From: Coraliomargarita sp.
GTDB taxonomy: Bacteria; Verrucomicrobiota; Verrucomicrobiia; Opitutales; Coraliomargaritaceae
Direction of reading: 5' to 3'
Assembly: GCA_965216325.1 (NCBI GenBank)
Contig: OZ244160.1
Span: forward strand, 2,048,001-2,112,000
Length of the DNA: 64,000 nt
Part shown: positions 1 through 64,000 of the stretch, piece after piece
Layout: every line of letters begins with the position of its first letter
Position numbering within the stretch: the first letter of the stretch is position 1
Program-made: the position numbers and the translations under genes
The notes under the pieces: model-generated
Database searches by the model: none
Seen by the model: only the letters and a program-made list of their open reading frames with translations
Told to the model about the DNA's origin: nothing

Positions 1-2717
1 TCGCGTTCGCGGGCCCAATCGAGCTTGTAGGGCTTCTCTTGCGAGGCGGATAGAACGGATCCGAGCCAGTGGGCATTTTGTCGCCAATGGACTGGAAGCT
101 CAGAGAGGATGGGTTGTAGTGCGCGGTCTAGCTCGTCGGCACTGGCCCCCGTGGCGGCGAAGTCTTGCGAAATCTCAAGCATGCGCTTTTGGAGCATGGC
201 CGTTTCGGCTGAGGTGCAGACCGATGTGGTGGTTAGGCTGGCGGTGTTGAACACCTGGCTGGCGCCAAAGCCAGCTCTTGGGCTGTAGGTAGAGCCTAGT
301 TCCTCGCGCAGCGTTTTACGCAGCCGGTCACTGAGAATGCTGGCCACTAGGTTCATCCGGCGTGATTCGCGGATATCTTCACGCACCGGGTTTGCCTGCC
401 AGTTGAGGAGGGCCACTGCTTTGTCGATCTTGGAGGTGTAGGTGTAGGTCTTGGTTGCCGGGAGCTCCGGGAGGTTCAAGCTGCGGGCAGCTTTCAGATC
501 TGGCTTAGTGCTTGCGCGCTCTGGAAGTGCCCCGAAGGTCTTCAGAATGAGTGGAATCGCAGTTTCGAGCTCGAAGTCGCCGACGATGCTCAGTTCCAGG
601 TAGCTATTAGCCAACTCCTCGTCGAGCCAAGCACGCGCATCTTCCTTGGTATAGGTGGCGAGTTGCTGTGGATCGACCTTTGCGAAGCGTGAGTCATTGC
701 CGTGTGACCATTGTTGCATTTTAGCTCCGGGCCCCGCCAAGGTATACTGTAGTTGGGATTCAATGCTCGGTAGCTGTTTGTGGAATTGGCGCAGTGCCTC
801 GTCGCGGTAGCCTGGATCGGTGATGCCTGCGCAGAGCAACTGTAGTTGTAGTTCAAGGTCTTCGGGGGTGGTGCTGCCAGTGAAGATAAAGGCATCGTCA
901 CCGACGCTGAAACCGTAGCCGACGTTGCGGCCGGCGAGAATGCGGCGCTGTTCATCGTTGCTGTGGGCTCCGAGGCCGCCACCATTGATGACGGCGCTCG
1001 CAACTAGGTCCAGCCCCGTGGTGCCCTCTGGTTGGCTGAGGGTGCCGTGTCCTGTGCGCAGGCTCATTACAATCGAGTTCTTCTGAAAGTCGGTGGACTT
1101 CAGGTTGACGCGGATATTGTTCGATAGCCTGAGTTGGGTGAACTCGAGGTCTTCGACCTCCGTGCGTTCGATCACCTCACCTGCGGGACCAAAGTCGGTA
1201 TAAGCGAAGCTTAGGTCCTTGGTTTCCTCGGGTGCGGCGACTGCGACGGCTTGGCTTTCCTGATAGAGCGTAGCGAGCTGTTTCTGGATTGCGGGGTCGT
1301 CTTTCTTGGTGGTTAAGATCAAACTGCGGTCCTCATTCGTCCATGCTTCGCGAAGGGCGCTGTGGCAGCTCTCTGGGCTTACGGTGTCTAGGCCAATGAG
1401 CCCGACGCGTCGTGTTTCGGTTGGGTGATCAAAGACATAATCCTCGTTGATGCTGTCGAGCAGGCCGGATGCGAGAGCGGGTGACTTGCGAGTGCTGGCA
1501 CGTTTGACCGCTTCATCGTAGTTGTTGCGCCAGTTCGCGGTGATTTCATCGACCTCTGCCTGGGTGAACCCGTGCTCGAGGGCACGGCGGAGTTCTTGTT
1601 CGAGAATGCCAACGGCTTCAGGCCATTTGCCCTCTTCGGGGGCGACGCCGATGTCGTGGAAGCGGATGGCATTCAACCAAAAGCTTGAGCCTGCACTGCC
1701 TCCTTTGATCGGCGACCCGGCTTCCTTGGCGAGGATCTGGAAGCGTCGGTTGAGAATCGCATTGGCCACTTGCAAGGGGTGATACTGAATGCGATTGGCG
1801 AGCGTGTCGGGTTCAAACGCATAGGGCTCGAGAATCGTTAAGCTGAGACTGTCGTGGTTGACCTCCTCGTCGCTAAAGACGCCGGTGCGAAAGCCGGTGT
1901 CCGTCGGCAGGGTGCCGAGGGCGGGCTCATTAAAGGGCTCGGTTGGAGCTGTCATGGACTCGAATTGCGTGCGTATACGCGCTTCAAATACATCGGGATC
2001 GATGTCGCCGACGGCGACGAAACTAAGATTATCGGCACGGTAGTTGTCGGTGTAGTAGTCGACAAATAATTCGCGTGCTGCGGACTCGATGACTTCGAGT
2101 CGGCCGATCGGCAGGCGATTTGCAGCGAGGAAGTCTGGCATCAGGAATTCGAGGCGCTGCTCCATGAGCCGCATCTGCACGGAGTCGCGGGCAATCAGTT
2201 CGGCACGGACGACGCCGCGCTCGTTATCGATCTCCTCAGCTTCGAGTAGTGCCCCATCGGCGAAGTCGCGCATCACGGTGAAGGCAAGATCGAGGGTGTC
2301 GTCTTCCAAGTTTGGCAGGTCGAGCATGTAGACGGTTTCGTCGAAGGAGGTGTAGGCATTGGCGTGTGCGCCGAACGCGATACCGAGGCGCTGCATTTGT
2401 GGGATGAGTTCTTCGACATTTGGAAAGTTGCGGCTGCCGTTGAACACCATGTGCTCTAGGAAGTGGGCGAGCCCGCGCTGTGCTTCGGATTCGTTCAGTG
2501 AGCCGGCATTGACGTGTAGGCGAAGCGAGACACGGCCGGGGGGCTCGGCGTTGGCTAGGATGGCGTAGCGCATGCCGTTGTCCAAGTGCCCGTAGCGCAC
2601 CGCAGGGTCCGGGCTGAGGTCGCTGTTCTCATGTGCCCACGGCTTTGGTGTGGCGGCGTTTAAGCAGGTAACAGCTGCGATGTTGAGGAGGGTGAGGAGA
2701 CGGATGGCGGTGTGCAT
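1..2717 (-). CDS. M16 family (insulinase-like) zinc protease, runs off the left edge
   Basis: ATG at 2717 (MHTAIRLLTLLNIAAVTC, signal-like); in-frame inverted zinc motif QRGLAHFLEH at ~2480-2451, then NAYTSFDETVY; absent from the ORF track because the stop lies outside the window. Confidence 0.9.
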   Translation of the reverse strand, partial: MHTAIRLLTLLNIAAVTCLNAATPKPWAHENSDLSPDPAVRYGHLDNGMRYAILANAEPPGRVSLRLHVNAGSLNESEAQRGLAHFLEHMVFNGSRNFPNVEELIPQMQRLGIAFGAHANAYTSFDETVYMLDLPNLEDDTLDLAFTVMRDFADGALLEAEEIDNERGVVRAELIARDSVQMRLMEQRLEFLMPDFLAANRLPIGRLEVIESAARELFVDYYTDNYRADNLSFVAVGDIDPDVFEARIRTQFESMTAPTEPFNEPALGTLPTDTGFRTGVFSDEEVNHDSLSLTILEPYAFEPDTLANRIQYHPLQVANAILNRRFQILAKEAGSPIKGGSAGSSFWLNAIRFHDIGVAPEEGKWPEAVGILEQELRRALEHGFTQAEVDEITANWRNNYDEAVKRASTRKSPALASGLLDSINEDYVFDHPTETRRVGLIGLDTVSPESCHSALREAWTNEDRSLILTTKKDDPAIQKQLATLYQESQAVAVAAPEETKDLSFAYTDFGPAGEVIERTEVEDLEFTQLRLSNNIRVNLKSTDFQKNSIVMSLRTGHGTLSQPEGTTGLDLVASAVINGGGLGAHSNDEQRRILAGRNVGYGFSVGDDAFIFTGSTTPEDLELQLQLLCAGITDPGYRDEALRQFHKQLPSIESQLQYTLAGPGAKMQQWSHGNDSRFAKVDPQQLATYTKEDARAWLDEELANSYLELSIVGDFELETAIPLILKTFGALPERASTKPDLKAARSLNLPELPATKTYTYTSKIDKAVALLNWQANPVREDIRESRRMNLVASILSDRLRKTLREELGSTYSPRAGFGASQVFNTASLTTTSVCTSAETAMLQKRMLEISQDFAATGASADELDRALQPILSELPVHWRQNAHWLGSVLSASQEKPYKLDWARER

Positions 2718-2850
2718 CAATTTAAGTTTGGGTGATTGGATAATGATCCTAACAGACCCCCCCCATCCGGCAAGCGGATGACCTCCCCTTGGCTGGGGAG
2801 GAGCTTTCTTTTTGACGGGGTGCTAGGATTGCAACTTGGAGTTGAATACA

Positions 2851-2884
2851 AAAAAGCCCTGCGGTCGAGGACGGCAGGGCTTTT
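2851..2884 (-). terminator. Intrinsic terminator after glyA
   Basis: AAAAGCCCTGC...GCAGGGCTTTT inverted repeat with a T-run on the minus strand. Confidence 0.7.
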
Positions 2885-2901
2885 GTGAAATGAGCTATGC
2901 T

Positions 2902-4179
2902 TTACGCGTAGGGCAGTGGGTAGGCTGCGCAGAGTTCGGTGGCGATTGCTTTCGCCTTGGCGATGGCTGCGTCGTCTTCCGGAGCGGAGAGCACGGTGTC
3001 GATGGCTTCGGCGATCTTCTCCATGTCCGCTTCCTTGAGGCCGCGGCTAGTCACCGCTGGTGTGCCAAGGCGGATACCACTGGTTTGGAATGGGCTGCGT
3101 GTTTCGCCAGGAACGGTGTTCTTGTTCGTGGTGATGTTTGCCTTGTCGAGAGCGATTTGAGCAACCTTACCGGTGAGTTCCGGATCCTTCTTACGCAGGT
3201 CGATCATCATGAGGTGGTTGTCGGTGCCGCCAGAGATGATGTGGTGGCCGCGCTCGATGAGTGCGTTGGCAAGTGCCTTCGCGTTGGCAGCGACTTGCTG
3301 TTGGTATTCCTTGAAGCTATCGGAAGCGGCTTCCTTGAAGCAAACTGCCTTGCCGGCGATGACGTGCATGAGTGGGCCACCTTGGATACCTGGGAAGACT
3401 GCGGAGTTGATCTTCTTCGCGTGCTCTTCCTTGCAGAGGATCAAACCACCACGTGGGCCACGGAGGGTCTTGTGGGTGGTGGTCGTGACGAAGTCTGCGT
3501 GTGGCACTGGAGATGGGTGCACGCCGGTTGCGACAAGACCTGCGATATGTGCGATGTCCGCTAGGAGGTAAGCGCCGACTTCACGAGCGATCTCGCCCAT
3601 GCGAGCGAAGTCGATGACGCGGGAGTAAGCCGATGCACCAACGGTGATCATCTTTGGCTTTTCCTTGCGTGCCGTTTCGGCGATGCCGTCGTAGTCGATG
3701 AGGCCGTCTTCAACGCCGACGCCGTAGTTGACGACTTCGTAGGTCATACCACTGAAGTTCATTGGGTGGCCGTGTGTGAGGTGGCCGCCGTCGGACAGGC
3801 TCATGGTGAGGATCTTGTCACCTGGCTTAAGCACGGAAAGGTAAACGGCTGCGTTTGCCTGACTGCCGGAGTGCGGCTGCACGTTGGCGTGGTCTGCACC
3901 GAAGAGTACCTTGGCGCGCTCGATTGCGATTTCTTCAACTACGTCGACGTGCTCGCAGCCACCGTAGTAGCGCTTGCCGGGGTAGCCCTCGGCATACTTG
4001 TTGGTGAGCACGCTACCCTGTGCTTCGATGACGGATGGGTAGGTGAAGTTTTCAGACGCGATGAGCTCGATGTGCGACTCTTGGCGTTTGCGCTCAGCAG
4101 CGATAGCGTTGGCGATCTCGGGATCGACGCTGGCGAGCGGGTTTGGATTGAGCGCGGAGGATGCGTTTTCTGTTGTCAT
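2902..4179 (-). CDS. glyA: Serine hydroxymethyltransferase
   Basis: [21 protein letters not shown] and PLP-lysine motif [14 protein letters not shown]. Confidence 0.98.
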
Positions 4180-4217
4180 GATCTGTCTATGAAATTGAAG
4201 CGCAGTTTATTTCAACC

Positions 4218-5855
4218 TTAGAAGGGCCAGAGCCAGTCCTTTTTCTGCTTTTTTGACTTTTTCGCGGTTGGAGCTGGCTCTTCGGCGCTGTCCTCAGCTG
4301 TGTCAGTAGCTGACTCTGTAAGTTCCTCTTCGGCTGGGATTTCAACCATGGCTTCCGCCTTCGCCGAGGCTTCGGCGGACAGGTCGGTTGCCGGCTCAGT
4401 GACCACTTCAACTGGCGCAGCCTCATCGGCCATTGTTTCAGTGGCCTCGTCCTCGCTGAGCTCTTCCTCAGCTTCCGCTTCAAGCTCCTCTGGGCGCTTT
4501 TCGCTCCAGAAGGGCCACCACCATGGATCGGAGGAGCCAGGTTGGTCTTCGTAGCCTTCTTCTAGGAGCGCTTCGGAAGTGGTGCTTTCGTCATCACCAA
4601 ATGGCCAGGCCCAGCGTGAGAAGGTGCGGCCCCAGTCACCTTTGCTGGCTTCAGCCGGATCGATGCCTGCGGATTCAGCCAGTTCGTGCATCTGGATGGC
4701 AACTTCGCTGCGATCGGCAATGTGCTCAGCAAGCTTAGCCTTGTCAGCCGGAGTTGCCGGGTAGATGCGAGTCGGGACGCCGTCGAGTGGGCGGGCTGGC
4801 TTGTATTCGTAGAGGAGAAAGCCGTTGGCGACCGGGCTGAGGATTTTACGCATGCCGTTGTCCCAGCGCATGAAGATGTCCTGACCGCTCATGCTCCATT
4901 GGCCTTCTAGGGTACGATTGCGTGTGGTGGTGAGTCCTCCGAAGCGGCCGATCTCAATTTGCTCATAAGCTTCGGGGCTGAGGCGGACGAGCCATGCGCC
5001 GCGGTAGAACTGGCGGGCAATCTTGCGGCTGGAGAAGGCGATGCCACCAGTGTGCACTTCGCGCTCGGTGTGATAGTTGTTGAGCCATGCGCTCGGCACG
5101 GTTTCTTGGTCTATACGGCTGGCGGGCACCAGCTCGGTTTCGTCTTCCTCAATGATGACACCTGGCCCGATACGCTTGTAGGCGTGGCCGCGCTCGTTTT
5201 CACGAATGATGGAGTAATGGCCTGAGTTCCACGCGATGTGAAGTTCGCTACCTTGCTTTGCCCAGGAGCCGCGCAAGCCCGTTGGCATCGTGCCGTTAGC
5301 ATCCCATGTGCTGGCAGCAGAGCGATCCGACTCGACAAAGACGTAGTTGGTGCCGCTTTCGGTTGCAATTTCCCACACGCCGAAGAAGCCCTTGGCCTTG
5401 TCGCGGTCGGAAATCAGCTCTTCAGATTGTGTTGGAGGCTCTGCCCATTGGCCGAGGATCTCCTTGGGCACTTGTTGTGCGATGGCTTTGTAAACTTCTG
5501 CGCCGGAGGCATTACGGTAGATTGCGCCAAAGCCGAGTGATTCGCGCTTGATGGTGTGGCTGCCGCCGTCGGCCCAGGTGAGGGTTGCTGCGTCGGAGTC
5601 ACTGGTCCAGTTGCCCTGATAGACGTTACGGTCGGCATTGTCGCCCCAGAAGTAGGAGGCGCGACCGTGGCGCTTAACGATTACAATCAGTGAGCCCTCG
5701 TCGGGGGTGTCGATCTGCCAGGTGCCGCGGTAGAGGTCTTCGCTATCCTGTGCGGAAGCGAGTGGCGCGGCCAAAAAACTGAGAACGGTAAGCAAAAGAG
5801 CGGCGACGCCGGACTGCGTTAGGCGACGGCCACTCAGAGGGAAAAATAACTTCAT
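4218..5855 (-). CDS. Secreted hypothetical protein with three GxW repeat modules and an acidic WxWPF tail
   Basis: 545-aa ORF, signal peptide (..PLASA|QD), internal repeats. Confidence 0.8.
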   Translation of the reverse strand: MKLFFPLSGRRLTQSGVAALLLTVLSFLAAPLASAQDSEDLYRGTWQIDTPDEGSLIVIVKRHGRASYFWGDNADRNVYQGNWTSDSDAATLTWADGGSHTIKRESLGFGAIYRNASGAEVYKAIAQQVPKEILGQWAEPPTQSEELISDRDKAKGFFGVWEIATESGTNYVFVESDRSAASTWDANGTMPTGLRGSWAKQGSELHIAWNSGHYSIIRENERGHAYKRIGPGVIIEEDETELVPASRIDQETVPSAWLNNYHTEREVHTGGIAFSSRKIARQFYRGAWLVRLSPEAYEQIEIGRFGGLTTTRNRTLEGQWSMSGQDIFMRWDNGMRKILSPVANGFLLYEYKPARPLDGVPTRIYPATPADKAKLAEHIADRSEVAIQMHELAESAGIDPAEASKGDWGRTFSRWAWPFGDDESTTSEALLEEGYEDQPGSSDPWWWPFWSEKRPEELEAEAEEELSEDEATETMADEAAPVEVVTEPATDLSAEASAKAEAMVEIPAEEELTESATDTAEDSAEEPAPTAKKSKKQKKDWLWPF

Positions 5856-5904
5856 GTGAGGTGCATATTTTTCGTATCTGCCTCACGCAAGTTTAAAGGA
5901 GGGA

Positions 5905-6025
5905 TGAGACTTGAAACGTGAGACTTGAGGGGAGGCAGAGGTCTGAGCGCTGAGACTTGAAACCTGAAATTGGATTGAAAAGACTAGAATGTTACGGAGC
6001 TAGTGCATTCAAGTTTCAGGTTTCA
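5905..6025. repeat. Inverted 7-nt periodic repeat (TGAGACT/TGAAACC type)
   Basis: tgagact-tgaaacg-tgagact ... tgagact-tgaaacc, with reverse-complement ttcaagtttcaggtttca at 6008-6025. Confidence 0.75.
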
Positions 6026-6814
6026 GCCCTCTAAAATATCCCGCTGACCGATTCTGGAGAAGTCGAGCACACTGCGGCTGATGTTGCCGCGATCCAGTGC
6101 GGCGCGGTCGCTTTGTGGTGCGCTATCAAGCACGATGCCATCCGAGTAGTGGAAGCTGTATTTGCCCGGACTGACTTCGCGGTAGAAGCTGCCCAGTTTG
6201 AGTTTGGCTGGGAAGGTTCCCTCAATCGTGGCGTCGGCAGTCGTCTCCGCGGGGAAGTTGACGTTGACGACGTTGCCAGTGGCTTCGGGCTGAGCCAGTA
6301 GTTCCAAGCTCATGCGGCGAGCGTGCTCGGCTGCGGTTTGGAGAGAATCCGAGAAGGCGCCCTCGGTTCGGCCGTTGGCATCGCGGATGCCTTCAAACAG
6401 ATGGTTGGGCACGCATTTGCTAAAGGCGATTGCCGGCAAGCCCCAATTCGCAGCTTCAATTGCTCCCGCGACCGTGCCTGAGCAAAGAATCAGTGTTTCG
6501 GTGGTGTTGAAACCGATGTTGATGCCGGACACGACGATGTCTGGCTGGCGGTTCAGGAGGTTGCCGAGTGCGATATTGACGCAGTCGGTCGGGGTGCCGC
6601 TTACGGCCCAGGCCTGCACGCCGTCCGGAAAATGTGCCGGACTGGAGATGACCTCAACTTCGCGACGACGGCTGATCGCGCGTCCGATCCAGCTCTGTTC
6701 GAAGGCGGGCGCGGCAACCGCGACGTCAAAGTCGGGGACGAGCGCTTCGACCAGACGGTGTAGAAAGGCGGAATCGATTCCGTCGTCGTTGGTGACCAGT
6801 GCGAGAGGTTTCAT
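6023..6814 (-). CDS. surE: 5'/3'-nucleotidase SurE
   Basis: [23 protein letters not shown] and SGTVAGA motifs. Confidence 0.95.
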
Positions 6815-6822
6815 GGGAGGGA

Positions 6823-6851
6823 GTTGTTCGTTGAAAGTTGTTAGTTGTTAG
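6823..6851. repeat. 7-nt periodic repeat
   Basis: gttgttc-gttgaaa-gttgtta-gttgtta. Confidence 0.55.
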
Positions 6852-6895
6852 GAAGGCTGTTCTTTAGCGAACAACGCTCTACTCACAGCGTGCAA

Positions 6896-7351
6896 CTACT
6901 CTGCGCGCTTCAGCACTTCTGCTGGTGCTTCGGTGATTCGCTCACGCACGTGGGCAGGCAAGGTGAGGGATTCGAGTTCCCCGCTTGTGGATAGCTGGGT
7001 GAATACAGTCGTCATGTGGCCCTTGGCGCAGTGGGTGCGGTTCCCGTCAGCGTTGCGACGATAGAGTCGGAATTGAAAATCGATTGCACGGTCTTTGACG
7101 GCTTTCACTGCAAGGTGAATGTCGATGGTGTCGCCAAAGCGGACGGGGGCGGAGAACTTGCACTCGACACGCGCTCGCGGCCAGCCCACCAGCTCGCCGG
7201 GGACGGTTTTGATCAGGTCAACGCCAGCAGCCTCAAAGAAGTCCCGCTCGGCGGTCTCCATATATTTGAAGAAATTGGTGAAGTGCACGAGCCCGGCCAT
7301 ATCGGTTTCGGAAAACTCGATGCGACGTGTTGAAGTGTGTTCGTAAGCCAT
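6896..7351 (-). CDS. Acyl-CoA thioesterase (4HBT/YbgC hot-dog fold)
   Basis: [23 protein letters not shown] motif. Confidence 0.9.
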
Positions 7352-7355
7352 TGGT

Positions 7356-7388
7356 TCAGGGGTCAGAGATCAGATGTCAGAGGACAGA
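7356..7388. repeat. 7-nt periodic repeat (TCAGANG)
   Basis: tcagggg-tcagaga-tcagatg-tcagagg-acaga. Confidence 0.6.
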
Positions 7389-7436
7389 TTGCTGGTGTGC
7401 GTGGTTGCCTTACGCAATTCCTTGCAGATCGGGAAA

Positions 7437-7913
7437 TTAGCGCACTTGGCCTTCGGCTTCGACGCGCACCTGTTCCATCAGCTTGCGATATTCACTGCGG
7501 CCGTTGCGTTTGATGCGGTAGGGCGAGGGGTTGGTGCCACTGCCAGAGGAGGTGTGCTCTTGAATGAAGACCTCGCAGCTCATGGTGTAGCTACCGTGGC
7601 CGTTTTGCTTGATATTGACCTTCGGCTCAATCGTCATGCGCTCGGTCCTCCAAGTTTTTCCGTAGAGCAAGGCCGTGCTCTTGCCGCCATCTTTGGAGAA
7701 GGCGTAGCGGTCTGGCCACTCGGTAACGAGGTGGAAGCCTGCGTTGGTAAAGACTTCTTTGACCGCACGGTCGACTGCTTCACGTGAGCTTTGATACACT
7801 GTTACGGAGGCAAAGTCGTTGCTTTCCTTGTCGATGCCGACTGCTGAGGAACAGCCGGAAAGTAGCCAGAGGCAAAGCGCGGTGACGAGCGAAGGAATGA
7901 GTTTATGTACCAT
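7437..7913 (-). CDS. Hypothetical lipoprotein
   Basis: ATG at 7913 gives MVHKLIPSLVTALCLWLLSGC with a lipobox; the longer ORF start lies within a repeat. Confidence 0.7.
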   Translation of the reverse strand: MVHKLIPSLVTALCLWLLSGCSSAVGIDKESNDFASVTVYQSSREAVDRAVKEVFTNAGFHLVTEWPDRYAFSKDGGKSTALLYGKTWRTERMTIEPKVNIKQNGHGSYTMSCEVFIQEHTSSGSGTNPSPYRIKRNGRSEYRKLMEQVRVEAEGQVR

Positions 7914-7920
7914 TACAATT

Positions 7921-8020
7921 GGTGGGGCGTTGCTTGCGGTGCCCTCGGTTGGTAAGGTTTTGGTTCTGCGGGCTTCGCCATTCGGCCTGAGCTCATGGTC
8001 GAAGGCAAGCAAAGCCACTA
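7921..8020. repeat. REP/REPIN-like element, copy A
   Basis: ggggcgttgcttgc...gcaagcaaagcc inverted ends; ~52 bp nearly identical to 22183-22234. Confidence 0.8.
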
Positions 8021-8620
8021 TTAAAATCGATCAGAGACCACCACGTCTTCGTAGGAGAGCTGTCCGCCGCGAGCGTTGGCTGGTTTGATCGCTTTGCCGA
8101 CGGTGAGCATCATGCCGATAATGTGGTTTTCGGGGAGGTTGATGAGTTCGCCAACTTTTTTCGGGTCAAAGCCGATCATGGGGCAAGTGTCGTAGCCCAT
8201 TGCCTTGGCGGCAAGCATGAGGGTTTGTCCGGCAATGCCGATTGAGCGCATCGCTTCATCGCGTTGGAGGCCTTCGTTGTCTTTGTAGAAGGGCTCGATC
8301 ATGGGGACGAGCACATCCTGCACGGGTTGTGGAGCGTTGACCCAGTAGCGTGCGCCGTTCTCATAGCTGTGAAGGTCGGCGCAAAGCAGGATGGTGATCG
8401 AGGCTTCGCTGACTTGCGCTTGATTCCAAGAGGCTGCGCGGAGGGCATCCTTTTGCGCTTGGTCGCTGACGACGACGAAGCGCCAGTTTTGCATATTGAA
8501 CGAGGTGGGCGAGAGTAGCGCCGCCTCGAGCAGTTGCTTGATCTCTGCGTCGCTCATTGTGTGAGCTGGATCGTAGTGCTTGACTGAGCGGCGTTCGGAA
8601 ATCGCAGTAAATGTATCCAT
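8021..8620 (-). CDS. Nitroreductase family protein
   Basis: ISERRSVKHY, SPTSFNMQNWRF and GYDTCPMIGFD motifs. Confidence 0.92.
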   Translation of the reverse strand: MDTFTAISERRSVKHYDPAHTMSDAEIKQLLEAALLSPTSFNMQNWRFVVVSDQAQKDALRAASWNQAQVSEASITILLCADLHSYENGARYWVNAPQPVQDVLVPMIEPFYKDNEGLQRDEAMRSIGIAGQTLMLAAKAMGYDTCPMIGFDPKKVGELINLPENHIIGMMLTVGKAIKPANARGGQLSYEDVVVSDRF

Positions 8621-8738
8621 GGCGCTGAGATTGAGGCCTTTTAAGGGCGAGGCAAATCTGCTTTGCAATTTTTGTGGCGTGGCTACGCGATTGGAACTTG
8701 GCTTAAAGCCGCCTGCAGGCGGGACCCCAACCTGCTCA

Positions 8739-9731
8739 CTAGATCCGTGGCTTGAGGATTAGCACGCCCTCGTGGGCTTCGGCGGTCTCGCGCATGATAT
8801 TGGCGAAGCGCGTGTTGCCTTGGGGGGCGCCAATCTGGAACGGGTTCACGAGTGTGGGGAAGCCGATAGCGCTAATCGATACGGGGCGCTTGCCAGTGTT
8901 CGGATTGCGTGGGTTGAGGCGATCGAGCTGGATCAGGAAGTTTTGTGTGTTGCCGCGGAAGTCGTCGCCGACGACATACAGGCTCATGTGCTCATCTGGT
9001 CCGACTCCTTGGCGCAGATCGCGGAAGGCTCGGCGGATGCCTGGCTCCGGATCGCTGACACTGAGGATTGGGTAGTTGAGGATTTGGTTGAGTGCTTGGC
9101 TGCGGAGTCCGGCTGTGTCGGGCAGCCAGTAGCGAGATTGTGTGCGCAGCATGTAGTTGCCGCTAGTATCCAAAAATTGAATACTTTTGACTTCCGGTAA
9201 GCTGTCGAGGATCTCGCGGATTTGCTGAACGACACCATGGTGCAACTGCTTGGTGATCTGGTTGCGCATGCTGCCCGAGGTGTCGATGATGAAGGCGACG
9301 TGGGTTGCGTCGGAGGGGAGGCCGATCGGTGGGAGGTCTTCGTATTTGAAACTCTCCAGTAATCGCGTTGCTTCTGCGGCGGCTTGTTGGCTTTTGGTGA
9401 GTCCGGCGCTGCGGGTGTCGAACTCTTGTTGCAGGTCGGCGAGTGTGGATTCGAGTTCTTGGATCTGCGATAGAATGCGCTCGCGTTCTTGGCTGGTTTG
9501 TTCGCTGTTCAGCGCAGCTTCGAGTATGGATACTTTATTGGCGATGTCTGCTTCGAGTGCAGCGAGTTGGTCTTGCAGGCGTTCGATGGTCGGCGCATCG
9601 ACTTCGCTTTTTACGCCCGCTTCGCCGGAGCCGATGGAGAGGATGAACAGCAGCAAGATTGCGCCAAAGCCGCAGCAAAGACAGTCGAGAAAAGAGAGGC
9701 TGAAGACCTCGATATTTCGTCTTTTTATCAT
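8739..9731 (-). CDS. Membrane-anchored vWA-domain protein (ExbD-like N-terminal TM, coiled coil)
   Basis: SFLDCLCCGFGAILLLF TM segment, coiled coil, MIDAS DTSGSM. Confidence 0.85.
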   Translation of the reverse strand: MIKRRNIEVFSLSFLDCLCCGFGAILLLFILSIGSGEAGVKSEVDAPTIERLQDQLAALEADIANKVSILEAALNSEQTSQERERILSQIQELESTLADLQQEFDTRSAGLTKSQQAAAEATRLLESFKYEDLPPIGLPSDATHVAFIIDTSGSMRNQITKQLHHGVVQQIREILDSLPEVKSIQFLDTSGNYMLRTQSRYWLPDTAGLRSQALNQILNYPILSVSDPEPGIRRAFRDLRQGVGPDEHMSLYVVGDDFRGNTQNFLIQLDRLNPRNPNTGKRPVSISAIGFPTLVNPFQIGAPQGNTRFANIMRETAEAHEGVLILKPRI

Positions 9732-9749
9732 GGCTAAAAAGACGAAATA

Positions 9750-9879
9750 TCGAACGTCGAACGCTGGACGTTGAACGTTGAATGTTGAATCGGCCTATTT
9801 GTTGAAACGAATTTCTCGAACCGAATACGCTGGAATCGCATTCGATGTTGAAAGTTCGATGTTCGATGTTCGACGTTCA
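9750..9879. repeat. Inverted 7-nt periodic repeat (TYGAAYG)
   Basis: tcgaacg-tcgaacg-ctggacg-ttgaacg-ttgaatg, with opposite arm ttcgatg-ttgaaag-ttcgatg-ttcgatg-ttcgacg. Confidence 0.8.
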
Positions 9880-10884
9880 TAGCGCTGGCCAGTCTTTGTC
9901 CGGGATGAGTGTCACGCCGTTGGTGCGGGTGGAGAGTTTCCAATAGAGGCCCGCTGCGGAGGGATCGCCCTCGAAGGGAAAGAGGATGACGTTGATTGGG
10001 TAAGTGAAGCGTTTATTGATAGCAGCGTTGAAGAGCACCACGCGATCGGCTTCGCTGAGTGAGCTGCGGGAAGTGGGCGCGGTTGGTAGGCCGTCGCTCA
10101 TCAGGAGCATGCTGTTCGGGCGCTCCTTTTGAGCGAGTATGGTGTTGATGCCTTTTTGTAGATTAGCTCCGCCGCTGGCTTCGAGCTTATCGAGTCGTTC
10201 GAGCGTTGCGAGGAGTGCGGCGTTGTCGTAAGGATCAATATAAGGGTTTTGAGGACTTCCGGTGAGTGGGGTCGTCTCGGTGTTCATTTGAAAAATCGCG
10301 ACGCGAGTGCCTTTGGGGATGGCGGCAAGCACGGCACGCACTGCGGCTTTGGCGCGCAGCCATTTTTCAGACTTTTTGCCGGTGCCTTGTTGGAGCATGT
10401 CGACCGCTTCGCGCGCATTGGTTGCCAGCATACTGCCGGAGTTTTCGAGTAGAATCACGGTGCGGGGTCCACGCAGTTTGAGGCCGGATAGATAACTGCG
10501 GTCTGCTGAGGGGCGGTCCAGTGATGCGGGGTCGGCTTCGGGCTGAGGCGTTTCGAGTGAAGCGAGTTTCTGCATCTCGGCTTCGACCTCTTTAGCCAGT
10601 CGTTCCTGTTCTGCAGCCAGTTCGGCGAGGCTGGTGGCGTTGGTATCCGGTTGTGGATCGAGTGCGGAGATGTCCTTATCCAAGGATTTCTGTTTGGCTT
10701 CGGCTTCTTCGATGGCAGCCTGGAGAGTTTCAGCTGCTTGCACCGATTGGCTGGCATCCTCTTCGCTGATAATAATCTGCCGCTTCGCAGTCAGTATGAA
10801 GAGTAGGAGCACGGCACCGAAGCCACAGCAGATACAGTCCATGAAGGATAGTGCGGAGCTTTGGGCTTCTCGGCGTTTGGCCAT
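9877..10884 (-). CDS. Membrane-anchored vWA-domain protein, paralog of 8739-9731
   Basis: SFMDCICCGFGAVLLLF, ENSGSM and SDGLP motifs. Confidence 0.85.
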   Translation of the reverse strand: MAKRREAQSSALSFMDCICCGFGAVLLLFILTAKRQIIISEEDASQSVQAAETLQAAIEEAEAKQKSLDKDISALDPQPDTNATSLAELAAEQERLAKEVEAEMQKLASLETPQPEADPASLDRPSADRSYLSGLKLRGPRTVILLENSGSMLATNAREAVDMLQQGTGKKSEKWLRAKAAVRAVLAAIPKGTRVAIFQMNTETTPLTGSPQNPYIDPYDNAALLATLERLDKLEASGGANLQKGINTILAQKERPNSMLLMSDGLPTAPTSRSSLSEADRVVLFNAAINKRFTYPINVILFPFEGDPSAAGLYWKLSTRTNGVTLIPDKDWPAL

Positions 10885-10897
10885 GCTTTTTAGGAAT

Positions 10898-10982
10898 TCT
10901 TAATCTTACTCTTAATCGTGATCCTAATCTTCCTGTATGCTCGGTCGGGATTAAGATTAAGAGTAGGATTATGATTAAGATT
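10898..10982. repeat. Inverted 6-nt periodic repeat (TCTTAA/TTAAGA)
   Basis: tcttaa-tcttac-tcttaa-tcgtga-tcctaa versus gggatt-aagatt-aagagt-aggatt-atgatt-aagatt. Confidence 0.8.
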
Positions 10983-11919
10983 CAGGCTCGTTGTTCTGGT
11001 CTTTACTTGCTGAGGAAGCGGCGGGCTCTGCTGAGGGGTCGTCTCCTTCGGTAGTCGCTTCGTCGACAGGCTCGGTCTTGTCATAGAGCTTATCAATGAT
11101 CTGCTCGCGGCAGTAAGTTTGGAGGCGGAGGATCAGGCCTTCTTGGTTGCTTTGAAGAAGATGGATCAAAAGCATTAGAATGATACTGATGAACAGTGCG
11201 ACGAGGGTGGAGTTGAACGCGACACCCAGTGCGGTGGTCACGCCGGAAATGTCACCCTGCAGGGCTTCATCGGCACGGCGCAGCGCGACACCGATACCGC
11301 GGACAGTGCCAATGAATCCAATCGATGGAATGGCCCAGACTAAGTAACGCAGCATGGAGAGTTCACTCTCTTGTTGTTCCGCGGCGACTTCAAGTCGGCC
11401 CATCATGGTGTCGGTGGCTTCGGGAACGCTGCCGGTCATGTGGTAGCGCTCCAGCCCGCGCGCGATGACATAGGGCAGGATCTTGTTCTTCTGCTCGGGT
11501 TCCGCGCTGAGCTGGTCGACTTGCTTGGAGAGTTCGCTTGCGCGCTGGCGGGAGATGTTGTTTGCCCCGGCTACCAGATCGATCTCCGGACGACTGTCTT
11601 CATCGCTGGGTTCGTAGCGATCCAGCACGCTCGCTTCACCCGTCACTAGGATGAATTTATACACCAAAATCATGACGCCCCAGACCAGCAGGGAAAAGCA
11701 GATCTGTTGTTCGTAGTCCTTGAGTATAACAAAGATATTGGACCATGCGCCTCCGCCACCTTCGACGCCGAGTTCGCTGGCGAGTGCTGTCTTGTTGGCG
11801 GTGGGGCGTATGACCCCTCCATACAGGACGCCTACGAAAATAAATGAGGCAATGAGACCGAGGCTGGAGATGAGGCCTTTGACTGTAAATAGGCCGCGTT
11901 CAGGATTGCGTAAGCTCAT
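10975..11919 (-). CDS. MotA/TolQ/ExbB proton-channel family protein
   Basis: WAIPSIGFIGTVRGI and LGVAFNSTLVAL TM motifs. Confidence 0.9.
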   Translation of the reverse strand: MSLRNPERGLFTVKGLISSLGLIASFIFVGVLYGGVIRPTANKTALASELGVEGGGGAWSNIFVILKDYEQQICFSLLVWGVMILVYKFILVTGEASVLDRYEPSDEDSRPEIDLVAGANNISRQRASELSKQVDQLSAEPEQKNKILPYVIARGLERYHMTGSVPEATDTMMGRLEVAAEQQESELSMLRYLVWAIPSIGFIGTVRGIGVALRRADEALQGDISGVTTALGVAFNSTLVALFISIILMLLIHLLQSNQEGLILRLQTYCREQIIDKLYDKTEPVDEATTEGDDPSAEPAASSASKDQNNEPES

Positions 11920-12090
11920 GGGTGTGTGGGTCGGTGATTTGCAGAAAACTATCGTTACTTTTCAGAAATAATAAAACAAAATCCCCATTCTGTTGACTCA
12001 TTACAATTGAAACCGGTCCATTGCTTTTTGATTAAATTGACCTGATTCAATACATTGCATTTTCGATCAATTAACTTAGCGTTCCCTACC

Positions 12091-12639
12091 ATGACCAAAA
12101 CTTCCCTCTTCGCGATTTTCTCGGCTTTAGCGCTCCTTGTCTCTGGTTGTAATACTACCTCTAGTGGCACTGGACAGACGACGGGCGCTGTGGGTGGTGC
12201 CATTCTTGGTGGCATTGCGGGCGCACAGATGGGCGATGGTGGAGACGCCAACATTGTTGCGGGTGCGATCATTGGCGGTATTCTCGGTGGTATGGCGGGC
12301 AATCAATACGACAAACGACGTGAGCAACTCGAAGCGGAAGAAGCCCAGCGCCAATACGAGTATGAGCAAGAAGTTGCTGCTCAGGAGAAGCTGGAGCGTG
12401 AGATTGAGGCCTTGGAGAAGAAGCAAGTGCAGGAGGAAATCGCCCGCACGGCGACCGATGCAGATGTCACCGCTGCTGAGCGCGAAGCAGCTCGTTTAGA
12501 GGCGGAGCTGGCCGCCAAGAAGAAGGCTTACGAGGATTCCATTGAACGTGCCGAGCGTATTCAAGATGCCCAGGAGCGCATTGCTCAAGCGCAGAAGGAA
12601 CTCGATGAAATGGAAGCGCGGGAGAACGCAGCGAATTAG
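12091..12639 (+). CDS. Glycine-zipper lipoprotein with C-terminal coiled coil
   Basis: Lipobox VSGC; GAVGGAILGGIAG...GAIIGGILGGMAG. Confidence 0.85.
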   Translation: MTKTSLFAIFSALALLVSGCNTTSSGTGQTTGAVGGAILGGIAGAQMGDGGDANIVAGAIIGGILGGMAGNQYDKRREQLEAEEAQRQYEYEQEVAAQEKLEREIEALEKKQVQEEIARTATDADVTAAEREAARLEAELAAKKKAYEDSIERAERIQDAQERIAQAQKELDEMEARENAAN

Positions 12640-12644
12640 ATTTC

Positions 12645-12760
12645 GGTAGGGCAGCCTCACCAAGGCTCCCGCTTGGCATGACTGCTGTTCGCTGATCCAC
12701 AAGTTTTAGTTGCCGTCTTAATATTTAGGCGAACGGCTGTCTCGGTGAGACAGCCCTACC
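12645..12760. repeat. GTAG-type REPIN (two inverted REP palindromes)
   Basis: ggtagggcagcctcaccaaggc...ggctgtctcggtgagacagccctacc. Confidence 0.75.
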
Positions 12761-12765
12761 AACAA

Positions 12766-12798
12766 AATAGGCGCCCGGGGTTAACTCGGGCGCCTATT
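12766..12798. terminator. Hairpin between convergent genes, probable bidirectional terminator
   Basis: aataggcgcccg-gggttaact-cgggcgcctatt perfect stem. Confidence 0.6.
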
Positions 12799-12822
12799 GT
12801 CTGCTAAAGCGAGTGCTCTAGA

Positions 12823-12966
12823 TTACTCGGCTGCTTCTTTCACTGCATCTGCAGCGTCTTCGATAGCGTCCTTGGCTTTGTCTTCATCGCTTTTCGCGCA
12901 GCCGGTTGCAAAACCGCCGAGCATTGCGAGAGAGAGCAGGAGGAGGGCGAGTTGTTTCATTTTCAT
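12823..12966 (-). CDS. Small lipoprotein (~47 aa)
   Basis: MKMKQLALLLLSLAMLGGFATGC followed by an acidic/Ala-rich helix. Confidence 0.75.
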   Translation of the reverse strand: MKMKQLALLLLSLAMLGGFATGCAKSDEDKAKDAIEDAADAVKEAAE

Positions 12967-13169
12967 GATAGTCCCTTGGTTATGATATACTCCCAGAATT
13001 GAGAGAGCTGTATTCTGCTCAAGAATAAGGGGGAATCCAAGGCTATTCTTGCTATGCATTACGCGGTAAAAGTTAGAGAAATAGCTGTGATTAAGCTCAG
13101 TTGCGCTCAGCCGCTCTTTACGGAAACGATTGACGCGGACCAACTTGGCATCCATCTCAGCACGGCATT

Positions 13170-14237
13170 ATGACGACCACACTTGAAGGCTTGCGCTTTG
13201 GCGCGATTGAAGAGCGACTTACCGCGGCGGGGGTGAACCCTGTGCATGCGAAGCCGTTGTTCAATGCGGTGCACCGTAAGCTGTTGCGTGATGGCTTGGA
13301 TACTCAGGAGTCGATTTTGCCGCCCTTGCAGCGTTGGCTCGCGGCTGAGGGTGCCCCGGCCTTTTGCTCGATCGAACAGGTAGACGAGACGCCCAGCAGT
13401 GATGGCTATACCCATAAGTATCTACTGAAGCTTGGTGATGGCCGCGAAGTGGAGTCCGTGCAGATGGGCTTTCCCGGGCGTTTTACTGCCTGCCTGAGCA
13501 CGCAGGTGGGCTGTGCAATGGGCTGTGTCTTTTGCGCCACGGGCAAAATGGGCTTTTCGCGGAATTTGACTGCCGGCGAGATTGTGGCTCAGGCACTGCA
13601 CGTTGAGCGGCAGCTCCGCGCCAATCATGGCGATCGCCTGCGTAATCTGGTGATGATGGGCATGGGCGAGCCCTTGCATAACTATGAGCCAATGATGGAG
13701 GCTTTGGATATCCTGACGGATACCCGTGGGCTGAATATTGGCCCTGCGCGTGTGGCGATCAGCACGGTGGGCTATCTACCTGGCATCAAGAAATTGATGC
13801 ACCATCCCAAGCGCTATTCACTAGCGGTGAGTTTGCATGGCGCGAGTGATGAGGAGCGTGGAAAGTTGATTCCGATCAATAAGCGTTGGCCGCTTGCTGA
13901 GCTGTTGGAGACTTGCCGAGAGTATTCCGCGACCAAGCGTGCGCGCGTGTTCTTTGCCTGGACCTTGATCAAGAATGTTAATGACAGTGATGACCATGCG
14001 CATCGACTTGCCAATTTGTTAAAGGGCATGGATGCACACGTGAATCTGATTCCGCTCAATCCGACTGAGGACTTCGACGGGCAGGCGCCTGACGAAGCGC
14101 GTGTGCGGGCTTTCCAGCAGATCATTCAGGATGCCGGACTGCCAAGCACGGTGCGCCAGCGTCGCGGTATCGACGTCGCTGCTGGTTGCGGTCAGCTCAA
14201 GGCGAAGAAGGTGGCTCGGCCAGCGACTCGCTGCTAA
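13170..14237 (+). CDS. rlmN: Radical SAM RNA methyltransferase, RlmN family
   Basis: STQVGCAMGCVFC, MGMGEP and C-terminal AAGCGQL; could be a paralog. Confidence 0.85.
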   Translation: MTTTLEGLRFGAIEERLTAAGVNPVHAKPLFNAVHRKLLRDGLDTQESILPPLQRWLAAEGAPAFCSIEQVDETPSSDGYTHKYLLKLGDGREVESVQMGFPGRFTACLSTQVGCAMGCVFCATGKMGFSRNLTAGEIVAQALHVERQLRANHGDRLRNLVMMGMGEPLHNYEPMMEALDILTDTRGLNIGPARVAISTVGYLPGIKKLMHHPKRYSLAVSLHGASDEERGKLIPINKRWPLAELLETCREYSATKRARVFFAWTLIKNVNDSDDHAHRLANLLKGMDAHVNLIPLNPTEDFDGQAPDEARVRAFQQIIQDAGLPSTVRQRRGIDVAAGCGQLKAKKVARPATRC

Positions 14238-14550
14238 TCGTGTAGGGCTGGTCGGTTCATCTGTAGAGTAGACTTGGTGATCGAGTATGATGAGTGATCT
14301 CATGGGCTGTGGGCCCTCCGAGCCAAAATTGCTGCCGGGTCTTCGGTGCTCTAGATTGCCGGCTTGGTGGTAGTGAATACTTCCTTGGATCACGACCGCA
14401 CGGAAGTGCGAGCCAAGTTGAGTGGTTGGCACTCGCCATCGGAGGCGAGGATGATCTCAACCGGTTTCATTGTTAGCTGCAGCTAACTGGTCAGGGAGCG
14501 CGAATGCTACCGTGAGGATTGCGGTCTTGGTCATTGCTTGGAGTCGCTTG

Positions 14551-15564
14551 TTAAAATCCGCTGAGCACATTCTTGCCAATGACTCGGCCGCTCTCCTGTT
14601 GGGTGTGTGCTTCTTTCAATGTTTCAACGCTGAGGCTGCCGAGCTTGCTGGTGACGGTTGATTGCAGTGTGCCATCGTCGAGTAGCACCGAAATGCGGTT
14701 GAGTAGCTCGTGTTGCTTTGTGATGTCGCTGGTTTGGAACATCGAGCGGGCGAACATGAACTCCCAGCGCAGGCTGAGTGATTTGAGCTTCAGGGCATTG
14801 GCATCCAGAGTCTCGGGGTCATCGATTAGCGCGATTTGGCCGCGTGGTTGGATGAGTTGGATGATTGCAGGAAAATGGCCTTCGGTGCCGTTGAGTGAGG
14901 CGACATATTTGGGTTGGATCTTGAGTGCGGCTATTTGCTCGACGAGTGACTCGCGATGATTGATCACGTGGTCGGCTCCCATTTTCGTGACCCAGTCGAT
15001 GGTGTCTGGGCGTGAGGCAGTCGCAATGACGGTCAGTTGAGTGAGTTTTTTCGCGAGTTGGATGAGGATCGATCCGACCCCGCCAGCACCGCCGATGATG
15101 AGGAGGGCCTCGCCCTTGCCTCCGCCTTCTGAGAGATCCAGTGACTCGAACAGTAGTTCCCACGCGGTAATCGAGGTGAGTGGCATCCCTGCAGCCTCGG
15201 CAAAGTTCAATGATGCGGGCTTCTTGCCGACGATGCGCTCATCAACTGCGTGAAGCTCTGAATTGGTGCCGGGGCGCGTAATGTCACCCGCGTAGAAGAC
15301 TTCGTCACCGACCTTGAAGAGGCGGACCTCGCTGCCCACTTCGCGGACGATTCCAGCGGCATCGTAGCCGATGATTTTGGTTTGGCCGGGCTCCGGGCCC
15401 ATTTTCGGACGAGTGCGGACTTTGACGTCTACAGGGTTGACCGAGATGCCCCTTACTTCCACCAGCAGGTCGCGAGGCCCGAATTCCGGTGTTTGGGCAT
15501 CAAATTCGATGAGAGAATCAGGGGCCGTGATTGGGCCGGTTTGTTTGTATCCAATCGCTTTCAT
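14551..15564 (-). CDS. Zinc-binding alcohol dehydrogenase/quinone oxidoreductase family protein
   Basis: [23 protein letters not shown] and WEFMFARS motifs. Confidence 0.92.
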
Positions 15565-15692
15565 TGTGCTATGCATATGCAGTTTTGTGAAATACGCATC
15601 CATGGAGTTCACATTTGGGCCTTTTTTGTTTGCGCTTGGTTCAGCAGCTTCGATGCTCCGCAGATGCTAATAGGCCTGTTTTTTTTGGGCGC

Positions 15693-15730
15693 AAAAAAAG
15701 CCCGCAAGTGTCTGACTTGCAGGCTTTTTT
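15693..15730 (-). terminator. Terminator after tRNA-Lys
   Basis: aaaaaaagcccgcaag...cttgcaggctttttt. Confidence 0.7.
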
Positions 15731-15735
15731 AGAAC

Positions 15736-15811
<76 letters not shown>

Positions 15812-15953
15812 CCGTTCTTGTGAGAAGCGAAGGACCAAAGGCCTCTGCTCGGGCTTTGTCAAGGATAGGAAATCAAGATTTTTTCATTTTGAACGTCTTT
15901 TGCTGGAACAAATCTAAGGTTTCAACGATCTAGTTTATCGAGAACCTTTCACC

Positions 15954-16556
15954 ATGACTACAAAATCAGAATCCGCACTACGCGACGAGCTCCTCATCCA
16001 GCGCATCAAGCAGGGGGAAGCCGCCGCATACAATGATATGGTCGATTGCTATTGGGACCGTATTTTCGCGCGCGTGCATAGTCTGCTAAAGAATAAGCAG
16101 GATGCTGAGGAGGTGACTCAGGACGCTTTTATCCGTGCACACCGTGGTCTCGAAAATTTCCGTGGCGACGCATCGTTTTCCACATGGCTGTATCAAATCG
16201 CAACCAATCTGGCTCACAATCGCTACTGGTATTGGTTCCGCCGCAAGCGTGATCAGTCGATTTCTCTGGATCAGCCTCTGTCCGATGACGGCGCATTGAC
16301 CCTTGAGAATGTGATGCCGGCTGCCGGGGAATCACCTGCTGAAGCTGCCGTGACGCAAGAGTTCGTGGATCGTGTTTCGGACTGTATGTCCGGGCTCAAC
16401 GAGAAGCACCGTGAGGTCTTGCTGTTGCGCAACGTGCACAATTTGTCCTATGAGGACATTGCCAATGAGTTGGATATCAGTGTCGGCACCGTGAAGAGCC
16501 GTATTGCCCGTGCGCGTGAAAGTCTGCGCGAGTTGATGGGCCGTGAGTTTGCATGA
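15954..16556 (+). CDS. ECF RNA polymerase sigma factor (RpoE-like)
   Basis: DAEEVTQDAF, FSTWLYQIATN and GTVKSRIARAR motifs. Confidence 0.93.
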   Translation: MTTKSESALRDELLIQRIKQGEAAAYNDMVDCYWDRIFARVHSLLKNKQDAEEVTQDAFIRAHRGLENFRGDASFSTWLYQIATNLAHNRYWYWFRRKRDQSISLDQPLSDDGALTLENVMPAAGESPAEAAVTQEFVDRVSDCMSGLNEKHREVLLLRNVHNLSYEDIANELDISVGTVKSRIARARESLRELMGREFA

Positions 16557-17245
16557 CAGATGAGAAGTTCAGAGAACTTGTAAACCTTTATCTCGACAAG
16601 GAGATTGACTCCGCAGAGATGGAGTTGTTGCAGGCCACGATCAGCTCCGACGCTGCACGCCAGCGGGAGTTTGATACGTCGTGTCGTTTGCATTATGCAA
16701 TGCGCTCTGCGCTGGAGACCGAAGTCGCAAGCAATGAAAAAGCCTGTTCGCTCAGTCGGAATCGCACTTGCTGGATTGTGGGGCTCGGTATGGCGGCGAG
16801 TTTTGTGCTGGGGGGCGTGCTGTTGAAGCCTCTGCTCACTGATCCGAGTGGTTTAAGTGAGGCGGAGGTGCAGGACGCGCTACACTCGGCTGAGTTGTTG
16901 CAGCAGCGCCGGGGGCACTTTGATCGTTATATGGCGGTTCAGCGTGAGCAGGCACAGCAGGCCTGCGGGCTGGCGGCCAAGCTGCGGTTATTGGGGCTTG
17001 GGCCTGAGTCGGTGCCTAGTGATTATCAAATGCAGCCTGTGGATCTGACAGTTAATCGGGTTCACCTTGAGTGGGTCGGTAATGAGCCGCATTGGACGAT
17101 TGAGCGTATCCATCGCGTTGGTATTGATGCGATTCATCCTCATGCTGTCATTCGCATCGAGCGTAGCTCAGTGCCGGCACCACTGATGCCGGACTTTTTC
17201 GTTGCCGACGATTATGCGGGCGGCTTCGGGGATATTGGTCAGTAG
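16553..17245 (+). CDS. Putative transmembrane anti-sigma factor
   Basis: ATGA overlap with the sigma gene; LVNLYLDKEI anti-sigma-like N-terminus; one TM (GLGMAASFVLG). Confidence 0.7.
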   Translation: MTDEKFRELVNLYLDKEIDSAEMELLQATISSDAARQREFDTSCRLHYAMRSALETEVASNEKACSLSRNRTCWIVGLGMAASFVLGGVLLKPLLTDPSGLSEAEVQDALHSAELLQQRRGHFDRYMAVQREQAQQACGLAAKLRLLGLGPESVPSDYQMQPVDLTVNRVHLEWVGNEPHWTIERIHRVGIDAIHPHAVIRIERSSVPAPLMPDFFVADDYAGGFGDIGQ

Positions 17246-17324
17246 GTGCGGGGCGGCTTAGCTTAGTCCTTTGGGTGGCAATTGTCGTAGGGGCGCGGAT
17301 CGTAGAGTCGTCGATGCCCAGCTT

Positions 17325-17930
17325 TTAGGACAGGGCTAAGCGAATCAGGTCTTCGACGCTGGCATCTGCAGCAGCTTTGCTACTTGCTTTGCGCACCAGT
17401 TTATCGGCATCGGCGGGTTTGTAGCCGAGTGTAATTAAGCTGGCTACCGCGTCTTGGAAACTGCTTGGTGTCGCTGAGCTGTTCGTTTTCGGCGACTCAT
17501 TGCTTTCAACCGGTGTGCTGCCTTCCGCGAAGACTTTGTCCTTCAATTCGATGACTAGGCGTTCGGCGGTCTTCTTGCCAATTCCCGGGCATTTTGAAAG
17601 TAGGGCGATGTCGGAACTGGCGATCGCACTGCGCAGCACGTCTACCGACATCCTACTGAGGATGCTGATGCCGATCTTGGGCCCAATTCCGGAGACGCGC
17701 TCAACCAGTAGGCGGAAGAAGTCACGATCGGTGCGGCTGGCAAAGCCGTAGAGTGTGGCACTGTCTTCCCGGTAGACTGAGTGCACAAATAGGCTGCACT
17801 CCTGGCCTATGGCAGGGACACGTTCGGCAGTGGTTACGGGAATGTGAACTTCGTAGCCCAAACCGCCGGCTTCCAGCACGACGAGTAGTGGTGTCGATTC
17901 AAGAACGGTGCCTTTGATGCGAGCGATCAA
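17325..17930 (-). CDS. ruvA: Holliday junction branch migration protein RuvA
   Basis: GGLGYEV, LYGF, VSGIGPK and PGIGKKTAERL motifs; TTG start. Confidence 0.96.
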   Translation of the reverse strand: MIARIKGTVLESTPLLVVLEAGGLGYEVHIPVTTAERVPAIGQECSLFVHSVYREDSATLYGFASRTDRDFFRLLVERVSGIGPKIGISILSRMSVDVLRSAIASSDIALLSKCPGIGKKTAERLVIELKDKVFAEGSTPVESNESPKTNSSATPSSFQDAVASLITLGYKPADADKLVRKASSKAAADASVEDLIRLALS

Positions 17931-17937
17931 TTCTTAA

Positions 17938-18013
17938 GTGGAAAGGTGTGAAGGTGGGAAAGTGGAAAGGTGCTGACTTTTTACTTTTTATACTTTGCGA
18001 CATTCAAACATTC
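17938..18013. repeat. 8-nt periodic repeat with a degenerate inverted arm
   Basis: gtggaaag-gtgtgaag-gtgggaaa-gtggaaag, then actttt.../acattc units. Confidence 0.55.
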
Positions 18014-18027
18014 GCCGAAGGCGGACG

Positions 18028-18765
18028 CTAGTCTGTCAGTCCGAGCACGTCTTCCATGTTGTAGATGCCTGGCGCTTTGCCGACTGCCCAATGTGCTGCC
18101 CGCACGGAGCCTTGAGCAAAGATCTTGCGATCGGTCGCACGGTGGGTGAGCTCGATGCGCTCGCCGTCGCCACAGAAGTAAACGGTGTGCTCGCCGACGA
18201 TGTCGCCACCGCGGATGGCGTGGACGCCAATTTCTTTACGTGGGCGTGCGCCGACAAGGCCTTCGCGGCCGTGCACAACTTGGTCTTTGCCGAGTTCGTA
18301 AGCGTCGCGCAGGATTTCAATTAGACGCTCAGCGGTGCCGCTTGGTGCGTCCTTCTTGTGGTGGTGGTGCATCTCGAGCACTTCCGGCTCGTATTGCTCG
18401 CCCAAGATGGTCGCAGCCTTGCGGGTCAAGTAGTTGAGTGTGTTGACGCCGACGGAGTAGTTGCCGGCCCAAACGACAGGGATTTTGCCTTCAACCGCTT
18501 GAAGAATCTCGGCGCGCTCTTCGTCGGTGTGGCCGGTCGTACCGATAACCAGCGGTAGCTTGTGCTCCGCTGCAAGTTTGGCGATGCCTGCAGTCACTTC
18601 ATGGAAGCTGAAGTCGATGATGGCGTCACACTCGGCGACGGTAAGAGATGGGTCGTCACCAGCATCACATGCAGAGTGGATGACTGCGTCGTTGGCTTCG
18701 GCGACATTGATGATGGCCACGCCCATGCGGCCACGTGAACCATTGAGAAGAATCTTAAGAGGCAT
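18028..18765 (-). CDS. dapB: 4-hydroxy-tetrahydrodipicolinate reductase
   Basis: GSRGRMG, IGTTG and EMHHHHKKDAPSGTA motifs. Confidence 0.97.
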   Translation of the reverse strand: MPLKILLNGSRGRMGVAIINVAEANDAVIHSACDAGDDPSLTVAECDAIIDFSFHEVTAGIAKLAAEHKLPLVIGTTGHTDEERAEILQAVEGKIPVVWAGNYSVGVNTLNYLTRKAATILGEQYEPEVLEMHHHHKKDAPSGTAERLIEILRDAYELGKDQVVHGREGLVGARPRKEIGVHAIRGGDIVGEHTVYFCGDGERIELTHRATDRKIFAQGSVRAAHWAVGKAPGIYNMEDVLGLTD

Positions 18766-18803
18766 TCGAAAGTGATGGTGAAGGTGAGAGTTGGGAAGGC
18801 GTG

Positions 18804-19697
18804 TTACTTTACAAGGCCCAGCTCGGCGAGGAGTGGATCCAGCACTGCCTTGGTCGGCTCGGTGATCGGGCTCAATGGCAGGCGGACTTCGTCAGATCCG
18901 ATGATATCCGCTTGCTTGAGTGCATACTTGATCGGTACCGGGTTTGGCTCGAGGAAGATCGCCTTGAAGAGCGGGTAATACTTCAGGAACGTTTCGCGTG
19001 CGGCGCTGTAGTTGCCGGCGTTGGCATCGGCGACCATTTTAACGAGTGGTGCGACGACGAGGTTGGACGCAACGCTGATCACACCAGTTGCGCCAGCAGA
19101 CATGAATGGTAGAGTGAGGCCATCGTCGCCGCTCATTACGGCGTAGTCGGGGCCAAGTGTGCGCACGTAGTCGATGACCTTCTCGCAGGAGCCTTCTGCA
19201 GCCTTCATGCAGCACACGTGCGGATACTTTTCGTAAAGTCGTGCGGTGACGTCGACGGAAATTTCGATGCCACAGCGGCCTGGGATCGAATAAAGAATGA
19301 TCGGCTTTTCGGTGACTTCAGCGATTTGGCTGAAGTGGAGGAAGAGGCCTTCTTGGCTAGGCTTGTTGTAGTAGGGCGCCACTACCAGGAAGCCGTCTGC
19401 CCCAGCAGCCTCGGCTTCGCGTGTCAGTTCGACCGCTTCAGCAGTCGAGTTGGAGCCGGTTCCGGCATAGACGGGCACCTTACCGGATGCGGCGCTGACA
19501 GTCGCGCGGATGACGTCGAGGTGCTCCTGGGTGTCGAGTGTCGGGGATTCGCCCGTGGTGCCGACGGATACTAGGCCATCAATGCCGCCTGCGAGTTGGT
19601 GCGCGATGAGTGCGTTCAGATCATCGTAAGCAACTGCGCCGTCGCGCATGGGTGTCGCCAGTGCGGTGAAAACGCCTGAGAATTGATTTGTGTTCAT
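18804..19697 (-). CDS. dapA: 4-hydroxy-tetrahydrodipicolinate synthase
   Basis: GTTGESPTL, PYYNKPSQEG and NPVPIK motifs. Confidence 0.96.
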   Translation of the reverse strand: MNTNQFSGVFTALATPMRDGAVAYDDLNALIAHQLAGGIDGLVSVGTTGESPTLDTQEHLDVIRATVSAASGKVPVYAGTGSNSTAEAVELTREAEAAGADGFLVVAPYYNKPSQEGLFLHFSQIAEVTEKPIILYSIPGRCGIEISVDVTARLYEKYPHVCCMKAAEGSCEKVIDYVRTLGPDYAVMSGDDGLTLPFMSAGATGVISVASNLVVAPLVKMVADANAGNYSAARETFLKYYPLFKAIFLEPNPVPIKYALKQADIIGSDEVRLPLSPITEPTKAVLDPLLAELGLVK

Positions 19698-19817
19698 GGT
19701 CACTGCTGAAAAGATTGTGGCCAGTAGAGGATGCTGGCCAGTTAAGTTCTAACAAGGTCGATATCGTTCTGCTTGTTCAACAGTAAATTTTGCCCTGAAC
19801 CTTCAAACTTCTTACCG

Positions 19818-20918
19818 ATGGCTATTCTTGACACCATTCAAGGTCTTCTGGCGCTCGCAGTTGAAAACGGCGCGAGTGATATTCACATCAAATCGAACAA
19901 GCCAGCTTGTCTACGGATGAGTGGCCACTTGGAGCCGGTTGAAATGGATGCGGTTTCTCCGGACGATGTCCGTGAGTTTATTGAACAAACTGTCCCGGAG
20001 CAGTTCTACGATGACTGGGTGAAGAATCGCCAAGTCGACTATTCCTACTCGATCGAGAATATCGGGCGCTTTCGTGTGAACGGTTTCCTGCAGCGTGGCA
20101 GTCCGGGTGTGGTACTGCGCCATGTGAATGATAACCCACCTACGTTCGAACAGCTCAACATCGATGGCCCGATTCTGTCCAAGCTTTGCCAGCAGAAAGA
20201 TGGTATCGTTCTACTCTGTGGTGCGACTGGTTCGGGTAAGAGTTCTACGTTGGCAGCGATGATCAACTTTATCAACCAGACGGCGGACAAGCATATCGTC
20301 ACACTGGAAGATCCGATCGAGTATACCTATACGGATATCAAATCGATTATCAATCAGCGTGAGGTCGGTATTGACTGCCCGAGTTTTGCGCACGGCATGA
20401 AGGCGGTGCTGCGTCAGGATCCAGATGTGATTCTGGTCGGTGAGATGCGTGACCAGGCCACCTTTGAGACTGCGCTACAGGCATCGGAGACTGGTCACTT
20501 GGTGTTTGGCACCTTACACGCATCCAGTGCGCAGCAAGCGGTGCAGCGCCTCTTTGAATTCTTTCCGCCAGAGCGTAAGGTTGCCTTGCAGCGTCAGGTT
20601 GCGGGGGCTTTGCGGGCGACGATTACTCAACAGCTTTTGCCGGCGCTTGAGGGTGGCGGCCGTATCCCTATTTCTGAGGCCTTCATTCTGGATTCTTTGG
20701 GCCGTAAGACGATCCAAGAGGGCACTTTTGATAAGATTGAAGCGGTCATCGAAGCAGGCGAAGACAATGGGTCAAAGACTTTTAATAAGGACCTCTTCAA
20801 CCGTGTTAAAGCGGGGCAGATTTCTAAGGATGTCGCTCTGAAGGCGTCGCCTAATCCACGTCAGTTGGAGATGAACCTGAAGGGGATCTTCCTCAGCTCG
20901 GGCGGTATTGTGCAGTAG
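19818..20918 (+). CDS. PilT/PilU family pilus retraction ATPase
   Basis: GASDIH, Walker A GATGSGKSST, TLEDPIEY, LRQDPD and TGHLVFGTLH. Confidence 0.93.
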   Translation: MAILDTIQGLLALAVENGASDIHIKSNKPACLRMSGHLEPVEMDAVSPDDVREFIEQTVPEQFYDDWVKNRQVDYSYSIENIGRFRVNGFLQRGSPGVVLRHVNDNPPTFEQLNIDGPILSKLCQQKDGIVLLCGATGSGKSSTLAAMINFINQTADKHIVTLEDPIEYTYTDIKSIINQREVGIDCPSFAHGMKAVLRQDPDVILVGEMRDQATFETALQASETGHLVFGTLHASSAQQAVQRLFEFFPPERKVALQRQVAGALRATITQQLLPALEGGGRIPISEAFILDSLGRKTIQEGTFDKIEAVIEAGEDNGSKTFNKDLFNRVKAGQISKDVALKASPNPRQLEMNLKGIFLSSGGIVQ

Positions 20919-20926
20919 TTGACGAC

Positions 20927-22132
20927 GTGCACTGCCTCATTCTAGGCAAGCTCTGGCCTGAGCCCTCTTCGACGGCGGCTGGGCGCCGCACTTTGGATAT
21001 TATCCGCACGCTGCGTGTTGCTGGCTGGGATGTTAGTTTTGCATCCGCAGCAACAGCGACGGAGCATACTATTGATCTCGGTCGATTAGGGGTCGAGGTG
21101 CGCGCAGTTGAGGTGAATGACTCCGTATTTGATTCATGGATACAAGAGCTGAATCCTGATGTTGTCGTGTTTGATCGATTTATGGTCGAGGAGCAATTCG
21201 GATGGCGTGTTGAGAAAGCCTGTCCTCAAACCTTGCGCGTCCTTGATACCAGCGATCTGCATTGTTTGCGCCATGCGCGCCAGCAGCAAGTGCTCAAGGG
21301 GGAAGCCTTTGATCTCTATAACGAGGTGGCTTTGCGCGAAATTGCATCGATTCATCGTTGTGATCTGTCATTGATGATTTCGGAGTATGAGGTGGATATA
21401 CTGCATCGCGAGTTTGCGATCCCGCAGGGGCAAGTGGCCTATTGGCCGTTTAGTGTAGAATTGTCCGATGCCCCGCAGCCTGCTTTTGATGCACGCCAAC
21501 ACTTTGTGATGATTGGTAGCTTCATGCATCCGCCGAATTTGGATGCAGCTCGTTGGTGTAAGCAGGCAATCTGGCCCTTAATTCGTGAGCAGCTTCCGGG
21601 GGCTGAGCTGCATTGTTATGGATCTTATGGCGAAAAGTATGCAGGCGAGCTGCATGCGCCAAAGGACGGTTTTTATTTTAAAGGCCGTGCTAAGGATGCG
21701 TTGGAAACCTTAGGGCAGTATCGCGTGAACCTTGCCCCCTTACGATTTGGTGCGGGGCTCAAGGGGAAGGTCTTCGATGGCTTCGAGGCTGGCACGCCGA
21801 CGGTGACAACGCAAGTCGGTGCGGAGGGAATTGCTCGTGAGGATGTTTGGGGATGTGTGCTGTCTGATGAGCCTGAGCAATTCTCTGCTGCAGCGGTAAG
21901 GCTCTATCGGGAGGTCGATTTTTGGCAGCAGGTTCAACAAAACGGGCGTTCGATTCTTAAGGAGCGCTTTGGCGCTGCTACGTGGCTGACGGAATTGCCT
22001 GCAATTCTAGAGGTTGGATTGTCCAGCCGTGCGGTGAATCGTCGACAGCATTTTGTGGGTCGAATGTTACGCCACCATCATCATCGCAGCACTGAGTTTA
22101 TGAGTCGTTGGATTGAGGCAAAGAATCGTTGA
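20927..22132 (+). CDS. GT-B (GT4-like) glycosyltransferase
   Basis: WPEPSSTAAG, FDRFMVEEQFGWR and APLRFGAGLKGK motifs. Confidence 0.85.
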   Translation: MHCLILGKLWPEPSSTAAGRRTLDIIRTLRVAGWDVSFASAATATEHTIDLGRLGVEVRAVEVNDSVFDSWIQELNPDVVVFDRFMVEEQFGWRVEKACPQTLRVLDTSDLHCLRHARQQQVLKGEAFDLYNEVALREIASIHRCDLSLMISEYEVDILHREFAIPQGQVAYWPFSVELSDAPQPAFDARQHFVMIGSFMHPPNLDAARWCKQAIWPLIREQLPGAELHCYGSYGEKYAGELHAPKDGFYFKGRAKDALETLGQYRVNLAPLRFGAGLKGKVFDGFEAGTPTVTTQVGAEGIAREDVWGCVLSDEPEQFSAAAVRLYREVDFWQQVQQNGRSILKERFGAATWLTELPAILEVGLSSRAVNRRQHFVGRMLRHHHHRSTEFMSRWIEAKNR

Positions 22133-22134
22133 TT

Positions 22135-22239
22135 GTAGGGGCGTTGCTTGCGACGCCCGCCGCGTTGGAGCAGCTTTACTGTCTGCGGGCTTCGCCATTC
22201 GGCCATAAGCTCATGGTCGAAGGCAAGCAAAGCCCCTGC
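22135..22239. repeat. REP/REPIN-like element, copy B (flank of the IS110 insertion)
   Basis: gtaggggcgttgcttgc...gcaagcaaagcccctgc inverted ends; shares ~52 bp with 7965-8016. Confidence 0.85.
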
Positions 22240-22259
22240 TATGTTCGTTTCTGTCAAGA

Positions 22260-22573
22260 GTGTAGAAGCGTGTGAGTGTTTTTACATAAGATAAGTGGTT
22301 TGTTTTGATTGCAATCGTCTTTGAGCGTCCACCGCGCATGGCCTCGGAGTTTCGATGATCCGGGATAACCTGCTATCCGTTTTTCTGAGTGTTTCTCAGA
22401 AGAGCACACTATGACCTATCCATTGGGTCATTCAAAAGCTTGGTGGCGAAGTGGCCTATTCTACAAAATCGTTGTGTTGGCAACAGGGGCTTGGTCAGAC
22501 TCACTCCGCACAAAGGAAAACTGCAAAAGAACGTTAAAATCAGAGGGTGAAGGCCTTTAGCGTTGGTTCGGAC
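22260..22573 (-). ncRNA. Putative bridge/seek RNA of the IS110 element (limits approximate)
   Basis: Non-coding, contains hairpins, a 9-nt match to the target flank and 7+6-nt matches to the donor junction. Confidence 0.6.
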
Positions 22574-23662
22574 TTATGGGTTTTGTCTGCTTATCAGTCC
22601 GAAGTCTTCGAGACTGCATTGGCCAGTGCGTATGCGCCACCAGTCCACGGCGAACTGCCGGGCGATGGCCACGGCAATTTTCTTGCGGGTCGCCTTACTG
22701 GTGGTCTCGTCGCTGAGCTTGGCCTGCCATTTACGCACCCCACTGTAGCCGGGATTCCACCGGATCAATAACCAGGCGCACTCTTGTAGCATATGCCGCA
22801 GGCGGGGACTGCCGTGTTTGTTGATCGAGCCCTGGAAACGCCGATTTGCACTAGTGTCTTCGCTTGGGCACAGTCCGGTAAAGGAACTGACCGCCTTGCG
22901 GTTGTTGAATCGCTTCCAGTTGCAGACCTCACGTTCGATCTGTTCATAGAGGACCACCCCCATGCCTTTAGGCAGCACCCGTTCCGGCTCGAGCGCTTCG
23001 ATACGTTCTTCGATGTTGCTGATTAGCTCGCTAAAGTGCAGGCAGTTTAACCGCAGTGGCTCCAGCAGGCTGATCAAAAAATCGTCGAGCTGTTCGAGTA
23101 GCTGCATCCATTTGCGCGGCTTCCACCAGCCGCTGGGTAAGGGTTGATCGTAATACAGTCCCAGACTCTTACCACGCTTGGCCGCACGGCCACGTTCTTT
23201 GACGAAGCTTTCACGCTGCCGGGTTAGGCTGCGGTGACGCTCTTCTTGCTCGCTGGGCACACGCACGACACTGAAGCTGCGGTCATTGCCCCGCAGATAG
23301 CCGTCCAGACTCAAGACCATTTGCAACGCATCACGCGCGTCGGTCTTTACCTTCTTACCATGAGTGTCCCAGTTGATCGGGCGGATTACGTGGTTGTTCA
23401 CGCCCATCGCCTTGAGCTTGCGGTGCAGGCTGTAACCAAAAGGACCGGCCTCGTAGCAACTTTGCAACTGCTCGCACTGAGTGCTCAGCTGCTTAATCCA
23501 TCGAAGGAAGATATCAGGCTTCATGCGCTTCGCGCGTGAAGGGGCGCTGCTATCGATCTTCATGACCACCACGTAGGTGCTCGCATGCACGTCAATGCCA
23601 AGCTTGATTACTGTGCCCAGTGCGTTCTTAGTTGTCCGTGTAGATGATGTGGGGTTTTGCAT
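22574..23662 (-). CDS. IS110 family DEDD recombinase/transposase
   Basis: GIDVH, CYEAG and KTDARDA (DEDD); C-terminal FTGLCPSEDTS...GSINKHG and AIARQ. Confidence 0.95.
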   Translation of the reverse strand: MQNPTSSTRTTKNALGTVIKLGIDVHASTYVVVMKIDSSAPSRAKRMKPDIFLRWIKQLSTQCEQLQSCYEAGPFGYSLHRKLKAMGVNNHVIRPINWDTHGKKVKTDARDALQMVLSLDGYLRGNDRSFSVVRVPSEQEERHRSLTRQRESFVKERGRAAKRGKSLGLYYDQPLPSGWWKPRKWMQLLEQLDDFLISLLEPLRLNCLHFSELISNIEERIEALEPERVLPKGMGVVLYEQIEREVCNWKRFNNRKAVSSFTGLCPSEDTSANRRFQGSINKHGSPRLRHMLQECAWLLIRWNPGYSGVRKWQAKLSDETTSKATRKKIAVAIARQFAVDWWRIRTGQCSLEDFGLISRQNP

Positions 23663-23721
23663 AAGTTTATCATCATAGCACTTCCGTGCTCCTGATAAAC
23701 GCCCATGTCATCTTCGTTTTA

Positions 23722-24603
23722 TTAGCCTAGCACTTGCTGCAGGCGTTCGATGAGCTCGGCGCGGATGGGGCGGGCGGCTTCGGAGAGTTTGCGTTGGCGA
23801 CGCTCGTAGGTGGCGCGGCCTGTGGCGGTTTCGACGGGTATGGCGTCGTAGCCGAGCGAGCTGCAGTCGTAAGCGCTCGCTTGCATGTCGAGTTCGCGTG
23901 CGCGAATGGCCAATTCGAAACTCTTCCACAATAGTTCCGAACCGACCCAAGGCATGCATTGGGCGGCCAGTTTGTAGAGGTCCATGTTGGTGTGTAGGCA
24001 GCCGCACTGTTCGTTGTCGAGGCGGTCGTCTTTGCCGGGCTGGATGCGATTGAAGCGCTTGGCGGATGGTGTAAAGAAGCGGAAGGCGTCGAAGTGGCTG
24101 CAGTTGATCGGGCGGCTTTCGACGAAGGCATTCACTTCTGCTTGGCTGAGGCGCAGGGGCAGCTTTTCGCCGTGACGGATTTCACCGTCGTTATCGCCGC
24201 GATACACCATGGCCCACTCATGCATGCCGAAACATCCGAACTGTGGCGGGCGGGCGTGCACGGCCTTAGAGAGCTTGAGGGCGAAACTCAAACGACGCCG
24301 GTTGCCTGCATCCAGCTTGGATGGATCCAAGACGAGTCGGCCATCCTGGGCCGTATAGAACTTCTCGTTAAACGCGTGTGGCTGGTTACCGAGCTCCAGT
24401 GCGACCCCCAGCCCGGGATGCCATGCCTCCAGTTGGGCGGGTGCGTTGCGGTAGTAAATGAAGAGAAAGTCGTAGATCGGGTGCATCTTGCCCGAGGCGC
24501 GCCGCTTGCGGTAGGGCGCCGTCCATGCTTCTGCTCGTGCCCGATGGGTGTTTGCCCTGTGGCGCCATGCTTCGAGACTTTGGTGTATGTGTGTCGTTGG
24601 CAT
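23722..24603 (-). CDS. Conserved protein (family often labelled 3-methyladenine DNA glycosylase; function unverified)
   Basis: HPIYDFLFIYY, GCFGMHEWAMVY, CSHFDAFRFF and GCLHTNMDLYK motifs. Confidence 0.75.
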   Translation of the reverse strand: MPTTHIHQSLEAWRHRANTHRARAEAWTAPYRKRRASGKMHPIYDFLFIYYRNAPAQLEAWHPGLGVALELGNQPHAFNEKFYTAQDGRLVLDPSKLDAGNRRRLSFALKLSKAVHARPPQFGCFGMHEWAMVYRGDNDGEIRHGEKLPLRLSQAEVNAFVESRPINCSHFDAFRFFTPSAKRFNRIQPGKDDRLDNEQCGCLHTNMDLYKLAAQCMPWVGSELLWKSFELAIRARELDMQASAYDCSSLGYDAIPVETATGRATYERRQRKLSEAARPIRAELIERLQQVLG

Positions 24604-24726
24604 GGGTGATTTGGAGCGCCGGAGCCGGATAAATTTGGTGAGTCAGTTGCACTTGCTCGGAAAGGCGATAACTTTACAGCTTACGTTAGATTGAAATATG
24701 AATCTTTGTATTGAGGGTGGTGAATT

Positions 24727-25965
24727 ATGAGTGTGATAGATGCACCGGATCGGCTAAAAATTTTGAAGCAAACTCAGTTGCTGGACAGTGCTCCAGAGGA
24801 GGCGTTTGATCGCTGGACCCGTCTGGCGGCTCGCATTCTAAATGCTCCCGTATCCTTGGTGTCAATTGTGGATGATGAGCGGCAATTTTTCAAAAGTTGC
24901 ACGGGGGAAATAGCGGAACCTTGGGGCAGTCAGCGGGGCACGCCCTTGTCGCATTCCTTTTGTAAATATGTGGTGGGAGCGGATGCGAATTTGGTGGTGG
25001 GGAATGCGCCGAAGGATCCGAAGTTGCAGGATCATCCTGCGGTGGCAGCGCTCGGTGTGGTTGCTTATTTGGGGATCCCGTTAACCATTTCTGGAGGCTA
25101 TACTATTGGCTCGATGTGCATGATTGATTCGAAGCCGCGGGAGTGGACGCAGGAGCAGATCGAGACCTTGCAGGATCTCGCGGCATCGGTGGTGGCTGAA
25201 ATTGAATTGAGGCTGATGGTGCGTGAGTTGCAAAAAAGTCATTTGCAGTTGCGTGAGTTCGAGTTGCAGAGCGAAGAGTTGGCGGATCTGATGATCAAGG
25301 ATTTGCAGGGCCCGTTGGGTTCCGTTCAATCGAGTATTGAGTTGGCCCTGGGTCGTTGTGGTGCGAGTGAGATGCAGCGTCGATTTTTGGATGCTGCTTT
25401 GGAAAATACGCGCACGCTGGCACGGATGGTAGATACGATTGTGGATCAGGGAGCCGACGATCGCGGGAGATTGGAGTTCCAGTTGGAGCCGGTGGATCTG
25501 CAGGCTTTGCTTCAGGAGGAGATGGGACATTTACAGGCGTCGGCCAATCGAAAGTCTGTGCGCATGCAGCTGATTGCGCCGTCGCACTTGCCGAAGGTGC
25601 GCGCGGATAAGCAGCGGATTGCTCGTGTGATTGCGAACATGATGGCGAATGCCTTGCGGCACACTCCGATTCACGGCTGCGTCCGTTGTTCAATTACGCA
25701 GCTGTGTAAAGGCGATGTGGAGCTGTTGCAGCTAAGTATTCGAGATGAGGCGAGTTCGATCCCGCAAAAGTTTCGCAAGCTGGTCTTTGATCGCTGTGGT
25801 CAATTGAAGGCCAAGCGTTATAATCTGAGGACCGTGGCGTATGGAATGCCATTGAGTCGCGTGGTGATTGAAGGCTGTGGGGGTGAGGTTTGGATTGAGA
25901 GTAAGTTGACTGAGGGTACGACGTATTGCCTGTCGTTGCCCTTGGTGTCGGCCGTAGCGGATTGA
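24727..25965 (+). CDS. GAF-domain histidine-kinase-like protein with degenerate catalytic motifs
   Basis: GAF (PEEAFDR..RQFFKS..SHSFC); H-box reads MIKDLQGPL; HATPase-like C-terminus. Confidence 0.85.
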   Translation: MSVIDAPDRLKILKQTQLLDSAPEEAFDRWTRLAARILNAPVSLVSIVDDERQFFKSCTGEIAEPWGSQRGTPLSHSFCKYVVGADANLVVGNAPKDPKLQDHPAVAALGVVAYLGIPLTISGGYTIGSMCMIDSKPREWTQEQIETLQDLAASVVAEIELRLMVRELQKSHLQLREFELQSEELADLMIKDLQGPLGSVQSSIELALGRCGASEMQRRFLDAALENTRTLARMVDTIVDQGADDRGRLEFQLEPVDLQALLQEEMGHLQASANRKSVRMQLIAPSHLPKVRADKQRIARVIANMMANALRHTPIHGCVRCSITQLCKGDVELLQLSIRDEASSIPQKFRKLVFDRCGQLKAKRYNLRTVAYGMPLSRVVIEGCGGEVWIESKLTEGTTYCLSLPLVSAVAD

Positions 25966-26048
25966 GTGGGGTGACCACTGCGCGGTGCAGCGATCTTGCG
26001 ATTTGTTTTGCTCGTCATCGGTGGTGGTGGCTGCCATGACATCGAACT

Positions 26049-27167
26049 ATGGCACAATCTTTTCAACAACTTGGTGTTCCTGCCGACCTGATCAAGGGGC
26101 TGGATGAGCTCGGTATTCACGAGCCAACGCCGATTCAGCGTCGCGCGATTCCGTTTCTCATGGATGATGGGGGCGATCTCATTGCGCAGGCGCAAACGGG
26201 CACGGGTAAAACGGCTGCTTTTGGTTTGCCGCTGTTGGCAAAGATTGATCCGACGCTCGATCAGATTCAGGGGCTGGTCATCGCGCCCACACGAGAGTTG
26301 GCCAAGCAGATTGGCAAGCAGCTGTTTAAATACACCAAGTATTGTAAGCAGAAGATCTTCGTGGAAGTCGCGGCAGGTGGTGACAAAATCGCGATTCAAG
26401 CGGAGCGTCTACAGCGTCCAACCCATATTGTCGTGGCGACTCCGGGGCGCTTGATGGATCTGTTAGAGCTCGACGCGTTGAGCCTCGAGTCGGTTAATCA
26501 TCTGATTTTGGACGAGGCCGACGAGATGTTGAGCATGGGCTTCAAGGAAGAGCTCGCGAAGATCATCAAGTTGACTGAGTGGCGTCGTAGCCTCTGGTTG
26601 TTCTCCGCGACTTTCCAAGCGAAGATTCGTCAATTGATCGAAGGCTCTATGTCGCCACAGGCGCACCGCATCAAGGTCGAGAAGGCGGATGTGGTGAACC
26701 CGAACATCGATCACCGCTTTGTGATCTGTGAGCGCGACGAGAAGGACGAGTTTATCGTCCAATACTTAAGCCGTCTGGATGATGAGCGCGGTTTAATCTT
26801 TTGCCGCACTAAGCAAGGCGCGATTCGGATGGGGCAGGTGCTCACGGAGGCTGGCTTTGCGGTCGGGGTGATTCAGGGCGACCTGAGCCAGAAAGATCGC
26901 GATAAGGTGATGCGTGCATTTCAGAAAGAGCGCATTCAGCATTTGATCGCGACTGATGTGGCGGCGCGCGGTATTGATGTCGAGGGCTTGGCCTTTGTGA
27001 TTCATCACCAGCTGCCAGATCAGATGCAGTATTACACCCACCGCAGTGGCCGCACCGCGCGCGCGGGTAAAACCGGCGAGTCCATCTGCTTGATTGAGCC
27101 TCAGCAGCGCCGCGACATCAATCGCATGGAAAGTGAGCTCGGCATTCGCTTTAGCATGGTGGATTGA
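26049..27167 (+). CDS. DEAD-box RNA helicase (core only)
   Basis: AQTGTGKT, PTRELA, DEAD, SAT and HRSGRTARAG motifs. Confidence 0.95.
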   Translation: MAQSFQQLGVPADLIKGLDELGIHEPTPIQRRAIPFLMDDGGDLIAQAQTGTGKTAAFGLPLLAKIDPTLDQIQGLVIAPTRELAKQIGKQLFKYTKYCKQKIFVEVAAGGDKIAIQAERLQRPTHIVVATPGRLMDLLELDALSLESVNHLILDEADEMLSMGFKEELAKIIKLTEWRRSLWLFSATFQAKIRQLIEGSMSPQAHRIKVEKADVVNPNIDHRFVICERDEKDEFIVQYLSRLDDERGLIFCRTKQGAIRMGQVLTEAGFAVGVIQGDLSQKDRDKVMRAFQKERIQHLIATDVAARGIDVEGLAFVIHHQLPDQMQYYTHRSGRTARAGKTGESICLIEPQQRRDINRMESELGIRFSMVD

Positions 27168-27308
27168 GCGCACGCGTAGCGCGAAGCTTTAGCGAGCGCT
27201 TCTTCTCTCGTGCTTTAGTCTAGGTCTGCTGGAAAGCGGCAATATGCCGCTTCTACTCTGGTGTTCTGTTTGCTTGTGGCTCGGATGAGCGCTTGCTGAA
27301 GCGGCGCG

Positions 27309-30300
27309 CTACGGCACGATGCGCTCCACGCGGATGCGCATGAATTTGGCGTCGCCGCTGACGGTAATGGTTGCGGTGACGGTTTGGAGGCCGTCGGTTG
27401 TGCTGCCGCGCTCAATCGTTACGCCTGCTTCCGTCCAGTTGTCGGCGCCGAGTTCGGAGATGGTTTCGACGATGTAATTGATGTCGGGAAGCTCGGTATC
27501 TTCGACGTAGGTGAGCTGCAGTTGCCTGCTGCCGTCCTCCAGTAGCTCGGTGCTAATTGGCAGGCTTGTGGGCTGAGTCGGGTCGAGGCGGAACGCGTAT
27601 TCGAGTAGATTGGCGATGCCGTCGAAGTCGAAGTCTTCGTCGTCGGCGGTATTCTCAACGGTAGTGCCGAAGTTCTCTGCCCGGTAGTTATCGAAGGGGA
27701 GGTCTTCGATGGTGACCTTGGCTTGGCTGGTGCCCAGAGCGTATTGAAGGGAGCTGTCGAGAGTGAGGATGACTTCTTCGTCGCCTTCGCTCTCACTATC
27801 GCTGAGCGCGGTTAGTATGATGGAAACCATATCCTCCTTGGCGGGCAGGGTAATGGTGCCTGCGAGGGGGGTGAAATCGTCACCGCTGGTGGCCGTGCCG
27901 GAAATGCTGTAGCTAATTTCAAGATCTACGCCGATTGCCTGACTGGAGGTGATTACAAATTCGCCGGTGTCGCCGGTATCAAATTCCATGGCTACCGGGT
28001 CGATGGCGGTGATCGAGAGTGTCGGCAGTGTTTGTTCGCAGCATACGAAACCGGAGATGGTGATGTTGTCGACCGCCCAACCGTCGCTGTCGACGCTTTC
28101 ATCACTGGCCATGTGCCAGCGGATGCGGACGTTTTGATCGGCTGCGCTGGGTGGGAATTGTGCAATGGTGGTGATGAAGCCATTTGAGATACCGGTCCAT
28201 GCGGATTGCCCGCCAATGGGGCTACTGTAGTTGGTCGCGATCAGATTGTCGTAGCCGTTTTGGGTAAAGTTGCCGCCTGCTGCGGTCCACTCCTGCCAAC
28301 TGCCTCCGTTAATGGAGATTTCGAGAACGCCACCGTCGAAGCGATTTTCGATGTCGTAGTTGTGGTCGAAGCGGAGTTCGGAGTCGGCTTGGATGGTTGG
28401 TAGTGTTTCGGCGACGAGGAATGCCGAATTGGTGGAGGTGCTTGCGTTCGTGTGTGCGGCGTTTGGGGCTGATGCGGATATGCTACTGCTGGTGCTCCAG
28501 TTGGCGGCACTGTCTCCGGAGTTTTGGCTGAAGGAGGTGGGGAGTTGGCCGATTGCTGTGCTGTCGAAGTTCTCTGCGAAGAGGTTGGTCTCGACGCCCA
28601 AGCTTAGGTTCTGACTTAGTTGATTGGAACCAATGCTGCTATTGACGAGGAAGTGGATGGTTTCTGTGTCGCCGCAGCTACCGGAAAGTGAGAATTGCAC
28701 GCTGATTGTAGTGGACTCGCCAGGGGCTAGATCGGGCACGGGCTGGGTGGCTTCGCCGTCGATGCTGAGGTTGCTGCTGCCGCTAAGGGAGAGGCTACCG
28801 TTGGTCGCGGTGCTGCTGCCAGAGTTGGTGATGGTGACTTCGGCTTGTACGGTTTCGTCGGGGTCCGGGCTGCCGTTGGTCGGGATGCAGCTTTCTGCAG
28901 TGATGGTGAAGTTGCTGACTTGGATGGGGCTGGCGTTGCTTAGGTTTAGCTGAATGTCATACATCTGTGCGTTATTGACGGAGCCGCTGTTTTCGCCGCC
29001 GCCGGTAATTTCGATGTAATAGTTCTGATTGGCTTGGGTGAGTTGTACGCCGGAGAGCTGCTCAGGTTGGCCGATCCCGGCACTGTCGGAACTGGCGAGC
29101 ACGGTGCTTCCGTCAGGTGCCAATACGCGCACAATCAGATTTTGCCTCGATCCCGGATCAAAGTTCGTGCCTGCACTGCAGGAGCCGTTGTTGCGCTGCT
29201 CGCCCTCAAGGTAGGCGGCTTGGGTCGTGGGTGCTATGGTGAGGCTTAATTCACGGGGGCCGCTCAGTTGAAAGCGGAACAGGTCGACATCGGAGGCGTT
29301 GGCGATGGAGAGGTCGTTGATGCTCCAGCTATTGCTCAGTTGGCCGAGGTTATGGGCGGTTGAGATGGTGTCGTTGTTTTTGTTGTTACCCTGGCGCTCG
29401 AAGGGGTCGCCATAGAGCTCCTGTGCGGTGAGTATGTCGTCGAATTGGGGCCCTAGGAAGCTGGTGGTCGCGTAGGGTTCCATGAGTTTGGTGCGGTCTA
29501 TGGGGCAGACGTGACTGATCCCGAGGCCGTGGCCGTGCTCGTGAGCGATGACGTTGGTGAAGAAGTTCTCTCTGCCGGCACCGAGGTTGGCGGAGTCGGC
29601 GCTGTCGATGACCATGTCGCCCACATCCGGAAAGTAGTTAAAGGCGAGCACGTTGCTGTCGCCATCGATGCGGGTGCCGCCGATTCGCACGTCGCCCCGA
29701 ACGCCCACTTCCCCTCGGGGAGAGGTCGAGTTGGTAAAGTTGATCATGTCTGCACCATCGTCGTTTGGCTCGTAGATGTAGACGTTGCCGGTGGCTTCGG
29801 CCCAGAAGTTGAAGGCGTTATTGAATAATTCGAACCAAGGCGCTTGCGTGAGGTCGCTTGGCACGGGGGAGCTTCCGTAGGCTGCATTCAGTTTGGCGAT
29901 CAGATCACTCGGGGCGGTGGCGTCGTTGCCGTCGGGAATGATGGTGCCGTCGGGCACGAAGCTCCAGTAAATGGTGACGGGAGTGCCTTCGCCGCCGGTT
30001 GAACCGTCGGGGCCTGTGCGCCCCCAGCGATCGTCACCTTGCAGTGCCGGCATGGCGGTTGGGAGTTGCCCCTGTTTGGTGTAGGCCAGTGAGCGCACAT
30101 CCTCGAACGCGCTGCGTTCGGCTGGGCTGACTTTGGCTGACCAGCATAACTGAGGCGAGAGTGCTAGTGGGCGACTGAGGACGCCTTCGCTGTAGCGGAT
30201 CAGGCGTTCTGCGGCATCGGAAGAGAGGGCGGCATAGTTGTCAAAACTAGTGGCCTCGCGAATGTGCTGGATCGCTGCAGACTTTTTGGGGTGCCGCTTG

Positions 30301-51143: not shown

Positions 51144-51648
51144 CGATAGTCTCCTGTAGCCAGTTACGTGTGTTGAGATCGCCCAGTACGATTACACGTT
51201 CGAGGAGCAATTTCTCAAAACGGTTACCCAGTGTAGAGTTTAGGGCTGAACGGTATTGGGCCTGATTGGTGGGCGTGGCTCCGGCTTGTGGGTAGCTCGC
51301 GATCGTCCAGTCGGTGCCACGCAGTTGAAGTGTCTTCTTTGAATCGTCTATTAGGCCGAAGCCATTGTTGAAGATGACATACAGGTATTGGTCGTGTGCG
51401 GGTTGAATCAGATCCATCACATTAAGGGGCTCTTGGGACCCAGCTGCGCTAATTCCATAGGCGCGGTAGTGTGTGAAAGTGTAGGTTCCCTGACTGATGT
51501 CCATCCGACCACTACCACTCGGCATGATAACCGCAGGATAAGGCTCTGTGAGCATGAGCTTGATTGCAAAGGGTATGAATAGCAGCGCAGCGAGGATGCA
51601 TGTAAAGCAGAGGCTGGGTGCATTGTGTCTGGTTGGAGGGGTAGGCAT
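51118..51648 (-). CDS. Single-TM hypothetical protein overlapping the HTTM-like gene
   Basis: TM followed by EPYPAVIMPSG; 26-bp overlap with the downstream ORF. Confidence 0.65.
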   Translation of the reverse strand: MPTPPTRHNAPSLCFTCILAALLFIPFAIKLMLTEPYPAVIMPSGSGRMDISQGTYTFTHYRAYGISAAGSQEPLNVMDLIQPAHDQYLYVIFNNGFGLIDDSKKTLQLRGTDWTIASYPQAGATPTNQAQYRSALNSTLGNRFEKLLLERVIVLGDLNTRNWLQETIDESTLIEL

Positions 51649-51732
51649 GGCTTGTTGGGGTTTGGAGGTAATGTGTTGGTAATTTGGCTTGTAGGTTGCG
51701 TATGAATCGAAGTCGTTTCTTCTTAGGAAGTA

Positions 51733-52143
51733 ATGTCTGAGTCTTCTGAAATGGTGGTCTACTTCGATGGGGTGTGTAATCTCTGTAACCGTGCAGTGGA
51801 TTTCATTATTCGGCATGATGCGGGCGCTCGCATCCGATTTGCGTCTTTACAGTCTTCCCATGGGCAAGCGGTGCTTGCTCGGTTAGGACTTTCACTGGAT
51901 GAGTTGAAGACAATTGTTTTCGAGCAGGACGGTGTGCTGTATGTAAAGTCGGATGCAGCACTCAAAATCGCCGCAGTTTTGGATGGCCCGGTCTCGTGGT
52001 TCGCATGGTTTTTATGGATTCCACGCTTTTTGCGTGATCCGCTATACATGCTAATTTCGAACAATCGATACCGCTGGTTTGGCAAGAAGTCATCGTGTCG
52101 CTTGCCGACTGCTGATGAGAGAAAGCGTTTCATTGATTCTTAG
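51733..52143 (+). CDS. DCC1/DUF393 thiol-disulfide oxidoreductase
   Basis: FDGVCNLCN, FASLQS, KSDAAL and NRYRWFG motifs. Confidence 0.92.
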   Translation: MSESSEMVVYFDGVCNLCNRAVDFIIRHDAGARIRFASLQSSHGQAVLARLGLSLDELKTIVFEQDGVLYVKSDAALKIAAVLDGPVSWFAWFLWIPRFLRDPLYMLISNNRYRWFGKKSSCRLPTADERKRFIDS

Positions 52144-53465
52144 TGGCTCCTGCTTGGGCATTCAGAGAACTCCTTCTCGATACGGTTTTGGCCTACGTTG
52201 CCGACTAGCAGGACTGTCCATGCCAGGGTTAAGAATACAAAGGTGTCGAAGCGCAGGAAATAGCTCTGCGCGAGTGCATAGGTGCTCATATAGCTGATAC
52301 TCGTGGCATAGAGCACCGCGATTGCGCGGCGTTGTCGACTGCCTGGGGGGCCTTTGACTTCCCGCCAGCGTTTGTAGAGTTTGGCGGGGAATGCCATGAG
52401 CAGGGCTGCTAGGCCAACGACACCAAGGTCGAGCCAGAGGTCGAGGTATGCATTGTGGCTTTGGCGCGGGTTCCAGGTATGCACCAGCTCCCGCCCTTTA
52501 CCTTCGGTCCAAAAAGCTCCATAGCCGCTTCCGAAAATGGGCCGTTTGAAGCCTTCATTGAGAACAATTTTCCAAACCTCGTCTCGGCCTGAAAGCGATT
52601 CATCCCGCCCAGTGATATTAAACAGTGAGGACTTAAGGTTGCCCCAGCCAATTAAACTACAGACGACGACTATGCATAGTATCAGTAGCTGTTGTGCGCC
52701 GCGCTTGTATGAGTTGCAGGCCAGTAGTGCATACAGTCCTAAAGCAACCAGCGTAGTCACCAATGTAGTTATCGACTGAGCCATCAGAAGACTAATGCTG
52801 ATCAGTGCTTGAGCTAGGCGCAGAGCGACGAGGCCCTTGATAGTCTGTGTTTGTAGGCCTACTGAGCACAGCAGACCGATCGACATAATGGCCGCTAGGT
52901 TGTTTGGGTGGGTGGTGATCCCGGCCAGCCCAGGGCGCATTGGGTTAACAGTATAGGCCTGTCCAAAGGCGAAGTGTATCGTGAGTGATGCAAATGCGAT
53001 TACAGATACGCTGCAGGTGACGATATGCAGCATGCGGTAAACAGGATTCCTCGATGAATGGACAACAGCGTAAAGCGTAACCAGTCCGAAGACAAAAAGC
53101 ACGCTGCGCTTGAGGCTGAGCATGGTTTCTCCTGACCAGATTATTGACGCTGGCACGAGGATGCTGAGCGCCAGCATGGATCGATTCATTGTCAGCGTGC
53201 TTCCCAAATTTTTAGTAAAGAACATCAAGGCCAACGAACTCATGGCAGCGCTGCTAAATAAGATTTGGCGAATGGCTGCACCTTCAAACGAGTCGGAGTG
53301 AAGAATTGGGCTAAGTGGGTAACGAAAGCCTATAGCTGAATAACTAATCCATAGCCCGACCATGATGAGGACGCAATGGCGCAAGGGGTGCTCACGCATG
53401 AGTTCAGTCCGTCCGCAGTTCGTTATGAACGGTCGGCTAGCTGTTATCTGGATTGCCGGAGTCAT
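52140..53465 (-). CDS. O-antigen ligase/Wzy polymerase family protein
   Basis: GITTHPN, LSGRDEVW, RPIFGSGY and SHNAYL motifs. Confidence 0.88.
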   Translation of the reverse strand: MTPAIQITASRPFITNCGRTELMREHPLRHCVLIMVGLWISYSAIGFRYPLSPILHSDSFEGAAIRQILFSSAAMSSLALMFFTKNLGSTLTMNRSMLALSILVPASIIWSGETMLSLKRSVLFVFGLVTLYAVVHSSRNPVYRMLHIVTCSVSVIAFASLTIHFAFGQAYTVNPMRPGLAGITTHPNNLAAIMSIGLLCSVGLQTQTIKGLVALRLAQALISISLLMAQSITTLVTTLVALGLYALLACNSYKRGAQQLLILCIVVVCSLIGWGNLKSSLFNITGRDESLSGRDEVWKIVLNEGFKRPIFGSGYGAFWTEGKGRELVHTWNPRQSHNAYLDLWLDLGVVGLAALLMAFPAKLYKRWREVKGPPGSRQRRAIAVLYATSISYMSTYALAQSYFLRFDTFVFLTLAWTVLLVGNVGQNRIEKEFSECPSRSH

Positions 53466-53469
53466 CGGT

Positions 53470-54696
53470 TCAGTCGTTGCTCAGTTGCAGCTTAGGATGC
53501 AGTTGTTGAAGGATGCCGTTTGTTCGCGCGGCTAGCTCGGGTGATGCTTTGAGCTGTCTGAATTGTTGGCTCAATAAGCAGAGTCCGACGCCGAGGATGA
53601 GCGAGATGCCGAGGCTGATGCCAAGTTCGATCTTCTTGGATGGGCCGCTCGGGCGGCTTGGAATCGCTGCTTGCCGTATGATCGCAAGATTGCCAATTGG
53701 TTGTTCGGCGCGAATACGGTAGATGTCTGCTTTTGTCGCGATGGTTGCCAGCATGTCGCGCTGGAAGCGCGCCTCTTGTTGGAGGCGTGTATAGGCGATG
53801 TTGAAACGGCCGAACCCATCGGTGCTCACATCACCGATGACGCTCTCTTTGGACTGATTGATCTGGCGTTCGATTGCAGCGTAGCGAGCCCGGGCAGCTT
53901 TGACTTCTTTGGATGCTTCGGTGTAACTGAGTAAGAGCTCCTCGATATCGGTATCCAGTTTATCACGTTCCGTCCTTAGTTCACGTAGGGCTCTTAGTTG
54001 ATTGCTGGCTTGGAGGTCGGTGTCGATTAAACCATAGTTTTCGGCCAGCTCTCCGATTTGTTGCTCGGTTTCTTCTAATCTGACACGGGCGAGAACGTAT
54101 GCTTTGTCTAGGTGGTCGGCTTGGCTGATCAACAGCTTTTGCTCGATTGAACGACTCACGCGTTCGCACTCCTCGAACATAGTATTCGCTATACTGGCCG
54201 ATAGCTCTGGATCATTGCTGATCACACTGATCTTGATGATGCCTTCCTCGGTAGTGCTAACTTGTATCATGCTTCGCAAGGCGTTGATGACTTCTTCTGA
54301 GCGATCAGCTTCAGAGATGTCTCCGGCGAGTTGCGAGGCATGCTGCTGTGCAATCTCAGTGAGCACTGCTCGCGACATGATAATCGTGCTGTAGAGGTTG
54401 GGGTTGGGGGGGAGCATCAGATTCCCCGCACTACTGCGACCGGCGCGGTCATCGGTTGCTTCGACTGAACTGGTGTCGATTGCGGCATCGACGACTGCTT
54501 TCTCCCGTGGAAGAAGCACGGCAACTGCAGAGGCTTCATAGCGATACGGCATTTGTGCGAGTCGAACCACGCCGATGAGCATTCCTGCAATAACGATGCT
54601 GATGAATTTCCACTTGTTGCTCAGGATCGCGTCAAGCAGATCCAGAAAGGGCTCTTGCCAGGCGACTTTGCGGATTTCTGTTTGGTTATTGTCCAT
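53470..54696 (-). CDS. Polysaccharide co-polymerase (Wzz/GumC-like, no kinase domain)
   Basis: Two terminal TMs, periplasmic coiled coil, AAIPSRPSGPSK. Confidence 0.85.
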   Translation of the reverse strand: MDNNQTEIRKVAWQEPFLDLLDAILSNKWKFISIVIAGMLIGVVRLAQMPYRYEASAVAVLLPREKAVVDAAIDTSSVEATDDRAGRSSAGNLMLPPNPNLYSTIIMSRAVLTEIAQQHASQLAGDISEADRSEEVINALRSMIQVSTTEEGIIKISVISNDPELSASIANTMFEECERVSRSIEQKLLISQADHLDKAYVLARVRLEETEQQIGELAENYGLIDTDLQASNQLRALRELRTERDKLDTDIEELLLSYTEASKEVKAARARYAAIERQINQSKESVIGDVSTDGFGRFNIAYTRLQQEARFQRDMLATIATKADIYRIRAEQPIGNLAIIRQAAIPSRPSGPSKKIELGISLGISLILGVGLCLLSQQFRQLKASPELAARTNGILQQLHPKLQLSND

Positions 54697-54709
54697 TGTA
54701 AACTCCTTG

Positions 54710-57433
54710 CTAGTCGAGGAACACAGCTGCGTTCACATTGGCGTCGAGGCCGGATTGCTCTGGGGTGAATGGACTGACGAGCGAGACATCAAATTCTTTG
54801 TCTCCGTTAGCTGTAATGACTGCGATCTCGGCGAGCTGACGGGTCAACATCACCAAATCGCCAAATTGTGCAGCGAAGGTGCGCTTCATTGGTTGTGTTG
54901 GTGCGAGCAAGACGTCCCCTGCATAGAGCTTGGTGTGCTTCTTGATGAAGCCCTTGGATTTCTTCGAGCGCTCGATCTCGCCGTTGGCGCGGATCACATA
55001 GATCAAGTCCTCTTCAGCCATTTCGGTCAGTCCGCCGGCTTTTTCGAGTGCATCTTCGACGCTAATGCCTTCGGTCACTACGAAGGTGATTGGGCGGAAG
55101 ACATCACCGGAGACACTGACGGTTGAGTGGCTGCGTGGGATGCTTAAGCTGTCACCACTTTGCAGCGGAAGGTTGTATGCGCTGCTTGGAAAGTCCTCTG
55201 TTTCAAAGGGAATCACGATACGTCCGTTAGCGTTCTCATTCGACATGCGACTGAGCAAGTCCTTGGTTTGCTCGAGTGCGATCTTTGCTGCGAGGCCCTC
55301 TTTGGAGCGTCCGGTTTGCACCATGCGCTCGAGGGAGCCTTCGGCTAAGCGCCGTGTGCGCTCGATGAGATTGTCGAGACGGCTTTGTTGCAGCTTGCGT
55401 GTGGATTCACGGGTGAATACACCAGCGCGCAAATCAGCATCTTCGAGGATGCCTCCAGCGGCTTTAATGAGATCGGTGATCTGTGCGCCATCGGGAAAAA
55501 TGTATTCGCCGGGGAAGCGGACACGACCATCGATGCGGACGCGGACCTGGGCGCGCTGCAAAGAACGGATGACGAGTTTGTCGCCATTGGACAGCACCGG
55601 GTTGAAGGTATTATTAACATGGTTGGTCGGATTCAGCGCCTCTTGTAGGTTGAAGCGATAGCGCTTCACATCGAGTTTCAGTGCTTGCGGATCGAAGAAG
55701 CGGCGAATCAGCTCGGCCTCATCGTAATAGACCTCTGGGTTTAAGTTTCCCGCTATAGCGATCAGCTCGGACACTCGCATGGATGCCGTGAGCTCGTATT
55801 TCCCCGGGCGCTGAACGGAGCCGATGATCTCGACCACCGGTTGGGGCATGGCTGTATCACGCGAGCGGATGGTAATCAAGTCGAGTGGCTTGAGTGCGAG
55901 GTCGTGGGCGGCATCTTTCATCAAAGCGCGGTCCAGTCGGGCCACCAGCACACGCTTGGACTGGTAATGCACGCTACGGCTAGGCATTTCTTCAATCGTA
56001 CTATGCTCACCGATCTGACGTGAGATGAAGGCTTGCTTGATGTAGGCATCGACTGTCAGTCCATCCGCTCGATCGATCAGGTCGCTTAGTGTCATGCCTC
56101 TGGTGAACTCATAGTCGCCGGGGCGGGCGACTTCTCCCTCGATGCGAACAATGGACTGACGTTGATCATCGACGGCTTCGATCATCAATAATTCACCATC
56201 ATTCATGGCTTGTTGCATACCTATGTCGTTGAGTTCGATGTCGCAACGCTTGCGGCCGCGACCATCGATAGTGCGCTCGATTTGTGCCAGTGGTGTAAAG
56301 GAGAAGGGGGTGAGCCCGCCGGCGATTTCCAATGCGTCAGCGACGGTGAATTGCTTTTGTGTGAGCTCATAGATGCCAGGCTCCTGAACATACCCGGCAA
56401 CGCCGACTGTAGTGCCAATCGCAGGGATATAGAGCGTGTCTTGTTCCTGCAGTTGTGGAAAGTCGGTGCTCTTGTCCGGGCTACGCAAGTAGTCATACAG
56501 GTCGATCACGCTTTGTGTCTCACCCTGGGCGCATGTGCGATTGAGCACGATTTGGCGTAAGGAGCCGTCTTTGTTGACGCCGCCTGCGGCACTGAGTGCG
56601 ACGATCAGGTTAGATAGTGCGGGTACTTCGATGCGGCCCGGATTTGCGACGCGGCCGACGACGTTGACTTGGATTGCGCGACGTTGGCCGATGCTGACAG
56701 TGAGCTCAAAGCTGTGGCGGCGTTGATTGAGGAAGGCGAGCAGGTGTGCATGCAGGTTGCCATAGCTCGTGCCTGCAACGTGCACGGTGCCGAACTCCGG
56801 GATGCTCAACATGCCATCATGGTCGACGGTCAATTGGTGAAAGGCTTCAACCGCACCGCTCAGTGTGATCAAAATCTGATCGCCTGCGCCGATAATGTAG
56901 CTCGCTGGAGTCGGGCCGGTCGAATGAACGTTAAGCGCATCTGTGGAGAACACCTTATAGCCGAATTGCTCGAGTTCGCGGTTCGCCTCACGATCGAACT
57001 TGCCGCTGTAGAGCTTTTCGAGTCGTGAGCGCTGGGCGGTCTCGTCAATCTCGCTTGCTTGTGTTTCATTCTCTTGCCCAATGTTTACTGTGATCGATGT
57101 ACTTGAGCTGTTGTTGCTCGTGGCCGCTGATCGTAAGCGGCTACTGGAACGGCGTTCATTGCTCGGGCGCGTCGGCTTATCCTCACGGATGGGATTGAGT
57201 AAATTCTTGGGAGTGCCCCATGGCCATTCGCCAGTTGTGGCTTCTGCCTGTTCAAGGGCTCGCACTGTTGGCCTTGTGGCCAGTTCAGTATAATGGGGGA
57301 CTTGTTGTACCTCTTCACGCATTTGATAGGCCCAGTCGAAGGACTTCGGTTCGTTGGCGGAGAGTGCATTGCAAAACAGAAGGCTGAGGAGCAGTTTTGT
57401 TTTGCGGCAGGTGGTGAAGTGGAGCGTCTTCAT
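54710..57433 (-). CDS. Polysaccharide export protein with multiple SLBB domains (Wza/KpsD/OtnA-like)
   Basis: YIIGAGD poly-export motif and repeated GxVxxPG..AGG SLBB units. Confidence 0.9.
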   Translation of the reverse strand: MKTLHFTTCRKTKLLLSLLFCNALSANEPKSFDWAYQMREEVQQVPHYTELATRPTVRALEQAEATTGEWPWGTPKNLLNPIREDKPTRPSNERRSSSRLRSAATSNNSSSTSITVNIGQENETQASEIDETAQRSRLEKLYSGKFDREANRELEQFGYKVFSTDALNVHSTGPTPASYIIGAGDQILITLSGAVEAFHQLTVDHDGMLSIPEFGTVHVAGTSYGNLHAHLLAFLNQRRHSFELTVSIGQRRAIQVNVVGRVANPGRIEVPALSNLIVALSAAGGVNKDGSLRQIVLNRTCAQGETQSVIDLYDYLRSPDKSTDFPQLQEQDTLYIPAIGTTVGVAGYVQEPGIYELTQKQFTVADALEIAGGLTPFSFTPLAQIERTIDGRGRKRCDIELNDIGMQQAMNDGELLMIEAVDDQRQSIVRIEGEVARPGDYEFTRGMTLSDLIDRADGLTVDAYIKQAFISRQIGEHSTIEEMPSRSVHYQSKRVLVARLDRALMKDAAHDLALKPLDLITIRSRDTAMPQPVVEIIGSVQRPGKYELTASMRVSELIAIAGNLNPEVYYDEAELIRRFFDPQALKLDVKRYRFNLQEALNPTNHVNNTFNPVLSNGDKLVIRSLQRAQVRVRIDGRVRFPGEYIFPDGAQITDLIKAAGGILEDADLRAGVFTRESTRKLQQSRLDNLIERTRRLAEGSLERMVQTGRSKEGLAAKIALEQTKDLLSRMSNENANGRIVIPFETEDFPSSAYNLPLQSGDSLSIPRSHSTVSVSGDVFRPITFVVTEGISVEDALEKAGGLTEMAEEDLIYVIRANGEIERSKKSKGFIKKHTKLYAGDVLLAPTQPMKRTFAAQFGDLVMLTRQLAEIAVITANGDKEFDVSLVSPFTPEQSGLDANVNAAVFLD

Positions 57434-57457
57434 TGCCGGTATGTAGTTGGAGTTCTT

Positions 57458-60385
57458 TTAGGAGCAGCCAATCGAGATGGCCTGTTTGAAGCTGTTGGCC
57501 ATAACCCTGGGACTGTAGGAGCGGATAACTTTTTGGGCGGCACGGCCGACTTTTTTGAGGTCTCTACGCTGGAGCACAGCTTGTAGTTCTTGGGTGGCCA
57601 GGCCATCGACACTGAAGTCGATGGAAAAGCCGGTTTCGCCGTCGCGGATAAGGTCGTCGCTGCACCCGGCATACTTGGAGCAAAGTGTTGGGGTGCCGCA
57701 GATGCTGGCTTCGTTGACAACTAGCCCCCAGACATCACCGCAGCTAGGGAAAATATTGAGGTCGGCTGCGGCATACCAGTAGGGCATGCTTTGAGGAGGC
57801 ACGCTGCCAACATGTTCGATGTAGCGTGAGTCTTGCTTGGCGATGAGCGTCTCAAGTGGACCGGTGCCGATAAAGACCAGTTTCCATTCTGCCTTCACAT
57901 GGAGAGGAAGTGCATTCCAGTGGTCGAGTATATGCTCGATTCCCTTCAGTGGAATTAGGCGTCCAACGACCAAGGCGAGTTTTTGCTCCGGCGCATAGAC
58001 TTCACGTAGGGCTTCGATCTGGCGGCTTGCTTTGTCGCTGTTGAGTGCACGCAAATAGCTGGCGTGGTCCGCCGCATTGGGGGCGTCAATAATCTGGTGC
58101 TCCGGAACCCCCCAGTGACGAAGCACTTCGTGGGCTTGAGTGCCCATGCCGACGACGGTTGCGGCTTGTTTGAGCAGTACGCTTCGCCATAGCTTGCGAA
58201 GCCAGGTCTGTTGGCCACTGACGCGCGATTGGTAGGACCAGATCACCAATTTGGTGCGGGTCAATTTGCAGTAGGCTGCGGCAAAGGCCGTGCGGAAACC
58301 GAGTTCCAGACTGATGACGACCTTTGGTTTAAAGCGGAACAGTTGATACGGAAGCCCATAAGGAAGATGCTTTGTGAGCTTCTGGCTAAAACGTGTGGAG
58401 CCTTCGCTCACTTCAGTTTGTTTCCAGCTGAAGGAGTGTGTTTGTTCGATGGGTAAGTCATCGATGCTGACGCTCCAGTTTCGATCGAACTCAGTCTTTG
58501 CGTCGACAAAGATGCGTAGCTCAATCCCCCGGGTGTGTGCCAAACTATTGAAGACCGGCCTGCGATAGGGACTTACGATGTTGGTTAGGAAGGCGACTCG
58601 CTGTTTCGAATTGTCATTAGATTTTGGATACGCGACATGACGTGTAGTGCTGGATGGAATGAGATATGCATGTAGGCCGCCAGCTAACAATGGGAGCTTG
58701 AGCAAACCTCTGATGCAGGCTTCAGGTCTTCCTGCCAATAAGCTTGGGAGTCCGCGGGCGGTCAGTGCGGTAGTTGCTATGAGGCGCTTCGCGCAGCGAA
58801 TGAGTGGGTGATTTTTGTTATGGCTTGCTTTCAGGTTGCGCTCGTAGATCAGGCCATCGCGATATGCGCGCTTCCAAAGCCAGTTGAAGGTGGCGCGATT
58901 TGCTGGGACAAACTCCTCAACGATTGCTTCGCGGCAGCTTACGTAGTGTGCATCGCATGTCGCCATGCGTGCGAACAGGTGGCTGTCGGATCCGCCGCTG
59001 CGTCCGAGCGCACTATCGAAGCGAAAGTCGCGTGTGTGGAACCATTCGCCGCGCACCAGTGTGTTGCTGGTGCGTGTGGCACGCCAGTTGATTACGCTGC
59101 CGCTGGAGGCGACTTCTTTTTCGAAGAAGCCGCCACGTGCTTGCCAGCCATTGTGTTTGGAGTCGAGCTTTGCCGAGACGGGTCCGAAGACCGCATCGGC
59201 TTGGGTGCGCTCGGCACAGCGAACCAAGTCGACCAACCAATTCGGATGCACTGTTTCATCGTCGTCGACGAAGATGTAGGCGCCGACTTCTCCAAGCTCG
59301 ATGGCGCGATTTCGGGCATGGGCAATGTTTTGACGAGGCTCAATGGTGTAGCTGATGCGGTCGTATTGTGCGGCGTCAGCCCGGAAGGCTTCAACGCGCT
59401 CACGTGCGGAACCTTGGGCATCATTGTCAATGATGCGGAGCTCTACCGAATAATCCCTTGGTACGCTGCATGCTTTGAGGCTTCGCAGCAGTGCATCGAG
59501 TAGCTCCGGGCGCTGGTAGGTCGCGATGCAGATAGCAATGGATTTTCCTAGGCAACTATTATGTGGCCGCTTGTGATTCTGTCCGGGGTGTGGCTTTTGA
59601 AAGCTTATGCCCTTGAGCTTGGCTTCAGCCAGCTGTTTGAAGGCAGCCAGCATGAAGAAAGGGTTGGTGCTAAGGTAGCGGCGGAAGAGTCGCTTCGGCT
59701 CGCAGTAAAGGCGATAGGCCCATTCGAGGCCCATGCGTTGAATGCGTTGGGGCGCTTGGCGAACTGCACCTGCATGGAAGTCGAAGGCTGCCCCAACTCC
59801 GATCATCACGCCGGGGATGTGGGGGGAATGGGCGTGCATCCAGATTTCTTGTTTGGGGCAGCCTATACCAACTAAGGTAATTTGTGGGCGGGCATCGTTG
59901 AGCTCAGCGGTGATCGCGTCGTCCTCTTTCACGGTGAGTGGGCGGAAGGGAGGGATGACTGAGGCCACAATCTTTACATAGGGAAAGCGTTTACGAACCA
60001 TCTCAAGTAATGCTGGCATGCGGTCTGGGTGCCCGCCGTAGAATGCGACACGCATGCGCTCGTGGTTTGCCTGTTCGAGAACATGTAGCATCAGGTTTGG
60101 ACCATAGACACGACTACTGTTTGGAGCTCCGAGCTGGCGCATCATCCAGACCAGAGGCATGCCGTCTGCCGTGTTCATGTCGGCTTTGAGTAGGGCGCGG
60201 CGCAGAGTGGGATTCCAGCGACTGCTGGTGGTGGAGTGCACATTGCAGACGCAGACGGTGCGATGTTCATAGCGGTAAGCCCAGTCGATGATGCGTGTCG
60301 TGGCGCTTTCGTAGTCGACGTTGGAAAGGGGAATACCGATGACCTCGGTGCAGGTTTGAGTAAACTTTGGGGTGGAGCGAAACAT
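57458..60385 (-). CDS. Tri-domain glycosyltransferase: WecB/TagA/CpsF + GT2 + GT4
   Basis: ADGMPL, GCPKQE and GLEWAYRL; ATYQRP and FVDDDE; GRLIPLKG and DVWGLVVNEA. Confidence 0.88.
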   Translation of the reverse strand: MFRSTPKFTQTCTEVIGIPLSNVDYESATTRIIDWAYRYEHRTVCVCNVHSTTSSRWNPTLRRALLKADMNTADGMPLVWMMRQLGAPNSSRVYGPNLMLHVLEQANHERMRVAFYGGHPDRMPALLEMVRKRFPYVKIVASVIPPFRPLTVKEDDAITAELNDARPQITLVGIGCPKQEIWMHAHSPHIPGVMIGVGAAFDFHAGAVRQAPQRIQRMGLEWAYRLYCEPKRLFRRYLSTNPFFMLAAFKQLAEAKLKGISFQKPHPGQNHKRPHNSCLGKSIAICIATYQRPELLDALLRSLKACSVPRDYSVELRIIDNDAQGSARERVEAFRADAAQYDRISYTIEPRQNIAHARNRAIELGEVGAYIFVDDDETVHPNWLVDLVRCAERTQADAVFGPVSAKLDSKHNGWQARGGFFEKEVASSGSVINWRATRTSNTLVRGEWFHTRDFRFDSALGRSGGSDSHLFARMATCDAHYVSCREAIVEEFVPANRATFNWLWKRAYRDGLIYERNLKASHNKNHPLIRCAKRLIATTALTARGLPSLLAGRPEACIRGLLKLPLLAGGLHAYLIPSSTTRHVAYPKSNDNSKQRVAFLTNIVSPYRRPVFNSLAHTRGIELRIFVDAKTEFDRNWSVSIDDLPIEQTHSFSWKQTEVSEGSTRFSQKLTKHLPYGLPYQLFRFKPKVVISLELGFRTAFAAAYCKLTRTKLVIWSYQSRVSGQQTWLRKLWRSVLLKQAATVVGMGTQAHEVLRHWGVPEHQIIDAPNAADHASYLRALNSDKASRQIEALREVYAPEQKLALVVGRLIPLKGIEHILDHWNALPLHVKAEWKLVFIGTGPLETLIAKQDSRYIEHVGSVPPQSMPYWYAAADLNIFPSCGDVWGLVVNEASICGTPTLCSKYAGCSDDLIRDGETGFSIDFSVDGLATQELQAVLQRRDLKKVGRAAQKVIRSYSPRVMANSFKQAISIGCS

Positions 60386-60396
60386 GATGCGTCGGG

Positions 60397-61080
60397 TTAG
60401 GATTGGAGGAGTTTCTTGATCACGTAGTACGTTGACATCGCGACCATGAGGAGATCGTAGCTGATCGATTGATTGCGGATGTAGTGTAGCTCGCCCTCAA
60501 AGCGCAGTTTCCAGTCGGCGACCAATTTGTCGTCCAGCGCATTGTCGTTGATGCAGATTTGGCCGATGCTGGTAAGCCCGGGGAGGATGTCGTAGCGAGC
60601 GTGGAAGCCGTAGATGTGCTTGCTTAATTCTTTGTCCAGTGCGCATGGTATCGGCCGTGGCCCGACGATGGTCATGTCACCCTTGACGATGTTCAGTAAT
60701 TGTGGTGCCTCATCTATTTTAAGTTTGCGAAGTGTGCGGCCTAAGCGAGTAATCTGTGGGTTGTCGTTTCGGGTGCCGAGTTCGGTCTGCTTCTCGGAGC
60801 CAACGCGCATGGTGCGCAGCTTAAAAATTTCAAAGGGTTCACCTTTGAGCCCTGGGCGTGTTTGCTTGAAGAACAGTGGGCCACGTTCTCCGAATAGATT
60901 CACGATCCAGACGGCGAAGAAGACGGGTGCCATGCAGAGGAGCGCGATACCGGCGATTAGACGCATCGATCCTTGCCAGATGCGATAAGTGCTGTGGGTG
61001 TTCGCTCCGCTACCTTGCAAACGTTCGATTGGGTAGCCCAATTGGAAGCCGCTGTTGGTGTTCATAAGACGGTTCTCCAT
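60397..61080 (-). CDS. Priming sugar transferase (phosphoglycosyl transferase)
   Basis: KLRTM and IDEAPQLLNIVKGDMTIVGPRP motifs; start uncertain. Confidence 0.92.
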   Translation of the reverse strand: MENRLMNTNSGFQLGYPIERLQGSGANTHSTYRIWQGSMRLIAGIALLCMAPVFFAVWIVNLFGERGPLFFKQTRPGLKGEPFEIFKLRTMRVGSEKQTELGTRNDNPQITRLGRTLRKLKIDEAPQLLNIVKGDMTIVGPRPIPCALDKELSKHIYGFHARYDILPGLTSIGQICINDNALDDKLVADWKLRFEGELHYIRNQSISYDLLMVAMSTYYVIKKLLQS

Positions 61081-61088
61081 GGGGGTGA

Positions 61089-61595
61089 TTAGAAGCCTGC
61101 GTGACGTAGGCGTTGGTTCCACTCGTGCAGCAAGTCACGCAGCGAAATGACTACCCGGCCAAAGGGACTGTGGGTCTGCGCAGTTCGGAGGCGATCGAGC
61201 ACGTCGAAATAGTTTCCGATGACCTCGAAGACTGGCTCGCCATTTCTAGGCTGGTTCTTGTCGTAAACCGCATTGCAGCCTCCGTTTATTAACGCTTTCA
61301 GCGTGTCGCTCTCAAGCGTCGCTGACATCGCTACCACGAGGGCATTGGGGTTGAGCTTGCGGATTTCACTGAGCAGCTCGGTTGCCAGTGCGCTGCCGTC
61401 GAAGTCGTTATCTACAAAGTAGACATCCAGATGCGGCTCGACCACTGGTTTATCGTAAATGGTGATACTGCACTCAGGGAATTGAATCCGTAGGCGTGCG
61501 CGCATGACAGTGGCCGCAATTGGGTCATCGTCGATGATGCCAATTTGCGGAGTTATGCGAAATGAATTAGCTGCAGAGTTATTTTGGGGGGTCAT
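61089..61595 (-). CDS. Receiver-domain response regulator with a short C-terminal helix
   Basis: IIDDD, FVDND (phospho-Asp), MSA and YDK motifs. Confidence 0.8.
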   Translation of the reverse strand: MTPQNNSAANSFRITPQIGIIDDDPIAATVMRARLRIQFPECSITIYDKPVVEPHLDVYFVDNDFDGSALATELLSEIRKLNPNALVVAMSATLESDTLKALINGGCNAVYDKNQPRNGEPVFEVIGNYFDVLDRLRTAQTHSPFGRVVISLRDLLHEWNQRLRHAGF

Positions 61596-61790
61596 GCAGC
61601 TCTAATTACATCCCGCGTGCCAATTTGCTAATGGGTGTTATAAGTCGTTCTGATCCAGGGGGATCTGACGGGTTTCCTGTTTGGGCTGATTTGACGCAAA
61701 CTTTGAACTGTAGATTTTACAGCATTTTCCCCATAAACGAGTGCCTGCCGGATTTGATTTCTGTAAAAAATACAGTAGTATCCATGATTC

Positions 61791-62336
61791 ATGAAAGGAT
61801 TGGTATTTACGGAATTTCTCGAGATGGTGGAAACGAAGTTCGGATACGAGGTCTTAGACCGTCTGACGTCCCTGCCATCTCTAAAGAGTCATGGTGCCTA
61901 CACCTCGGTCGGCAATTATCCGCACGGTGAAATGTTGAAGATGCTCGATGAATTGCATGGGGCGGTTGGCCTGCCGCATCGCGAGTTAATTATGGCCTTT
62001 GCAGAATGGTTGTTTGCGGCTTTTCTCAAGGTGCACCCAGAGTTTTTCGAGCGGGTGAATGGCTCGTTCGACTTTCTCAGCGGTATCGAGACCGTGATCC
62101 ATAGTGAAGTGCGTCGTCTCTATCCGGATGCTCGTTTGCCGGACTTCGAATGCGAACGTCGCACCGACAGGGAGCTGATTATGGACTACTCATCGTGGCG
62201 GCCTTTTGCAGATTTAGCCGAAGGTCTGATCCGTGCGTCCAGTGCGCACTTTAATGAACACATCGAAATCATTCGTGAGGCGGGTCCAACCGATGATGAG
62301 TGCAGTGCGCGTTTCACCCTTAAGCTTATTGACTAA
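61791..62336 (+). CDS. H-NOX heme NO-binding domain protein
   Basis: MKGLVF start, YTSVGNY, proximal His (VIHSEV), LP and YxSxR (YSSWR). Confidence 0.92.
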   Translation: MKGLVFTEFLEMVETKFGYEVLDRLTSLPSLKSHGAYTSVGNYPHGEMLKMLDELHGAVGLPHRELIMAFAEWLFAAFLKVHPEFFERVNGSFDFLSGIETVIHSEVRRLYPDARLPDFECERRTDRELIMDYSSWRPFADLAEGLIRASSAHFNEHIEIIREAGPTDDECSARFTLKLID

Positions 62337-62352
62337 AGCCTAGGAGTCTTTG

Positions 62353-64000
62353 ATGGCCTCAAATCAGCAAACAGACTCGGAGATGTTCGAGCGGCTTTTG
62401 AAACGTGAGCGTGAGTCGCGTAAGGAAGCTGAGCGTTTGTTGGACCAGAAGTCGGCTGAACTCTACAATACTAATCAACGTTTGCGCGAGCTGGCCGATA
62501 AGTTGGAGCAACGCGTCGAAGAGCGCACCTCTGAGTTGGAAACAGCACTCCTTCGCGCTGAGTCCGGCGACCGGGCGAAGTCTACCTTCCTGGCGAACAT
62601 GAGCCACGAGATCCGCACGCCGCTGAATGGCATTTGCGGCATGGCGCGCATCCTGGGTAGTGCAGCGCTTGATCATGAGGCCTTGGAGCAAGTCCGTGGC
62701 ATTCAAATCAGTGCCGATTCTTTGCTGCACGTGCTCAATGACATTTTGGACTTTTCTAAAGTAGAAGCAGGACAGTTGGATATCGAAGAAGTGGACTTTG
62801 ATGTCGCTCAGGTGATTGATTCGGCTTTCACCGTTTTACAGATGCGTGCAACTGAGAAAGCATTGCGCTTTGACTTTATCTATCCGGATGCAGAGTTGCC
62901 CCGATTGCGTGGTGACCCAAGCCGACTCAATCAAATTCTACTCAATCTCTTGGGGAATTCGATTAAGTTTACTGGTGAGGGCTCCGTTGTCTTGATCTGT
63001 TCGATCTCGAAGCGCACGATAGATAGTCTGGTGCTGCAATTTACCATTCGCGATACGGGGATTGGTATGACCGCTGAGGATATGGATCATGTCTTTGAGC
63101 CCTTCGCGCAGGCAGATTCATCGATTAATCGGCGCTTTGGTGGCAGTGGACTGGGGCTGGCGATTTGCAAAGAATTGATTCAGTTGATGGGGGGCACTCT
63201 GAGCGTCGAGTCCGAGCCTGGTAACGGCAGTGAATTTACCGTCGAGTTGCCTTATAAAATCAGTCGAGAGCCCTCGTCTCAGAAGGCCGCGCGCCCTGGA
63301 CGCTGCCGGGCCTTTATTGTAACAGAGTCGGATCATTTTTATCGTATGTGTATGTCGATGCTCGCCTACGGTGGGCTCGGGCTGCAGCGTGTTGAGAGTG
63401 CCTCAGACGCGGTCGATTTGCTCGGTAATGATCGGGGTGTACTTCTGATTGATCGTAGCCTGCAGTCCGGGTATGCGCCTTCGTTGGATCCGGATCTCAT
63501 GGAGCCCTTGCCCGATTCTTTGCAGCGGATCCTTATCTCCGAGATGATTCCACCGAGTTCGGTGGAGTCTGCGGAGGTGCTGACGTATCCAATTGCTCGA
63601 TACAAATTTCTGAGTACGGTATTTGCGCTCTTGGACTTGCAGTTGCCAGGGTTTATCTTTCAGCGCCATGGGGAATCGTCCTTTGAGGATGTTGATCTTA
63701 GTGGATTGCGCGTGTTGGTCGCTGAGGATAATAAGATTAATCAGAAGGTCGCACGCATGACAATTGAGCGCTTTGGTGCGACGGTCGACCTCGCGGGTAA
63801 CGGAATCGAGGTTTTGGAACTGGCGGCTCGATTCGAGTATGACCTCATTCTAATGGATATACGCATGCCGGTGATGGATGGCGTTGAAGCCTGTCTGGAG
63901 ATTCGTTCTCGGGGGGGCGATATCCCCGTCTATGCCTTGACGGCGGATGCGATGAAGGGCGACCGTGAGCGTTTTATGCAGGCCGGAATGAATGGTTATC
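62353..64000 (+). CDS. Hybrid histidine kinase (HisKA-HATPase-REC), runs off the right edge
   Basis: ATG at 62353; RERESRKEAERLL, FLANMSHEIRTPL, GSGLGL, VLVAEDN and LMDIRMP; frame open to 64000. Confidence 0.93.
   Translation, partial: MASNQQTDSEMFERLLKRERESRKEAERLLDQKSAELYNTNQRLRELADKLEQRVEERTSELETALLRAESGDRAKSTFLANMSHEIRTPLNGICGMARILGSAALDHEALEQVRGIQISADSLLHVLNDILDFSKVEAGQLDIEEVDFDVAQVIDSAFTVLQMRATEKALRFDFIYPDAELPRLRGDPSRLNQILLNLLGNSIKFTGEGSVVLICSISKRTIDSLVLQFTIRDTGIGMTAEDMDHVFEPFAQADSSINRRFGGSGLGLAICKELIQLMGGTLSVESEPGNGSEFTVELPYKISREPSSQKAARPGRCRAFIVTESDHFYRMCMSMLAYGGLGLQRVESASDAVDLLGNDRGVLLIDRSLQSGYAPSLDPDLMEPLPDSLQRILISEMIPPSSVESAEVLTYPIARYKFLSTVFALLDLQLPGFIFQRHGESSFEDVDLSGLRVLVAEDNKINQKVARMTIERFGATVDLAGNGIEVLELAARFEYDLILMDIRMPVMDGVEACLEIRSRGGDIPVYALTADAMKGDRERFMQAGMNGY

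What the first reader, a model, noticed from the sequence alone, without database searches (positions are those of the whole stretch)
22230..23682. IS110 element whose 3' non-coding end carries readable guides for its own REP target and donor junction
Seen in sequence: CT occurs at both inferred ends (22239-40 and 23681-82). The flank just outside the CT, AAGCCCCTG (22230-38, end of a REP), recurs as its exact reverse complement CAGGGGCTT at 22484-92 inside the element's ~330-bp non-coding end. The reconstructed circular donor junction (+ strand ...catagcaCTatgttc...) is matched by CACTATG (22407-13) and, on the opposite strand, TGCTAT (22371-76). These two segments flank a hairpin ttctgag/ctcagaa (22383-22401). 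Established: IS110/IS1111 recombinases use a bridge/seek RNA with target- and donor-binding loops, IS1111-type elements encode it downstream of the gene, and some members target REPs. Inference: this is an RNA-guided, REP-targeting recombination system in a verrucomicrobial host. Caveats: the matches are short (6-9 nt), a match to the other target flank is only partial (~22506-22512), and an alternative hairpin at 22411-22431 overlaps one guide.
Basis: partly seen in the sequence, partly recalled or inferred. Interest (0 to 1): 0.88.

Follow-up and report, generated by a model that had tools for sequence, protein, structure and literature searches.

The report
REP-targeting IS110 element with bridge RNA
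This is a nine-copy insertion sequence of the IS110 family whose 3' non-coding end encodes a folded guide RNA that matches both its repeat-sequence target and its own ends; it is a clear new example of an already known RNA-guided recombination system.

Summary
The core of the finding holds, but the anatomy needs correcting. The element is 1476 bp, window 22238-23713, with its transposase on the minus strand. Nine copies lie in the genome, eight identical to each other and the window's copy differing from them at one base. All nine sit at the CT core of a REP: occupied AAGCCC-CT|element-CT|AC (8 of 9), empty sites AAGCCCCT-AC.

The 9-mer at 22484-92 is real. It is the left target guide of an RNA module of about 200 nt (22314-22518, minus strand) with four covarying helices and two internal loops.
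- The target loop carries AAGCCCCU and UUGUAG.

Across about 38 distinct homologous RNAs with more than 20 different targets, the guides track the flanks and ends. The longest cognate match averages 7.8 nt against 4.1 for non-cognate pairs. Right-end variants are matched in 6 of 6 variant RNAs.

Expression, protein binding and catalysis are inferred, not shown. This is a new member of a known kind (bridge/seek RNA, IS1111-like layout), of modest interest.

The parts
22183..22237 (+). Target REP unit (long variant of the GGGCTY..RAGCCC hairpin). Left target AAGCCC is 22230-35 and the core CT is 22236-37.
   Evidence: 9 of 9 copies abut AAGCCCCT. The genome holds 98 such hairpins and 34 empty AAGCCCCTAC sites against 9 occupied ones.
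22238..23713 (-). The insertion sequence, 1476 bp including one copy of the CT core (equally 22236-23711).
   Evidence: The 9 copies have identical ends, and 8 are fully identical to one another. Empty sites read AAGCCCCT-AC. A contig spans 22229-23713 at repeat depth.
22238..22242 (-). Last five bases of the right end (ATAGC in transposase sense), read by the right-end guide.
22241..22250 (-). Right arm of a weak sub-terminal inverted repeat (AAACGAACAT); its partner is 23697-23706.
   Evidence: Read by eye: 8 of 10 complementary. The repeat tool did not report it.
22252..22257 (-). TTGACA, a -35-like hexamer conserved in the right ends of homologs. On a circle it would lie 16-17 nt upstream of TGACAT in the left end (inferred junction promoter; weak -10 in this element).
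   Evidence: No promoter was found in the integrated copy.
22314..22518 (-). Bridge/seek RNA module: target loop, donor loop and four helices.
   Evidence: A covariance model built without this element or its nearest relative hits here at 63.8 bits, E 8e-18. Covariation is shown.
22496..22509 (-). P1 5' arm (pairs with 22446-22458); outer stem of the target loop.
22485..22492 (-). Left target guide, RNA AAGCCC-CU. It pairs with the REP strand that reads AGGGGCTT.
22471..22484 (-). P2 cap hairpin of the target loop (GUUGccaacaCAAC).
22460..22468 (-). Right target guide plus core plus one 'handshake' base, RNA UUUUGU-AG-A. It pairs with + strand CT-ACAA of an empty site.
22446..22458 (-). P1 3' arm.
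22438..22445 (-). P3 5' arm (long-range stem; partner 22330-22337).
22426..22431 (-). AUGACC arm that can pair with the left-end guide and has the same sequence as the element's left end ('anti-guide'; role unknown).
22411..22415 (-). Left-end (donor) guide, RNA GUCAU, complementary to the first five bases of the left end (ATGAC).
22379..22409 (-).
22381..22381 (.). Single-base difference of the window copy (T here, G in the 8 other copies). In the RNA it turns C into A and breaks a P4 base pair that is kept in the 30 other aligned RNAs.
22369..22376 (-). Right-end (donor) guide plus core plus one handshake base, RNA AUAGC-AG-G.
22330..22337 (-). P3 3' arm.
22574..23662 (-). Recombinase gene, 362 aa: DEDD RuvC-like domain plus Tnp domain with the catalytic serine.
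23663..23711 (-). Left end, 49 nt. Its first five bases ATGAC are 23707-23711, and the left arm of the weak sub-terminal repeat is 23697-23706.
23712..23713 (+). Second copy of the CT core.

Best explanation
This is an IS110-family insertion sequence with an IS1111-like layout: a short left end and a long right end that carries the RNA. It inserts in one fixed orientation at the CT core of a REP.

A structured RNA of about 200 nt, transcribed from the 3' non-coding end (minus strand, 22314-22518), has two internal loops. In the target loop, AAGCCC-CU pairs with one strand of the REP left of and across the core. UUGU-AG pairs with the other strand across the core and 2-3 bases to its right. In the donor loop, GUCAU pairs with the first five bases of the element's left end, and AUAGC-AG pairs with the strand complementary to the last five bases of the right end plus the core. 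[quoted passage not shown] The DEDD/serine recombinase (D24, E71, D108, D111, S271) then exchanges strands at the core.

Shown here: the true ends and target; the guide complementarities; their covariation with flanks and ends across homologs; and the covarying RNA helices.

Inferred from the family: that the RNA is made, that it binds the protein, that a circle forms, and the chemistry.
For: Ends and target. All 9 copies share the ends, and empty sites read AAGCCCCT-AC.

Protein. PF01548 and PF02371 both match. The profile aligns S271 with the catalytic serine region of IS621, and the DEDD residues and S271 are invariant in 38 homologs.

RNA. 27 base pairs in 5 helix segments are 90.8% paired against 70.1% in shuffles and 35-52% when slid. 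24 of 27 pairs show compensatory changes, and 0 of 500 shuffles reach the observed score. A model built without this element finds it at E 8e-18, and finds exactly 10 sites in the genome: the 9 copies plus a second IS type.

Guides.
- Left target guide against the right-hand flank, 38 distinct RNAs: the longest shared run averages 7.76 nt for cognate pairs and 4.07 for non-cognate. Runs of 8 nt or more occur in 24 of 38 cognate pairs and 97 of 1406 non-cognate pairs.
- Right target guide: positions -1, -2 and -3 match in 96%, 92% and 65% of 26 RNAs, against 37%, 31% and 31% for non-cognate pairs.
- Left-end guide: the pairs with left-end bases 2 and 3 hold in 26 of 26 RNAs, against 79% and 56% for non-cognate pairs. 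Observed states include ATGAC/GUCAU, AAAAC/GUUUU, TTGAC/GUCAA and AGGAC/GUCCU.
- Right-end guide: all 6 variant RNAs (ATAGG in 4, ATAGT in 1, ATAAC in 1) match their own right ends.

The order of the strand matches and the 3' location fit the published IS1111 seekRNA description (PMC11187229, sections read).
Against: - No RNA data: no RNA run holds the stretch.
- No sigma-70-like promoter was found in the integrated copy.
- The donor-loop guides are short. The 5-mer and 7-mer are individually near chance level (50% and 4% of shuffles).
- The right-end guide and the right end are both nearly invariant, so most of that agreement is co-conservation.
- Left-end positions 1 and 4 show little or no signal (62% vs 52%; 77% vs 75%).
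- 2 of 39 RNAs (L039, L058) mismatch their right end at the last base.
- 7 of 38 cognate target matches are only 4-5 nt.
- The left-end guide can also pair within the RNA.
- The window copy's own right flank (TC) does not match the right target guide, and its RNA carries a helix-breaking base.
- The NCBIfam score is 2.2 bits under its cut-off.
Confidence: 0.88

Rival explanations
1. Only the target half is RNA-guided, as with a short seekRNA. The element's ends would be recognised by the protein through the sub-terminal repeats. The conserved GUCAU and AUAGCAG segments would then be structural or protein-binding parts of the RNA, not DNA guides.
For: - The short 82-nt seekRNA of ISEc11, which carries the target matches, sufficed for movement (PMC11187229, section read).
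- GUCAU can form a hairpin with an upstream arm: 5 bp or more in 16 of 31 RNAs, and covarying.
- Left-end positions 1 and 4 show no clear signal.
- The right-end guide and the right end are nearly invariant (32 of 39 are ATAGC/ATAGC).
Against: - All 6 RNAs with a variant right-end guide have the matching variant right end.
- Left-end bases 2 and 3 pair in 26 of 26 RNAs, including the clade that lacks the internal hairpin (TTAAC/GAUAA, ATAAC/GAUAU).
- The geometry mirrors the target loop and the solved IS621 donor loop (passages read).
Confidence: 0.1
2. The internal AAGCCCCT is a chance match or a captured REP fragment. The REP would be chosen by the protein or by DNA structure, and no RNA would be involved.
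For: Each match is short, and no expression data exist.
Against: - The 9-mer is expected in 0.2% of shuffles.
- The segment lies in an internal loop between covarying helices.
- In homologs with more than 20 other targets the same loop carries the matching sequence.
Confidence: 0.02

Closest known systems
IS621 of E. coli (IS110 group) and its bridge RNA
   Same: - DEDD/serine recombinase.
- CT core, and a REP target.
- RNA with a target loop and a donor loop. The left target guide of 6 bases plus core compares with 7 plus core in IS621, and the right target guide of core plus 2-3 bases compares with core plus 2 in IS621. One base after the core behaves like a handshake base.
(IS621 details come from passages of PMC11208158 and PMC11208160 read.)
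   Different: - The RNA lies downstream of the gene in the right end, not in the left end.
- The gene and RNA run antisense to the strand on which the core reads CT.
- The donor left-end guide is only about 5 nt and does not cover the core.
- The protein is very distant: profile E 0.025 to 8wt6, and no hit with the single sequence.
IS1111-group elements with seekRNA or bridge RNA (ISEc11, ISKpn4, ISPa11)
   Same: - The long non-coding region and the RNA lie downstream of the transposase.
- The match to the top strand lies 5' of the match to the bottom strand, and the two overlap at the insertion point.
- Natural retargeting among relatives.
(PMC11187229, sections read.) That ISPa11 targets REPs is recalled, not checked here.
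   Different: - The sub-terminal inverted repeat is weak here (8 of 10).
- The protein is 362 aa, against 330-350 aa reported.
- The motif reads GLCPSEDTSA, not GL-P----S(T)G.
- All plasmid-borne IS110-family matches are below 32% identity.
- Grouping with IS1111 transposases by phylogeny was not tested.
ISPpu9 / ISPpu10 of Pseudomonas putida KT2440
   Same: IS110-family elements inserted in REPs; ISPpu9 has a small-RNA gene downstream of the transposase (abstract of PMC12288879).
   Different: [quoted passage not shown] Here the RNA covaries with target and ends, and no solo copy exists in the genome: 10 model hits, all inside elements.

Membership tests
IS110 family RNA-guided (bridge) recombinase element | N-terminal DEDD RuvC-like domain (PF01548) and C-terminal Tnp domain (PF02371) | tested here: met
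   PF01548 scores 29.2 bits (cut-off 29) and PF02371 scores 52.9 bits (cut-off 21.3).
IS110 family RNA-guided (bridge) recombinase element | Catalytic D-E-D-D and serine residues | tested here: met
   D24, E71, D108, D111 and S271 are invariant in 38 homologs. The profile alignment places S271 opposite the serine of ..YESG.. in IS621, and KTDarDA opposite KTDTVDA. The identity of the IS621 catalytic residues comes from passages read.
IS110 family RNA-guided (bridge) recombinase element | NCBIfam NF033542 (IS110 family RNA-guided transposase) above its curated cut-off | tested here: inconclusive
   137.8 bits against a cut-off of 140, E 4.7e-40, covering 21-344 of the protein.
IS110 family RNA-guided (bridge) recombinase element | Site- and orientation-specific insertion at a conserved core dinucleotide, with no terminal inverted repeats and no target duplication beyond the core | tested here: met
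   All 9 copies lie in the same orientation at AAGCCC-CT, and empty sites read AAGCCCCT-AC.
IS110 family RNA-guided (bridge) recombinase element | Non-coding RNA with internal loops whose strands covary with the target flanks and the element ends | tested here: met
IS110 family RNA-guided (bridge) recombinase element | The RNA is expressed, binds the recombinase and is needed for recombination | not testable with these tools
   No RNA run holds the stretch; there is no biochemistry.
IS1111 subgroup | The longer non-coding region and the RNA lie downstream of the transposase gene | tested here: met
   The 3' non-coding region is 336 nt and the 5' region is 51 nt; the RNA module is at 22314-22518.
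IS1111 subgroup | Sub-terminal inverted repeats of 7-17 bp | tested here: inconclusive
   ATGGGCGTTT against AAACGAACAT is 8 of 10 by eye, and the repeat tool did not report it. Some relatives have a perfect 7-mer, ATGGGGT/ACCCCAT.
IS1111 subgroup | The top-strand match lies 5' of the bottom-strand match in the RNA | tested here: met
   In transposase sense, AAGCCCCU (complementary to the top strand) precedes UUGUAG (same sense as the top strand).
IS1111 subgroup | Transposase motif GL-P----S(T)G and clustering with IS1111 transposases | tested here: inconclusive
   The motif reads GLCPSEDTSA, with S-A rather than S-G. No phylogeny with ISfinder references could be made; the best plasmid-borne relatives are below 32% identical.
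Any Rfam RNA family | A match to a curated covariance model | tested here: not met
   No match at E up to 1 in 21500-24500 on either strand.

The most novel reading that the evidence does not exclude
The guide for the element's left end (GGUCAU, 22411-16) is held in a hairpin by an upstream arm (AUGACC, 22426-31) that copies the left end's own sequence. This arm covaries with the guide in about half of the family. It could act as a built-in decoy that gates donor binding, for instance to control the direction or timing of recombination. No such layer appears in the sections and passages I read of the bridge and seek RNA papers. Together with proteins below 32% identical to plasmid-borne IS110 members, this would mark a distinct clade centred on Verrucomicrobiota, with more than 20 naturally reprogrammed targets.
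Probability: 0.15. Interest if true: 0.55.

Novelty: new member of a known kind. Interest (0 to 1): 0.3.

Why it matters
The element is a clean, self-consistent natural example of bridge/seek RNA guidance outside the well-studied Proteobacteria. It has nine near-identical copies, 34 unused perfect target sites in the same genome, and a family of relatives in which all four guide segments can be read against their DNA partners. That makes it a ready test system for how IS1111-like elements read their own ends, which the seekRNA paper left open, and a possible source of a compact 362-aa programmable recombinase. It does not change what is known about the mechanism.

Tried and rejected
- Rfam scan of 21500-24500: nothing at E up to 1.
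- RNA evidence: no RNA holder is listed among the 24 runs. Laying contigs of 4 runs showed no joint, neither an empty site nor a circle, and only gave repeat depth and loose ends.
- Promoter scan of the integrated copy: 0 sigma-70-like sites.
- PDB search with the single protein: no hit at E up to 0.01. Only the profile reached ISCro4 and IS621, weakly.
- Empty site in same-genus genomes: G001 and G002 have the two flanking genes but neither the REP nor the element between them, so they do not fix the ends.
- Naming the subgroup through annotated plasmid elements: all 704 matching records are below 60% identity, the 25 listed are at 26-31%, and all are annotated only as 'IS110 family transposase' or 'transposase'.
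- My first prediction for the left junction of the L070-type relatives was wrong: 0 of 24 loci. It was replaced after reading the real left ends.
- A closing stem for the donor loop (GGAUA/UAUCC in this element) is not kept across the family. I judged this by eye and do not claim the stem.
- Whole-region fold: the z-score is +1.2, so the thermodynamic fold alone gives no support.
- Earlier notes of this scan: nothing on this element.
- Literature: none of the 15 papers listed combines the IS110 / bridge RNA / seekRNA terms with Verrucomicrobia or Coraliomargarita. This was one search only and is no proof of absence.

Full report
**What is there.** The window holds a 362-aa open reading frame on the minus strand (22574-23662). 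It carries both Pfam domains of IS110-family recombinases, PF01548 and PF02371. It scores 137.8 bits on the NCBIfam model 'IS110 family RNA-guided transposase', 2.2 bits under that model's cut-off. A profile of 38 homologs reaches the solved ISCro4 and IS621 recombinases only weakly (E 0.0029 and 0.025). Even so, it aligns S271 with the serine of the IS621 ..YESG.. segment and KTDarDA with KTDTVDA. D24, E71, D108, D111 and S271 are invariant in those 38 homologs. The single sequence finds no solved structure.

**True ends.** The genome holds nine copies. Lining them up shows that identity runs on the + strand from just after ..AAGCCCCT to ..CCCATGTCATCT. After that, eight copies continue AC(A/G) and the window copy continues TCGT. 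Empty copies of the same REP read ..AAGCAAAGCCCCT-AC... The element is therefore 22238-23713, 1476 bp counting one CT, with the shared core CT at 22236-37 and 23712-13.
- A collapsed-repeat contig in one run covers 22229-23713 at 277.6 depth against flanks of 28-35.
- A loose end at 22237 continues ACAAATCG, which is an empty REP.
- The genome has 98 REP hairpins of this type, 34 empty AAGCCCCTAC sites and 9 occupied ones.

**The RNA.** The 3' non-coding region is 336 nt and the 5' one is 51 nt. In 78 loci from other genomes that encode relatives of the protein, most titled as Verrucomicrobiota bins, the region downstream of the gene keeps a common architecture. This includes a 13-mer that is near-invariant.

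An alignment of 31 diverse RNAs gives four helices: P1, P2, a long-range P3, and P4. Scored as 27 pairs in 5 helix segments:
- 90.8% of cells are paired, against 70.1% in shuffles and 35-52% when the partners are slid.
- 24 of 27 pairs have compensatory changes.
- 0 of 500 shuffles reach the observed covariation score.

A covariance model built without the window's element and without its closest relative finds the window at 22314-22518 (minus strand; 63.8 bits, E 8e-18). In the whole genome it finds exactly ten sites: the nine copies and one copy of a second IS110-type element. Rfam has no matching family. The free-energy fold of the whole region is unremarkable (z = +1.2), so the support is comparative, not thermodynamic.

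**Guides.** In transposase sense the insertion reads tL-AG-[left end .. right end]-AG-tR, where tL and tR are the target's left and right flanks.

P1 and P2 enclose an internal loop.
- Its 5' strand is AAGCCC-CU (22485-92), complementary to AG+tR.
- Its 3' strand is UUUUGU-AG-A (22460-68), which equals tL+AG plus the first base of the left end.

P4 is flanked by two further segments.
- GUCAU (22411-15) is complementary to the first five bases of the left end.
- AUAGC-AG-G (22369-76) equals the last five bases of the right end, plus AG, plus the first base of tR.

**Do the guides track the DNA?** I located ends in the homolog loci by their conserved terminal motifs and by comparing copies. Before counting I dropped 4 loci whose loops were misaligned or missing: L049, L076, L087 and L103.
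- Left target guide, 38 distinct RNAs with a right junction. The longest run shared between the loop and the reverse complement of AG+tR averages 7.76 nt for cognate pairs and 4.07 for non-cognate. Runs of 8 nt or more occur in 24 of 38 cognate pairs and 97 of 1406 non-cognate pairs. Seven cognate pairs reach only 4-5 nt. More than 20 different tR sequences are involved.
- Right target guide, 26 distinct RNAs with a left junction. The bases at -1, -2 and -3 match in 96%, 92% and 65%, against 37%, 31% and 31% for non-cognate pairs. Farther out there is no signal.
- Left-end guide. The pairs with left-end bases 2 and 3 hold in 26 of 26 RNAs, against 79% and 56% for non-cognate pairs. Base 1 holds in 62% against 52%, and base 4 in 77% against 75%. 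The states are ATGAC/GUCAU, AAAAC/GUUUU, TTGAC/GUCAA, TTAAC/GAUAA and ATAAC/GAUAU. L087, one of the four dropped loci, adds AGGAC/GUCCU.
- Right-end guide. 32 of 39 RNAs are ATAGC/ATAGC. All variant RNAs match their own right ends: ATAGG in 4, ATAGT in 1, and ATAAC in the dropped locus L087. Two elements (L039, L058) mismatch at the last base.
- The 'handshake' bases rest on few informative cases (2 T:T pairs and 2 mismatches among 26), so the evidence for them is weak.

**Comparison with the known systems.**
- The loop geometry is that of the IS621 bridge RNA: 6+2 and 2+2-3 bases for the target, and one guide for each strand (passages read).
- The RNA, however, lies in the right end, and the gene runs antisense to the strand on which the core reads CT. 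This matches the published statement that the order of the strand matches is reversed in IS1111-type seekRNAs (PMC11187229, sections 6, 9, 10, 13 and 14, read).
- Features of the IS1111 subgroup are only partly met. The RNA is downstream. The sub-terminal repeat is weak, 8 of 10 by eye, and was not reported by the repeat tool. The motif is GLCPSEDTSA. The protein is 362 aa.
- All plasmid-borne relatives are distant, and no reference phylogeny could be made.

**Weak points.** There is no RNA evidence and no promoter in the integrated copy. A conserved TTGACA in the right end (22252-57) would lie 16-17 nt from TGACAT of the left end on a circle. That fits the junction promoters described for the family, but the -10 is poor here; this is an inference. 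The left-end guide can also pair with an upstream arm that has the left end's own sequence: 5 bp or more in 16 of 31 RNAs, mean 4.3 bp against 3.5 in shuffles, and covarying. This leaves room for the rival reading in which the donor half is structural. It also underlies the most novel reading, a decoy arm.

**The window's copy itself.** This copy is the odd one of the nine. It alone has T at 22381, which makes the RNA C into A and breaks a P4 pair kept in the 30 other aligned RNAs. Its model score is 63.8 bits against 72.3 for the others. It alone also has the flank CT-TC instead of CT-AC. Contigs of three runs carry G at 22381.

**Verdict.** The finding is real and its main inference is right. 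The ends, the donor junction and two of the four proposed guide matches were wrong. This is a new member of the known bridge/seek RNA systems, and the interest is modest.

Noticed in passing
window 22381 and 23714-23715: The window's copy is the only one of nine with T at 22381. In the RNA this is a C-to-A change that breaks a P4 base pair kept in 30 other RNAs, and the model score drops from 72.3 to 63.8 bits. It is also the only copy whose flank after the core is TC instead of AC. It may be an off-target insertion or a decaying copy.
   Followed up: partly
own genome, G000:C1:2769548-2770885 (locus L035), outside the window: A second IS110-type element is present. Its protein is 46% identical, and it has its own RNA module (99.6 bits). 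Its target loop reads CCCCUC-CU and its right flank reads GAGGGG, so two related RNA-guided elements with different targets share one genome.
   Followed up: partly
window 22411-22431, and alignment A2 columns 113-142: An arm upstream of the left-end guide has the same sequence as the element's left end and can pair with the guide (AUGACC/GGUCAU). It reaches 5 bp or more in 16 of 31 RNAs and covaries (GUGAC/GUCAC, GAAAC/GUUUC, AAGAU/AUCUU, GUGCUU/AAGCAU). It is absent in the clade whose left ends start TTAAC or ATAAC.
   Followed up: partly
window 22136-22237: Two REP units lie head to head upstream of the element. The left one (22136-22162) is an inverted variant with compensating changes in its stem. 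The occupied one carries an insert of about 30 nt in its loop, and the same long variant recurs elsewhere in the genome at 90-95% identity.
   Followed up: no
loci L070, L078, L080, L083, L094 (left flanks): In another verrucomicrobial bin the related element sits among short repeats of AAAGGGGTCA, which is itself the full target of that element's RNA. Repeat-targeting therefore recurs in the family with a different repeat.
   Followed up: no
loci L039 and L058, right ends: These two elements end in ATAGA-AG while their RNAs read AUAGC-AG. They are the only 2 of 39 mismatches at this position.
   Followed up: no
loci L115 and L116 (same-genus genomes G001, G002): The intergenic region between the glycosyltransferase gene and the convergent gene holds neither the REPs nor the element in these two relatives, so both are recent arrivals at this site.
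   Followed up: partly
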